Source of the DNA: Dehalococcoidales bacterium
GTDB taxonomy: Bacteria; Chloroflexota; Dehalococcoidia; Dehalococcoidales; RBG-16-60-22
Direction of reading: 5' to 3'
DNA: 64,000 bases
Assembly (NCBI GenBank): GCA_050014095.1
Contig: JBEKDZ010000001.1
Span: 43,989 to 107,988, forward strand
In this document: one piece after another, positions 1 to 64,000 of the stretch
How positions within the stretch are numbered: position 1 is the stretch's first letter
Layout: every line of letters starts with the position of its first letter
Made by a program: the position numbers and the translations under genes
The notes under the pieces: generated by a model
Databases searched by the model: none
Told to the model about the DNA's origin: nothing
What the model saw: only the letters and a program-made list of their open reading frames with translations

Positions 1-810
1 GATATCGCCGCGAGAACGGCCACTATCGCGCATCTCTTTCACCTGGAAGATAATCCTTACCTGGCGGGCCAGCATAACCAGAATTTGCGCTGGCGCCATC
101 CCCTGCCGGAAAAGCTGCTGCAAAAGTTCCTGAGCTAAAGTTACGCGCGATTCAATAATCGCGTCCACCATACTAAAGACACTGGCATCCTGGATGCTAC
201 TCACTACCGCTTGCACATCTGCTTCCTCGATAGTACGACCGCCGGTAAAAAGAACCAGCTTATCAACCTCATTCGCCATCGTCCAGAGGTCGTTGCCGAC
301 GAGCCGGACCATCAGGTCCACGGCTTTTTTAGAAATGACGCCCTTCCCCAGTGAGTTTACCCTTTTCTCTACCCACTGGTTGATTTGTGTACCCTTTAAC
401 GACGGAAAAGTCCTTATCTTACTCATGGCGGCTAATTCATGCAGCAGCGGATTGGTAGACTTAATACTACCACCGAGTAGTACTAGCTCGGTGAATGGGG
501 GGAGGTTTTTAATGGCATCGGCGATAGGCTTATAGTCTGCCATTGGGTCGGGTTGGGGAGGCGACTTTTTTTTACCGTTCCTGCCCTTCGGTTCGAACCG
601 TTCGAAAAGTCCCTCAACAACAACCATTCGCTTATCAGTGAGGAAGGGTACTGTTTCACAGGCGGCGCGCAACTGCTCCAGTGTGACCCGGGCGCCTTCA
701 AGCACGGTGGTGTTAGGCATCAGGGCAGCGGGGTCGCCGGCGGACTTCTTTATCTCTTCCAACGCCTGATGTATAGAAAAATCGTCCTCGCCGATAAGTA
801 TGTGCAGCAA
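1..810 (-). CDS. holA: DNA polymerase III delta subunit (3' end outside window)
   Basis: Absent from the ORF track because no stop lies in the window. Manual translation from TTG at 810 (RBS GGAG): MLHILIGEDDFSIHQALEEI...ACETVPFLTDKRMVVVEGL...LVGNDLWTMANEVDKLVLF, open to base 1. Confidence 0.9.
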   Translation of the reverse strand, partial: MLHILIGEDDFSIHQALEEIKKSAGDPAALMPNTTVLEGARVTLEQLRAACETVPFLTDKRMVVVEGLFERFEPKGRNGKKKSPPQPDPMADYKPIADAIKNLPPFTELVLLGGSIKSTNPLLHELAAMSKIRTFPSLKGTQINQWVEKRVNSLGKGVISKKAVDLMVRLVGNDLWTMANEVDKLVLFTGGRTIEEADVQAVVSSIQDASVFSMVDAIIESRVTLAQELLQQLFRQGMAPAQILVMLARQVRIIFQVKEMRDSGRSRGDI

Positions 811-878
811 GGTCTACTCCCTCACTATTAGTGTCAAGTCATTATAACATATCGAGGAACAAACGCTGTATGGTATTA

Positions 879-1104
879 TTTGCATTTGGTTGCATAAACA
901 CTCACCCCCTTTTATCCCCCTCTCAAACCGGATTATTACCCATCCTCGATTTTTACCTGTTTGAGAGGGGGAAGTGAGTTCAGAGAGGGGGCTGCGCCCC
1001 CTCTCTATTACACTCCCCTCTCCAGCCAGAAAATCCTCCGGAGTGCCCGTTAAAACAGGCTGGAGAGGGGTCAAGGGTGAGGCATAAATTAAACAAAATG
1101 CAAA
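879..1104. repeat. MITE-like multi-hairpin palindromic element
   Basis: Terminal inverted repeats TTTGCATTT/AAATGCAAA and CTCACCC/GGGTGAG enclose three hairpins, including AGAGAGGGGGCTGCGCCCCCTCTCT. Partial copies at 17196 and 38452. Confidence 0.75.
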
Positions 1105-1161
1105 CGGAACCGGCTGTATCAATATTTGACAAAACACCGTCGTTAAGGAATAATCGCCAAT

Positions 1162-2268
1162 ATGAGTATCAGCATCGGCATCATCGGCTTGCCCCAGAGC
1201 GGTAAGACCACGGTTTTCAACGCGCTTACCGGCGGCAAAGCCGATACCGCATCCCATGCGGCCGGCGGCGTCTCCCAGCATATCGGTGTTGCCCATATTC
1301 CGGAACCTCGCCTTAAGGTACTGGCGGATTTGCTTCATCCGACTAAAGTCGTCTTTGCCGAGGCAAAATTCATCGACATCGGGGCGTCGGTAAAAAACCT
1401 CGCCAAGGATAAAGGTATCGGCGGCCAGCTGCTGAACCAGCTTAGCGCGGTGGATAGTCTTATCTGCGTCGTCCGCGTTTTTAAAGACGAAAGCATCCCG
1501 CACCCTCAAGGCAGCCTGGATATTAAACGTGACATCGAAGCTCTAAACCTGGAGCTGTCTTTCGCCGACCTGTCGATAATAGAAAGAAGGCTGGAAAAAC
1601 TGGAGGAGTCGATGAAGGCGGCTAAACCCGGTGAGCGCCAAGGCTTTTTGCAGGAAAAGGATATTTTACTTGGGTTTAAAGCCGAGTTGGAAAAGGATAA
1701 GGCGCTACGCACGCTCTCTATGGATACTACCGCGACCAGATTGGTCACCAACTACCAGTTTTTAACCGCCAAACCCATGCTTATCGTGGTAAACATCGAC
1801 GAAGACCAGCTAGCGCAGGCAGCCACTCTTGAGGCGGAGCTTAATACGCAGTTCGCCGATGCTAAATGCCGGGTAGTGACGCTTTGCGGCAAGCTGGAGA
1901 TGGAGCTGGCGCAGCTGGAAGAAAAAGCCGCGCAGGAGTTCCGCCGCGAATACGGACTAAAAGAGTCAGGACTGGAACGTACCGTCAAGATGTCCTACGA
2001 GCTTGCCGACATGATGACTTTTTTCTCCAGCGCCTCGAATGAGGTCAGGGCCTGGTCTATCAAGAAAGGCACCCCCGCCCAGAAAGCCGCGGGGAAAATC
2101 CACACGGACATGGAAAAAGGCTTCATCCGCGCGGAATGTATCAGCTTCGATGAGTTGGTTAAATGCGGCAGCTTTGCCGAGGCTAAAAAGAAGGGACTGC
2201 TCCGGCTCGAAGGTAAGGAATATGTTATCCAGGACGGCGATGTAGTTACCTTTCTCTTTAATGTCTAG
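1162..2268 (+). CDS. ychF: YchF-family ATPase/GTPase
   Basis: N-terminal IGIIGLPQSGKTT, FLTAKP, and C-terminal TGS-like AAGKIHTDMEKGFIRAE...EGKEYVIQDGDVV. Confidence 0.9.
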   Translation: MSISIGIIGLPQSGKTTVFNALTGGKADTASHAAGGVSQHIGVAHIPEPRLKVLADLLHPTKVVFAEAKFIDIGASVKNLAKDKGIGGQLLNQLSAVDSLICVVRVFKDESIPHPQGSLDIKRDIEALNLELSFADLSIIERRLEKLEESMKAAKPGERQGFLQEKDILLGFKAELEKDKALRTLSMDTTATRLVTNYQFLTAKPMLIVVNIDEDQLAQAATLEAELNTQFADAKCRVVTLCGKLEMELAQLEEKAAQEFRREYGLKESGLERTVKMSYELADMMTFFSSASNEVRAWSIKKGTPAQKAAGKIHTDMEKGFIRAECISFDELVKCGSFAEAKKKGLLRLEGKEYVIQDGDVVTFLFNV

Positions 2269-2671
2269 CGCCAGCGATGTTCTTACGCACCAGCAACTTC
2301 AAGCCTTTTTCGCCGGTTACCACAATATCTTCGCCGATGATTATATCGCCCTCTTCCGATATCGCGCTCCATAGCTCACCGTGTATTTTCACCATCCCCC
2401 CCGGCGCCAGGTTACCTGCTGCTTTTCCCGTAGCACCTACCATCGACGTTTGACCTACGGATTTTTGCTTTTTTAATATACTTGTAGTAAAAATAAAAAT
2501 ACAGGTGCCGATAATGCCCCACCCAACCATTACGCCAATCAGCACGCCCACATGAAGCTGGATGCCAAATGCCGGTAAAAGCCACTGCCAGACCGCCCAG
2601 ATACCTACCTGCTCCAGTGCCATGCTGATAATCGCCAAAACCAACCGGGTTAAAGTAAATTGTCTATTCAT
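2258..2671 (-). CDS. NfeD-like membrane protein
   Basis: Hydrophobic N-terminal helices, then VGATG...GMVKIHGELWSA...GEDIVV...LLV, typical of the NfeD C-terminal OB domain. Confidence 0.8.
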   Translation of the reverse strand: MNRQFTLTRLVLAIISMALEQVGIWAVWQWLLPAFGIQLHVGVLIGVMVGWGIIGTCIFIFTTSILKKQKSVGQTSMVGATGKAAGNLAPGGMVKIHGELWSAISEEGDIIIGEDIVVTGEKGLKLLVRKNIAGARH

Positions 2672-2783
2672 AATTTATGGCTATATTATAACAAGAGAGT
2701 AGCCTGATATTAAACATTTCACGCTATATAGTAACCAGGAAAAATATTTTCACAGAAAACTTTAATAATATATGTAGGTAGAC

Positions 2784-2812
2784 TTGACAAGGGTATTATA
2801 ATTATGATATCC
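2784..2812 (+). promoter_or_regulatory. Putative sigma70 promoter of rpoBC
   Basis: TTGACA at 2784 followed by -10-like hexamers (TATAAT/TATGAT/TATCCT) in an AT-rich region upstream of rpoB; the -10 position is ambiguous. Confidence 0.45.
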
Positions 2813-2971
2813 TTAATATTTGTAGTAAGTAATAATGCCCCAAGTGTTTGTTATTTTAATTTCCCATACCTAAATATACTTGATGTTGCCGTATATGCGT
2901 GCGCATTTTTTGTCTTAAGAAATATCGCTTTTTAAAACCGAGAATTGCCGTATTTGGTCTAAGGAGTAGAG

Positions 2972-10805
<7,834 letters not shown>

Positions 10806-10836
10806 TAATGACAACTTCTCTTTCCCGACGGCGGAG

Positions 10837-10908
10837 AAGGGGTTTACCCTGAGTATATCGAAGGGGTTTACCCTGAGTATATCGAAGGGGTTTACCCTGA
10901 GTATATCG
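10837..10908 (+). repeat. Perfect 24-bp tandem repeat x3
   Basis: AAGGGGTTTACCCTGAGTATATCG at 10837, 10861 and 10885, with no spacers. Confidence 0.95.
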
Positions 10909-10924
10909 AAAGGGGTGAGGCGAA

Positions 10925-11941
10925 ATCGCACGCATAATATCGGGTAAACCGATTGAAGAAGATAAACCGCTTGAGAATAGTCTTCGCCCCCGCAACCTGA
11001 CCGATTTTATCGGGCAGGAAAAAACGAAGGAAAACCTCAAGATTGCCATTACGGCGGCTAAGCGGCGTGGTGAACCTATCGACCATGTGCTTTTTTACGG
11101 TCCGCCCGGACTCGGTAAAACCTGCCTCGCCCATATCATCGCCATCGAAGTAGGTGTAAACATTAAAACGACGTCTGGTCCCGCTATCGAGCGTACCGGC
11201 GACCTGGCGGCTATTTTAACCAACCTCCGCGCCCACGATATCCTCTTTATCGACGAAATCCACCGCTTGAACCGGGCGATTGAAGAGATACTCTACCCCG
11301 CGCTGGAGGACTACGCGCTGGATATTATCATCGGCAAGGGACCCGGCGCCAAAAGCCTCCGCCTTAACCTCCCCAAATTCACCTTAATCGGCGCTACGAC
11401 GCGCTATGCTTTACTATCACCGCCTTTGAGAGATAGATTCGGCTCCGTCTTCCGCCTCGATTTTTACGACGCGGCGGCGCTGGAGAAAATTATCGAGCGG
11501 TCAGCGCGCATCTTGCAGGTAGAGGCTAAAGAAGATGGACTTAAGGAAATAGCCAAACGCGCCCGGGGCACGCCAAGAGTCGCCAACCGGCTTCTCAAAA
11601 GGGTGAGGGACTATGCGCAGGTAGTAGCGGACGGTGTGATAACACAAAATGTAGCTAAGGAAGCCCTCACCAAGCTAGGTGTCGACCTGATAGGACTGGA
11701 TGAAACCGACCATAAGGTGCTGCATACCATTATCGAGAAATTTAACGGTGGGCCGGTAGGACTGGATACCATCGCCGCTTCCATCAGCGAGGAAGCGGAT
11801 ACCATCACCGATGTTTATGAGCCTTTCTTAATGCAGTTGGGGTTTCTAGAGCGGACGCCGCGGGGACGCATGGCGACCAAACTCGCTTACGAGCACCTGG
11901 GGCTACCCTTCAATAAGTCCAACCAGCAGAAGCTACTTTAG
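10925..11941 (+). CDS. ruvB: Holliday junction branch migration helicase RuvB (start uncertain)
   Basis: [32 protein letters not shown]. The frame extends upstream of the track's GTG (11087) through the conserved [14 protein letters not shown] to ATC at 10925; in-frame TGA at 10916. Confidence 0.93.
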
Positions 11942-11957
11942 GCCGGTTTTTCGTCTT

Positions 11958-12566
11958 ATGAAAAAAGTCTTAATCCACGTCTGCTGCGCGCACTGTGCCG
12001 CCTATACGGCGGAATATTGGCGGCGGGAGGGCTACGAAGCAACTGGCTTCTGGTACAACCCCAACATCCACCCCTTTACCGAGCACCAGCAGCGATTAGA
12101 AAGTATGCAGTCGCTGGCGAAAGAGATTAACCTACCGCTCATTGTCTCCCCCGATTATGACATCATCGAATACTTCCGCAGGGTAGCGGGACATGAGACG
12201 GAGCGCTGCCGAGATTGTTTTGAGCTGCGTCTGACCAAAACGGCAGAAATTGCTAGTGAGAAAGGCTTTGACGGTTTCACCACCACCCTTCTCATCAGCC
12301 CCCACCAGAAGCACGAATTAATCAAAGAAGTTGGCGAGAGGGTGGCGGGCGAAAAGGGGACGGAATTTCTTTACGCCGACCTGCGTAAACGCTATTCAGA
12401 CAGCCGCCACATCACCAAGCCGCTGAACCTCTACCGCCAGCAGTACTGCGGCTGCCTCTACAGCGAGTGGAACGCTACACCCAGGAGAAAACAGGAAAAT
12501 AAGAGAGCCCCGAAAACTCGAGGCTCTCTGGCTATTCTGCCTTTTTGTCTTTTCTTTTTTAGCTAG
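11958..12566 (+). CDS. queH: Epoxyqueuosine reductase QueH (DUF208); 3' end probably frameshifted
   Basis: HVCCAHC, YNPNIHP, RCRDCFELRL, FTTTLLISPHQ, YRQQYCGC motifs. Confidence 0.85.
   Translation: MKKVLIHVCCAHCAAYTAEYWRREGYEATGFWYNPNIHPFTEHQQRLESMQSLAKEINLPLIVSPDYDIIEYFRRVAGHETERCRDCFELRLTKTAEIASEKGFDGFTTTLLISPHQKHELIKEVGERVAGEKGTEFLYADLRKRYSDSRHITKPLNLYRQQYCGCLYSEWNATPRRKQENKRAPKTRGSLAILPFCLFFFS
12501..12529. terminator. Hairpin, probable bidirectional terminator
   Basis: AGAGAGCC-N13-GGCTCTCT between the convergent queH and SIMPL genes. Confidence 0.5.
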
Positions 12567-13321
12567 TCCGCGATTGAGTAAGCTATCTGGACAGTCGTCG
12601 TAATCTCCAACTGGCCAGCGCTGATAGAAGTCGTGTCTATAGCCGGAGCAGCGGCTTCCACCCTGCCGTTGTAATAGTTAGAAGACGGCATATAGGAACT
12701 CTCGGAAGTATAGGTTACCTTGCCCAATTTAACGCCGGTCAGACTAGCCATCTGCTCGGCTTTAGCCTTGGCGTAGGTTACCGCCTTTTCTCTCGCTTGC
12801 GCATAGTAAATGTTCGGGTCTTCTACCGTGAAGTTGATGCCGTTGATACGAGTATAATCCCCACCCGCGACGACGACGGCATCGATAATCGCTCCAGTCT
12901 TTTTCACCTCGCGGACCTTCACTACTACAGTGTTCGTCACCCGGTAGCCGGTGGTAATCGATTCATTCTTGTCAGTTTCCCACTTGGTTATTTCGTTGAT
13001 GTTGAAATATTGAGTTTGGATGTCTTTATCGTCGATTCCGGCGTCTTTAAGAGCCTTGACTACCTTGTCCATGGCGGTGGTCGCCTTCGCCTGCGCCTCG
13101 GCCACACTGACCGCCTGGGCTTCTATGCCCAGCGTAATTTCTGTGTTGTCCGGAATAGCATAGACCTTGCCCGTGCCACTAACCCAGATTCCTTCCTGCT
13201 GGCCATACAAATTGCCCTTTAGCTCGAGGGTGCCGTTAATTCCATTCGAGCCGCAGCCCGCCAGAAAAACCACCCCTATCAGTAATACCACCCCAACTGC
13301 CACCAACCAGATTTTTTTCAT
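12563..13321 (-). CDS. SIMPL-domain (DUF541) lipoprotein
   Basis: Lipobox FLAGC, then IWVSGTGKV..IPD, DIQT, GYRVTNTV, AKAKAEQMA...GVKLG. Confidence 0.88.
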   Translation of the reverse strand: MKKIWLVAVGVVLLIGVVFLAGCGSNGINGTLELKGNLYGQQEGIWVSGTGKVYAIPDNTEITLGIEAQAVSVAEAQAKATTAMDKVVKALKDAGIDDKDIQTQYFNINEITKWETDKNESITTGYRVTNTVVVKVREVKKTGAIIDAVVVAGGDYTRINGINFTVEDPNIYYAQAREKAVTYAKAKAEQMASLTGVKLGKVTYTSESSYMPSSNYYNGRVEAAAPAIDTTSISAGQLEITTTVQIAYSIAD

Positions 13322-13427
13322 GATTTATCCTCCTTATTTTTTCCTTCCAATATATATAACGGGAAAATATCCACCGGGTTAGCCGCAAGCTATATTTGTT
13401 GTGGACACAGCTAAAGACCTCCCGAAG

Positions 13428-14420
13428 CTATCCAAGATTGGCAATGGCTTGTTGGTAGCCCTGCTCGAGCACTTCAATCGCTTTTTCTACGGCGGGTTTG
13501 AGAGCTTCCGGCGCTTTTTCCAGCTGGTCCCTTAAAATTTGTAGATTTTTTTCCAGTTTTTCTGTTAGCGTGAGCCTGAATTTTTCGATATCGCTAACTG
13601 CAACGCCTGTCTCTTCCGTCGTGTTTCTCTGAACAGTTTCAGGGGGAGGATTATTTATTGCCGTATTATTTTCTGCGGTAGCAGTTTGCGTTATAGTAAC
13701 AGGAGAAGGCGATGCTATTGTCGTCGGGGTAGGTGTCGAAGTCGTGGCAGGTTGAGTGGTAGAGACCGGCGGGGCTGGAGACGTTGTCGGGGCATTAGCA
13801 TTATCGTTAGCTATCATTAAACCATAAGAGGCTGATTTTTCTCCTTGAGTGGCAACATTTAAGTTATTGTTTGCCATCGCTACCAACTGGCTGTTCATAC
13901 GCTCCGTCGTCTGCTCAACCTGAACAGAATTAGCTTCTTCCGCCATTTTCACTATTTCTTCCACGCGATTATCGATAAACCTGCTGTTAAGCTCCGCTTT
14001 GCCCTGTTCGGATAACGTAAACGCCATCTGTACCGATTCTGTAGCCATCTTCACCGCATATAAAGGACTATCCGGCAAGGCATTAGTGGCAGCAGCGACC
14101 GTGCCGGTACCGCCTGCCAGAAGAACGAGAACGATAGCCACCGGCGCCACCCACCGCACTTGCCATTTAAAGCCGCTCCAACCCTTTTTAACTGGCATAT
14201 TACGGATGGCAGACTGGAACTCATCAGCGGCTCGCTGGCGGAACTCGGGACGTGGCTTGATTGAAGCCGCTAGCCTGGCTTCCAGCGCGGTTTTCAGCAG
14301 GGGCTCCAGTTCCGCGGAATATTGAGGATATCTTGACAGGCACGCCTCGATGGTCTCGCCTTTAATCAGTCGGTCGAGGCATTCATTCAGTATATTTTCA
14401 AATTCCTTCTCTTTAGCCAT
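13428..14420 (-). CDS. Putative anti-sigma factor (DUF5667-like membrane protein)
   Basis: N-terminal ECLDRL..GETIEACLSRYP, one TM helix, ALPDSPLYAVKMATE, Thr/Pro-rich linker; directly downstream of the ECF sigma gene. Confidence 0.7.
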   Translation of the reverse strand: MAKEKEFENILNECLDRLIKGETIEACLSRYPQYSAELEPLLKTALEARLAASIKPRPEFRQRAADEFQSAIRNMPVKKGWSGFKWQVRWVAPVAIVLVLLAGGTGTVAAATNALPDSPLYAVKMATESVQMAFTLSEQGKAELNSRFIDNRVEEIVKMAEEANSVQVEQTTERMNSQLVAMANNNLNVATQGEKSASYGLMIANDNANAPTTSPAPPVSTTQPATTSTPTPTTIASPSPVTITQTATAENNTAINNPPPETVQRNTTEETGVAVSDIEKFRLTLTEKLEKNLQILRDQLEKAPEALKPAVEKAIEVLEQGYQQAIANLG

Positions 14421-14425
14421 GATAT

Positions 14426-14965
14426 TTACTCCGTCGCCAGGGCTTTACGCAGGGCGACTATGGCGCTGTGCTGCAACGCTTTAATCGCTCCCTCACTCTT
14501 GCCCATCACCCCGGCAACCTCGGTAATCGATAGCTCGCTGGCGAAACGCAGCGAGATAACCTCCTGCTGTGCCGCCGTAAGTTTTCTGGTCGCCATCACT
14601 ACTTCTTCCACCGCTATTTTCTTTTCCACCAGGTATTTCGGGTCGCCTTCTACGGCAGGAATCGGCAAAGACTCATCGAGCGGCACCGTAGCGTGTTTCG
14701 CCTTCTTCCTAAAGAAGTCGACCACCTGGTTATGAGCGATACGATAGAGCCAGGAGGAGAAGGGCAACCCCTTTTCTTTATAAGAAGAGATAGACTGGAG
14801 GGCATGGAGAAATACCTGCTGCGTCATATCCTCTGCCTCGGTTCTATCGCCGATTTTGATAGCTATATAGCGATAAATCCTATCAAAGTGAGTTTCGTAT
14901 AGTTGAGTTAAAGCCACCTGGTCGCCCTGCTGGGCGCGCCGGATAAGGCTTACCTCATCTTGCAC
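14426..14965 (-). CDS. ECF-family sigma factor
   Basis: AEDMTQQVF, FSSWLYRIAHN, region 4 EVAGVMGKSEGAIKALQH. Start set to GTG at 14965 rather than 15133. Confidence 0.9.
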   Translation of the reverse strand: MQDEVSLIRRAQQGDQVALTQLYETHFDRIYRYIAIKIGDRTEAEDMTQQVFLHALQSISSYKEKGLPFSSWLYRIAHNQVVDFFRKKAKHATVPLDESLPIPAVEGDPKYLVEKKIAVEEVVMATRKLTAAQQEVISLRFASELSITEVAGVMGKSEGAIKALQHSAIVALRKALATE

Positions 14966-15137
14966 CGGAAACCCCCGTCCAGAGCCCCGACATATCGGGG
15001 CCGTAAATTTGGTGTTACCCTGTGCATATAGTATAACGAAAAACAGCCTCGAAAGATAGTTTTTAAGCACTGCGCCGTACGGAAAAAATCTGATAAACAT
15101 GTTATAATCAGGCAAAGAATTAAGAGGAGTCAAGTCT

Positions 15138-15359
15138 ATGGCGATTCGTAACTTTTACCAGGAAAAATGCAACGGCTGCGGTATCTGCGTGGCTTGCTGT
15201 CCCATGGACGTGCTGCGACTGGATAAAACGTCGAAAAAAGCGGTGGTGCAGTACCCCAAGGACTGCGTTGCCTGCTGGGGCTGCGAATCATTCTGCCCCC
15301 GAGGCTGTTTCGACGTCTCGCCGGAGCGCGGCCGTGGCGAGCTGGTAGCGCCGTACTAG
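15138..15359 (+). CDS. 2[4Fe-4S] ferredoxin (AprB-like)
   Basis: Two CxxCxxCxxxCP motifs; RBS GAGGAG. Confidence 0.9.
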   Translation: MAIRNFYQEKCNGCGICVACCPMDVLRLDKTSKKAVVQYPKDCVACWGCESFCPRGCFDVSPERGRGELVAPY

Positions 15360-15474
15360 GGGGAAAGTTCACAGTTTTAGGATAAGGGAGAAGTTTACAG
15401 TATACAGTTTTCCCCACCCCATTTCTCCTTACTGTCTACTGTGTACTGTATACCAACAACAAATTGGAGAATAT

Positions 15475-17166
15475 ATGAACAAGATAGATAAACTCGGCAC
15501 CGTCATTACCACTGATGTTCTGGTGCTGGGGTCGGGCGGGGCAGGCATATGTGCGGCGCTAAAAGCCAAGGAAAGCAACGTGGATGTGCTGCTAATAGAT
15601 AAAATGGGCATCGGCTGGAATGGGCAGGTGCCCATCGGTGGGGGTATCCTCGCTTACGTTTATCCGGATTACGCCGAAAAATGGGCGGAGAAGGTCACTA
15701 AAGACAGCCGCTATTTCAATAACCAGGACTGGACATTCGCCTTCGGCAAATATATGCATAAATCGACCATGGACTTAGCCGCCATGGGCTTGACTTTCTT
15801 CAGAAACAAAGGCGAGTTGAACATCCTCAACTGGGGACCGAATATCTACGTCACCCTCTTCGACGCCCCGAAGTCGCTGGTGGCTTTAAAAAAGACGGCC
15901 ATGGCGCGCGGCGTAAGAATGCAGGACAAGATTTACGCCATCGACCTGCTTAAAAACGACGGTAAAGTGGTGGGGGCTATCGGTTTAGGACTGGTGGACG
16001 GCAAGACCTACCTCTTTAATGCCAAGTCGGTCATTATCGCTACCGGTAACTGCGGCTACATGCACGAGAAAACCTATAGCTCCGTCCTCGGGGAGGGCCC
16101 GGCGATGGGCTACCGCGCCGGCGCGCAGCTGGTCAACGCCGAGTTCAGCAGCAGCTATGTTTGGGGCATTAAAATCCTCGGCAAAGAGCTGATGGGTATC
16201 CATTTTTACCTCTATTTAGAGAATGCCCGCGGCGAGAAAATCATGGGCAAATATTACCCGGAGCTGATGGTCGGTAAGCACTCGGTCTATACCTTCGACC
16301 CGCGTGTTATCGACGCTATGCAGAAGGAGGTACAAGCCGGACTCGGTCCTATCTATTTGAATCTCCAAGGGTTATCCGAGGCTGATATTGCCGGACTCGC
16401 CGAAGACCAGGTGGAAGGGCTGACCCACCTCATGGGCAACGACACGATGAAGCTCCTTAGAGAAAAGGCGGGCATCGATCCCTCAAAAGAGAGAATGGAG
16501 ATGTGGCCGCGGTATCTCTACAGCGGCGGGGGACTGCGCATCGATATCAACGGCAAGACTACCTTGGACGGACTCTACGCCGCCGGCGGCGCCAGTAGCA
16601 ACAGCTGGTCGGGCGGGGGCGGTGGACAGGGCGGCTTAGGCGTACAGTCCGCGGCGGTAACGGGGTTCGTGGCGGGGCAAGGTGCGGCCAAATACGCCGG
16701 CGAAAACAAACGACTGGACATAGATTTTAACCAGGCAAAAAGCATCCTTGAAAGAGTCATGGCTCCGATGCAGCGTAAGGGCGATACCGATGCCGCGGAG
16801 GTCGCCTACCGCGTCCATGAAGCGGTCGTCCCGATGAAGTACAATCGCCAGCGTACAGCCGACAGGATGCAAGAGGCGCTGGACATCGTGCAGGATGCCC
16901 GGGAAAAATTAAACCGCGTGGGCGCCGATGATTTCCACGACCTGGCGCGCTATCACTCCGCAGAGAGCATGGCGATGGCAGCGGAGTTCACCTATAAAGC
17001 TGCCCTAATGCGTGAGGAAAGCCGCGCCGGTCATTTCCGTGAGGACTTCCCCAACCGGGACGATAAAAACTGGTTCAAATGGATAACCATCGAGCTGCAG
17101 GACGGCAATCCACATTTAGCCACCCTGCCGGTGCCTATCGAAAAATATAAACTACAACCTAAGTAA
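15475..17166 (+). CDS. FAD-dependent oxidoreductase, SdhA/FrdA/AprA superfamily
   Basis: DVLVLGSGGAG, VIIATG, GLYAAG, C-terminal REESRAGHFREDFPNRDD. Confidence 0.85.
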   Translation: MNKIDKLGTVITTDVLVLGSGGAGICAALKAKESNVDVLLIDKMGIGWNGQVPIGGGILAYVYPDYAEKWAEKVTKDSRYFNNQDWTFAFGKYMHKSTMDLAAMGLTFFRNKGELNILNWGPNIYVTLFDAPKSLVALKKTAMARGVRMQDKIYAIDLLKNDGKVVGAIGLGLVDGKTYLFNAKSVIIATGNCGYMHEKTYSSVLGEGPAMGYRAGAQLVNAEFSSSYVWGIKILGKELMGIHFYLYLENARGEKIMGKYYPELMVGKHSVYTFDPRVIDAMQKEVQAGLGPIYLNLQGLSEADIAGLAEDQVEGLTHLMGNDTMKLLREKAGIDPSKERMEMWPRYLYSGGGLRIDINGKTTLDGLYAAGGASSNSWSGGGGGQGGLGVQSAAVTGFVAGQGAAKYAGENKRLDIDFNQAKSILERVMAPMQRKGDTDAAEVAYRVHEAVVPMKYNRQRTADRMQEALDIVQDAREKLNRVGADDFHDLARYHSAESMAMAAEFTYKAALMREESRAGHFREDFPNRDDKNWFKWITIELQDGNPHLATLPVPIEKYKLQPK

Positions 17167-17195
17167 CCAAATTAATAAAAAAGGGGGTACATAGC

Positions 17196-17296
17196 GAGAG
17201 GGGGCTGCGCCCCCTCTCCATAACCTCCCCCTCTCCAAACAAATGAAACATTGTATTAGCCATTCTATGGTTTGGAGAGGGGGTTAGGGGGTGAGG
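17196..17296. repeat. Partial copy of the palindromic element at 879-1104
   Basis: GAGAGGGGGCTGCGCCCCCTCTC, then hairpin CCCCCTCTCCAAAC...GTTTGGAGAGGGGG, then GGGGGTGAGG. Confidence 0.8.
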
Positions 17297-17328
17297 CTAA
17301 TCTTAGATCCAAATATTAGTAGATCCCT

Positions 17329-17386
17329 TTGACATTTTATTTTCTACCAGATATCATTATATTATAACGACACGATATATCGTCAT
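17329..17386 (+). promoter_or_regulatory. Sigma70 promoter with downstream palindromic operator
   Basis: TTGACA-N17-TATCAT, then the perfect palindrome ACGATATATCGT (17372-17383). Confidence 0.6.
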
Positions 17387-17401
17387 ATAGCGGAGGTTAC
17401 T

Positions 17402-17992
17402 ATGCTTAAAAGATTGGCCATTACCACTCAACCATTACCCTTATCTTTAAAACTCACTAATGTTAAAACCTACGGCATCATCGCCGCGTTTGTGGTGCTA
17501 AGCGTACTCACGCCGTGGGCGTTTCACCAATTCCCAACGGCCGGCGCCACCTATCTCCCGATGCACTTCTTCATCTTCGTCGCCGCGCTCACCTGCGGCT
17601 GGCAGGCTGGCGCTATCGTCGGTTTGCTGACGCCATTTGCCAGTTATTTGGTTTCCGGCATGCCCGTAATGACCGTCCTGCCCCAGATAGCCGTGGAAGT
17701 AACCGTCTACGGTCTGCTGGCAGGACTCTTACGCCAGAAGTTCAACCTGCGCGTGGTTTGGTCGTTGCTGGGCGCCATGGTCGGCGGACGCCTCGCCCTG
17801 CTAATCGCCGTAGCTATCGTGCAGGCAATCACCGGCAACGTGTACAGTCCGCTCGGTCCCTCCGCCACCCCCTTCAGCGCCGTCTGGAATACGGTCGCCC
17901 AGGCTTGGCCCGGTATGCTTATCCAGCTTATCCTGATTCCGGTGGCTTTCTGGGTGGTCAGCCGCTTGAGCGCGAAAAAACAGACCGAGTAG
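17402..17992 (+). CDS. ECF transporter S-component-like membrane protein
   Basis: About 6 TM helices; LPMHF...G..AGAIVGLLTP..S...SGMP and C-terminal PGMLIQLILIP. Confidence 0.75.
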   Translation: MLKRLAITTQPLPLSLKLTNVKTYGIIAAFVVLSVLTPWAFHQFPTAGATYLPMHFFIFVAALTCGWQAGAIVGLLTPFASYLVSGMPVMTVLPQIAVEVTVYGLLAGLLRQKFNLRVVWSLLGAMVGGRLALLIAVAIVQAITGNVYSPLGPSATPFSAVWNTVAQAWPGMLIQLILIPVAFWVVSRLSAKKQTE

Positions 17993-17996
17993 CTTG

Positions 17997-18410
17997 ATGG
18001 ACACGGATTTGTTCAGCGCGTTCCTGGCCAGCAATGACACGCTGCGGATATACCGGGACGAAACGCTTATCTTTTCGTCGGACAAAGACCGGCTGCTGCC
18101 CCTGATGGAATACCTTGCGGATTATGGTCCGGAGCAGACGCCGGTTATTATTCTCGATAAAATCATGGGCAATGCCGCCGCCCTGCTGGCGGTTAAGGCT
18201 AATTGCCGTGAGGTGTATAGTCCTTTAGGCAGCGAGTTCGCCATCAAAACGCTGGAAAAATTCAGCATCGCATACCACCTGACGGAAACCGTTCCCTATA
18301 TCATACGGCCGGACGGCAAAGGGATGTGCCCCATGGAAAAGCTCTCCATCGGCAAAGAGCCGGAGGAATTTTATCAGGAAATGAAAGCCCGCATCAAGGC
18401 AAAAACATAA
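17997..18410 (+). CDS. DUF1893 (TM1506-like) protein
   Basis: LLPL, DKIMGNAAALL, SEFA, IIRPDGKGMCPMEK. Confidence 0.8.
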   Translation: MDTDLFSAFLASNDTLRIYRDETLIFSSDKDRLLPLMEYLADYGPEQTPVIILDKIMGNAAALLAVKANCREVYSPLGSEFAIKTLEKFSIAYHLTETVPYIIRPDGKGMCPMEKLSIGKEPEEFYQEMKARIKAKT

Positions 18411-18430
18411 ATCGATTCAAAAGAGGTAAC

Positions 18431-19468
18431 ATGGAAAAGATAAAACTGGGCAAGACGGGCATGATGGTAACGCGGCTGGGCTTCGGCGGGATACCTATCC
18501 AGCGTCTGAACGAAGCCGACGCCGTGAAAGTAGTGCAAAAGTGCCTCGACCTCGGTATCAATTACCTCGACACCGCCAACGGCTATTCCACCAGCGAGGA
18601 ACGCATCGGCAAGGCGGTTAAGGGGCGGCGACATGATGTTTTTATCGCCACCAAGACCTTCCCCGGCACCCCGGATATTATCGAGAAAAACCTTGAACTC
18701 TCCCTCAAACGACTGGACACCGACTATATCGATTTATACCAGTTCCACGGCATTAACGATAAAGCTACCCTCGATAAAATCCTCGACCCGGAGAACGGGC
18801 TTTATAAGGTATTTGAAAAAGCCAAAAAAGCCGGTAAGATAAGGCATATCGGCATTACCTCCCACCAGATGGACGCCGCCAAACTAGAAATCAAGTCAGG
18901 CCGCTTCGAGACCATCATGTTCCCCTTCAACTTCATCACCAACGAGCCCGCTAAAGAGTTGCTGCCCTTATGCCGCGAGCAGGAAATGGGCTTCATCGTG
19001 ATGAAACCTTTAGCCGGCGGCATGCTGGATAACGCCACCATTGCTTTCAAGTACCTCTTACAGTTCCCGGATGTGGTGGCCATACCCGGCATTGAAAAGG
19101 TGCATGAAATCGAAGAAATTGCCGCCATTTATGAAGGTACGCAAAAGATAACTGCCGCCGAACGCAAAGAAATGAAGCGGATGACGGAAGAGCTGGGCAC
19201 GCGGTTCTGCCGCCGCTGCGATTACTGCCAGCCCTGTGCGCAGGGCATACCTATATCTTTAATTATGACCTTCCCCACCTTCGTTAAACGCCTGCCGCCG
19301 GACTGGTATCTCAAGAGTCCCTTTATCCCCGACGGCATGGCGAAAGCCGCCAGCTGTACCGAGTGCGGCGAATGTGAGACGCGATGTCCCTTCAAGCTCC
19401 CCATCCGGGAGATGATTAAAGAAGGCTATAACCTCTTCGAGCAGGTAAAAGCCGCCAACACTAAATAA
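18431..19468 (+). CDS. Aldo/keto reductase with C-terminal Fe-S domain
   Basis: LGKTG, YLDTANGY, IATK, DYIDLYQFH, CRRCDYCQPC and CTECGECETRCP. Start after RBS GAGG. Confidence 0.9.
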   Translation: MEKIKLGKTGMMVTRLGFGGIPIQRLNEADAVKVVQKCLDLGINYLDTANGYSTSEERIGKAVKGRRHDVFIATKTFPGTPDIIEKNLELSLKRLDTDYIDLYQFHGINDKATLDKILDPENGLYKVFEKAKKAGKIRHIGITSHQMDAAKLEIKSGRFETIMFPFNFITNEPAKELLPLCREQEMGFIVMKPLAGGMLDNATIAFKYLLQFPDVVAIPGIEKVHEIEEIAAIYEGTQKITAAERKEMKRMTEELGTRFCRRCDYCQPCAQGIPISLIMTFPTFVKRLPPDWYLKSPFIPDGMAKAASCTECGECETRCPFKLPIREMIKEGYNLFEQVKAANTK

Positions 19469-19547
19469 ATTTCTCTAAAAAACAAGACAAACCTGCTGTA
19501 AAGGTATATAATTCTCCCAAACATATATTTGCGAAGGAGGTATCCCC

Positions 19548-19991
19548 ATGGCAACCAGCGAAAGAGCCAGACTGGAAAAATACTTTAAAAAAAGCGTCAT
19601 AACCAATAAAACCCCCCACCCCGAGGTTACTGCCCCGCGTCTCGGTCTCCACAGCGATAAAGAATACGGCAACCGCAACTTCTCCATGAGCTGGTGGGCG
19701 ATTACTGAACCGTTTGTTATGGTGACGGACTGCCATGCTCACGATTTCGACCAGTTCCTTATTTTCGTGGGAGGCGACCTCACCAATATGCCCAAATTAG
19801 GCGGTGAAGTAGAGCTGACGTTGAGCCTGGACGGCAAGAAGCTGGAAAAGTTCGTCATTACCGAGGCCTGCACCGTCTTTGTACCGGCTGGACTTTATCA
19901 CTGCCCGCTCAACTTTAAAAAGATTAACGACCCCAAGAAGCCCATCCTCTTCCACGACCTGTTCTTCTCGCCGGAATATAAGCGCAAGTAA
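19548..19991 (+). CDS. Uncharacterised cupin-like protein, paralog 1
   Basis: HAHDFDQ...LGGEVEL...VFVPAGLYHCPL. Confidence 0.7.
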   Translation: MATSERARLEKYFKKSVITNKTPHPEVTAPRLGLHSDKEYGNRNFSMSWWAITEPFVMVTDCHAHDFDQFLIFVGGDLTNMPKLGGEVELTLSLDGKKLEKFVITEACTVFVPAGLYHCPLNFKKINDPKKPILFHDLFFSPEYKRK

Positions 19992-20099
19992 AGGGCAAAC
20001 GCTAGATAAAGGCGGGCATGCAATAAAAATCAGTGTGCCCGCTATTTTTTCCGTTATTAGTCATTCCAGCGAAAGCTGTAATCCAGAGAAGGGTGGAAG

Positions 20100-20618
20100 A
20101 TGGAAATCCTCCAGATTCTTGATACGATTGTTCGGCAACAATCTATCATTTCGCTGCTGGAACAGTTAATAGTACGAGTTGAAAAAAAGCTAAGCAGCGA
20201 CCGTGGAGCTTTACTCAGCTGGGAGACAGTACCTCTCGAAGTTTTTAGTAAGACTCTACCCAATACCATTAAATCAAGTTGGGTATTTGTTCTTAGAGCC
20301 AACTCTTGCACCGGTGCCGAAAGACACCCTAATAGCCATCAGCGTATGATATCCTTTCATGGTTCAGGCGACCTTCAAGTATGGGATGGAGAAAAATGGT
20401 GTTCAAACCTTCTTGTTAGCGATACATCTGCCCAAATAGAGAAACGTTGCCTATCAATTCCGCCTACAACTTGGCATCAGGCAGTTGTACCAGAAAACAA
20501 CTGGGTAGTTGTTTCTTTTCATACGGTCCTCGCAAATGAGCTGATCGAGGAACGCCCAGACCCTAATGATCCGCAATTGACATATAAGCGCAAATACATA
20601 GAAAAACAGACCTTGTAG
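20100..20618 (+). CDS. Hypothetical cupin-fold protein
   Basis: ERHPNSHQ and IPPTTWHQ motifs; more AT-rich than its neighbours. Confidence 0.55.
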   Translation: MEILQILDTIVRQQSIISLLEQLIVRVEKKLSSDRGALLSWETVPLEVFSKTLPNTIKSSWVFVLRANSCTGAERHPNSHQRMISFHGSGDLQVWDGEKWCSNLLVSDTSAQIEKRCLSIPPTTWHQAVVPENNWVVVSFHTVLANELIEERPDPNDPQLTYKRKYIEKQTL

Positions 20619-20630
20619 GAGGCAATAAAA

Positions 20631-21380
20631 ATGGACACAGCTTTTAAAAAAAAATTCCAAATGCTCTGGAAAAAGTACTTCAATAACGCCGCTTTGCCTA
20701 TCACCTTTTACTACACCGATAAGCCGGTAAATGCTGAAGCGGTCAAGGCGGGGTCGGTGCCGCAATGCGTCATTGGGGCGCTGGTCAAGGTTCAGCGGGG
20801 ACAGTCCCTCGCCTTTGATGTCGACGCGGTAGGCTGCTCTGGCGGCAAAAGATACCTCGGCTTCGCAGAAAACCTCATGCCCAATTTCGAGTATTTTCTC
20901 TCCTGCGGCATTCCCGGCAAACTGGAGGGCGAACGCTATAAAAAGTCGCCGGAGATGGTCAAAGAGTACATGCAAAAACACGCGCCGATACTGAAAGCGC
21001 CCGGCAAGTATATCGTCTTTAAGAGATGGGACAATCTAGATGCCAGTGACAATCCGGACGTCGTTATCTTCTTCGTCGAGCCGGATGCACTTTCAGGGCT
21101 TTATACGCTCGTCAGTTTCGATGAAGTGGAGCAGGACATGGTTATCGCCCCATTCGGCTCCGGCTGCGCCTCTATCATCCAATATCCGTTCATGGAGGTA
21201 AAGTCCGCGCATCCTCGGTCGGTCATCGGTATGTTCGACGTCTCGGCGCGCCCCTTTGTCGACAAAAACACTCTCGCTTTCTCCGTCCCGATGAGCAAGT
21301 TCCGGAAAATGGTGGATAATATGGAGGAAAGCTTCCTCATCACGCCGTCCTGGGCTAAGGTGCAGAAGCGTATTAAGTGA
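20631..21380 (+). CDS. DUF169-like protein
   Basis: CSGGKRYLGF, PDVVIFF, APFGSGC, IGMFDVSAR. Confidence 0.75.
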   Translation: MDTAFKKKFQMLWKKYFNNAALPITFYYTDKPVNAEAVKAGSVPQCVIGALVKVQRGQSLAFDVDAVGCSGGKRYLGFAENLMPNFEYFLSCGIPGKLEGERYKKSPEMVKEYMQKHAPILKAPGKYIVFKRWDNLDASDNPDVVIFFVEPDALSGLYTLVSFDEVEQDMVIAPFGSGCASIIQYPFMEVKSAHPRSVIGMFDVSARPFVDKNTLAFSVPMSKFRKMVDNMEESFLITPSWAKVQKRIK

Positions 21381-21421
21381 TTTAGAATTGAAGATTAAAG
21401 GACTAACAAGAGGAGACATTG

Positions 21422-22336
21422 ATGACCAAGATAAGTCTGGTGCGAACGAACGACAGGACGGCAGGCACGCGTCAAGCCATCGAGCTGCTCAAGATAAATC
21501 CCGTCAAGGGCAAGGCGGTCGTTCTCAAGCCCAATTTCAATACCGCCGACCCCGCCCCCGGCTCCACCCATTACGATACCCTGTACTCGCTGATTAGCAA
21601 ACTTAAAGAGATGGGCGCCAAGAAAATTACGCTGGCAGAACGTAGCGGTCCCGGACCCACCACCCACGATAATATGGAGAAAAAGGGCGTCTTTAGAATG
21701 GCTAAAGAGCTGGGGTTCGACATCCTGGATTTGCAGGCGATGCCTAAAGACGGTTGGGTTTTAGTGAAGCCGAAGGACAGCCACTGGAAAGACGGATTCC
21801 TCTTCCCTAAAATTTACCGAGAAGCCGAATCCGTCGTGACCACCTGCTGTCTCAAGACGCACCAGTTCGGCGGGCATTTTACGCTTTCGCTTAAGTTATC
21901 CGTGGGCATGGTGCCGCCGGGTTTAGGTCCCCCCAGCGCGGGGGGTTACCCTTATATGAACGAGCTGCACTCTTCACCTTACCAGCGGCAGCTGATTGCC
22001 GAGATAAACACCGCCTATTCGCCGGACTTAATCGTACTGGACGGGGTGGAGGCTTTCGTGGACGGGGGACCGCACATCGGGACGCGGAAAAACGCCAATG
22101 TAATTTTAGGCGGCACCGACCGCGTAGCGATAGACGCCGTGGGCGTGGCGATACTGCGTCAACTTGGTACGACGCCAGAGGTGAGTAAAGGCAAAATCTT
22201 CGAGCAAGACCAGATTAAGCGGGCGGCGGAGCTAGGGCTGGGCGTTAAGTCCGCCGACCAGATAGAGATTGTGACAGGGGATAAAGAGAGCGAGGATTAC
22301 GCTAAAGAGATAAGGGGGGTATTGGGGAAGGGGTAG
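21422..22336 (+). CDS. DUF362 domain protein
   Basis: VVLKPNF, LKTH, TLSLK, DRVAIDAV. Confidence 0.8.
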   Translation: MTKISLVRTNDRTAGTRQAIELLKINPVKGKAVVLKPNFNTADPAPGSTHYDTLYSLISKLKEMGAKKITLAERSGPGPTTHDNMEKKGVFRMAKELGFDILDLQAMPKDGWVLVKPKDSHWKDGFLFPKIYREAESVVTTCCLKTHQFGGHFTLSLKLSVGMVPPGLGPPSAGGYPYMNELHSSPYQRQLIAEINTAYSPDLIVLDGVEAFVDGGPHIGTRKNANVILGGTDRVAIDAVGVAILRQLGTTPEVSKGKIFEQDQIKRAAELGLGVKSADQIEIVTGDKESEDYAKEIRGVLGKG

Positions 22337-22606
22337 ATAAACAATGTGTCATGTTATATAGTTATCGTCAGATATTCCTATAGCCTATCCTCGATTATTA
22401 ATACCCACTAACGTTTTCTAACCAATCGTAAACAACTCATTATTTTTATCGTTTTAGGTCATGTTTTTATAGAAATTGTGATTTATTTTTTAATTTATGT
22501 TGACAAAAGACCAATAATAGTTTTAAAATAACTGCCAAGATATTAATAAAAACGAAAAAATGCAAAGAAGTTTTATCAATAAAAAAATAATATTAGCGAG
22601 GCTGTT

Positions 22607-23230
22607 ATGAAAAAATTAATAAAAATCTTAACCTTAGTGATTATCACTGCCACTATTATTGCACTTTTCGTTGGTTGTGCTGGCACACCAGGAGCAACAG
22701 GGCCGCAAGGACCAGCGGGACTACCAGGAGCAATAGGGCCACAGGGAGCAGCAGGACTACCAGGAGCAGCGGGGTCACAGGGAGCAACGGGACCGCAAGG
22801 ACCGGCGGGACTACCAGGAGCAGCGGCGGCACAAGGCGCACCGGGGCCACAGGGACCAGCAGGAGCAACGGGGCCACAGGGACCAGGAGGGCCACAAGGA
22901 CCAGCAGGAGCAACTGGGCCACAAGGACCAGCGGGACTACCAGGAGCAGCGGGAACAAATTATGTTGTAGCCATGGGCACTGTTGATTCTACGGGAAATC
23001 CGCATAATATGTATAACGTCATGACGGTCATATGGAATACCACTTATCAACGGTGGGATATTGAACTGATAGGCATTAGTTATTTAGTATGGAACTATGT
23101 AACAGTCGTTACCCCATTTAGTGGATTTGCTACCCAAGGTAGTTTAGGTGGCAAGCTGACTATAACAATATATGACGCAGCTGGAAATAAAATTAAGGAG
23201 GGATGTTCTTTTGTAGTTTTCAGCCATTAG
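22607..23230 (+). CDS. Collagen-like lipoprotein
   Basis: Signal peptide ending FVGC, 31 triplets of Gly-X-Y register with one AAQ interruption, small C-terminal domain. Confidence 0.85.
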
Positions 23231-23360
23231 TCACTTGTGCACAAAACGAGAGAAATCCTCCTTTCAAATCTTAATTGTAATAGCGATTTAGATATAACAA
23301 TTTCGTTATGGACTCAATCCTTTTATATGGATTGATTCGGTTGTCAATACCTGGGAGCTA

Positions 23361-23526
23361 GTAGCCCGTAGCGTGGGTGGAGCACAGCGCAACCCATCAA
23401 TCCATCTCGACGAAAGCATGCCCCGTACTCGATACGGGGTCGGGATCCAGGTAGTCCGCATTAGTATCAACTACGCCTAGATAAAGCAATGTCGAATCCC
23501 TGGATTCCCGGTTTTCACCGGAATGG
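23361..23526. repeat. Cluster of REP-like palindromic repeats
   Basis: GTAG..GGGTGGAGCACAGCGCAACCC, CCCCGTACTCGATACGGGG, and GGATCCAG...CTGGATTCC. Confidence 0.7.
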
Positions 23527-23553
23527 TTTTATTTTTTGCCCCCATAATTTTTT

Positions 23554-23820
23554 CCTCTCCCCTTGCGGGAGAGGATTAAGGTGAGAGGAATCCTGACTTT
23601 AAAATCCCTCTCACTCTCCTTCAGGAAGAATCCTTCAGGATGAATCCCTTTTGTAAAGAGCCTGCCCCGTACTTGATACGGGGGAGACGATGTTATCCTC
23701 TTATTCAGAGCTCTTGTCCCCCTTCCTTGTCTCCCTCTTTCGAAAAGAGGGTTCACCCTGAAGGTTCACCTTGAAAGTCTCACCTTGAAAGGTTCTCCCT
23801 GAAGGGATTAAGGGAGATTT
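23554..23820. repeat. Composite purine/pyrimidine hairpin repeat with nested insertions
   Basis: CCTCTCCCCTTGCGGGAGAGG, CCCTTTTGTAAA..GGGAGACGA and CCCTCTTTCGAAAAGAGGG hairpins in the same order as at 62378-62525, interrupted by 13-14-bp tandem units. Confidence 0.8.
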
Positions 23821-23956
23821 TGCTCCAGACTCACTTTCCCCCTACTATAAACTAATAACTAATTACTAAATATTGCCCTCTCCCTTCTTTTGCCATCCCC
23901 CCTCCCCTTAAGCTAAAATAAACCAGATTAATATTTAGTCAAGCTTCTTTTTAAAT

Positions 23957-25120
23957 ATGAACAAACGCCTGATATTAACTGCTTGCTTTTTAACGGTGTT
24001 CGTCGCCTATGCCGTCAGGTACGGCTACGGCATCCTACTCCCGGAAATGCTCGATTCGTTGGGTATTACCAAGACAGATGCCGGCGTCATCTTCTCCGCA
24101 TTTTTTATCGCCTATACCGTCGCCTCGCCAGTCTGCGGGTATATCGCCGACCGTTATGGCTCGCGGTGGCTGCTGGCGTCATTCGTTATAGCGCTGGGGG
24201 TCGGCGCGTTTCTGATGTCGTACGTCACATCGATTTTGCAAGCCAGCCTGTTCTTTACGCTGGCGGGTATCGGGTCAGCGGCATGTTGGGCGCCGGTCAT
24301 GGCGCTGGCGCAAAAGTGGACCAGCCACGAGCATCGGGGCAAAACCCTGGCTTTCATCGATGTCGGTAGTGCCTTGAGCATTATCGTCATGGGTGCTCTA
24401 GAGCCAATTATTATCAAGAATTACGACTGGCGGGCGGGGTGGATGATTCTAGGCGTGATAGGGATTGCCATAGGAATTTTGAACTTCCTGGTAGTGAAAA
24501 ACCCGCCAGATGAACAACAGAATAAAAACCCAACACTGGCTGGCTTACCGCTAACAGCTCTATTAAGCAGCGGCAAGTTCTGGCTGTTTGGATTTGGTTA
24601 CCTGTTTACCGGCTTTTCAATATTGGTACCCTTTACGTTTTTAAGCACCTATGCCGTGCAGGAGCTGTCTTTCTCTTACGACACCGCCGCTTACCTGATG
24701 ATTGCTCTCGGCATCGGCGCGATAGTAAGTAAAATCATCATCGGTCCGCTATCTGATAAAACCGGACGACTTAAGATGATTTTCCTCTGCGGTGTCCTGA
24801 TAAGCCTGGGCTGCCTGGGGATGGCTTACGGGAACGCGGTTACTCTATTTATCGCGGCGTTCGTCTTCGCCTTAGGGTATGGGGCAGTCTGGGCGATGTA
24901 TGCTGCGGCCGCCTCCGACTATTTTCTCAGAGAGTCCTCCGGCACGATTATCGGCTTATGGACGCTTTTTCTGGGTATCGGCTCGGTATTGTCACCAATA
25001 ATATCCGGCTGGCTGGCAGACGCTACTGGCACGCTTACCTGGTCCTTTGGGCTGGGAGCGGCGGGTGGATTAATGTCTGTAGTGCTGCTAATACCGCTTT
25101 GGCAAAAGGGACGGGGCTAG
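23957..25120 (+). CDS. MFS transporter
   Basis: About 12 TM helices; motif A copies GYIADRYGSR and GPLSDKTGR. Confidence 0.9.
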   Translation: MNKRLILTACFLTVFVAYAVRYGYGILLPEMLDSLGITKTDAGVIFSAFFIAYTVASPVCGYIADRYGSRWLLASFVIALGVGAFLMSYVTSILQASLFFTLAGIGSAACWAPVMALAQKWTSHEHRGKTLAFIDVGSALSIIVMGALEPIIIKNYDWRAGWMILGVIGIAIGILNFLVVKNPPDEQQNKNPTLAGLPLTALLSSGKFWLFGFGYLFTGFSILVPFTFLSTYAVQELSFSYDTAAYLMIALGIGAIVSKIIIGPLSDKTGRLKMIFLCGVLISLGCLGMAYGNAVTLFIAAFVFALGYGAVWAMYAAAASDYFLRESSGTIIGLWTLFLGIGSVLSPIISGWLADATGTLTWSFGLGAAGGLMSVVLLIPLWQKGRG

Positions 25121-25138
25121 TATCTTCTCCTCCCCACT

Positions 25139-25260
25139 GTCATTCCCGACCTGATCGGGAATCCAGAACGCTTTTTACCTCTCCTCCTATCCCCCTCTCC
25201 GCTAGCGGAGAGGGGCTCGCCCTGAAAACTCGCTCTGAAGGGGAACTAAAGGGGGTGAGG
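25139..25260. repeat. Palindromic repeats (GTCATTCCCG type and CCCCTCTCC type)
   Basis: GTCATTCCCGACCTGATCGGGAATCCAG, then CCCCTCTCCGCTAGCGGAGAGGGG with two 13-bp units, then GGGGGTGAGG. Confidence 0.75.
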
Positions 25261-25304
25261 TTGTTTTTTGCCATTCGGCACATCTTTACGCTACAATATA
25301 TCCC

Positions 25305-26825
25305 ATGCTAGCTAAAGTCATCAGCGGGGCAATCGTGGGACTGGACGGCGCTATCGTGGAGGTGGAGGTAGATATTCTGTCCGGCCTGCCCAAGGTCATT
25401 ATCGTAGGGCTGCCGGATGCCGCCGTCGAAGAGTCCAGCGAACGCGTTCGTTCCGCAATACGCAACTCCGGCGGCGATTTCCCGATGAAGCGTATCGTGG
25501 TGAACCTGGCGCCGGCCGACCTCAAGAAAGCCGGACCCGCTTACGATTTGCCTATCGCCGTCGGTATCCTCTTAAGCTCCGAACAGGTCGAAGCTGATAT
25601 CAGCGACACCATGTTCCTCGGCGAGCTTTCGCTGGACGGCACCTTACGACATACCAACGGCGTCTTACCTTTAGTCGCCCTCGCCAAAGACGAAGGTATA
25701 CCTAATGTTATCGTGCCCGAGGCGGATGCTAAAGAGGCGGCGCTCGTCGAAGGCATCAATATCATCCCCATCGCCTCCCTGTCCCAGCTGGTCAGCTACC
25801 TGCGCGGGGAAATACCGGCGCCATCCGTAACTATCGATAGCAAAATTAGCGAAATAGCGCCGCTAATGAACTACACCGACCTTGCGGATATCAAGGGACA
25901 GGAGCACGTTAAGCGTGCCCTGGAGGTGGCGGCGGCGGGGGGACACAACGTGATAATGTGCGGGCCGCCGGGCAGCGGCAAGACTCTGCTGGCGCGCGCC
26001 CTCCCCTCCATTTTACCCCCCATGACTAATGAGGAAGCTTTAGAAGTCACCAAGATTTACAGCGTCAGCGGGCTTTTGCCGGCAGATAAGCCATTGGTGC
26101 GACGGCGTCCCTTCCGCGCCCCCCATTACACCATTTCCAACGCGGGGCTGGTGGGCGGAGGTCACTTCCCCAAGCCCGGCGAAATCAGCCTTAGTCATAA
26201 GGGCGTCCTCTTCCTGGATGAGCTGCCGGAGTTCGGGCACTCTTTGCTGGAAGTGCTGCGCCAGCCGTTGGAAGATAAAATTGTCACCATCAGCCGCGCC
26301 CAGGGGAGGGTCACCTTCCCGTCCAGCTTCATGCTGGTGGGCGCGATGAACCCCTGCCCCTGCGGCTACTACGGCGACCCCTTCCACAAGTGCACCTGCC
26401 CGCCCAGTCTCGTTTCCCGCTACCAAAGGCGCATCAGCGGACCGTTTATCGATAGGGTGGACATCTTCGTCGAGGTACCGCATATCGACTACGAAAAGCT
26501 AACGGATAAACGACTCGGCGAGACATCGGATAAGGTGCAGGCAAGAGTGACCAAAGCCCGCGAAAGGCAGCTCCAGCGATTTAATGGCTCCAAGCTGACC
26601 AGCAACGCCGAGATGACGCCCAGCGAGATACGGGAGTTCTGCCACATCGAGGACGCGGCGCAGAGCCTCTTAAAAGCCGCCATGAAGCAGCTTTACCTCT
26701 CCGCCCGCGCCTTCCATCGTATCCTTAAGCTGGCGCTAACTATCGCCGACCTTGAAAGCTGTGATATTATAAAAGCCAATCATATCGCCGAGGCGGTGCA
26801 ATATAGACCCAGAAGGACGGAGTAA
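25305..26825 (+). CDS. comM: ComM/YifB Mg-chelatase-like AAA+ helicase
   Basis: IVGLPDAAVEES, NLAPADLKK, GPPGSGKT, GVLFLDELPEF, AMNPCPCG. Confidence 0.92.
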   Translation: MLAKVISGAIVGLDGAIVEVEVDILSGLPKVIIVGLPDAAVEESSERVRSAIRNSGGDFPMKRIVVNLAPADLKKAGPAYDLPIAVGILLSSEQVEADISDTMFLGELSLDGTLRHTNGVLPLVALAKDEGIPNVIVPEADAKEAALVEGINIIPIASLSQLVSYLRGEIPAPSVTIDSKISEIAPLMNYTDLADIKGQEHVKRALEVAAAGGHNVIMCGPPGSGKTLLARALPSILPPMTNEEALEVTKIYSVSGLLPADKPLVRRRPFRAPHYTISNAGLVGGGHFPKPGEISLSHKGVLFLDELPEFGHSLLEVLRQPLEDKIVTISRAQGRVTFPSSFMLVGAMNPCPCGYYGDPFHKCTCPPSLVSRYQRRISGPFIDRVDIFVEVPHIDYEKLTDKRLGETSDKVQARVTKARERQLQRFNGSKLTSNAEMTPSEIREFCHIEDAAQSLLKAAMKQLYLSARAFHRILKLALTIADLESCDIIKANHIAEAVQYRPRRTE

Positions 26826-26833
26826 TCCATAAA

Positions 26834-26881
26834 TTGACACTCGCCTTAAAAGAGTTATAAAATCAGACGATATATCGGCAT
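26834..26881 (+). promoter_or_regulatory. Sigma70 promoter with downstream palindromic operator
   Basis: TTGACA, then TATAAA/TAAAAT, then ACGATATATCGGCAT, matching the site at 17372. Confidence 0.55.
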
Positions 26882-26921
26882 CATTAAAACCCCATTTTCA
26901 TAGATAGAAAGGAAAAAGATT

Positions 26922-27443
26922 ATGGCACAGTCGAAATACGGCAAGTATATCTGCACGGAGCTCAAGCCAAATATCCCCCTGCCCCCCTACCGCGCATGGG
27001 AACGGGACATGATTGGGGATGGCTTATGGGACGGTTACCACCGCGGTCTGGAGCACGTCGTCTGGACGGACGCGGAGGTCATGCCCGGCGCTTTTTACTC
27101 GGAAATGGTCTGGCAGTGGAGCCAGAAATACCCCAACATGCGGCCGCGTCCCGTGCTAACTAAAGAGCAGATGGAAGAAATGGCGAAGCGGCCTGGCGGT
27201 CAGGGCGTGCCCCCGCATGCCCACCCCTTCCCGGAGCTGCTTTCCTTTTTCGGGACGGACATGAACCACCCGGAAGACCTCCGCGGCGAGGTGGAGTTCT
27301 GGATGGAGGACGAAAAATACATCTTCACCAAGAGCTTCGTCGTCTACATCCCGGCTAATGTCACCCATTGCCCGCTGAGAATCCTGCGTATGGACGACTC
27401 CTTCTTCCACTATACTATCGGCCCCGGCGGGTCTTACGTCTAA
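26922..27443 (+). CDS. Uncharacterised cupin-like protein, paralog 2
   Basis: HAHPFPE...DLRGEVEFWMEDEK...YIPANVTHCPL. Confidence 0.75.
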   Translation: MAQSKYGKYICTELKPNIPLPPYRAWERDMIGDGLWDGYHRGLEHVVWTDAEVMPGAFYSEMVWQWSQKYPNMRPRPVLTKEQMEEMAKRPGGQGVPPHAHPFPELLSFFGTDMNHPEDLRGEVEFWMEDEKYIFTKSFVVYIPANVTHCPLRILRMDDSFFHYTIGPGGSYV

Positions 27444-27477
27444 TCCCGCAGCACTGAGAGAAAGAAAGGAAACGCTA

Positions 27478-27918
27478 ATGGCGAAAAAATACGAAAAAAA
27501 CTTTGTGACCAAGGATAAACCCGGCTATAAATACCCCGCTTATTTGCACCCCGACGCCAAGACGACAAAGCGCCTCGCCTACATCGACCAGGATACCGTC
27601 AAGGGCGCGGAGTTCGGCTGCGAAAATATGTGGTTGCTGCCCGGCGGAGCCAAAGAGCAAAAAATCATGGACGCCAACACCCAGCCTTACGATAGATTCT
27701 TCGGCTTTTATGCCTTTAACTACGATAATATCCGCGATTTATGTGCAGAAATGGAAGTTAATATCGGCGGGGAAAAACACATCATAAAAAGAAGCGGCGC
27801 CATGTTTATTCCGGCTAACCTGGAGGTCGGCCCGCTCACTTTCCGCAACATTACCAAGCCGATATTCTTTACTATTGAGTTCCCCTGCGGCGAAGGTTTA
27901 AAGAAGAGTTATCACTAG
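27478..27918 (+). CDS. Uncharacterised cupin-like protein, paralog 3 (ligand-less)
   Basis: NTQPYDR...DLCAEMEV...GEKHII...FIPANLEVGPL. Confidence 0.7.
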   Translation: MAKKYEKNFVTKDKPGYKYPAYLHPDAKTTKRLAYIDQDTVKGAEFGCENMWLLPGGAKEQKIMDANTQPYDRFFGFYAFNYDNIRDLCAEMEVNIGGEKHIIKRSGAMFIPANLEVGPLTFRNITKPIFFTIEFPCGEGLKKSYH

Positions 27919-28030
27919 GTTATTCCTGTCATTGCGAGTCCTTCCGCAGAAGGACGTGGCAATCCCTATCTCTGACCCCAAAAGAGTGATAGGGATTTCC
28001 CATCTATCTAGCTTTTAAGGAGGTCAAGTC

Positions 28031-28495
28031 ATGGCAAAGACAAAGTATGGTAAATATATCATCAGTGAGTTAAAGCCACCCCGTGTTGAAGCCCCCTGGA
28101 GTCCCCCGAATCTAAGCGGCGCGGGGAAGGGTAAAGGCGGTCGTGTCCTGTATATGGATAGCAGTATTGTGCCCGGGGCGATGTACATGGAGTGCGTTTG
28201 GGTCATGCCGCGGCCGCAACTCAAGGCAGAGGATGTCGCCAAAGCAAAACGAACCGGCACAGGACCGCACACGCACGATTACGACGAAGTAATCGCTTTC
28301 TTCGGCACTGATCTTAACGACCCTTATAACCTAGGCGCCGAGGTAGAGCTATGGCTGGATGATGAAAAACACATCATCACCAAGACCAGCCTGGTTTTTA
28401 TACCGGCGGGGCTTAAGCACTGCCCGCTCACCTTCCTCCGCGTAGACAGGCCGGTGTTCCATTACACTACTGGACCCGCCAAGATGTATATGTAA
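28031..28495 (+). CDS. Uncharacterised cupin-like protein, paralog 4
   Basis: HTHDYDE...NLGAEVELWLDDEKHII...FIPAGLKHCPL. Confidence 0.75.
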   Translation: MAKTKYGKYIISELKPPRVEAPWSPPNLSGAGKGKGGRVLYMDSSIVPGAMYMECVWVMPRPQLKAEDVAKAKRTGTGPHTHDYDEVIAFFGTDLNDPYNLGAEVELWLDDEKHIITKTSLVFIPAGLKHCPLTFLRVDRPVFHYTTGPAKMYM

Positions 28496-28544
28496 AAACA
28501 AAAAAGGGGGGGCAGTCTGAAAATGTAGTAAAAATAGGAAATTA

Positions 28545-28700
28545 CGTCATTCCCGTGAAACTTGTCCCGTTCACGGTGAACCGTTCAGGGTGAACCCGTA
28601 CTTGATACGGGAACGGGAATCCAGCGTTCAAGCTGAAAATCATTTTTATGGATTCCCGATCAGAGCTTGCCCCGTACTCGATACGGGGTCGGGAATGACG
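28545..28700. repeat. Inverted pair of GTCATTCCCG palindromic repeats with nested insertions
   Basis: CGTCATTCCCG...CGGGAATCCA / TGGATTCCCG...CGGGAATGACG. Confidence 0.85.
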
Positions 28701-28730
28701 TTTTCGGATAGCCCCTCGGTCTTTCCACAG

Positions 28731-29555
28731 CTATTTTCTTTTAAGATAACCCTCAATACAATTGGCGACGACCTTGGTGTAAGTCTTGATATACTTTTCC
28801 GCAACGTCGATATCGTAGCCAGCCGGATTGCCAAAGTAGCCGTCGGGTATCAGTTTCCTGGTTGCCGCATGGCTCTTACCCAACCCTTTAGCAAGGTCAT
28901 CGAAGGTAAGTTTTGTTGGCGGCAGCTTTTTCGCTAGCGCAGTTCTCACATGCTCCGGGAAGTATTTTAGCATAACACCCGTTTCCAGCGAGCCGGCATG
29001 TATGTCAATGTATTTTCCCGTCTTTTCCTGCAACGGCGGAGCTTTATGGATAAGGATATATTCCTCGGCGCCGGTAAGGTGTAGCCGGTTAATATCAGAA
29101 TCACCTAAAAGACAAACGGCGTCTATCGACATATCGCGGCGGGCGTCTTTTAAAGCCTCCAGTATAGCCAGGCAATGACCAATATCGCCATGCCAGTTAA
29201 TTACAAACACCCTTCTAAATCCCCAGCTATGCAATGATGCCAGGATATCGTAAATAATGGCTTTCATGGTCTCCGACCGCATTGAGAAGGTGCCGGGGAA
29301 AACGCCGGTGCTCGGGCTAACGCCCCAGTAGGCGGGAGGGGCAATCAGAGGGGTAACGCCACGAGTCTCAAGCTCATGCTTAACCATTATGGTGACCAAG
29401 TAAGCGGCATAAGTATCTACTGCTAGTCCCATATGTGGTCCATGTTCTTCGATGATTCCGATAGGAAGCAGGACGATGGCGTCTTTACCGACCGCTTCCT
29501 CGATTTCCGGCCAGGTCATATCTACCATGGTCTCGTCAAAGATTGAATAACCCAT
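28731..29555 (-). CDS. Creatininase/amidohydrolase family protein
   Basis: MTWPEI, LPIGIIEEHGPH..LAVD, NWHG, HAGSLET. Confidence 0.88.
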   Translation of the reverse strand: MGYSIFDETMVDMTWPEIEEAVGKDAIVLLPIGIIEEHGPHMGLAVDTYAAYLVTIMVKHELETRGVTPLIAPPAYWGVSPSTGVFPGTFSMRSETMKAIIYDILASLHSWGFRRVFVINWHGDIGHCLAILEALKDARRDMSIDAVCLLGDSDINRLHLTGAEEYILIHKAPPLQEKTGKYIDIHAGSLETGVMLKYFPEHVRTALAKKLPPTKLTFDDLAKGLGKSHAATRKLIPDGYFGNPAGYDIDVAEKYIKTYTKVVANCIEGYLKRK

Positions 29556-29643
29556 GCATGCCTCCTTGCCGGTATAGTGTAAAGCAATAAGCCCGGTAAA
29601 TCTACGGAGAATGAGGGGACAAGATTCAAAAAGAAAACAGTAA

Positions 29644-29687
29644 CCAGGCGAGCCGGCTAATTACGCTGACCCGCCTGATTTGTTTTT
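29644..29687. terminator. Putative terminator after rplL
   Basis: CAGGCG...CGCCTG stem with A/T-rich flanks. Confidence 0.45.
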
Positions 29688-29694
29688 CCGAAGG

Positions 29695-30141
29695 CTATTT
29701 TATTTCAGCTTTAGCGCCGGCGGCTTCCAGCTTGGCTTTGGCGGCGGCGGCATCGTCTTTGTTAACGCCTTCTTTAACTGGCTTGGGCGCGCCTTCCACC
29801 AGGTCCTTAGATTCTTTAAGACCCAGGTTGGTTAGCTCGCGGACGGCTTTAATGACGTTAATTTTATTGGCGCCGATTTCCGTGAGAATAACGGTAAACT
29901 CCACTTTTTCCTCGGCGGCTGGGGCGGCTTCACCTGCCGGGGCGGCGGCCGCAGCTACGGTAACGGGCGCGGCGGCGCTGACGCCGAACTCGGTTTCGAG
30001 CGCTTTGACCAGCTCTGCCAACTCCAGTACGTTCATGCCTTTAATCGCCGTCATAATCTCGTCAATGGCGCCGGACTTCTTGGCTTTGGCAGCCTTGGGT
30101 TTCGCTTCTTCTGCTTTTGCTTCTTTCACTTCATCTGCCAT
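29695..30141 (-). CDS. rplL: 50S ribosomal protein L7/L12
   Basis: [43 protein letters not shown]. Confidence 0.98.
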
Positions 30142-30142
30142 T

Positions 30143-30667
30143 TTATTTTACCTCCAATTGATTAATTCTACCTTGCAGTACTTGCGCTAATCCCCTCATG
30201 GGACCCGCAAGCACGTTGACCAATCCGTAAATAGGACTCTGTATACCGCCGATAACTCTAGCTAGGAGTATTTCTCTCGATGGTAATTTTGCCAGAATCT
30301 CCAGCTCGCTGGCGCTTAAGACTCTATCCGGTAAAAAGCCCACTTTGATATTCAAGGCTATCTTGGAGACGCGCAGATAATCAGCGATAACTTTCATCGT
30401 CTGGCTGGGGTCGCCATAACCGAAAGCTACTGCCATCGGGTCTTTGAAAGCACCCGCCAGATGGCTTAAACCCGCATTTTTAGCGGCTATCTCCGCCAGT
30501 GAATTCTTTACCACTTTATAATCGATTTTGGCGTCTCTTAATTTGCGGCGTAGTTCATTCATCTCGGATGTCTTGAGTCCGCGGTAATCGGTCAGGACGC
30601 CGATATTAGCTTTGGCGAATACCTCTTGTAGACTCGCTACCGCCTTTTTCTTCTTTTCCGTCGGCAT
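30143..30667 (-). CDS. rplJ: 50S ribosomal protein L10
   Basis: [20 protein letters not shown]. Confidence 0.97.
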
Positions 30668-30704
30668 TTTTCATACCTCCTGAAATCCCGGGAACTCTAG
30701 GTAA

Positions 30705-30830
30705 ATAAAAAGTCCCCATGCCAAACGCACGAGGACTTAAAAAATTCTTTAAGCTACATCCTCGGCAGGCATTCATTAAGTCCCTCGATTACACTCGGGA
30801 CACCCGCTGTCTCGGGATTGCGATATTCAG
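30705..30830 (-). ncRNA. Putative L10 leader RNA
   Basis: Minus strand reads CCGAGACAGCGGG...TTAA...CCTGCCGAGG, followed by a terminator-like AAGTCCTCGTG..CATGGGGACTTTTT, between rplA and rplJ. Confidence 0.7.
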
Positions 30831-30870
30831 TTGTAGATATATTATAGCACAGCTTAAACGCGACGTAAAG

Positions 30871-31584
30871 CTAGCTGGCGCTTAAAGACGTTGCCGCTGT
30901 AACATCCAGCTTAACGCTTGGGCCCATCGTCGTGGTAATATAAGCGCTTTTAACATATTGTCCCTTGGCGCCGCTCGGTTTAGCTTTAACCACCGCTTCC
31001 ATGATTGCCGTGAGGTTATCCACCAGCTTTTGTTCTTCAAAACTGACCTTGCCTACCGCTACATGGATAATGGACGTTTTATCCAGCTTATATTCCACCC
31101 TGCCTTTGCGGGCATCCTCGATGACGCGGGGCAAATCATTCATACCAACGACGGTGCCGGATTTAGGATTGGGCATCAGGCCCTTCCTGCCCAGGATTTT
31201 ACCTAGCTTACCAACCTTGCCCATCATCTCTGGAACGGCGATGGCCGTATCAAAGTCGACCCAGCCTTCTTCCACTTTTTTAATAATGTCATCACCACCC
31301 ACGAAGTCCGCCCCGGCGCCGGTAGCTATTCTTTCCGCTTCGCCCTGCGCAAAAACGAGGACGCGCACTTTCTTGCCCAAACCATGGGGCAGCAGAGCCA
31401 CTCCCCTTATCTGCTGGGCAGCATTACGCGGGTCGAGACCCATACGTAGATGAAGCTCCACCGTCTCATCGAATTTGGCGGGGGCTGATTTTTTTATCAG
31501 TTCTACCGCCTCTTTTGGCTGATAGGCTTTGTCTCTATCTATTTTCTCTGCGGCTGCTCTATATTTTTTACCGTGCTCTACCAT
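30871..31584 (-). CDS. rplA: 50S ribosomal protein L1
   Basis: KFDETVE, LPHGLGK, GLMPNPKSGT, TTMGP. Confidence 0.98.
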   Translation of the reverse strand: MVEHGKKYRAAAEKIDRDKAYQPKEAVELIKKSAPAKFDETVELHLRMGLDPRNAAQQIRGVALLPHGLGKKVRVLVFAQGEAERIATGAGADFVGGDDIIKKVEEGWVDFDTAIAVPEMMGKVGKLGKILGRKGLMPNPKSGTVVGMNDLPRVIEDARKGRVEYKLDKTSIIHVAVGKVSFEEQKLVDNLTAIMEAVVKAKPSGAKGQYVKSAYITTTMGPSVKLDVTAATSLSAS

Positions 31585-31585
31585 A

Positions 31586-32008
31586 TTACTCCACCTTTAT
31601 GCCCATACTCCGGGCGGTTCCCTCAATAGTTTTCATGGCAGCTTCGATGCTGTTAGCATGAAGGTCTTTCATTTTTAGCTCGGCGATTTCCTTGATTTTC
31701 TGTCTGGGAATTGTCCCGGCGACATCATGCCCGGCGCGCCCACCGGCTTTCTCCAGATTCAGGGCTTTTTTGATAAGGTCGGAGGCTGGCGGCGTGCGAG
31801 TAACGAAGGTAAAACTCCTATCCTCATAGATAGTGATTTCCACCGGTATGATGGAGCCAGCCTGTTTAGCTGTCCGCTCGTTATACTCTTTGCAGAAAGC
31901 CATGATATTCAGGCCATGCTGACCTAAAGCCGGACCGACCGGTGGGGCCGGATTAGCCTGCCCGGCAAGTATTTGTAGTTTGATTACTGCTTTAACTTTT
32001 TTTGCCAT
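31586..32008 (-). CDS. rplK: 50S ribosomal protein L11
   Basis: [20 protein letters not shown]. Confidence 0.98.
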
Positions 32009-32036
32009 TATTATTCTCCTAGTTCCTTGAGCTGTC

Positions 32037-32131
32037 GCTCATGGTGAGCCTGTCGAACCATGGCGATACACTTAACACTACCCTTCGACAAGCGTTCGAC
32101 CGAGCTCACGCCGAGGGCTCAGGGTGAGCGG
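32037..32131. repeat. Inverted pair of GAGCCTGTCGAA-type REP-like repeats
   Basis: GCTCATGGTGAGCCTGTCGAACCATG ... CCCTTCGACAAG[insert]CTCAGGGTGAGC; a related single copy lies at about 34845-34870. Confidence 0.75.
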
Positions 32132-32178
32132 GACAAACACTATTCTTTTTTCAGCTTAAGGAACTCAATTTCAGAAAC

Positions 32179-32712
32179 TTACAATTTATCTATCTGTAAA
32201 AAGTCAAGCTCCACCGGCGTTTCCTGGCCGAATAAGGAGAGAAGCACCTTGACTTTGCCTTTTTCCATGTTAATTTCATCCACCACGCCTACAAAATCGA
32301 TAAAGGGTCCATCCGTGACCCGGACGCTTTGCCCTTTACGGAAGCCAACTTTGACCTTGGGTGCTTCAGCCGTCATCTGCTTCAATATTTCGCTTACTTC
32401 TTTCTCGCGTAAAGGGGTGGGAGTATTGCCGCTGCCGACAAATCCGGTAACACCCGGGGTATTACGCACGATGCTCCAGGTATTTTCATCCATTTTCATC
32501 TCTACCAGGACGTAGCCGGGTAATATCTTCTTGGTTACCGTACGGCGGCGGCCGCTCCGGACCTCTATCTCATCTTCGGTAGGTATCACCACCTTTATAA
32601 TTTCGCTACCCGAGTCCATGAACTTGATACGCTGCTCGAGGTTCTTCTTGACACGCTCTTCATGTCCCGAGTACGTATGAATGACATACCATTGTTTTTC
32701 AGTTTCCGCCAC
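32179..32712 (-). CDS. nusG: Transcription termination/antitermination factor NusG
   Basis: WYVIHTYSGHE, PGYVLV, VRNTPGVTGFVG, KOW domain. Start is probably GTG at 32712. Confidence 0.97.
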   Translation of the reverse strand: MAETEKQWYVIHTYSGHEERVKKNLEQRIKFMDSGSEIIKVVIPTEDEIEVRSGRRRTVTKKILPGYVLVEMKMDENTWSIVRNTPGVTGFVGSGNTPTPLREKEVSEILKQMTAEAPKVKVGFRKGQSVRVTDGPFIDFVGVVDEINMEKGKVKVLLSLFGQETPVELDFLQIDKL

Positions 32713-32793
32713 AAGCAACCTCACTACCCGAATTTCCGGAAAAAACTTTACAAGTATCGTCCATATGATAACCTCTGCCCGTAGCGAGCCTGG

Positions 32794-33012
32794 CTACTTT
32801 GCCATGAAAAGCCTGCTCACGAGTTCAGAAAAGCCAAAATCGAGGGTTCCCAGAACGAGAGCAAAGATTATGGTAACGATGAGCACCATCCCGGATAGAT
32901 ATATGGTTTCTCTCCGGCTGAGCCAGACCACCTTTTTCAGCTCATTGAGAATTTCACTGAAATATCTAAAGAGAAAAAATTGCCTTTTCTGTGGTGCAAT
33001 TGGTTGCGTCAT
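32794..33012 (-). CDS. secE: Preprotein translocase SecE
   Basis: ELKKVVW motif, one TM helix, position upstream of nusG. Confidence 0.93.
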   Translation of the reverse strand: MTQPIAPQKRQFFLFRYFSEILNELKKVVWLSRRETIYLSGMVLIVTIIFALVLGTLDFGFSELVSRLFMAK

Positions 33013-33042
33013 ATCCCTTTACTTCCAAGCGCTTTAGCAGCG

Positions 33043-33210
33043 CTACTTTGTCTCCTTATGCATACGATGCATCCGGCAGCGGGGACAATATTTATTTAGC
33101 TCCAAGCGCTGCGAATCATTCTTCCTGTTTTTTGTCGTTGTATAGTTACGCTCCTTGCACTCGGAACAGGCAAGGTAGATAATGCCTCTAGCATCAGCTT
33201 TTTTAGCCAT
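33043..33210 (-). CDS. rpmG: 50S ribosomal protein L33 (zinc-ribbon form)
   Basis: Below the ORF-track cutoff. Manual translation: [55 protein letters not shown]. Confidence 0.95.
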
Positions 33211-33211
33211 T

Positions 33212-34417
33212 TTATTCTATAATACCGGTAACGGTGCCAGCACCTACCGTTCTGCCTCCTTCACGTATGGCGAAACGCAGACCTTTCTCCAAAGCTACGG
33301 GGTAAATAAGCTTTATCTTCATATTGATGTTATCGCCAGGCATGACCATCTCTACGCCCTGCGGCAGCTCGATGGTGCCGGTGACATCCGTCGTCCGGAT
33401 ATAGAACTGGGGTTTATAGCCGTTGAAGAAGGGAGTATGGCGTCCGCCTTCATCTTTGCTTAAGACGTATACCTGTGCCTCGGCATAGGTATGAGGTTTA
33501 ATGGAGCCGGGAGCGGCGAGAACCATGCCGCGCTCGATATCTTCACGCTCTACGCCTCTCAATAGTGCGCCGATAGCATCGCCGGCTTCAGCCTGGTCGA
33601 GCATTTTATGGAACATCTCCAGACCGGTAACGACGACACGGCGTGGCTCATGATGCAGACCGACAATATCAACCTCTTCGCCCACTTTAATTTTACCGCG
33701 CTCTACTCTCCCCGTAGGCACGGTGCCTCTGCCTTTAATGCTGAACACATCCTCAACATGCATTAAGAAGGGCTGGTCAACAACACGCTTCGGTGTAGGA
33801 ATAAAGCTATCGACGGCATCCATCAGCTGCAGGATAGGGCCGCACCACTGGCAATCTCTCTTACCGCAGCCGCATTCCAGGGCTTTAAGGGCGCTCACCC
33901 TGACTATCGGGGTTTTATCACCAGGGAACTCGTATTTGTTCAGGAGCTCTCTTACCTCTACCTCAACCAACTCCAGCAGCTCCTTATCTTCCATGGCATC
34001 AACCTTATTCAGAGCGACGACGATATAGGGCACGAGCACCTGGCGCGCTAGCAGAACGTGCTCACGAGTTTGTGGCATGGGTCCATCTGGAGCGCTGACG
34101 ACCAGTATAGCGCCATCCATCTGGGCGGCGCCGGATATCATATTTTTAATGAAGTCGGCATGACCGGGGCAGTCGATATGGGCATAATGCCGCTTTTCCG
34201 TCTCATATTCGACGTGCTGGATAGCGATGGTCATACCCCTGGCTTTTTCTTCCGGGGCATTATCGATGCTATCGAACGGGCGGAACTGGGTCTTGGTATT
34301 TTGTTTAGACAAGACCAGCGTTATCGCCGCGGTCAGCGTTGTTTTACCATGGTCAACGTGACCAATCGTGCCGACGTTTACATGCGGTTTTGACCTATCA
34401 AATTTCTGCTTTGCCAT
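33212..34417 (-). CDS. tuf: Elongation factor Tu
   Basis: [28 protein letters not shown]. Confidence 0.99.
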
Positions 34418-34437
34418 TTCATCCTCCCTTTATTCCG

Positions 34438-34510
34438 AGCCCACATTCGGATTCGAACCGAAGACCCCATTCTTACCAAGAATGTGCTCTACCGACTGAG
34501 CTATGTGGGC
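34438..34510 (-). tRNA. tRNA-Thr(GGT)
   Basis: GCCCACATAGCTCAGTCGGTAGAGCACATTCTTGGTAAGAATG...GGTTCGAATCC...GTGGGCT. Confidence 0.95.
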
Positions 34511-34579
34511 ATCGGTTAATATTATACCGATTTTAATCACTATTTGTCTATACCAGCAACGCGTTTGAATTCCAATTTA

Positions 34580-34666
34580 TGGTGGAGGGAGCAAGATTCG
34601 AACTTGCGTAGCCCTTAGGGCGGCAGATTTACAGTCTGCTCCGATTGGCCGCTCCGGCATCCCTCC
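34580..34666 (-). tRNA. tRNA-Tyr(GTA)
   Basis: GGAGGGA...GCAGACTGTAAATCTGC, long variable arm, GTTCGAAT, CCA end. Confidence 0.95.
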
Positions 34667-34691
34667 AGACATGACCTACCGCACTAACCCA

Positions 34692-34763
34692 AGCCCGAGA
34701 AGGGAATCGAACCCCCAACCTACCGATTACAAATCGGTTGCGCTACCGTTGCGCCACTCGGGC
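34692..34763 (-). tRNA. tRNA-Thr(TGT)
   Basis: GCCCGAGTGGCGCAACGGTAGCGCAACCGATTTGTAATCGG...GGTTCGATTCC...CTCGGGCT. Confidence 0.95.
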
Positions 34764-34878
34764 ACCTAACTCAAACCATGCCAGGAAAACAAAAAAGCAA
34801 CCTAAATATTATAATTTTAGCGAACTTAAAAGTCAAGCTAAACCGCGCATGGTGAGACTGTCGAACCACACGAGTGCT

Positions 34879-35532
34879 CTAACGGTAATAGATAACCCGT
34901 CTCTTCCTCCGGAAAAAGAACCCGGTGGCTAGCCCCACCAGTAGTCCACCCAAATGCCCCTGCCAGGCAATGCCGGGGAATAAATTAGGTATCGACCAGA
35001 GCACCATAAATATCAAAACAAAAGCCCAGAGAGGCATGGGGATGATACCCCAAAGATTCACTCGCATGGTGGGCATCATTACCACCAGGGCGCCGGTCAG
35101 GGCAAATATCGCGCCGGAGGCGCCAATAGCTATTGAATAGGGGTCTCCCAGCCAGATATAGCCCAGATTGCCTACAATACCGCCGACGAAATAGACCAGG
35201 AGAAACCACTTTGTCCCTACTAGCTGGTAGACAACCTGCCCGAAGAAAAATAGGGTAAGCATATTACCAAAGATATGCCAGAACTCAACATGCACGAACA
35301 TATTGGTCAGTATTGTCCAGGGCTGCTGTGTGAACAGCGACGGCGATAACCCAAAAGTATTGACGAGTTTATCGCTATTTATGAAAGAGGCGAGATATAT
35401 GATTAAATTTATAATAATTATTATGTAAACAGGGTTTTGCAGGAAACCGCCAGTACCGCCGCCCGTCCATAATCTCCGCCGCGGCGGGGGCGAAGAGGGC
35501 TGTTTCATATAGTCTCTATCGTTTAAAGGCAT
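34879..35532 (-). CDS. Rhomboid intramembrane serine protease
   Basis: HIFGNM, GASG, HLGG. Confidence 0.92.
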   Translation of the reverse strand: MPLNDRDYMKQPSSPPPRRRLWTGGGTGGFLQNPVYIIIIINLIIYLASFINSDKLVNTFGLSPSLFTQQPWTILTNMFVHVEFWHIFGNMLTLFFFGQVVYQLVGTKWFLLVYFVGGIVGNLGYIWLGDPYSIAIGASGAIFALTGALVVMMPTMRVNLWGIIPMPLWAFVLIFMVLWSIPNLFPGIAWQGHLGGLLVGLATGFFFRRKRRVIYYR

Positions 35533-35658
35533 ACATCAACCTCATAAAAAGTATGGGAAAACTCCTACACTATATATTATATCAGCTTTGAAACGCCGAC
35601 GCATTAACTTGACTAAAAAGCGACGAAAGGCGATAATATTTAGGATTTCCCGTTATAC

Positions 35659-35733
35659 TCCCCGATAGCTCAACGGTAGAGCGGGCGGCTGTTAACCGCT
35701 AGGTTCAAGGTTCGAATCCTTGTCGGGGAGCCA
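35659..35733 (+). tRNA. tRNA-Asn(GTT)
   Basis: TCCCCGATAGCTCAACGGTAGAGCGGGCGGCTGTTAACCGC...GGTTCGAATCC...GGGGAGCCA. Confidence 0.95.
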
Positions 35734-35852
35734 AATTCAAGAGCCGATGACAGAGTCAGTCCATTATCAAGACCCCTCTCTTTAAAGGCCGATGTGTTTT
35801 TAATTTCCAAATGAGTTATGATATATCAAACATAACTATAAAGGAGCGGAAA

Positions 35853-36344
35853 ATGGCAAAGAAGATAGCAAGTTTTAATACGCTGAAGAACGTCGTGCGA
35901 GCGCCAAACGTCGTCGAGTTAACACCGTGGAAATCCATCCACAAACAAATTAAAGAGCCGATGCTTACTGGCATGGGCAATATGGATATCAAGGACTCGC
36001 ACCTCGCAATGGGATTCGCCCGCATCACCGAGCCAGTATCGATGGGCTCACCGACACATAAACACCCCCACGACCAGTGGATATGGCTTATCGGCGAACC
36101 GGAACATTTTGATGAATTCGACGCGGACGTCGAAATGACGTTGGGTAAAAAGATAGTGAAAATCAACTATCCCTGTTACATCTTCATACCCAAGAACGTC
36201 ATGCACTGTCCACTAGACGTGAAGCGCGTTGGCAAACCGTTTATCTTCATCGATGCCAGGATTTCCGAAGAGGCATCAGTACGTCCAAAAACACTAAAGA
36301 AACACACACCCATAAAATACATCGCCAATCCTAAGAAAAAATAG
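35853..36344 (+). CDS. Uncharacterised cupin-like protein, paralog 5
   Basis: HKHPHDQ...FDADVEM...FIPKNVMHCPL. Start after RBS AAGGAG. Confidence 0.7.
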   Translation: MAKKIASFNTLKNVVRAPNVVELTPWKSIHKQIKEPMLTGMGNMDIKDSHLAMGFARITEPVSMGSPTHKHPHDQWIWLIGEPEHFDEFDADVEMTLGKKIVKINYPCYIFIPKNVMHCPLDVKRVGKPFIFIDARISEEASVRPKTLKKHTPIKYIANPKKK

Positions 36345-36361
36345 ACAACGATAAAGTGTGC

Positions 36362-36402
36362 AAAAAAAAGGGGCTTCTTTGTAGAAGCCCCCTAGATTTT
36401 TT
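36362..36402. terminator. Bidirectional intrinsic terminator
   Basis: A8-GGGGCTTCT-loop-AGAAGCCCC-T tract between convergent genes. Confidence 0.75.
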
Positions 36403-36417
36403 TCCCGGCACGTAAAA

Positions 36418-37506
36418 CTACTTCACAAACCCTTTAGCCACCAATAACTCGGCGGTGAGTATAGCGCCGCCCGCCGCCCCCCGCACCGTGTTATGATGCA
36501 AACCGACGAAGCGGATATCGAAGACGTTGCACGGGCGCAGTCTGCCCACCGTGACCGCCATGCCATTGCCGGCGTCCCTATCCTTGCGGGGCTGGGGTCG
36601 GTCGGGCTCATCGCGGTAAATAATGGGGGGTAAAGGGGCGGTGGGCAGCTTTAGCTCTTGCGGGAGCGACTTGAAGCTACGCCAGATTTTAATAATTTCT
36701 TCCAGTTCCGGTTTCTTGCCGGCGAACTTGAGGCTGACGCAGGCAACATGCCCGTCGGAAACAGGAACGCGATTGCAATGCGCCGATATTTTTATGCTAG
36801 CATCGGACACGATTTTACCGCCCGCAACCTTGCCCAGGATTTTCGCCGGTTCAAATTCCGACTTCTTTTCTTCGTCGGCGAGCGTGGGCATAACGTTATC
36901 TATCAGGTCGATGGAGGCGGGACCGGGATAACCAGCACCGGATACCGCCTGCATGGTAGATAAAATCATCTTTTCAATCGGATGTCCCGCCGCGATTAAA
37001 GCATAAATCGGCAGCATATAGCTCTGGATGCTGCAGTTGGGCTTAACAACGAGTAGTCCCTCTTTCCAGCCGCGCTGCTTACGCTGCTGGGGGATGATAT
37101 CCAGATGGCTATGGTTTATCTCCGGTATTATTACCGGCACATCCTCGGTGGCGCGGTGGGCGGAGTTATTGGAGACGACCGCAAAGCCTTTGGCGGCGTA
37201 TTCCTCCTCCAAAGCGAGGATAGCTTTTTTATCCAGCTCCACCGCCGAGAAGATGATGCGGCATTTGCCGACGGCTTTAGCTATGTTACTCGCATCTTCA
37301 ACGATAATGTTACGATGGACTTCGGGGATATCGACATCCATGTGCCAGCGTCCCGCTACGGCGTCGGCGTATTTCTTGCCGGCGGAGTTCGGCGAGGCGG
37401 CCAGATAAACAACCTCGAACCACGGGTGGCGTGCGAGCAGCTTAAGATAGTTCTGCCCCACCATCCCCGTTGCCCCCAGAACACCTACCTTGATTTTCTT
37501 GTCCAT
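36418..37506 (-). CDS. asd: Aspartate-semialdehyde dehydrogenase
   Basis: GATGMVG, PNCS, QAVSGAG, CNRVPVSDGH, HNTVRGAAG. Confidence 0.95.
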   Translation of the reverse strand: MDKKIKVGVLGATGMVGQNYLKLLARHPWFEVVYLAASPNSAGKKYADAVAGRWHMDVDIPEVHRNIIVEDASNIAKAVGKCRIIFSAVELDKKAILALEEEYAAKGFAVVSNNSAHRATEDVPVIIPEINHSHLDIIPQQRKQRGWKEGLLVVKPNCSIQSYMLPIYALIAAGHPIEKMILSTMQAVSGAGYPGPASIDLIDNVMPTLADEEKKSEFEPAKILGKVAGGKIVSDASIKISAHCNRVPVSDGHVACVSLKFAGKKPELEEIIKIWRSFKSLPQELKLPTAPLPPIIYRDEPDRPQPRKDRDAGNGMAVTVGRLRPCNVFDIRFVGLHHNTVRGAAGGAILTAELLVAKGFVK

Positions 37507-37580
37507 TTTTATCCTCTCGCAAAGACAAAGCTTATAGATAAATTATATCAGAAATTTACGCCTTTGGCTCACTTTTTAGG

Positions 37581-37934
37581 TTAAACTTCTCCTACACGTT
37601 TTGCCCTTTTACCCCCAAAGGCCTCGATGGTACGTGTACCGGCGATAACCTCTCCCCCGTGAGTAACGCCTTTTTTAATTAAATATTCCTGACCCGCCTT
37701 TACCGGAATGCGTTTGCCATCGATTATAAGCGTATATTGCCCCTCCACCACCAGCATGTATTCATCGTAATCATGAACATGCACGGCAGATTCACCATCC
37801 TGATAAACCGTCCAAAAAGCCATTTGACTGCCGTCCGCTCCGTCAAAGACGTATCCCTCAATGTTTTCAGTATATTGGGATGCGCTTGAAATTTTGTTAA
37901 CCTGGTTTTTCATAAATTCCGGAAAATCTTTCAT
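37581..37934 (-). CDS. Cupin domain protein
   Basis: HVHDYDEY...G..H motif. Confidence 0.8.
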   Translation of the reverse strand: MKDFPEFMKNQVNKISSASQYTENIEGYVFDGADGSQMAFWTVYQDGESAVHVHDYDEYMLVVEGQYTLIIDGKRIPVKAGQEYLIKKGVTHGGEVIAGTRTIEAFGGKRAKRVGEV

Positions 37935-37936
37935 AC

Positions 37937-38383
37937 TTAATCCTCCCACCTGTATTTCAATTTTTTATTCTTGAGCTTTTCCACTCCGCAGCTATAGCAG
38001 ATGCCATTATGGCAGCATATCGTCCCCCCGCATTCAGGGCATTTCCACTTCTTAGCTTCTTTCTTTAAAAACTTTGCCATGCCGTTTTCTTTTATTAATA
38101 TAAGGTTTTCTATCATACTCATGTGGTATTTCGTGCTATAGCGTTTATCAAGGTGTTTTAGTCGGAGGCAGGGAAACTCGCTGCACTCATAGCAGTACTG
38201 CACCTTGCCTTTCCCGAGTAATTCGCAACTCTTTTTCATAAAGGCGCAATTTTTGCCACGCGGTCGACAGCCGGCGCAATAGGTCTTCATGATTCCGGTT
38301 CGTTTCAAGTCGTTTTTCAGCGACAGGTAGCTGCTGCACAAGCCGCAGTTCATGCCGCAAGGAGCGATTAATATTGCTTCCAT
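37937..38383 (-). CDS. Cys-rich DUF3795-like protein
   Basis: IAPCGMNCGLC, CAGC, CYECSEFPC, CPECGG..C.H..C..C. Confidence 0.8.
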   Translation of the reverse strand: MEAILIAPCGMNCGLCSSYLSLKNDLKRTGIMKTYCAGCRPRGKNCAFMKKSCELLGKGKVQYCYECSEFPCLRLKHLDKRYSTKYHMSMIENLILIKENGMAKFLKKEAKKWKCPECGGTICCHNGICYSCGVEKLKNKKLKYRWED

Positions 38384-38408
38384 TTTCTTTACCCACATCT
38401 CCCAATCT

Positions 38409-38537
38409 ATCCCCTTGCCCCTTCCTTTGCCAAAGGAAGGGGGAGGAAATGGAGAGGGGCTGCGCCCCTCTCGCTAACGCACTCCCCTTTTGGGGTATTG
38501 ACGTCCCTCCTTTGTAAGGAGGGAGTGAGGGAGATTT
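38409..38537. repeat. Composite hairpin repeat cluster
   Basis: CCCCTTCCTTTGCCAAAGGAAGGGG, GAGAGGGGCTGCGCCCCTCTC, TCCCTCCTTTGTAAGGAGGGA. Confidence 0.8.
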
Positions 38538-38644
38538 TGTTTACCATTTACCCCTTATCCCCTTTTCTCTTTCATCACTTCCTTGTTACTTGCTACTTGG
38601 TACTTGTTACTTTATCAACCCTCACATCATACCCAAACTAAATA

Positions 38645-38673
38645 AAAAAGGGAAGCGTTAAAGCCTCCCTTTT
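38645..38673 (-). terminator. Intrinsic terminator after CoA-transferase genes
   Basis: AAAAAGGGA...TCCCTTTT stem with a T tract on the minus strand. Confidence 0.6.
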
Positions 38674-38698
38674 CAAGTTCACAGACTTTAACGGTCTT

Positions 38699-39379
38699 TT
38701 ACAGTTCTATCTCCTTGCAGTCCGGCGCGATAATCAGCTTCGGCTCGGTGACGGACTGGATATCTTCCGGCGTCAGGCCAGCGACCACCTCTTTGAGCAC
38801 CATGCCCTTAGGGGTAATCTCTATCACCGCGAGGTCGGTGAAAAGCATGTTGACCTTGCCGACGGCTGTAGCCGGATAGGAAAGCTCTTTGACAACCTTA
38901 TAGTCGCCATCCTTGGTGATATGTTCCATGGCGATGAACAGCTTCTTGGCACCGGCGCAGAGGTCCATCGACCCGCCGATATTGCCGACGAACAAGCCTC
39001 TGGCAGGATTAGACCAGCCCGCATAGTCGCCGCGGACATTAACCTGTAGGGCGCCCATGACCGCCACGTCGATATGCCCGCCGCGTATCATACCGAATGA
39101 TTGACTAATATCAAAATAGGCGGAACCCGGCAGCGCCGTCACCGCCTGGCAGCTGGCATTAATCAGGTCCTGGTCAACATCGTCGCCGTCAGCCAGCGGC
39201 CCTGTCTTAAGCATCCCTATCTCGGACTGGAGACACACGTCCATGCCTTCAATCCAATTGCTTACCAGTGTTGGTATGCCGATACCCAGATTGACATAGC
39301 TGCCTTCTTTAATTTCACGGCTGACCCGTAGGGCAATCATTTCCCGGGGCAGACCTTCGAACTTAACTTTGGGAGACAT
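38699..39379 (-). CDS. CoA-transferase subunit B (3-oxoacid family I)
   Basis: VNLGIGIPT, LQSEIG with catalytic Glu, MIRGGH, GGSMDL. Confidence 0.92.
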   Translation of the reverse strand: MSPKVKFEGLPREMIALRVSREIKEGSYVNLGIGIPTLVSNWIEGMDVCLQSEIGMLKTGPLADGDDVDQDLINASCQAVTALPGSAYFDISQSFGMIRGGHIDVAVMGALQVNVRGDYAGWSNPARGLFVGNIGGSMDLCAGAKKLFIAMEHITKDGDYKVVKELSYPATAVGKVNMLFTDLAVIEITPKGMVLKEVVAGLTPEDIQSVTEPKLIIAPDCKEIEL

Positions 39380-39399
39380 TTATATCTTCCTCCTGCTTA

Positions 39400-40140
39400 C
39401 TAGTCTATGGTTATAGCGAACTTGGGCCGCGGCACCTTAACCATCCGGTGCACATATACCCCGGGCGTATGCACATCATCGCCGTCCAATCCCCCGGGTT
39501 CGACCAGATTTTCGACCTCGGCAATAGTAACTCTGGCCGCCGTAGCCATGACATGGTTAAAATTTATCGCCGTCTTGGTATAGCGCAGATTACCTTCCCG
39601 GTCGCCGATATAAGCATGAATAAATGCGTAATCCGGCTTCAAAGCATATTCCAGAATATATTTCTGGCCGTTGATTATCCGTGTTTCTTTCGGCTTGCGG
39701 TTGGCTTCGATATTCGTGACGCTGCTTTCTTCTATTACCGAGCCGACGCCGGTGGGGGTATAAAAGGCGGGGATACCCGCGCCGCCGGCGCGGTACTTTT
39801 CCGCCATCGTCCCCATAGGGAAGACCTCGAACTCTATTTTTCCAGCCCTGACTGCCTGCTCGAAGGGGTCCTGCATGCCCTTGCTGGCCGAGCGGAAGAG
39901 CCCGTAGGAATCAATAACCTTTTTAAGCTGTCCGTTTAGCGTCAGCGCCCTTAATTCGTCAGCCGCGCCGAGCAGCGGGCCGCAGCCGCAGGAAAGTGTT
40001 AGATTCTTAGTACCCTTCTTGATAATGGCCTGGAGCAAAGCCCTCGGGACGCCGCAGGCAAAAAAGCCCGGGATGGCGATCATGGCGCCATCTTTAATAT
40101 CGGCAATCGCCTCTTCCAGACTGGGCAAGACTTTATTCAT
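39400..40140 (-). CDS. CoA-transferase subunit A
   Basis: IKDGA, PMGTMAEKYRAGGAGIPAFYTPTG, VHTPGVYV. Confidence 0.92.
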   Translation of the reverse strand: MNKVLPSLEEAIADIKDGAMIAIPGFFACGVPRALLQAIIKKGTKNLTLSCGCGPLLGAADELRALTLNGQLKKVIDSYGLFRSASKGMQDPFEQAVRAGKIEFEVFPMGTMAEKYRAGGAGIPAFYTPTGVGSVIEESSVTNIEANRKPKETRIINGQKYILEYALKPDYAFIHAYIGDREGNLRYTKTAINFNHVMATAARVTIAEVENLVEPGGLDGDDVHTPGVYVHRMVKVPRPKFAITID

Positions 40141-40352
40141 GAACGAATTGCCTCCTTATGCTATTTCCCGAAACCACACGTCAGCGGACATCAGAACGAA
40201 ATCACCGGAATAAAACGACCTGAGAATCCGCCAGACACACTCTTGATATTATAGCTAATTTCACCTTTCGATGTCAAAATCTACGAGCCAGCTGAACCAG
40301 CGCGTAATTGTAAAAACAATATTCATCGCTTATCATAGAGAATAGGTACGTG

Positions 40353-41141
40353 ATGAAACAGCAGCAGAACTCAACCGATACGATTACCTTCCTGGGGACG
40401 GCCGGCGCCCGGTTTATGGTCAGCAAACAGCTCGCCGCCTCGGGCGGAATCTGGTTGAACCTCGGCGGCACGCAGCTCCTCCTCGACCCCGCCCCGGGAA
40501 CAATCGTCCAGTCTAATAAAAGGAAACTGAACGCGGAAAAGCTGGACGCTATTATCCTCTCCCATCGGCACCTCGACCATTCCGGCGATGTCAATGTCAT
40601 GGTCGAAGCCATGACCAGCGGCGGCTTTAAGCGCCACGGTTACCTTTATGCCCCCGCCGATGCCCTGGGTGACGAGCCGGTCATTTATTCCTATCTCAGG
40701 AAATTCATCGAGGGCATTATCGTTCTGGAAGCAGGCAAGTCCTATACCATAGGTAACGTCACTTTCTCCACGCCGGTCAGGCACGTGCATCCGGGCGAGA
40801 CTTACGGCATGGTGTTTCAAACGCGGGGGCACAGCTTCTCCTATATTGCCGATACGCTCTATTTTGACGGTCTAGTTAAGAGCTACGCCAGCGAGCTGCT
40901 GATTATCAACATGGTCTTCACCGAGCCCCGCCCGCCCGTCGAGCACCTGGCAATACCGGATGCCGCGCGAATCATTGCAGAAATCAAGCCCAAAGTAGCC
41001 ATTTTAAGTCATTTTGGCATGCATGTCTGGCAGGCAAAGCCATGGAAAATAGCTGAAGAGATAACGCAGCAAACAGGAATAAAAGTAATCGCCGCACGGG
41101 ATGGCATGAAATTCGACCTGGCACAGCTGGATGAAATATAG
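40353..41141 (+). CDS. Metallo-beta-lactamase fold hydrolase
   Basis: FLGTAG, SHRHLDH, ADT, SHF, ARDG. Confidence 0.88.
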   Translation: MKQQQNSTDTITFLGTAGARFMVSKQLAASGGIWLNLGGTQLLLDPAPGTIVQSNKRKLNAEKLDAIILSHRHLDHSGDVNVMVEAMTSGGFKRHGYLYAPADALGDEPVIYSYLRKFIEGIIVLEAGKSYTIGNVTFSTPVRHVHPGETYGMVFQTRGHSFSYIADTLYFDGLVKSYASELLIINMVFTEPRPPVEHLAIPDAARIIAEIKPKVAILSHFGMHVWQAKPWKIAEEITQQTGIKVIAARDGMKFDLAQLDEI

Positions 41142-41148
41142 GAGTAGC

Positions 41149-41517
41149 ATGGAAACAGCAAGTTTTGAGCAGCTCGTCGCCAGAGCTATTGAAAGCCTGC
41201 CCGAGGAAATCCGCGAAAGTCTGGAAAATGTCGACGTCATCGTGGCAGACGATTTGACGCCTGATCAGCGACAAAGTGAGGGTTTGAAAAATAACGAAAC
41301 ACTGCTCGGACTTTACGAAGGGGTGCCTTTGACCAAACGGACACATGGCTACAGCGGCGTAGTGCCGGATAAAATTACCATTTTTCAAAAGCCCATTGAA
41401 GCCTCGTGTAAAAACGATATACAAATCGTAGCCGCCGTACAGCGGGTCGTCCGACACGAGATTGCCCATCACTTCGGCATCGATGATGACCGACTTAAAG
41501 AGATACGAAGATATTAA
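41149..41517 (+). CDS. Minimal zincin metallopeptidase family protein
   Basis: LLGLYEGVPL, PDKITIF, HEIAHHFG. Confidence 0.88.
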   Translation: METASFEQLVARAIESLPEEIRESLENVDVIVADDLTPDQRQSEGLKNNETLLGLYEGVPLTKRTHGYSGVVPDKITIFQKPIEASCKNDIQIVAAVQRVVRHEIAHHFGIDDDRLKEIRRY

Positions 41518-41518
41518 G

Positions 41519-42910
41519 CTATTTCAAAGTTTTCACCATGTAGTCGCCCTGTGACTCATAGCCGAACTCGACGCGGTAATATTCTTTAGCGCCCGTCCCG
41601 CTTAAGATAACCATCCGGCTGGCGTTAAACTCTTCTTTAGCGATACGCTCCGCCTCGCGTAATAATGCTTTACCATAGCCTTTGTGCTGCGCGGCGGTAT
41701 CGTTCTTCTCGCTAAGGGGCACTTCGGGTCCGAAAATATGCAGCTCTCTAACTATCGCTTTGTTTCCCTTTAGCCCCCGCTCCAATGCTGGAACAGGAAT
41801 AGACTGAATTCTAAGTCTTAGCAGACCGAACAGCGTTTCGTTCTCATCCTCGAAAGAGAGGAATATTTCCTTACCGCCGGCAGCAGTATAATCCATCCTG
41901 ACCAGGCGCGGCTCACCGATTTCCCTTCCGGCTAAAAGGCGGTGGCCAAACTCCCGGCAGCGCGTACAGTGACATTCGATGCCCTGTTGTTTCATCCGTT
42001 CTCTTACGATATCGCGTAGCGAGTCCTTAAGTCCAGCGACGATATACTTGGATGAGATATCGCGCAGCACGCGGGAGATTCGCACGTACTTCGGAACCAG
42101 CGCTTTTATCTGGATAATCAGGTTTACCATTGTCTCGTCGTTATAAGGCTGGTAACGCCCCTCTCGATACCACGTTGCCAGCTCGGTGCCTTCTACCACC
42201 ATGGTGGGATAGAGCTTAAGTCCGTCCGGCTTAAAACAGTCGTCGGTAAAAAGCCGTCGAGACATTTCCAAGTCTTTTTCCGGCGATGAGCCGGGTAATC
42301 CCGGCATCCAGTGATAGTAGACTTTGAAGCCGCTCTCACGGAGTCGTTTGGTGGCTTCCACTACCGCCTCGACCCCATGTCCCCGCCGTACCAGCTTGTA
42401 GATATCATCGTCCAAGGTCTGCACGCCAAGTTCTACCCGCGTTGCGCCGAACTCCAGCATACGCTTGATTTCCGCAGGCCCGCACCAGTCCGGCCGCGTC
42501 TCGATGCAAAGTCCGGTGCAGCGGTTGCGGGCAGTCTCATTAATTTTCTTCGCATCCTCCAACGACGCCGCTTCCACGCCGTTAAGAGCGTCGTAAAGGT
42601 CTTTGACAAATTGATACTGGTACTCTAAAGGCTGCGCCAAAAAAGTGCCGCCCATGATGATAAGCTCGATTTTATCTGTAGGATGTCCCATATCCTCGAA
42701 CATCCTGATTCTAACTTTCACCTGTTGGCCGGCGTCGAAGTCGCTGCTCCTGGCGCGCAGCACCGCCGGCGACTCCGGCGTGTAGCTCTGGGGCGCATCA
42801 ATATAGGTGGGACAATAGACGCACTTGCCGGGACAGCTCATCGGTTTGGTCATCACCGCCAGCGGTGTTACCCCGGAGATAGTTCTTGCAAATTTCCTTA
42901 TCTTAGCCAT
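41519..42910 (-). CDS. elp3: Elp3-family tRNA U34 carboxymethyltransferase (radical SAM + KAT)
   Basis: CPGKCVYC, PQSYT, MGGTF, IETRPD, RVELGVQ, LKLYP, RISRVLRDI, CHCTRCRE, VRELHIFG, QHKGYG. Confidence 0.92.
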   Translation of the reverse strand: MAKIRKFARTISGVTPLAVMTKPMSCPGKCVYCPTYIDAPQSYTPESPAVLRARSSDFDAGQQVKVRIRMFEDMGHPTDKIELIIMGGTFLAQPLEYQYQFVKDLYDALNGVEAASLEDAKKINETARNRCTGLCIETRPDWCGPAEIKRMLEFGATRVELGVQTLDDDIYKLVRRGHGVEAVVEATKRLRESGFKVYYHWMPGLPGSSPEKDLEMSRRLFTDDCFKPDGLKLYPTMVVEGTELATWYREGRYQPYNDETMVNLIIQIKALVPKYVRISRVLRDISSKYIVAGLKDSLRDIVRERMKQQGIECHCTRCREFGHRLLAGREIGEPRLVRMDYTAAGGKEIFLSFEDENETLFGLLRLRIQSIPVPALERGLKGNKAIVRELHIFGPEVPLSEKNDTAAQHKGYGKALLREAERIAKEEFNASRMVILSGTGAKEYYRVEFGYESQGDYMVKTLK

Positions 42911-43028
42911 ACTATTATAAGAAGTCCGACCCTGTCATTGTGAGCGGAGCGAATCAATCCGCCTGCCCTCTTTAATCGGGACAATAGTTTAAATAGGCAG
43001 TCACTCTAAGTTTAGCAGATAGGTGCTT

Positions 43029-43679
43029 ATGTCAACAACGCGAGAAACCTACAACCGTATAGCGGCATCCCGATATAATTTCCGGCAACACTCCAGATTC
43101 CAGGTGGAACTGGGAGAACTGGCGCGGCGGTGGCAAAAGGGCAAGCTTCTTAATGTCGGCTGCGCTCACGGGCCGGACTTTATTCCCTTTAAAGAATCCT
43201 TCGAGCTATACGGAGTAGATTATTCTCCGCAAATGCTGGATTTAGCTAAGAAATACGCCGCTAAAAATCAGTTCAGCGTTAATCTAGTAGAAGCTGATGC
43301 ACGTAATCTCCCTTATGCTAACGACTTTTACGACTTCGCTATTGCCATCGCCGTCTACCACCATATCGAAGATAAAGACGGAAGAATGAAAGCGCTTAAG
43401 GAGCTTTACCGCGTGCTAAAGCCCGGCGGGGAGGCTTTCATTACCGTCTGGAACCGGTGGCAGCCCAGGCACTGGCTCCAGAAAAAAAGCTTTATGGAAC
43501 CCTGGAAAACCAGAGAGAAAACGCTCTACCGCTACTATTACCTGTTCACCTACCGCGAGCTGGAGAAGCTGGCGCGCCGGGCAGGCTTCGAGGTTATAAA
43601 GTCCTATCCTGAAGACCGCTATAAATTTCCTTTTAAGATATTTTCGCGGAATATCTGCCTGCTGGTGAAGAAAATTTAA
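43029..43679 (+). CDS. Class I SAM-dependent methyltransferase, Trm9/ALKBH8-like
   Basis: LNVGCAHG, GVDYS, DFAIAIAVYHH, LYRVLKPGG..FITVW, PW, YRYYYLF...EL. Confidence is high for a methyltransferase, lower for the subfamily. Confidence 0.75.
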   Translation: MSTTRETYNRIAASRYNFRQHSRFQVELGELARRWQKGKLLNVGCAHGPDFIPFKESFELYGVDYSPQMLDLAKKYAAKNQFSVNLVEADARNLPYANDFYDFAIAIAVYHHIEDKDGRMKALKELYRVLKPGGEAFITVWNRWQPRHWLQKKSFMEPWKTREKTLYRYYYLFTYRELEKLARRAGFEVIKSYPEDRYKFPFKIFSRNICLLVKKI

Positions 43680-46100
43680 TTACCTGTCTTCCTCCACCCA
43701 CAACCTCTCCCCATCGGTAATAAAGGTAATCGTGCCGTTTTCGTCCGTGCGGTAAACATTATCCTCCCCCAACTTTGCCTCCAGCCTCTCCACTACCACA
43801 TTATTTGGTAATTCATACGTATTATTGGCGCCGACGGATATCACCGCCGCCCGCGGATTTACAACCGCCAGGAATTGCTCTATGGTGGAGGTGTTCGAGC
43901 CGTGATGGGCAACTTTGATGACCGTCCCTTTGATATCCGCCCGTAAACGGATTAACTCCCACTCCGCCTCGCTCGTGGTGTCCCCGGTGAGTAAAAAACT
44001 GACTTTGCCGTCCTTAAGCAGCAGCACTACACTGTTGTTATCCACATCCGACTCACTGCCTTTGATGGGATTAGCCGAAGGCCATAACACTTCGATGGTA
44101 ACGCCGCCACCCAAATCTGTGCGCTGTCCGGCGTTGGCGATAGTGCTTTTAATCCCTGCCTCCCTGATAAACCTTATCCATTCATTATATAGAGAGGATT
44201 CACCTTCGGAAAGGAGATAAAGCACCTGCCCCACATCGTAGCGGCGCAGCGCCTCCAGCAGCCCGGCGAGGTGGTCCTGGTGGGGATGGGTCAATACCAC
44301 CAAGTCGATGCTCCTATCCCAGAAAGGCATCCGCTCGCCTAACTCCAGGGTAAGATTCTGGGGACTGGGCCCGCCGTCAATAAGCACCCGCTGACTTCCT
44401 TTTTGAATGAGAATAGCATCCCCCTGCCCCACATCCAGGAAGCTGACGCGCAGCTTGGCATCGGGCATAGTGGCAGCGGTATAAACCACCAACATGGCTA
44501 TCACCAGCAGCGGCGCGATAGCCCACTTAAGTTTGCCGGCTAGTCCAAAGCCGATACTAAAGCCCGCCTTCATCACGCCGGATGCGCCGGAAAACAGACT
44601 ACGTACACCACCCCACCGACCGTGTAGCCAGATGAGCAATACGAGGATGGCATAATAGACCGCGATAATAACAGGACTTAGCGAGTCGATTTTAATGGCC
44701 GAGATTGCTGGCGACCCCATGCCGCTGACCACTGCTATCATGAACGATAAAAAGGGCCAGACTAGCCAGCCGAAAACTTGAGCCACCGCTACCGAAGCCA
44801 GCCCGAGTAACATCGTTAGCGTCCCTAAAATAATTATCACAGGTAACACTGGCATTAGTAAGAACGTGGCAATCGGTCCCACCAGCGAAAAAATGCCGAA
44901 GTAATAAGCAATTAAAGGCCACACAGCGATAATGGACGCCAGTGAAGCGCTCAAGCTATCGCTAACTAAATTAAGTGTCGAGACAAGGAATCCCTCATCG
45001 CCCCATCTGGCAGTAATTACCCGCCTGCCGAAATCCCTTAAAATTGGATAAATGAAAATCAGTCCCGCCATAGCGAGAAAGCTCAACTGGAAAGAGGCAT
45101 CGCCCAGGATATACGGGCTTATGCCCACCATCACCGCCGCAGTGAAAATTAACGCTGTAAAACTGTTACGCTGCCTACCCAGAGCTTCGGCGAAAAGAAA
45201 AATGCTAGCCATAATCGCGCCCCGCACCACCGGTGGGTTCATGCCGGTGATAACGGTATAAAACCAGATTACTCCAAGAGCCAGCCAAACATAGAGATAA
45301 CGCCTTCTGCCGAAGAGCCATAACCCGATAGCCAGCAGAATACCAGCCATGATGCCGATATTTTGACCGGATATCGCTAGCAGGTGAGCCGTGCCACTGC
45401 GGGTGAAATCGTCATTCAAGTCGGCGGGGATATTGCCGCGTAGTCCCAGCAGAATCCCCTGCGCCAAAGATGCCTGCGGTTCCGGCAGCACTTCGGCCAG
45501 TTTTTGCGCCAAGTTCGCCCTTAAATCATAGATCCATGCCAGCGGTGGAAAGCCGTGGCCCGTTTCCAGCACCGCTATTTTAGGATAATATATTGTGGCG
45601 TAAATACCCTGGTGCGCCAGATATCCTTTATAATCAAAATCTCCGAGCATAGGCGGCGTTTGCAACTCTCCGGTGATATCGACTAAATCACCGTATTTGT
45701 ATTCGGGATACCGTGGGACGGTTATTAAAACCTTTCCCTCAACACCCTGCCAGCCGTTTTCCAAGCGTATTTCTTCTACCGCTAGGGTCAATTGCGTGCT
45801 TTTATCCCTGATATCCGGAGCTGCTGAAATCACTCCCTTTATCTCCACCGCACCTATATCGTTATAGAAACTGATACGGCTCTTATCTACTGTATAAAGG
45901 CTGGTATAAGCATAAACAGTAGCGCCGACGAAAAGAAAAATACCCAGACTGATGAGGATAATGGCTTTCCTATAGCGGCGCGTTAAGAAAAGGCAAAACA
46001 GGGGCACCAGACCAATAAGGCAAAACAGCGGCGGCAGCTTTAAAATAGTGCCAAGGTATATCCCCACCAACCAGATAGAGCTAAGACATATCAGTATCAT
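43680..46100 (-). CDS. comEC: DNA uptake channel ComEC/Rec2
   Basis: HLLAISG, SFQLSF, FLDVGQGDA, THPHQDH, KVAHHGS. Confidence 0.95.
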   Translation of the reverse strand: MILICLSSIWLVGIYLGTILKLPPLFCLIGLVPLFCLFLTRRYRKAIILISLGIFLFVGATVYAYTSLYTVDKSRISFYNDIGAVEIKGVISAAPDIRDKSTQLTLAVEEIRLENGWQGVEGKVLITVPRYPEYKYGDLVDITGELQTPPMLGDFDYKGYLAHQGIYATIYYPKIAVLETGHGFPPLAWIYDLRANLAQKLAEVLPEPQASLAQGILLGLRGNIPADLNDDFTRSGTAHLLAISGQNIGIMAGILLAIGLWLFGRRRYLYVWLALGVIWFYTVITGMNPPVVRGAIMASIFLFAEALGRQRNSFTALIFTAAVMVGISPYILGDASFQLSFLAMAGLIFIYPILRDFGRRVITARWGDEGFLVSTLNLVSDSLSASLASIIAVWPLIAYYFGIFSLVGPIATFLLMPVLPVIIILGTLTMLLGLASVAVAQVFGWLVWPFLSFMIAVVSGMGSPAISAIKIDSLSPVIIAVYYAILVLLIWLHGRWGGVRSLFSGASGVMKAGFSIGFGLAGKLKWAIAPLLVIAMLVVYTAATMPDAKLRVSFLDVGQGDAILIQKGSQRVLIDGGPSPQNLTLELGERMPFWDRSIDLVVLTHPHQDHLAGLLEALRRYDVGQVLYLLSEGESSLYNEWIRFIREAGIKSTIANAGQRTDLGGGVTIEVLWPSANPIKGSESDVDNNSVVLLLKDGKVSFLLTGDTTSEAEWELIRLRADIKGTVIKVAHHGSNTSTIEQFLAVVNPRAAVISVGANNTYELPNNVVVERLEAKLGEDNVYRTDENGTITFITDGERLWVEEDR

Positions 46101-46117
46101 AAGCTCCTATTATGGTA

Positions 46118-46627
46118 TCAATCGTTTACGGTTATCAAGTCTTTTACCTTATCGAAATTGGATTCGCCGAAGCCCGGCACTTTCAGCAGCTCATTGATAT
46201 CGTGGAATAAGCCATGCTCGTTACGATAATCGATGATACCCTGTGCCTTTACCTCGCCGACGCCGGGAAGGGCTTCCAGCAGCCAGGCTTCCGCCCGGTT
46301 GATATTGATTTTCTGCGGGGTTGCCCTCTTATCCGCTTCGTCGATAGTCAACTCAACGTTATCCAGGTTGGCGCCTTCCTTTAATCCCCCCGCCGCCCCG
46401 ACAATGTCTTGGAGGGTATCACCGGCGAATACGGGATAATAGCCGGGGTTGTTTACCGCGCCGCCGACATATATCGTCCCCGTGATTTCGCGTTGCGGCT
46501 TGATGGTGATTTCCAAAGCCTGACCGGTATTGCATTTGAGGGCGATAAACACGCTGCCGACGATAATCGCTATCGCCAGCAATAGTGCTACAATAGTCCA
46601 GCCGCTGATTATTTTACCCGACTTCAC
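46118..46627 (-). CDS. comEA: ComEA DNA-binding protein
   Basis: TM anchor, SLBB-like YVGGAVNNPG, KININRA..LEALPGVG helix-hairpin-helix. Confidence 0.92.
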   Translation of the reverse strand: MKSGKIISGWTIVALLLAIAIIVGSVFIALKCNTGQALEITIKPQREITGTIYVGGAVNNPGYYPVFAGDTLQDIVGAAGGLKEGANLDNVELTIDEADKRATPQKININRAEAWLLEALPGVGEVKAQGIIDYRNEHGLFHDINELLKVPGFGESNFDKVKDLITVND

Positions 46628-46796
46628 TTAGCCGCTCCGCCTCCCGGTACCAGAATAGCATTATAATGTACCACTAAATTATGCCATTTGGCGAATTGAT
46701 AGACGTGCCGCAGGCTGACTCGTTTATTGGGAAACGGATAGGAGCTTATTAGAAGAATAAAAAGCTATAGATAATGAAAAAGCGTTGACCAGCCTA

Positions 46797-47456
46797 TTAA
46801 CCGCTTAAGGCTGCTTTTAAAGCTTCTTTAAATTCGGAGGGAGTAATGGCTATTATCTGGTCGCCCGCTTGAAGTATGGTATGGGCGACCGGGACATGAG
46901 CGCTGCCTTTGCTGGGAATAATCAATGCCAGCTGACTTTCACTGGGCAAGTCGAGGTCTTTGACCATTTTCCCCACCGTGGAAGACCTCGGCGATATTCT
47001 TACGTCGACGATGACCAGTCCTTTTTCATCCAGGGTCAGGAGCTGGGTTACGGGGTGCGTTGGCACTTCATGCTCGATAGCCTCAATGATAATGTCGGTG
47101 GAGTTGACTGTTACATCCACACCCAGCTTCTTGAAGAGGATAGTGCTTCTGGGATTGCGGATGCGGGCGATGGTGCGGGGTACATTATGCTTGTGCTTGG
47201 CGATCTGGCAAGCGACGAGGTTATCCTCATCATCGCCGGTTACTGCCACGAACATATCAGCGCGCCCGGTGCCAACCTCGGCAAGAGTCGACGCTTCGCA
47301 GCCGTCACCGCGGAAACAAACGCTGCCCAGCTCATCAGTGATTGTTTTACAGACACGGGCATCTTTTTCCAGAACCAATACCTCATGTCCTTCCTGGAGC
47401 AATGTTTTAAGCAGATAATAACCGAGGCGACCTCCGCCAACGATGATAATATACAT
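46797..47456 (-). CDS. trkA: TrkA/KtrA-family RCK protein (N and C domains)
   Basis: IIVGGGRLG, GDG, AVTGDDEDNL, plus a C-terminal TrkA-C domain. Confidence 0.88.
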   Translation of the reverse strand: MYIIIVGGGRLGYYLLKTLLQEGHEVLVLEKDARVCKTITDELGSVCFRGDGCEASTLAEVGTGRADMFVAVTGDDEDNLVACQIAKHKHNVPRTIARIRNPRSTILFKKLGVDVTVNSTDIIIEAIEHEVPTHPVTQLLTLDEKGLVIVDVRISPRSSTVGKMVKDLDLPSESQLALIIPSKGSAHVPVAHTILQAGDQIIAITPSEFKEALKAALSG

Positions 47457-47458
47457 AT

Positions 47459-47863
47459 TTATCCCGAGCCTTCTATTTTTTCCCTTAGTAATTGTGCGAA
47501 TATTTTGGTGGGGCTTATCGTCTCCAGACCGAGGGCGCTATACATCTCTTCTCGAAGGGGATCGTAAATGCGGCACACTACCCTCGGTACATTAAAAATA
47601 TACTTAGCGATTTGGCAGGCCATGACGTTACGGTTATCACCCTGGGTCACTGCCACAAAGACTTCCACATCTTCGATACCTGCCTTTTTTAACGATTCCT
47701 CGTCAGTGCCGTTACCATAAAGAGCGGTGCCGTGGAAGGAGGGCGGTAATCGGCGAAAACTATAGGTATCGTTATCGAGGATAGTAACCTTGTGACCATC
47801 TTCGTCCAATAAAGTGGCTAGCCTGGCGCCGACCCTGCCGCATCCCATAATCAATATGTTCAT
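47459..47863 (-). CDS. TrkA-N (RCK_N only) protein
   Basis: IMGCGRVG, AVTQGDNRN, ETISPT. Confidence 0.85.
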   Translation of the reverse strand: MNILIMGCGRVGARLATLLDEDGHKVTILDNDTYSFRRLPPSFHGTALYGNGTDEESLKKAGIEDVEVFVAVTQGDNRNVMACQIAKYIFNVPRVVCRIYDPLREEMYSALGLETISPTKIFAQLLREKIEGSG

Positions 47864-47894
47864 ATCAATAACCTAACTTCGCTTATTCGTTGCC

Positions 47895-48308
47895 TTACTG
47901 CTGGTAAAGTATAACCGGGCAGGGTGAATTTTTCAACACATAAGGCACGGTATTACCTAAGCTGAACTGCCCGAAATGCTGTTTATGAGAGATGCCCATG
48001 AGAATCAAGCTGACGCCTCGCTCCACCGCCTCATCTACGATAGCCGGACCCACCTCTCTCGCCTGGAGAACATCAGTCTCGATTTCAAAGTCCTCCTCGC
48101 TGGCAGTAGCTTCGGCTTTATCAAGTATCTCCTCGGCTTTTTTGATTTCCGATTCGATTTCGGCATCCAGCGGCAGGGCGCGTTTTATCGCCACCACCGA
48201 TACCGCCCAGACCTTGCCCTTGTCCTTTTTAGCGAGTCGGCAAGCCAACCTGATAGTTTCTAAATCTGATGCCGCACCGGATACCGTCACGAGAATCTTC
48301 TTAAACAC
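47895..48308 (-). CDS. Universal stress protein
   Basis: FKKILV, AIVDEA, LILMG, LGNTVPYVLKNSPCPV. Confidence 0.9.
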   Translation of the reverse strand: MFKKILVTVSGAASDLETIRLACRLAKKDKGKVWAVSVVAIKRALPLDAEIESEIKKAEEILDKAEATASEEDFEIETDVLQAREVGPAIVDEAVERGVSLILMGISHKQHFGQFSLGNTVPYVLKNSPCPVILYQQ

Positions 48309-48392
48309 TATTACCTTCTAAGTTCATCGTCAATTTAACAGTGGCAATTATAACTCTAATGGTAAAAAACTACAACATTCTACCGTCTGATA

Positions 48393-49853
48393 CTATTTTT
48401 CCTGTTTTATCGACCAATCTGAAGACGTTTTCTTACGAAAACGACGGTAGAGAAAATACACGATTAGACCGACCCCCAGCCAGGAAAAACCGACGACTCG
48501 ACCGATGGCGTGGGTATAGACCACCATGAACCAGGTAGCAAAAGTCGCTAATCCGCCTATCACAGCTGTTATTGGTATTTCTCTCCCTTTAATGCGGATA
48601 TTTAGTGGTATTTTAAAAGGCCGAGGGAGATTAGGCTCCTTGATGCGCAAGGCAATGATAGAAGCATGAGCCGTGGTGTAGGCCAGCACGGCTCCAAAAG
48701 CGTACAGGTCAACAAGGAGCGTAATCTGGCCGGTTGCTATTAGTACGGAAGCGATGATGGAGAATATTAAAATCGCATTTAGCGGTACGCGAGCCCGTTT
48801 GCTGACACTGCTGACCGCACTAGGCAACTGCTGACGCTGCCCCATGTAATAAGCCAGCCGTGATGCGCCCAGCATTCCAGCGTTAGTAGCGATGATAAGA
48901 ATCGTCACAGCCAGAATCGCCACCCAGAAACTTAGCACCGGCCGGATAGCCAATGGCATAGCATTGGCAATGCCCATGATGGGGTCCTGTAAATACTGCT
49001 GCGTCAGGTTGGTGACCCAAGTGCCATCGGGAGCTTGATGTACTGGGTAAGCGCTTAAAGCAGTCATCGAGAGAAGAGAATATAAGGCTATTACCGTAAC
49101 AAATACGAGCAATACTGCCCGGGGGATGCTTTTTTCCGGCCGACGAGCTTCGCTGCCTAAGTTGGACACTGTCTCGATGCCGGTGTAAGCAACCATAGAT
49201 ATCGATATGCCGAATACAAGCTGATTCATAGTCGGCGCGACACCCCATTGTACGTTATGGATAAGTGTTGGTAGATTGATAATTAAAACTACACCCAATA
49301 CGGCGATTGTCACCTGGGTCAATATGTCGACCAGCACCAGTATGATATTCAAACGTGAAGAAGTTTGAACGCCCCGGATATTTATGTATGCCAATATTAC
49401 TACTATTACGATGCCACCGATGCTATTGGCCGGCCATTCTTTGAGAATTGGGAAAAAATACCCCATGTAGTTAGCCGCTGTGAAGGCAGAAATTGACATG
49501 GTCACAATGTAATCCAACATCAACACCCAGCCGGCGATAAAGCTTACCCAGGGATTAAATGCGCGGTAGGCGAAGGCGCCAGAACCGCCAGCCTCAGGCA
49601 GCGCAGTAGCGCCCTCGGCATAGGTCAAGGCAGTGAACAGGAAAACAACGCCGGAAATCATCAACACCAGAGGAGTCAACCCCAGGGCGGACATGGCTAC
49701 CACTCCCAGAGCATAATAAATAGAAGAACCTACGTCCCCATACGCGGTACTGAACAGTCCAGGTACACCTAATACTCGTCTTAAGTGATAGCGCGTAATG
49801 CGCCCGGGGCGAAAAAACCTATCACCAGGTTTAGGATTCCAGTTATCAGGCAT
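48393..49853 (-). CDS. APC-superfamily permease, KimA/KUP-like
   Basis: About 12 TM helices; AYGDVGSSIYY, LMLDYIVT, YTGIETVSN, DLYAFG. Confidence 0.85.
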   Translation of the reverse strand: MPDNWNPKPGDRFFRPGRITRYHLRRVLGVPGLFSTAYGDVGSSIYYALGVVAMSALGLTPLVLMISGVVFLFTALTYAEGATALPEAGGSGAFAYRAFNPWVSFIAGWVLMLDYIVTMSISAFTAANYMGYFFPILKEWPANSIGGIVIVVILAYINIRGVQTSSRLNIILVLVDILTQVTIAVLGVVLIINLPTLIHNVQWGVAPTMNQLVFGISISMVAYTGIETVSNLGSEARRPEKSIPRAVLLVFVTVIALYSLLSMTALSAYPVHQAPDGTWVTNLTQQYLQDPIMGIANAMPLAIRPVLSFWVAILAVTILIIATNAGMLGASRLAYYMGQRQQLPSAVSSVSKRARVPLNAILIFSIIASVLIATGQITLLVDLYAFGAVLAYTTAHASIIALRIKEPNLPRPFKIPLNIRIKGREIPITAVIGGLATFATWFMVVYTHAIGRVVGFSWLGVGLIVYFLYRRFRKKTSSDWSIKQEK

Positions 49854-50033
49854 ATATCGTCACTAGACCAACATCGTATTTTAGCATAAATACTATCAAC
49901 AAAATACGCCAGACTTCTTTCAGATTTAATCTTTTATACGAAAATATCGCATTTTACTCTTGATGCACTTGACATTTGTGTTATAGTTATCTATAATAAT
50001 GTCAATTGGCACGATTATTATAGGATTGTACTT

Positions 50034-50246
50034 ATGATGATTAAGACAAGAGTCTTTGAAATGGCGAATGGGAAATACCACAACCTTTCCGATCTGGCGA
50101 GGGCAATGGGACTGTCTATCAGCCAGATTTACCGCGTCCGTGAAGGCAAACGCGGTATTAATGAGAAATTCATCGTCGGTGCCAAGCGGGCTTTCCCCGA
50201 CCACAGATTGGACGACCTCTTCTACTTCCCCTCGGAACACAACTAA
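50034..50246 (+). CDS. Small XRE-family HTH protein
   Basis: LSDLARAMGLSISQIYRVREGKR...LDDLF. Confidence 0.8.
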   Translation: MMIKTRVFEMANGKYHNLSDLARAMGLSISQIYRVREGKRGINEKFIVGAKRAFPDHRLDDLFYFPSEHN

Positions 50247-50272
50247 CCATTATCCGCAAAAATACAACGTAT

Positions 50273-50791
50273 CTAGATATTATCTTCGGGCGCTTGCCCT
50301 GTTGTTACATCTTCCGGCTCGATTTTGCGCAAAGCCTCCGGACTTTCCAGCCGGTCAACATAGAGCATGCCGTTCAGATGGTCGATTTCATGTTCCAACG
50401 CTTGAGAAAGCAGTCCTTCCGCCTTAATACGTATCGCTTTGCCATTGAGGTCCAGTCCCTTGGCAGTTACCGTTTCCGCCCGGTATATCTCACCGATATA
50501 GCCGGGAATGCTTAAGCACCCCTCGTTAACAAGGCGCCGCCCCTTGCGGCGGGCGATTTCCCCGTTTATCAGAATAATGTCTTTGGCTTCTTCTTCTGGC
50601 AGGCAGATAACGGTGATGCGTAAAGAAACCCCAACCTGCGGCGCCGCCAGCCCTACCCGGCCGGGCTCGGCATGCAGCGTCTCCCGCATATCGGCAACTA
50701 ATTTCTTTACGGATTTATCGATACTGCTGACCCGCTTGGTCTTTTTACGCAGAATGGGGTCGGGAACCGTTCTTATTGGTAGAACTGCCAT
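50273..50791 (-). CDS. def: Peptide deformylase
   Basis: [21 protein letters not shown]. Confidence 0.96.
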
Positions 50792-50831
50792 ATTGTCTCT
50801 TTCTAAAAAATTCGTTTAGTCTATTTTAAGT

Positions 50832-53240
50832 TTACTGAACGAGACCTATCGGGTCAATATCCACCGTCCAGCCATGGCCAAAATCCAGCGGTGTCAGAAA
50901 TTCTGACAGATTTTGCCCGCGGATAATCAGCTGCCAGCGGAACCTGCCCCGCAGGCGATGGATAAAAGCCGGCGCCGGACCGATAATACTAATGCCCCCG
51001 ATGCCCCTGGTATTGCTTTCCTCGATAAGCGTTTTTTGCATCTTTTCCGCTTCGCGCTGGCAGACGGCGTCATTGGTATGGGTAAAAACCAACCGGGCAA
51101 GCTGGGTAAAGGGCGGATTTTTCAGCTGACGCCGGTAGGCGATTTCCTGCTCGTAGAAAGCCGCATAATCGTTGCGAGCTACCGACTGGATAGCGTAGTT
51201 CTCCGGGGCAAAGGTCTGGATGATAACCTTACCGCCGGCCAGCCCCCGCCCCGCCCTGCCAGCTACCTGGCATAATAGCTGGTATGTCCGCTCGCCGGCA
51301 CGGAAGTCCGGGAGATTCAGGCTGGTGTCGGCGTTGACAACCCCTACCAGCGTTACCGACGGTATATCCAGTCCCTTGGCGACCATCTGCGTGCCGATAA
51401 GCACGTCCGCGGCACGACTGCTAAATTTTCGCAAGATATCCTCGTTGGATGTCCTCCCGGTAGTAGCGTCGCTATCCCAGCGTAGCTGCCGGGCGCGCGG
51501 AAAGGCTAGCCTTACCTCTTGCTCCAGCTTCTGCGTGCCAGCCCCCAGGAATTTCAGCTGGCGGTTACCGCAGTTGGGGCAGGCATTAGGCACCGGTATC
51601 TTATAGTTGCACTGGTGGCAGGTTAAAATATCATCGTTAATGTGGTGGGATAGCGGCACCTCGCAGCGGCGGCAGCGCAGCACAAAGCCGCACCGCCGGC
51701 ATTGAATATAATATGCCCCACCCCTCCGGTTCAAAAATAGTATCACCTGTTCGCCGGCGGCGATAGCTTTATTGATGGACTGCCCCAGCACCCGACTGAA
51801 CATGCTGCGGTTGCCCGCTTTAAGCTCCTCCCGCATATCCACCACCTCCACCTGCGGCAGGGTCGCTCCAGGCGTAACCCGTTGCGGAAGCTCCAGCAGC
51901 TTGTATCTTCCGTTTTTCGCTTGATAGTATGTCTCGACATCCGGCGTGGCGCTGCCGAGGACGACTACTGCTCCGGTCAATTCCGCGAGTTTGATTGCCG
52001 CATCACGCGCGTGGTAATGCGGCGAGCTATCCTGCTTGTAAGTCCACTCATGTTCTTCATCGATGATGATGAGGCCGAGGCCCGGCTGGGGAGCGAAAAG
52101 GGCGCTGCGTGAGCCGATGACGACGTCGCACTCGCCGTTCTTGATGCGGTGCCATTCGTCGAACTGCTCCCCTGGGGATAGTTTGCTGTGTAAAACCCCA
52201 ACCCGCCCGGGGAAACGCGCGGCAAAACGCTCGATGGTCTGGGGGGTTAGCGCTATTTCTGGTACCAGGACAATGCCCTTTTTCCCCTGCTGTATCGCCT
52301 CGGCTAATGACTGTAAATATATCTCGGTCTTGCCGCTGCCCGTAATCCCGTGGAGTAAAAAGACCCGCGGTGATGCTCCATCTCTGCCTGTTTTATCCAG
52401 TTCCGCTTTGATTGACGCGAAAGCAACTTGCTGGTCGTCAGTGAGGTTCAAAGGCAAGGAAAGATTAATTTCATCATAAGATATGGGCTCCCGCCGCACT
52501 TCAACTGTTTTAAACGCGACCAGTCCGTGACGCAAAAGCGCATCGGCGATGGATTTGTCGCAGCCGGTCTTTCTTCTGGTTTCTGCCCAGGGCAGCGGTC
52601 GGGACTGCTCTTTTAAAAAGTCGTAAAGCCTCGCCTGTCTGGGTGAAAGCTTTAAATCTCCACCGCCCTTAGCCACCAGACTGATATAGAGCTCACTTTT
52701 AGGTTTCATCCTGATTGGCGACAACTCATAGCTACGTTTAACCAATCCTTGTCGGACCATTTGCGAGACAACGGTGCCGGCTTTCTTTTTACCGAGCGTT
52801 TTCTCGATGGCTTTTAGCTCAACCTTGCCCTTTTTCAGAGAAAATACGATGACTTTCTTTTGTTCGTCTTCAAGAGCGGCAATATCAATGTCCGGATTAG
52901 TTGTCTGGATGAAGGTCAGCGCTTTCCGCTCGAATGACGGCGGCAGCATCAAAGCCACGGCGCTGAAAAGCGGCGCAAGGTAATAGTCGCTTATCCAGCG
53001 GGCGAGCGATATTTGATGTTGGGATAATATGGGGACCGATTCGATAATGTCGAGGATGTCGCGGGTGTCTTCCACGGCAGGAAGGGGCGTGATTTCCATA
53101 ACGATGCCCTGGAGGATTTTCTCACCGAAAGGCACCAGCACTGCCTGTCCCGCAAGAACATTCAATCCTTCGGGAATAGCGTAGCTGAAAGTACGACGCT
53201 GGGCTACCGGCGAATTGACACTTACCTCGGCGTATCTCAT
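50832..53240 (-). CDS. priA: Primosomal protein N'
   Basis: GITGSGKT, DEEHE, SATP, four CxxC pairs, QVAGRAGR. Confidence 0.97.
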   Translation of the reverse strand: MRYAEVSVNSPVAQRRTFSYAIPEGLNVLAGQAVLVPFGEKILQGIVMEITPLPAVEDTRDILDIIESVPILSQHQISLARWISDYYLAPLFSAVALMLPPSFERKALTFIQTTNPDIDIAALEDEQKKVIVFSLKKGKVELKAIEKTLGKKKAGTVVSQMVRQGLVKRSYELSPIRMKPKSELYISLVAKGGGDLKLSPRQARLYDFLKEQSRPLPWAETRRKTGCDKSIADALLRHGLVAFKTVEVRREPISYDEINLSLPLNLTDDQQVAFASIKAELDKTGRDGASPRVFLLHGITGSGKTEIYLQSLAEAIQQGKKGIVLVPEIALTPQTIERFAARFPGRVGVLHSKLSPGEQFDEWHRIKNGECDVVIGSRSALFAPQPGLGLIIIDEEHEWTYKQDSSPHYHARDAAIKLAELTGAVVVLGSATPDVETYYQAKNGRYKLLELPQRVTPGATLPQVEVVDMREELKAGNRSMFSRVLGQSINKAIAAGEQVILFLNRRGGAYYIQCRRCGFVLRCRRCEVPLSHHINDDILTCHQCNYKIPVPNACPNCGNRQLKFLGAGTQKLEQEVRLAFPRARQLRWDSDATTGRTSNEDILRKFSSRAADVLIGTQMVAKGLDIPSVTLVGVVNADTSLNLPDFRAGERTYQLLCQVAGRAGRGLAGGKVIIQTFAPENYAIQSVARNDYAAFYEQEIAYRRQLKNPPFTQLARLVFTHTNDAVCQREAEKMQKTLIEESNTRGIGGISIIGPAPAFIHRLRGRFRWQLIIRGQNLSEFLTPLDFGHGWTVDIDPIGLVQ

Positions 53241-53297
53241 CCCAGACTCCAGAGAGGATATTCAGGTATTACCCAGCTATTTGATATTAATAAAAAC

Positions 53298-53939
53298 CTA
53301 GGCTTTAGGCTCTTCTTTTTTTTCGTCTTTAGCCGGTTCAGCCGGCTCGGCAGGTTTTTCCGCGGTCGGAGTTTTTTCTTCGGGTTGCTCGACTACAGCT
53401 TCTGGCTTTTCTTCCTTGACTGCTTCTGGCGCTTTTTCTTTGGATTTTTTAGCTTTTTTCTTTTCTTCTTTAGCTGCTTCCGGTGCGGCCGGCTGTTCCG
53501 CCGCCACGGCAACCGCCGCTTCATCCATAATAGGCTCTATCTCTTCCTCGGGCGGCGCTTGGAGCAGCTCCTCGCCTACCTGTTCTCTAATTTTCCTCTC
53601 CACACGCTTAATCTTGCGTCGGGCTTCTTTGCCGCTAAGACTGCGCAGATAGTAAAGCCGGGAGCGGCGCACTTTGCCCTGCCGCACGATTTCCACCTTT
53701 TCCACCATCGGTGAACTTAACGGGAAGGTACGCTCCACGCCGATGCCGAAGGCGACATGCCTTACGGTATAGCTAGCGCCATGACCACCGTGCTTTATCT
53801 TGATGACGACGCCTTGAAAAACCTGAATTCTTTCCTTATCGCCCTCGACTATTTTGGTACTGACCCGCACCGTATCGCCGGGCTGGATATCAGGAATTTT
53901 TTTGTTCTTTTTAATGTCCAGCAGTGTTGAAACATCCAT
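53298..53939 (-). CDS. rplS: 50S ribosomal protein L19 with long C-terminal tail
   Basis: [33 protein letters not shown]. Confidence 0.96.
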
Positions 53940-53960
53940 GTTAAGACTCCCTATCTTTAA

Positions 53961-54713
53961 TTAATCTTTTTTATCGGTATGCATCATGCGCTTTACCAGG
54001 CGCTTGTCTTCAAGTCCAAGGTCGGCTTTATCTAACAACTCGGGACGCTTTTCCAGCGTCCGTTTGATTATCTGCTCCCGCCGCCACTTGGCAATCTGCG
54101 CATGATTGCCGGAAAGCAAAATCTCCGGCACCTGCCAGCCGCGGAAATCCGCCGGACGCGTATACTGCGGATATTCTAACAGACCGCTGGCGTGAGAATC
54201 ATCCAGGGGTGACTCCTCTGAACCCAGCACTCCCGGCACCAACCGTAGCACGGCATCCGCCACCACCATCGCCGGCAGTTCACCGCCGGTTAAAACATAG
54301 TCGCCGATGCTGATGGTATCGGTAGCCAGGTATTCGATAACGCGTTCATCGACGCCCTCATAGTGGCCGCAAATTAAAATAATATGCGGGTGCTGCGCCA
54401 GCTCCTGCGCTATTTTGTGCGAAAACAATCTGCCCTGTGGCGTTAGCAAAATAATCGGCAGCATGGCACCTTTATCATCCAGTTTGTCTTTAATAGCTTC
54501 AACCGCTTCGAAGATAGGCTCCGGCTTCATGACCATACCGGCGCCGCCGCCATAGGGATAGTCATCCGCCGTATGGTGTTTATCATGGGTATAGTCGCGA
54601 ATATTCACCGTATTGATGCTGACCAGTCCGGTATCGATAGCCCGTTTGAAAATGCCAAAACTGAACGGGACTTCGAACATCTGTGGAAACAATGTTAAAA
54701 TATCGATGCGCAT
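53961..54713 (-). CDS. trmD: tRNA (guanine37-N1)-methyltransferase
   Basis: [32 protein letters not shown]. Confidence 0.97.
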
Positions 54714-54714
54714 T

Positions 54715-55236
54715 TTATTTATGAACTCTGGCATTCTGCAGAGAATGCTCCGTCACTTCTCCCTTAATGATTTCCACGGCATGCGATAGGGCTGGCAATA
54801 TCGCCTCGAGACATTCCCGCACGGCTTTAGTGCTCCCGGGCATATTGATAATGAGGCACTGCCCCCGCTGCCCCGCCACCGCCCGACTCAACATCGCCAT
54901 CGGCGTTTTTTCTAATGATTTCGCCCGCATCGCTTCGGCGATACCAAGCACTTCCCGCTCTATCACCGCTAATGTCGCTTCTGGCGTAACATCCCTTTTG
55001 CTTAAGCCAGTGCCGCCCGTGGTCAAGATAACGTCCACTTTACCGCTATCTGCCCAATCGCATAGCGTGGCGGCGATAACGTCTTTCTCGTCCGGCACAA
55101 TCTCGTATTTAATGACATTACTATCGATAGTAGCCACGATATCCCTGATGGCCTCGCCGCTTTTATCCTGGCGCTGCCCCTGCGAGCCTTTATCGCTGAT
55201 GGTGAGTATGCCGATGTTAATCATAGACTTTTTCAC
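54715..55236 (-). CDS. MogA/MoaB molybdopterin adenylyltransferase family protein
   Basis: LTISD, TTGGTG..RDVTPEA, SRAVAG, NMPGS. Confidence 0.9.
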
Positions 55237-55430
55237 AAAACAAATTATATTCTACCACAGATATGGCTTAAGGCGAAAGTGCCTTACGCTTCCCCACTTT
55301 ACCCCACCCCATCAACAGTTACATTTTTTACAATTCAAGCATTCGTTTTCATAAAACCCCACAGATTCACCCTAAATAGTAGATATTTTAATATAAATAC
55401 TTGACAAATGTGTATGATTGTGTTATAAAA

Positions 55431-55470
55431 TGGTAAATCGTGGTAAATAGTGGTAATATAGGGGAAGAAG
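55431..55470 (+). promoter_or_regulatory. MraZ-type operator repeats after a sigma70 promoter
   Basis: TGGTAAATCG TGGTAAATAG TGGTAATATA GGGGAAGAAG with 10-bp period, downstream of TTGACA (55401) and TATAAA. Confidence 0.7.
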
Positions 55471-55479
55471 TAGAGTAAA

Positions 55480-55908
55480 ATGTTTTACGGTGAGTTTGAC
55501 TACAAAATCGATGAAAAAGGCAGACTTCCCATCCCGCCCAAATTCCGGGGCGTCTTCAAGGATGGCATTGTCCTGACTTCCAGCGCAGAAAACTGCATCA
55601 CCGCCTATACGGTTACAGAGTGGAAAAAACTATCCGCTTCTCTTACCAATAGCCCGCTATCACGCAGCAAGATGCGGAGGTTGAGTCGCGCCCTCTTTTC
55701 TACCGCTTTCACCACACTGATTGACGGACAGGGCCGCATCGCTATCCCCGCCCCGCTCCGCGAGCATGCCCAGATTACCGGCGACGCCGTTGTCGTCGGT
55801 GTAAATACCTATCTGGAGCTTTGGAATAAAGCGCTCTGGGAGGAAGAAAAGGCAACCAGCCAGCAGCAAGCCTGGCAGATTATAGAAAGCCTGGAAACCG
55901 ATGAATAG
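55480..55908 (+). CDS. mraZ: Transcriptional regulator MraZ
   Basis: Two DxxGR motifs (DEKGR, DGQGR). Confidence 0.95.
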
Positions 55909-56950
55909 TAGGTCTGCCCCAAGCCATACTCCGGTTCTATTACTAGAATCGCTTAGAGCACTGGCCGTCGAGCCTGGCGGTCGCTATGTGGACTGCACGC
56001 TCGGTAGCGGAGGTCATGCCGCTGCCATTTTGGAAAAGAGCTCCCCCGGTGGTCAGCTGCTCGGCATTGATGCCGACCCGAATGCTTTAGAAGCCGCTAG
56101 AAAGCGGCTTCAGGACTATAAAGAGTCCGTCCTGCTCGTGAACGACAACTTCGTCAACCTGCAGTCAATTTGCATTAAATACAAGTTTTTCCCCGTACAC
56201 GGCATTCTCCTCGACCTCGGTCTCTCATCCCTGCAGCTGGATGAGAGCGGCCGCGGCTTCAGCTTCCAGCATGATGCTCCGCTGGATATGCGCTTCAATC
56301 CCGACCAGGAAGTTAGCGCCGCCGATATCGTTAATACATGCTCCGAGGCTAAACTAGCGCAAATTATCCGGGCCTACGGCGAGGAAAGCCAGAGCTACCG
56401 CATCGCCCGGAGTATCATCAAGGAACGCCCCATCACCACCACTCTACAGCTGGCGAATTTGATAGAAAAGACCATCGGGCGGAGGGGTAAAATCCACCCC
56501 GCCACGAAGACTTTCCAGGCGCTACGCATCGCCGTCAATCATGAGCTCGAGTATCTGGAATCGGTCTTGAGGCAGGCAATCGACCTGCTTGGCTACGAGG
56601 GCAGGCTCGTGGTAATCAGCTATCACTCTCTTGAGGACCGGATTGTTAAACAGTTCATGCAGCAGGAAGCTAGAGGCTGCATCTGCCCTACCGGAACTCC
56701 GGTATGCATTTGCGGTCATACGCCAAGTTTAAGATTACTCAATAAGAAAGTAATTACTCCTACAGAAATGGAGATTAAAAATAATCCGCGCAGTCGGAGC
56801 GCTAAATTAAGAGCCGCTGCACGCATTACATCGCAAAGTGACTGCCACGCAACCACCGCCGACCATGATTTTATCACTATTGCAAAATCCAGGGTCTGGC
56901 GTAAGCCAACCTTGATACAGAAAACCAGGACATTTCTCCTGGCAGCTTAA
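55901..56950 (+). CDS. rsmH: 16S rRNA C1402 methyltransferase
   Basis: [38 protein letters not shown]. Confidence 0.96.
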
Positions 56951-56987
56951 TATAGAGAAAGATTTAACTCGTAATTAAGGAGGGCAG

Positions 56988-58208
56988 ATGAAAAAAAGCA
57001 ATATCATAACTTCTATTGATGTCGGTACTACCAAGATATGTACTATCATGGCGGATATCGTTGATGGCGTGCCCCGGGTCGTGGGCGTCGGCATCTCACC
57101 CTCCAGAGGGCTCCATAAAGGGCTGGTGATCAACATCCATGAAGCCAGAGAGTCGATTCGCGATTCGGTGAGAAAAGCGGAGCAGACCAGCAACTTCAAA
57201 GTGGAATCAGCCTATGTCGGCGTTACCGGCCGCCATGTAACCTCGAACAATAACCACGGCGTAGTCGCTATTACCCGCAACGACCGCGTCGTACGCCCGA
57301 TTGACCTGAAGCGTGTGCTCATCTCCGCGCAGAGCATAAAAACACCTTCAGATAGAAGGCTGCTCCATGTAATCCCCCGCGGTTATGCAGTAGATGGCCA
57401 GGCGGGCGTGCAAAATCCTGTAGGCATGCACGGCTTCCGGCTTGATGTCGAGACCCATGTAATCACCGCTGCGGTAACCTCCATACAAAATCTCGTAAAA
57501 TGCATCCGCAGCCTCGGGATAGAAATCGAAGACCTCATCCTGGAACCTCTCGCCAGCAGCGAGGCGGTCCTATCCGACGACGAGCGTCAGGTAGGCGTCA
57601 TCATGGCGGATATCGGCGGCGGCACTACGGACGTAGCCATCTTTAGGGAAGGCAGCATCTGGCATACCTCGATTCTGCCCGTGGCTGGCTATCAGCTAAC
57701 CCGCGATGTCGCCATCGGTCTCGGGCTGCCGTTCGAAATCGCCGAGGAGATGAAGAAAAAGTATGGCAGCGTCATGCCCGTCTATGAGAAGAACAAGAAG
57801 GGAGATACCGCTCCGGCTATCTCCAACGATGGACACGGCGTTTCTTACCAGGATTTATGCGACATTATCAAAGCCAGAGTCGAAGAAATTTTAAAGCTTA
57901 TCGTTCTGGAAATGCCAAACTCAAACTACGAAGAGCTCGTGCCGGGCGGACTGGTGCTTACCGGCGGTAGTGCTAACCTCTCGGGGCTGGCGGCGCTGGG
58001 TAGAGAATCCCTCAATATGCCGGTGAGAATAGGCGTTCCCAGCAACACCTACGGTATCGGCGATATGCTCCAGGACCCGGCTTATGCTACCAGCGTCGGC
58101 CTCATTCTCTGGGGGAATAAGCATCATGGCAAGAAAAACTGGAAGGGAAGCGGCTTCGGCGGCTCTCTACACAACCTGGTGTCTCAAATTAGTAAATTAT
58201 TCGGCTAA
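56988..58208 (+). CDS. ftsA: Cell division protein FtsA
   Basis: IDVGTTKI, DIGGGTTD, VLTGGSA, PAYATSVGL. Confidence 0.96.
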   Translation: MKKSNIITSIDVGTTKICTIMADIVDGVPRVVGVGISPSRGLHKGLVINIHEARESIRDSVRKAEQTSNFKVESAYVGVTGRHVTSNNNHGVVAITRNDRVVRPIDLKRVLISAQSIKTPSDRRLLHVIPRGYAVDGQAGVQNPVGMHGFRLDVETHVITAAVTSIQNLVKCIRSLGIEIEDLILEPLASSEAVLSDDERQVGVIMADIGGGTTDVAIFREGSIWHTSILPVAGYQLTRDVAIGLGLPFEIAEEMKKKYGSVMPVYEKNKKGDTAPAISNDGHGVSYQDLCDIIKARVEEILKLIVLEMPNSNYEELVPGGLVLTGGSANLSGLAALGRESLNMPVRIGVPSNTYGIGDMLQDPAYATSVGLILWGNKHHGKKNWKGSGFGGSLHNLVSQISKLFG

Positions 58209-58258
58209 GATATCGATATTAGAAGAAAAATCTTATACTCGACAAAAAGGAGGAGGAT

Positions 58259-59392
58259 ATGGCAAGAACCAGTTTCGTGGCTAATCCAGCTAAGATTAAA
58301 GTCGTTGGTCTGGGTGGTGGCGGCAGTAATGCAGTGACCCGCATGGTGAGAGAGAATATCCAGGGTGTCGAGTTCATCGCGATGAACACCGACGCCCAGG
58401 CTCTAGCCGTTTGCGAAGCGCCGATGTGCGTTCAGCTTGGACCCAAGCTGACGAGGGGGCTTGGCGCCGGCGGCGACCACCATGTTGGCGCTAAAGCCGC
58501 CGAGGAAACTCGCGATGAACTCCGGGAAATCATCGGCGGAGCCGATATGGTGTTCATCACTGCCGGCATGGGCGGCGGCACCGGCACCGGCGCGATTCCG
58601 ATCGTCGCCGAGATTGCTAAATCAAGCGGCGCGCTGACCATCGCGGTAGTCACCAAGCCCTTCGATTTCGAGGGCGTTCACCGTATGGAGACGGCGGAAG
58701 AGGGTATTCAAAATCTTGTCGATAAGGTCGATACGCTGATCATTATTCCTAACGACCGTCTCTTAACCCTCTGTGACAACAGGACTGGTGTGGACAGCGC
58801 CTTTAAATTAGCTGACGATGTCTTGAGGCACGGTGTTCAGGCTATCGCCGAGGTAATTACCACCCCCGGCATGATTAACCTGGACTTTGCCGATGTTAAG
58901 TCAATCATGAAAGATGCCGGCCCTGCCTGGATGTCCATCGGTAAAGGCACTGGTCAGAACCGCGCTATCGACGCCGCTAAAGAAGCGCTGGCCAGCCCGC
59001 TGCTCGAAGTCTCTATCGAGGGTTCCAAAGGCGTATTGTTCAACGTCATCGGCGGCAGCAGCTTGACCCTGTTCGAGGTCAATCAGGCTGCCGATATCAT
59101 TAAAGCCGCCGTGGACCCGGATGCCAACATCATTTTCGGTGTGGCTAACGACCCGTCAATGGAACAAGAGATTAGTCTTACCCTAATCGCTACCGGATTC
59201 AAATCCAAGATGGGTATGGGTAGAGTCAACCGTGAAGACGAGGAACTAACCAAGATACTCAAGAACATGAAGACCGAAGAGGAACTGGACATGCCTTCCT
59301 TCCTGCGCCGTCCACTCAACAGCCATCGGAAAATTTCTAACACCCAGAATCCGTACACGATGGAACAGCCGAAACAGCGACACTTTGTTTAA
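58259..59392 (+). CDS. ftsZ: Cell division protein FtsZ
   Basis: GGGTGTG tubulin motif, INLDFAD, C-terminal LDMPSFLR. Confidence 0.98.
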   Translation: MARTSFVANPAKIKVVGLGGGGSNAVTRMVRENIQGVEFIAMNTDAQALAVCEAPMCVQLGPKLTRGLGAGGDHHVGAKAAEETRDELREIIGGADMVFITAGMGGGTGTGAIPIVAEIAKSSGALTIAVVTKPFDFEGVHRMETAEEGIQNLVDKVDTLIIIPNDRLLTLCDNRTGVDSAFKLADDVLRHGVQAIAEVITTPGMINLDFADVKSIMKDAGPAWMSIGKGTGQNRAIDAAKEALASPLLEVSIEGSKGVLFNVIGGSSLTLFEVNQAADIIKAAVDPDANIIFGVANDPSMEQEISLTLIATGFKSKMGMGRVNREDEELTKILKNMKTEEELDMPSFLRRPLNSHRKISNTQNPYTMEQPKQRHFV

Positions 59393-59418
59393 TCTTAGCG
59401 GATAGTATAGATATTCGA

Positions 59419-59460
59419 GGCTGCGGGATAAAATGCCTCCTTCCCGCAGCCTTCCCTTTT
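59419..59460 (+). terminator. Intrinsic terminator after ftsZ
   Basis: GGCTGCGGGA-loop-TCCCGCAGCC followed by a pyrimidine tract. Confidence 0.65.
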
Positions 59461-59549
59461 CCCGTAACTATCAGCTGTTAACTCCCCACAGGTTGACAAA
59501 AATAGCTACATCTGTTTATTCTATTACTTGGTAATTCAATTACCGCAAT

Positions 59550-60104
59550 ATGCGAGTTATTACAGGAAAAGCAAAGGGCCACCATCTTAAGTTCCCCACA
59601 GGTACAAAAACCCGTCCGGTCACGGACCTCGTACGTGGTGCCATTTTTTCTATCCTGGAAAACATTGCTAATGATTGGTCGCTGGTGCTCGACCTTTTCG
59701 CCGGCAGCGGCGCTCTGGGTATCGAAGCTTTAAGCCGGGGCGCTGGCTGGGCGGACTTTGTTGAAAGCGAACGTAAGTGTTGTGCTATAATTAAGGAGAA
59801 TCTGGCAGCCACGGGATTTTCTTCACAGGCTCGTGTTTACTGCTGCAGCGTCGAAAAAGCGCTTCCTTTGCTTGATAAGGAGTATGACATCATATTGATG
59901 GACCCGCCTTACGCTAACCCTGCTACTGGTGACATTATTACCCGGCTGGCGTCATCGCCGCTGGTCGGCGCTAAAACAACGCTGGTAGTGACCCATTCCT
60001 CCCGCATTCCGTTGTATCAAACTTTCGCCGCTCTCAATCTCCTGAAAGAGCACCGCCACGGTGATAGCTGTATTTCTATATTTCAAAAGGAGGCCAAGCT
60101 TTGA
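59550..60104 (+). CDS. rsmD: 16S rRNA G966 methyltransferase
   Basis: MRVITG, TRP, LDLFAGSGALGIEALSRGA, DPPY. Confidence 0.94.
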   Translation: MRVITGKAKGHHLKFPTGTKTRPVTDLVRGAIFSILENIANDWSLVLDLFAGSGALGIEALSRGAGWADFVESERKCCAIIKENLAATGFSSQARVYCCSVEKALPLLDKEYDIILMDPPYANPATGDIITRLASSPLVGAKTTLVVTHSSRIPLYQTFAALNLLKEHRHGDSCISIFQKEAKL

Positions 60105-60586
60105 TTATCGCTCTCTACCCCGGCAGCTTCGACCCTATAACCAACGGGCATATAGATATCGCCACCAGGGCTTCCCAGCTTTTCGATAAAACTATCATCG
60201 GCATCTTCGCCACGCCGGAAAAAAGCCTCATGTTCTCCCTCGAGGAGCGGATAGAGATGGCTAAAAAAGCCACCGCTCACCTGTCTAAAGTTGAGGTTAG
60301 ACCCTATAGTAACATCACTGTGGAGTTTGCCAAAGAGATAAAAGCCCAGGTGCTGGTACGCGGGCTAAGGATGATTGGCGACTTCGAGTGGGAGTTTGAA
60401 ATGGCGATGATGAACCAGATGCTTTCACCGGGGCTGGAGACCGTCTGCTTCATGGCTAGCCAGGAATATCAGTTCCTTAGCGCCAGTCTGATAAAAGAAG
60501 TTGCCAGTCTGGGCGGTGATATCTCCAAGCTTGTTCCCAAACATGTCGCCGCAGCCCTGAAGAAAAAGGGCGTCATTGAGAAATGA
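60101..60586 (+). CDS. coaD: Phosphopantetheine adenylyltransferase
   Basis: YPGSFDPITNGH, VRGLR...DFEWE. Confidence 0.96.
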   Translation: MIIALYPGSFDPITNGHIDIATRASQLFDKTIIGIFATPEKSLMFSLEERIEMAKKATAHLSKVEVRPYSNITVEFAKEIKAQVLVRGLRMIGDFEWEFEMAMMNQMLSPGLETVCFMASQEYQFLSASLIKEVASLGGDISKLVPKHVAAALKKKGVIEK

Positions 60587-60648
60587 TATTTACAGGATAG
60601 ATTCCTGTTGTTCAATATTTTCAAGGATATATTCAGGAGGTAAAATTA

Positions 60649-60858
60649 ATGGCTTATAAGATTACAGACGAGTGCATCAGCTGCGGAGCCTGTGAGCCGG
60701 AATGCCCGGTTCATGCTATCAGCGAGGGAGAGACTGCTTATGTCATCGACCCCTCAAAGTGCGTGGAGTGCGTAGGCTATCATGATTCTCCGAAGTGCGC
60801 GGAAATCTGCCCGGTTGATGCCACCAAACCCGACCCAGACCATCCTAGAAAAAAGTAA
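60649..60858 (+). CDS. 2[4Fe-4S] ferredoxin (YfhL-like)
   Basis: [12 protein letters not shown] and CVECVG..C..ICP. Confidence 0.92.
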
Positions 60859-60880
60859 AGTATCATTTCTAAATTAAATC

Positions 60881-60916
60881 AATAGCGGGGCATCCGGGAT
60901 GCTTGACCCCGCTATT
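60881..60916. terminator. Hairpin between convergent genes
   Basis: AATAGCGGGG...CCCCGCTATT. Confidence 0.6.
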
Positions 60917-60985
60917 ACTGTTTCTATTTTTAACCTCAATCTTAATGATAGATGAGGTTTTTTTACATCAGCATATTCTATCTTT

Positions 60986-61471
60986 TTAAAAATAGCTGCG
61001 TACATGGCTAAATTGATCCGGCAATAGCCCTAAAACAACCCAGAATCTGTTCAGCAGGAAGTTAGCTATCGGTGAACTGGTGACGGTATCGCTGGGTCCC
61101 TGGTATCTTAAATACATTGCCAGCAATGCTCCGATGAAAATAGCGCACAGCAGCAACCCGAAAATGATACCACCCAAGTTATCCACCCATCCCAGCAGCG
61201 CCCAGTGGGCGAGTCTTTCTACGATAAACGCCAGTATCAACGCTATTATTAAGGTTGCCAGTAGGATAATAATGAAAGCGACAATGCCCGCGAGATTGAA
61301 ATCTGAAATAAACGTTAGTTTCAAAGCCAGACTATCAGCATATTGACCCGCAAGAACGACGCCGATAATAACGCCAGCCAAGATAAATAGCATTTTGATT
61401 AGTCCTGCTTGATAACCCATGAAACCCGCGATGATTAAACTAATGATAATGACTATATCCAGCCAGTTCAT
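60986..61471 (-). CDS. CvpA family membrane protein
   Basis: MNWLDI, G..AGLI, LGWVDNLGG. Confidence 0.88.
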   Translation of the reverse strand: MNWLDIVIIISLIIAGFMGYQAGLIKMLFILAGVIIGVVLAGQYADSLALKLTFISDFNLAGIVAFIIILLATLIIALILAFIVERLAHWALLGWVDNLGGIIFGLLLCAIFIGALLAMYLRYQGPSDTVTSSPIANFLLNRFWVVLGLLPDQFSHVRSYF

Positions 61472-61538
61472 ATTAGCCTCCTCGACGACTGTTTGAACTT
61501 ATTCTACTATTTATCCTATCAAGTCAACAACCCGTTTT

Positions 61539-62348
61539 TTAGGGTTTCGTTTCCCCCAGCTCTTTTGCCCTCTGGCAGGCCGCCTTCACTGCCTGGGCGA
61601 CGATTCCGGCTAGGTCGCTTTTTTCGAATATCTCTAGCGCACGCTCCGTAGTGCCACCTTTAGAGGTTACATCTCGGCGTAATTCGGCTGGCGTTTTAGC
61701 CGACTTTTCCATCAGGTGTGCCGCACCGAGCATCGTCTGCAAGACCAGCTTCTCGGCATCCTGTCTCTTAAGTCCCAGCCCCACCGCCCCATCTATAAGC
61801 GATTCGGCGAATAGATAGAAATAGGCTGGCCCGCTGCCGCTGATAGCCGTGACCTTGTCAAGATACTCTTCATCGTCGAAATAAATCTCTTTTCCCATAG
61901 CACGGAGGATTTTACGCGCTAATTCTTTTTGCTTTTCGTTGACCTCTTGAGTAGCCGCCCAGCCGCTGATACCGAGTCCGATTTGCGCCGGTGTATTAGG
62001 CATTGACCTGACGACTTTACGATGTCCCGCGCCTTGGATAATAGTGCTAATTTTTAGGCCGGCGGCGATGGAAAGAATAAGCTGGTCCGGTTGGAGATTG
62101 CCTTTGAGGTCGGCCAGGACTTCCATGATATTTTGGGGTTTCACCGCCAGTACTACCACATCTTGACCCTGAATGGCTTCTCGATTATTAGCCGTTACGA
62201 TAATACCGTAATGCTCTTTAAGATACTGACGGCGTGACTCGCTAATATCGCTCACAGAGATATCTGCCGGTTTACAAAGCTTGCTCTCCAGCAAAGACCT
62301 GATAATCGCCTCCCCCATATTCCCCCCGCCGATAAACGCTATTTTCAT
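61539..62348 (-). CDS. proC: Pyrroline-5-carboxylate reductase
   Basis: GGGNMG, LAVKPQ, RSMPNTP, SGSGPAY, VTSKGGTT. Confidence 0.96.
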   Translation of the reverse strand: MKIAFIGGGNMGEAIIRSLLESKLCKPADISVSDISESRRQYLKEHYGIIVTANNREAIQGQDVVVLAVKPQNIMEVLADLKGNLQPDQLILSIAAGLKISTIIQGAGHRKVVRSMPNTPAQIGLGISGWAATQEVNEKQKELARKILRAMGKEIYFDDEEYLDKVTAISGSGPAYFYLFAESLIDGAVGLGLKRQDAEKLVLQTMLGAAHLMEKSAKTPAELRRDVTSKGGTTERALEIFEKSDLAGIVAQAVKAACQRAKELGETKP

Positions 62349-62377
62349 ATTGATATGAACCTAATTCTCCTTATTAC

Positions 62378-62628
62378 TTCTCTCCCCTTGTGGGAGAGAT
62401 TGAGTGAGGGGACTAATCCCTCTCCATCTCCCTTTGTAAAAGGGAGACGATATGGTTTTACTTTACAATCACCGTTTGCAGCCCACTCTCTTGTCCCTCT
62501 TTTGTAAAGAGGGAGAAAGGGAGATTTATTCCCCTTTTTCACCCTCACCCTGCCTCTCCCTTCAGGGTGAACCTTCAGGCCGAGCCTTCTGGTCGAGACC
62601 TTCAGGATGAACCCATCGAGGGAGAGGA
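62378..62628. repeat. Composite hairpin repeat cluster with four 13-14-bp tandem units
   Basis: TCTCTCCCCTTGTGGGAGAGA, TCTCCCTTTGTAAAAGGGAGA, TCCCTCTTTTGTAAAGAGGGA, then CTCTCCC[4 units]ATCGAGGGAGAG. Confidence 0.8.
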
Positions 62629-62635
62629 GTTTGAT

Positions 62636-64000
62636 TTATTTCACCACGATATTTATCAGTTTCCCCGGCACGTAAATAACCTTGACCACCTGCTTTCCCG
62701 CCAAAAAGGTCTTGACCTTCTCCATGTCCATCGCCAACTGTTTAGCCTCTGCTTCAGTAACGGATACCGGCGCGGTCAATCTATCCCGCACCTTACCGTT
62801 CACCTGCACCACCAGAGTAAACTCGTCGCTGGTGACCAGCTTTTCATCCCACTTCGGCCAACGCTGGTTGTGGATACTGTATTTGTTGCCAGTCCTCTGC
62901 CAAAGCTCCTCACTGATGTGTGGCGCCGTCGGGGCCAAAAGCAACAGCAGTAGCTTTATAGTTTCGTTCCATGTCTTAGCGGATACGCTACCGGCCTCTT
63001 TGACCTTACCCAGGTAGTTAGTCAGTTCCATTAGCGCCGCTACCATTGTGTTCAGTCTTATCTTATCGAAGTCCTCGGTTACTTTCTTAATGGTCTGGTG
63101 CACCAGGCGCATTAAATCTTCGTCGCCAGCAGAATTAGATGATTTGTATCCCCCCGCCACCAGGTTCCAGGTACGGTGCAGCCACCGACTGATGCCGCTG
63201 ATGCCACTATCGTCCCACTCGCCGCCCTGCTCCCAGGGAGCGATGAACATCATATAGGCGCGTACCGTATCCACGCCCAGCTCCGCTACATATTCATCCG
63301 GGTTGACCACGTTGCCCCTGGACTTACTCATTTTCGTGCTGCCGGAGAGAATAATCCCCTGGTTGAAAAGCCGCAGGAACGGCTCCCTGAAATCTATTAT
63401 CCCCATATCACAAATAGCTTTAGTAAAGAAACGGGTATAAAGCAGGTGCATCACGGCATGCTCGGCACCGCCGCTATAAAAATCAACCGGCATCCAGTGC
63501 TTGACCTTGGCGGGGTCGAAGGCTCTGTCATTTTCGTGGGGACTGGTGTAACGCTCCATATACCAGCAGGAACATAAAAACCCATCGAGGGTATCTGTCT
63601 CGCGTTTGGCGGCGCCGCCGCATTTAGGGCAGGTAGTATTAACAAACTTCTCATGATACTTTAGAGGAGACTCTCCGGTAGGTTTGAATTCGGCGTCTTC
63701 GGGCAGTAAAACAGGTAGGTCTTTTTCCGGCACCGGCACGATGCCGCACTTTGGACAGTGAATCATGGGTATCGGCGCGCCCCAGTAGCGTTGCCGAGAT
63801 ACCAGCCAGTCGCGTATTTTATAGCTTACGGTATGCTTGCCCCACCCCTTTTCCTCTAAGTAGGCGGAGACGGCATTTACACCGTCTGAATTCCCGTTGA
63901 ACCGGTCAGAGTGAATCATCCTGCCATATTCTGCATGGAACAACATGCCGTCATAGAATGAGCAGTTGGTCAGCATTTCTACTACCGTCCGGCAGTTCCG
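62636..64000 (-). CDS. leuS: Leucine--tRNA ligase (5' part outside window)
   Basis: DWLVSRQRYWGAPIP, GGAEHAVMHLLY, KMSKS, VQVNGKVR. The frame is open to the window edge. Confidence 0.96.
   Translation of the reverse strand, partial: RNCRTVVEMLTNCSFYDGMLFHAEYGRMIHSDRFNGNSDGVNAVSAYLEEKGWGKHTVSYKIRDWLVSRQRYWGAPIPMIHCPKCGIVPVPEKDLPVLLPEDAEFKPTGESPLKYHEKFVNTTCPKCGGAAKRETDTLDGFLCSCWYMERYTSPHENDRAFDPAKVKHWMPVDFYSGGAEHAVMHLLYTRFFTKAICDMGIIDFREPFLRLFNQGIILSGSTKMSKSRGNVVNPDEYVAELGVDTVRAYMMFIAPWEQGGEWDDSGISGISRWLHRTWNLVAGGYKSSNSAGDEDLMRLVHQTIKKVTEDFDKIRLNTMVAALMELTNYLGKVKEAGSVSAKTWNETIKLLLLLLAPTAPHISEELWQRTGNKYSIHNQRWPKWDEKLVTSDEFTLVVQVNGKVRDRLTAPVSVTEAEAKQLAMDMEKVKTFLAGKQVVKVIYVPGKLINIVVK

What the first reader, a model, noticed from the sequence alone, without database searches (positions are those of the whole stretch)
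41519..43679. Elp3 head-to-head with a Trm9/ALKBH8-like methyltransferase: possible bacterial mcm5U pathway
Seen: elp3 and a class I methyltransferase are divergent across about 115 bp. The methyltransferase has Y..IA near the N-terminus, DFAIAIAVYHH followed by R..AL.EL.RVLKPGG..FITVW...Q, then PW and YRYYYLF...EL. Established: Elp3 forms cm5U34, a Dehalococcoides Elp3 has been characterised, and eukaryotic Trm9/ALKBH8 methylates cm5U to mcm5U. As I recall them (not aligned here), Trm9/ALKBH8 signatures are ISIAV(I/V)HH, IY.WA.EQ, VPW and R(Y/F)YH. Bacteria normally modify U34 through MnmEG. Inference: this pair encodes a two-step eukaryote/archaea-like wobble-uridine pathway in a bacterium. 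No Trm112 activator is visible in the window.
Basis: partly seen in the sequence, partly recalled or inferred. Interest (0 to 1): 0.8.

Follow-up and report, generated by a model that had tools for sequence, protein, structure and literature searches.

The report
Bacterial Elp3 plus Trm9-like methyltransferase pair
A Dehalococcoidia bacterium carries, back to back, the enzyme that puts a carboxymethyl group on the wobble uridine of tRNA (Elp3) and a close relative of the enzyme that methylates that group (Trm9), so it probably builds the archaeal/eukaryotic wobble base mcm5U instead of the usual bacterial one, apparently without the helper protein that all studied Trm9 enzymes need.

Summary
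elp3 (41519-42910, minus strand) and a 216/218-aa class I methyltransferase (43023/43029-43679, plus strand) are divergent across 112-118 bp, and every motif quoted is present.

The methyltransferase belongs to the Trm9 family:
- Its best solved relative by sequence is Yarrowia Trm9 (5cm2_Z).
- It keeps all 8 residues whose mutation inactivates or strongly impairs yeast Trm9.
- It is separate from the genome's real UbiE/MenG.

In a sample of 151 Dehalococcoidia genomes:
- All 23 genomes with the methyltransferase have Elp3, and the genes are adjacent and divergent in 21.
- None of the 24 Elp3 genomes has MnmG, against 52 of the other 127.
- MnmA is nearly universal.

No Trm112 gene was found in this 94%-complete genome, nor in 8 other Elp3 genomes, three of them closed.

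My reading is a stand-alone Elp3 plus a Trm112-independent Trm9 homologue, with bacterial MnmA, making mcm5(s2)U34 in place of the MnmEG route. Activity is untested. Family libraries and fold searches do not single out Trm9.

I found no paper describing a bacterial Trm9; one review states that none was detected. IMG's automatic annotation already names many homologues TRM9. This scan has reported the same pair before on other genomes.

The parts
41519..42910 (-). elp3: a stand-alone radical-SAM/GNAT tRNA uridine-34 carboxymethyl-forming enzyme, 463 aa. Like D. mccartyi Elp3 it lacks the N-terminal basic extension: the match begins at position 57 of the 522-position TIGR01211 model.
   Evidence: One search gives the ORF, with CxxxCxxC at C26/C30/C33. 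One search finds PF04055, PF16199 and PF00583. One search gives TIGR01211 at 587.1 bits against a cut-off of 350, matching model positions 57-522. One search gives 5l7j_A at E 1.5e-198.
42911..43028 (.). Shared divergent intergenic region of 112-118 bp, depending on the methyltransferase start. It presumably holds both promoters; this is inferred.
   Evidence: Coordinates are. The consensus promoter scan found 4 sites against 3.4 +/- 1.9 expected in shuffles, so it is no evidence. The head-to-head layout is conserved in 21 of 23 class genomes.
43023..43679 (+). Trm9-family class I SAM methyltransferase. It is 218 aa from GTG 43023 and 216 aa from ATG 43029. Predicted reaction: cm5U34 to mcm5U34 (methyl ester).
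   Evidence: best solved sequence is 5cm2_Z (Yarrowia Trm9), E 1e-12, over residues 43-199; 235.9 bits on a profile built only from non-Dehalococcoidia relatives. R21, D66, H113/H114, W143, W161, R170, Y172 and N210 correspond to yeast R29, D72, H115/H116, W145, W168, R241, Y243 and N271. AlphaFold model with pLDDT 92.4; 5cm2_Z at Z 21.6, rmsd 1.8 A over 171 residues.

Best explanation
The two divergent genes form a two-step tRNA wobble-uridine module of the archaeal/eukaryotic type.

- Elp3 acts alone, as shown for the D. mccartyi and archaeal enzymes. It uses radical-SAM chemistry and acetyl-CoA to make 5-carboxymethyluridine (cm5U) at position 34 of U34 tRNAs.
- The neighbouring Trm9-family methyltransferase then uses SAM to esterify the carboxyl group, giving mcm5U34.
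- On tRNA-Glu(UUC), Lys(UUU) and Gln(UUG), the genome's bacterial-type thiolase MnmA would add s2, giving mcm5s2U.
- The module takes the place of the usual bacterial MnmE/MnmG route, which this genome and all sampled Elp3-bearing relatives lack.
- Unlike the yeast, human and Haloferax Trm9 enzymes, this one probably works without a Trm112 partner.

Shown here: gene identities, residue conservation, linkage, and presence or absence of the pathways. Inferred: the reaction, the substrate tRNAs, the s2 combination and independence from Trm112.
For: Identity of Elp3: TIGR01211 at 587 bits against a cut-off of 350; 5l7j_A at E 1.5e-198.

Identity of the methyltransferase:
- Yarrowia Trm9 (5cm2_Z) is the top hit among 177,635 distinct solved sequences in three searches: the protein alone (51.5 bits), the family profile A1 (79.2 bits), and profile A2 of 56 non-Dehalococcoidia relatives (115 bits, full length).
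- Only the Trm9 match extends through the C-terminal half.
- Letoquart et al. 2015 (PMC4678810, passages and Table 2) found that alanine changes at yeast R29, D72, H116, W145, W168, R241, Y243 and N271 abolish or cut activity at least ten-fold. All 8 are kept in the window protein, mapped through. All 8 are invariant or at least 90% conserved in the 45-sequence family alignment.
- 33 of the 120 listed homologues carry IMG's name 'tRNA (uracil-5-)-methyltransferase TRM9' (my count).

Not UbiE or CmoM:
- A true UbiE/MenG (214.3 bits against a cut-off of 158.35) lies elsewhere, beside a MenA-like gene. The window protein is 7th of the genome's 11 matches to that model, at 47.1 bits.
- CmoA and CmoB are not found above cut-off.
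- In the tree the window protein sits in a 99* Dehalococcoidia clade, inside a family across which Elp3-adjacent members are scattered. The genome's own UbiE and three other methyltransferases are split off by a 95* branch.

Linkage:
- In 151 class genomes, 23 have the methyltransferase and 24 have Elp3, with 23 shared. The genes are adjacent and divergent in 21 of 23.
- 75 of 80 species-level genome loci hold Elp3 upstream on the opposite strand. Four of the 5 misses have less than 600 bp of upstream sequence.
- In 5 of 5 other-class Chloroflexota Elp3 genomes examined, a more divergent Trm9-like gene lies 0.3-1.1 kb from Elp3, divergently.

Pathway logic:
- No MnmG here, and only sub-threshold GTPase-domain hits for MnmE.
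- MnmG is found in 0 of the 24 Elp3 genomes against 52 of the other 127.
- MnmA is present here at 377.5 bits against a cut-off of 236.95, and in 21 of the 24 Elp3 genomes.
- The genome has 15 tRNA genes with U34.

Precedent: Haloferax Trm9-Trm112 makes mcm5U and needs cm5U (PMC6144793, passages).
Against: - No activity, RNA or mass-spectrometry data exist for this organism. A review notes that direct evidence for xcm5U in Dehalococcoides is lacking, and that D. mccartyi Elp3 was only weakly active in vitro (PMC7663514, passages).
- Curated libraries give only generic class I methyltransferase hits. Pfam's UbiE/COQ5 family formally passes its cut-off (44.8 against 20.1 bits). 10 of the 120 listed homologues are named UbiE by IMG.
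- The sequence margin of Trm9 over the next solved protein (PH0226, 1ve3_A, function unknown) is small: 51.5 against 49.2, 79.2 against 73.6, and 115 against 102.1 bits.
- Fold searches do not single out Trm9. Foldseek ranks it 3rd. In VIA-align it is one of dozens tied at Z 20-22.7.
- No labelled eukaryotic or haloarchaeal Trm9 sequence was available for my trees. Orthology therefore rests on the PDB searches and the residue pattern.
- All characterised Trm9 enzymes need Trm112 for solubility and activity (PMC4678810, PMC6144793), and none is encoded here.
- Outside Dehalococcoidia the linkage is partial: Elp3 lay in the held flanks of 7 of 46 metagenome loci whose methyltransferase scores at least 150 bits on A2.
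- Related genomes are not independent samples.
Confidence: 0.72

Rival explanations
1. The methyltransferase does work with Elp3 on tRNA but does not make the mcm5 methyl ester. It might methylate another atom of an Elp3-derived side chain or a neighbouring anticodon-loop nucleotide, with the end product being cm5U, ncm5U or an undescribed derivative.
For: Linkage proves only a shared process. In Haloferax, cm5U was not detected and is thought to be converted quickly to other products when Trm9 is missing (PMC6144793). The other-class Chloroflexota relatives have A, V or T where yeast has Y243. In the 128 full-length representatives examined, the second His is Cys in 36, so chemistry may vary within the family.
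Against: The window protein keeps all 8 residues tied to cm5U binding and catalysis in yeast Trm9, including the proposed carboxylate-positioning pair R29/H116.
Confidence: 0.13
2. It is an ordinary UbiE-like or other small-molecule methyltransferase that merely sits beside elp3.
For: Pfam PF01209 scores 44.8 bits against a cut-off of 20.1. IMG names 10 of the 120 listed homologues UbiE. Fold searches return many small-molecule methyltransferases at equal Z.
Against: NCBIfam's UbiE/MenG model gives 48.6 bits against a cut-off of 158.35. A real UbiE/MenG sits beside a MenA-like gene elsewhere in the genome. The protein co-occurs strictly with Elp3 (23 of 23), and the head-to-head layout is kept even where the methyltransferase sequence has drifted to about 90 bits. 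The tree separates it from the genome's own UbiE.
Confidence: 0.04
3. It is a CmoM-like enzyme that methylates cmo5U to mcmo5U, the other known carboxyl-methylating U34 enzyme of bacteria.
For: The chemistry is the same: a methyl ester on a U34 side-chain carboxylate. Profile A2 also hits the solved 'tRNA 5-carboxymethoxyuridine methyltransferase' 8joz_A at 51.7 bits.
Against: That hit covers only the SAM-binding half (profile positions 6-145) and is far below Trm9's 115 bits. CmoB (best 26.2 bits against 275) and CmoA (best 42.9 against 193.3, which falls on the UbiE gene) are not found, so no cmo5U supply is evident.
Confidence: 0.03
4. It methylates a protein, for example Elp3 itself or a translation factor, or another RNA, and the link to Elp3 is regulatory.
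For: Trm112-partner methyltransferases include protein and rRNA enzymes (PMC5372719). No substrate has been shown for this protein.
Against: The conserved residues are those of the Trm9 nucleotide pocket. Nothing points to a protein substrate.
Confidence: 0.05

Closest known systems
Trm9-Trm112 (S. cerevisiae and Y. lipolytica, PDB 5cm2) and the ALKBH8 methyltransferase domain with TRMT112: tRNA (carboxymethyluridine34-5-O)-methyltransferase
   Same: Both have the class I SAM fold. Trm9 is the best solved sequence match, with rmsd 1.8 A over 171 residues and 28% identity. All 8 residues whose mutation inactivates or strongly impairs yeast Trm9 are conserved. Both act downstream of an Elp3 enzyme.
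   Different: No Trm112 gene is found in this genome, whereas Trm112 is obligatory for the eukaryotic enzymes. The protein is bacterial and only 216-218 aa, without the insertions of the yeast and human proteins. Its gene is fixed head to head with elp3. Its activity has not been measured.
Haloferax volcanii Trm9 (HVO_1032) with Trm112, and the Elp3/Trm9 gene cluster noted in Sulfolobus solfataricus
   Same: Both are prokaryotic, with a stand-alone Elp3 plus Trm9. mcm5U was demonstrated in Haloferax, and gene clustering was reported for Sulfolobus (PMC6144793 and PMC5372719, passages).
   Different: The Haloferax enzyme needs Trm112 in vivo. Thiolation there would use archaeal-type enzymes, whereas here a bacterial MnmA is present. 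I could not fetch these archaeal sequences to compare them directly.
Dehalococcoides mccartyi Elp3 (DmcElp3; PDB 5l7j, 6ia6)
   Same: The window's Elp3 matches it at E 1.5e-198 and shares the short N-terminus. Three closed 1.4-1.5 Mb genomes of the same order carry the same gene pair (G055, G079, G133).
   Different: The papers I could read treat DmcElp3 as an isolated bacterial oddity and do not mention the neighbouring Trm9-like gene. The primary 2016 paper was not available to me.
Bacterial MnmE/MnmG (with MnmC) and MnmA pathway to (c)mnm5(s2)U34
   Same: It modifies the same tRNA position and has the same decoding role. MnmA is shared.
   Different: The C5 chemistry and enzymes are different. 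MnmG is not found in any of the 24 Elp3-bearing class genomes.

Membership tests
Trm9 / ALKBH8-type tRNA (cm5U34) O-methyltransferase | Class I SAM-dependent methyltransferase fold with a SAM-binding acidic residue (yeast D72) | tested here: met
   Pfam Methyltransf_11/25/23. AlphaFold model with pLDDT 92.4. D66 aligns with Yarrowia D83, which is yeast D72.
Trm9 / ALKBH8-type tRNA (cm5U34) O-methyltransferase | Trm9-specific active-site residues shown by mutagenesis: yeast R29, H116, W145, W168, R241, Y243, N271 (plus H115) | tested here: met
   R21, H114, W143, W161, R170, Y172, N210 and H113 correspond to them. The mapping goes through the HMMER alignments to 5cm2_Z and through the window protein against profile A2. 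The residue list comes from PMC4678810 Table 2. All are invariant or at least 90% conserved in the 45-sequence family alignment.
Trm9 / ALKBH8-type tRNA (cm5U34) O-methyltransferase | Closer to characterised Trm9 than to any other characterised methyltransferase | tested here: met
   5cm2_Z is first of the solved sequences in three searches, and the only hit covering the C-terminal half. The margins are small (2-13 bits). Fold searches are tied. No labelled Trm9 could be placed in a tree.
Trm9 / ALKBH8-type tRNA (cm5U34) O-methyltransferase | Obligate Trm112 partner, as in all characterised members (yeast, human, Haloferax) | tested here: not met
   This is a genomic proxy only. PF03966 has 0 matches at E <= 0.01 in the 94%-complete genome. 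There is also no match in 8 other Elp3 genomes of the class sample, including the closed G055, G079 and G098. A very divergent partner cannot be excluded.
Trm9 / ALKBH8-type tRNA (cm5U34) O-methyltransferase | A source of cm5U34 (Elp3 or Elongator) in the same organism | tested here: met
   elp3 is adjacent. All 23 class genomes with the methyltransferase have Elp3.
Trm9 / ALKBH8-type tRNA (cm5U34) O-methyltransferase | Catalyses cm5U to mcm5U on tRNA | not testable with these tools
   This needs an enzyme assay or LC-MS/MS of tRNA.
Elp3 (TIGR01211) | Radical-SAM domain with a CxxxCxxC cluster motif, plus a C-terminal GNAT/KAT domain, scoring above the family cut-off | tested here: met
   C26/C30/C33. 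PF04055, PF16199 and PF00583. TIGR01211 at 587.1 against 350 bits. 5l7j_A at E 1.5e-198.
UbiE/MenG quinone C-methyltransferase | Scores above the curated family cut-off and sits in a quinone-biosynthesis context | tested here: not met
   TIGR01934 scores 48.6 against 158.35 bits. The genome's true UbiE/MenG (214.3 bits) lies at G000:C2:46010-46696, beside a MenA-like gene. Pfam PF01209 does pass its looser cut-off.
CmoM (tRNA cmo5U34 methyltransferase) | CmoA and CmoB present to supply cmo5U | tested here: not met
   CmoB best 26.2 against 275 bits. CmoA best 42.9 against 193.3 bits.

The most novel reading that the evidence does not exclude
Dehalococcoidia, and on the evidence of five genomes other Chloroflexota too, decode with archaeal/eukaryotic-type mcm5(s2)U34. 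They make it with a hybrid pathway: stand-alone Elp3, a Trm9 that is active without Trm112, and the bacterial thiolase MnmA. This pathway has replaced MnmEG. It would be the first mcm5U pathway and the first Trm112-independent Trm9 known in bacteria. The methyltransferases of Trm112-less genomes mostly carry Arg or Gln at a position of the beta3-beta4 loop where those of Trm112-bearing genomes carry small or hydrophobic residues. That difference may mark how the partner was dispensed with.
Probability: 0.45. Interest if true: 0.75.

Novelty: new variant of a known kind. Interest (0 to 1): 0.62.

Why it matters
Reviews present the (c)mnm5U route through MnmEG as the bacterial way to modify wobble uridines, and mcm5U as an archaeal/eukaryotic mark. 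One review states that no bacterial genes resembling the Trm112-partner methyltransferases could be detected (PMC5372719). Another says Elp3 occurs in one bacterial clade and that evidence for xcm5U there is lacking (PMC7663514).

This gene pair gives three things:
- A concrete prediction of what D. mccartyi Elp3, an enzyme studied structurally for a decade, feeds into.
- A small Trm9 that may work alone. Trm9 has so far been obtainable only with Trm112, so this could make its enzymology and structure with tRNA much easier.
- A natural case of one wobble-modification system replacing another within a bacterial class.

It can be tested directly with published assays.

Tried and rejected
- **Fold searches.** Foldseek against the PDB and VIA-align's second look cannot tell Trm9 from dozens of class I methyltransferases. 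I did not use them to decide.
- **Self-association.** Complex prediction with two copies of the methyltransferase, to ask whether self-association replaces Trm112, returned 'no answer' with score 0.00. This is no evidence either way.
- **Expression.** The look-up of sequencing runs listed no RNA holder, so I did not lay reads. Nothing can be said on expression.
- **Promoters.** The promoter and terminator scan of 41000-44200 was at chance level.
- **Naming relatives.** The listing of cluster members named only 2 of 10 distant relatives: one 'Candidatus Pacearchaeota archaeon' and one IMG 'UbiE'. The relatives' taxonomy therefore rests on the ESM Atlas's cluster labels: Nanobdellota, Thermoplasmatota, Methanobacteriota, Nealsoniibacteriota and Minisyncoccota. 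These are leads only.
- **Genome scan.** The genome-contig scan with A1 returned only Dehalococcoidia-type loci, plus one 3.6-kb contig labelled Calditrichales. It gave no archaeal anchors.
- **Phylum search.** A1 at E <= 1e-25 found the methyltransferase only in Dehalococcoidia, in 21 of the 48 Elp3 genomes. I first read this as Elp3 without Trm9 in the other classes. One search showed that the threshold had missed divergent copies lying beside Elp3.
- **Trm112 surface.** Comparison with the Trm112-contact residues of Yarrowia Trm9 was inconclusive, apart from one loop position, and that is confounded by phylogeny.
- **Unavailable paper.** Glatt et al. 2016 (PMC5018218) is not held. It may mention the neighbouring gene.
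- **Supplements.** I did not open the supplements of the Trm9 papers (sequence alignments, interface tables).
Full report
**What is there**

One search shows two divergent ORFs. One is 463 aa at 41519-42910 on the minus strand. The other is 218 aa at 43023-43679 on the plus strand, with a GTG start. The database copy of that protein (216 aa) starts at the ATG at 43029. The gap is 112-118 bp.

The minus-strand gene is Elp3:
- TIGR01211 scores 587.1 bits against a cut-off of 350. The match starts at model position 57, so the N-terminal basic extension is missing, as in the Dehalococcoides enzyme.
- Pfam finds radical-SAM, Radical_SAM_C and GNAT domains.
- A CxxxCxxC motif lies at C26/C30/C33.
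- The best solved relative is D. mccartyi Elp3, 5l7j_A, E 1.5e-198.

The surrounding window is ordinary core chromosome: rpoB/rpoC, EF-Tu, ribosomal proteins, NusG, TrmD, QueH, FtsA/FtsZ, PriA, and ComEC/ComEA directly downstream. G+C is even. Nothing suggests a mobile island. Homologue names place the organism in Dehalococcoidia/Dehalococcoidales.

**Is the methyltransferase a Trm9?**

The curated libraries are uninformative. Pfam gives generic class I families plus the loose UbiE/COQ5 family (44.8 bits against a cut-off of 20.1). Every NCBIfam model is far below its cut-off; UbiE/MenG scores 48.6 against 158.35.

Against all solved sequences, the top hit is Yarrowia lipolytica Trm9 (5cm2_Z):
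- 51.5 bits, E 1e-12, residues 43-199, for the protein alone.
- 79.2 bits for profile A1, built from 45 Dehalococcoidia homologues.
- 115 bits over the full length for profile A2, built from 56 relatives outside Dehalococcoidia.

The runner-up each time is PH0226 (1ve3_A, function unknown), at 49.2, 73.6 and 102.1 bits. It aligns only over the SAM-binding half. The margin is small, but only Trm9 matches the C-terminal half.

Letoquart et al. 2015 (PMC4678810; I read passages and Table 2) showed that alanine changes at yeast R29, D72, H116, W145, W168, R241, Y243 and N271 abolish or strongly reduce activity. They modelled these residues around the cm5U carboxylate and the uracil ring.

I mapped these residues in two steps: the printed alignment of A2 to 5cm2_Z, and the alignment of the window protein to A2 (235.9 bits). 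The window protein has R21, D66, H114 (and H113), W143, W161, R170, Y172 and N210 at those positions, which is 8 of 8. All are invariant or at least 90% conserved in A1.

An exhaustive profile search found 174 cluster representatives at E <= 1e-30. I examined 128 full-length ones; 22 of the best 150 were dropped for being under 185 or over 300 aa. They share the pattern:

| Position | Most common residue | Count of 128 |
|---|---|---|
| R21 | R | 105 (K in 19) |
| D66 | D | 128 |
| H113 | H | 118 |
| H114 | H | 66 (C in 36) |
| W143 | W | 124 |
| W161 | W | 119 |
| R170 | R | 127 |
| Y172 | Y | 108 |
| N210 | N | 116 |

The AlphaFold model is confident (pLDDT 92.4), but fold comparison does not discriminate. 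Foldseek ranks 5cm2_Z third. In VIA-align it is one of many chains at Z 20-22.7, although it has the lowest rmsd (1.8 A over 171 residues) and the highest identity (28%) among them.

IMG's automatic annotation of the 120 listed homologues TRM9, and 10 UbiE (my count).

**Rivals**

The genome has a genuine UbiE/MenG at G000:C2:46010-46696, scoring 214.3 bits against a cut-off of 158.35. It lies beside a MenA-like gene. The window protein is only the 7th of the genome's 11 matches to that model.

CmoA and CmoB, which would supply the substrate of the one known bacterial U34 carboxyl methyltransferase (CmoM), are not found above cut-off.

I built a maximum-likelihood tree of 58 rows (quick search, SH-aLRT support only):
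- The window protein sits in a 99* clade of 13 Dehalococcoidia sequences.
- That clade lies inside a family across which Elp3-adjacent members from metagenomes and other Chloroflexota are scattered.
- The genome's own UbiE and three other methyltransferases lie across a 95* branch.
- A fifth, long-branched methyltransferase of the genome is unresolved at the base.

I had no labelled eukaryotic or haloarchaeal Trm9 sequence to add. This is the main gap in the orthology argument.

**Linkage**

In an even sample of 151 genomes of the class, 23 have the methyltransferase at E <= 1e-20 and 24 have Elp3. All 23 are among the 24. The extra genome, G130, is 84% complete in about 400 contigs.

The two genes are adjacent and divergent in 21 of the 23. 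G054 has them on different contigs. G112 has both at contig ends.

A scan of one genome per species returned 478 relatives, of which the best 80 were kept. Of those 80, 79 are titled Dehalococcoid- or Chloroflex-type. In 75, Elp3 lies upstream on the opposite strand, about 30 bp to 3 kb away. Four of the five misses have less than 600 bp of upstream sequence. One (L067) has 2.9 kb upstream without Elp3.

Across the phylum, 48 of 251 sampled genomes have Elp3, 27 of them outside Dehalococcoidia. Profile A1 at 1e-25 found the methyltransferase only in the 21 Dehalococcoidia genomes.

I then searched five of the 27 with the broader profile A2, choosing the most contiguous assemblies. Each had an 87-95-bit, roughly 250-aa Trm9-like gene 0.3-1.1 kb from Elp3 on the opposite strand. 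It was the genome's best A2 match in four and the second best in one. These genes keep the R, D, HH, W, W, R and N positions, and have an insertion between the two tryptophans.

Outside the phylum the linkage is only partial. Of 46 metagenome loci whose methyltransferase scores at least 150 bits on A2, 7 hold Elp3 within the flanks available. One of those 7 is a Dehalococcoidia-type locus.

**Pathway context**

The genome has no MnmG match. For MnmE it has only sub-threshold hits to GTPase domains.

In the class sample, MnmG is in 52 of 151 genomes and in none of the 24 with Elp3. The two routes are mutually exclusive in this sample. Related genomes are not independent, so I attach no statistic. 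75 genomes have neither.

MnmA, the bacterial s2U34 thiolase, is present here at 377.5 bits against a cut-off of 236.95. It is in 137 of 151 class genomes, including 21 of the 24 with Elp3. So mcm5s2U on Glu, Lys and Gln tRNAs is the expected end product.

ARAGORN finds 48 tRNA genes, 15 of them with U34.

**Trm112**

Characterised Trm9 enzymes need Trm112 for solubility and activity (PMC4678810; PMC6144793).

PF03966 has no match at E <= 0.01 in this 94%-complete genome. In the class it is common, in 120 of 151 genomes, but it is not tied to the pair. Of the 24 Elp3 genomes:
- 13 have a strong hit.
- 2 have only weak hits, inside large frames.
- 9 have none. These include three closed genomes (G055, G079, G098).

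Of the 127 genomes without Elp3, 105 have a match. I therefore infer that this enzyme works without Trm112. A very divergent partner cannot be excluded.

In the segment aligned to Yarrowia residues 98-117, one loop position separates the two groups. It is Arg or Gln in 8 of the 9 Trm112-less genomes compared. It is small or hydrophobic in all 11 Trm112-bearing ones. This is suggestive but confounded by phylogeny.

A test for self-association gave no answer.

**Literature**

I searched these term combinations: Elp3 + Trm9 + Dehalococcoides; bacterial Elp3 + mcm5U; Elp3 + Trm9 + Chloroflexi (0 papers); Elp3 + MnmG + Dehalococcoid; mcm5U + Dehalococcoid; and Elp3/Trm9 with names of bacterial phyla.

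In the passages I read, no paper describes a bacterial Trm9 or the gene next to Dehalococcoides elp3.
- Bourgeois et al. 2017 state that no bacterial genes similar to the Trm112-partner methyltransferases could be detected.
- Abbassi et al. 2020 state that Elp3 occurs in one bacterial clade and that direct evidence for xcm5U there is lacking.

The primary DmcElp3 paper was not available, and I did not open any supplements.

This scan's own notes already report the same pair in other Chloroflexota, Patescibacteria, Coriobacteriia and giant viruses. Those notes are unchecked AI notes and I do not count them as evidence.

**Verdict**

I file the methyltransferase as a Trm9-family homologue that fails one feature of all characterised members, the Trm112 partner. 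That makes it a new variant of a known kind rather than a plain member.

Confidence that it makes mcm5U34 from Elp3's cm5U is 0.72. Interest is 0.62.

Noticed in passing
G000:C4:320894-320967 (outside the window): ARAGORN calls a tRNA-Ile gene with anticodon UAU, alongside three CAU tRNAs. As I recall, a UAU isoleucine tRNA is unusual in bacteria. It would need a U34 modification that avoids reading AUG, so it is a possible special client of the Elp3 pathway.
   Followed up: no
class-level genome sample: 75 of 151 sampled Dehalococcoidia genomes have neither Elp3 nor MnmG, although MnmA is nearly universal (137 of 151). How these genomes modify C5 of U34, if they do at all, is open.
   Followed up: no
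L218-L222 (G277, G236, G374, G220, G190): Chloroflexota of other classes carry a longer Elp3 (open frames of about 550-670 aa) head to head with a divergent, roughly 250-aa Trm9-like gene. That gene has an insertion between the two conserved tryptophans, and A, V or T in place of the yeast Y243 equivalent. Elp3 is in 27 of the sampled genomes outside Dehalococcoidia, so it is more widespread than the 'one specific clade' of the reviews.
   Followed up: partly
window 43275-43334 (methyltransferase residues 85-104) and loci L007-L027: At the position aligned to Yarrowia Trm9 residue 107, in the beta3-beta4 loop next to the Trm112 interface, 8 of the 9 Trm112-less genomes compared have Arg or Gln. 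All 11 Trm112-bearing genomes compared have small or hydrophobic residues. This is confounded by shared ancestry.
   Followed up: partly
homologues P0012, P0016, P0017, P0051, P0054, P0069, P0086, P0114; loci L038, L075, L090, L096, L104: 8 of the 120 listed homologues are 343-360 aa and carry an added DUF454/YbaN membrane domain (PF04304). In several species 0.9-3 kb separates elp3 from the methyltransferase. I did not check whether the fusions are real or are gene-calling joins.
   Followed up: no
window 40350-41517: An MBL-fold hydrolase gene (40350-41141) has only sub-threshold similarity to RNase Z (57.9 bits against a cut-off of 252). It overlaps by 11 bp a Zincin_1 (PF06262) gene (41131-41517), which ends one base before the stop codon of the convergent elp3. 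I did not test for any link to tRNA processing.
   Followed up: no
window 11958-12563, 53964-54734 and 22607-23227: Two other tRNA-modification genes lie in the window: QueH (epoxyqueuosine reductase) and TrmD. There is also a 207-aa protein with collagen triple-helix repeats.
   Followed up: no
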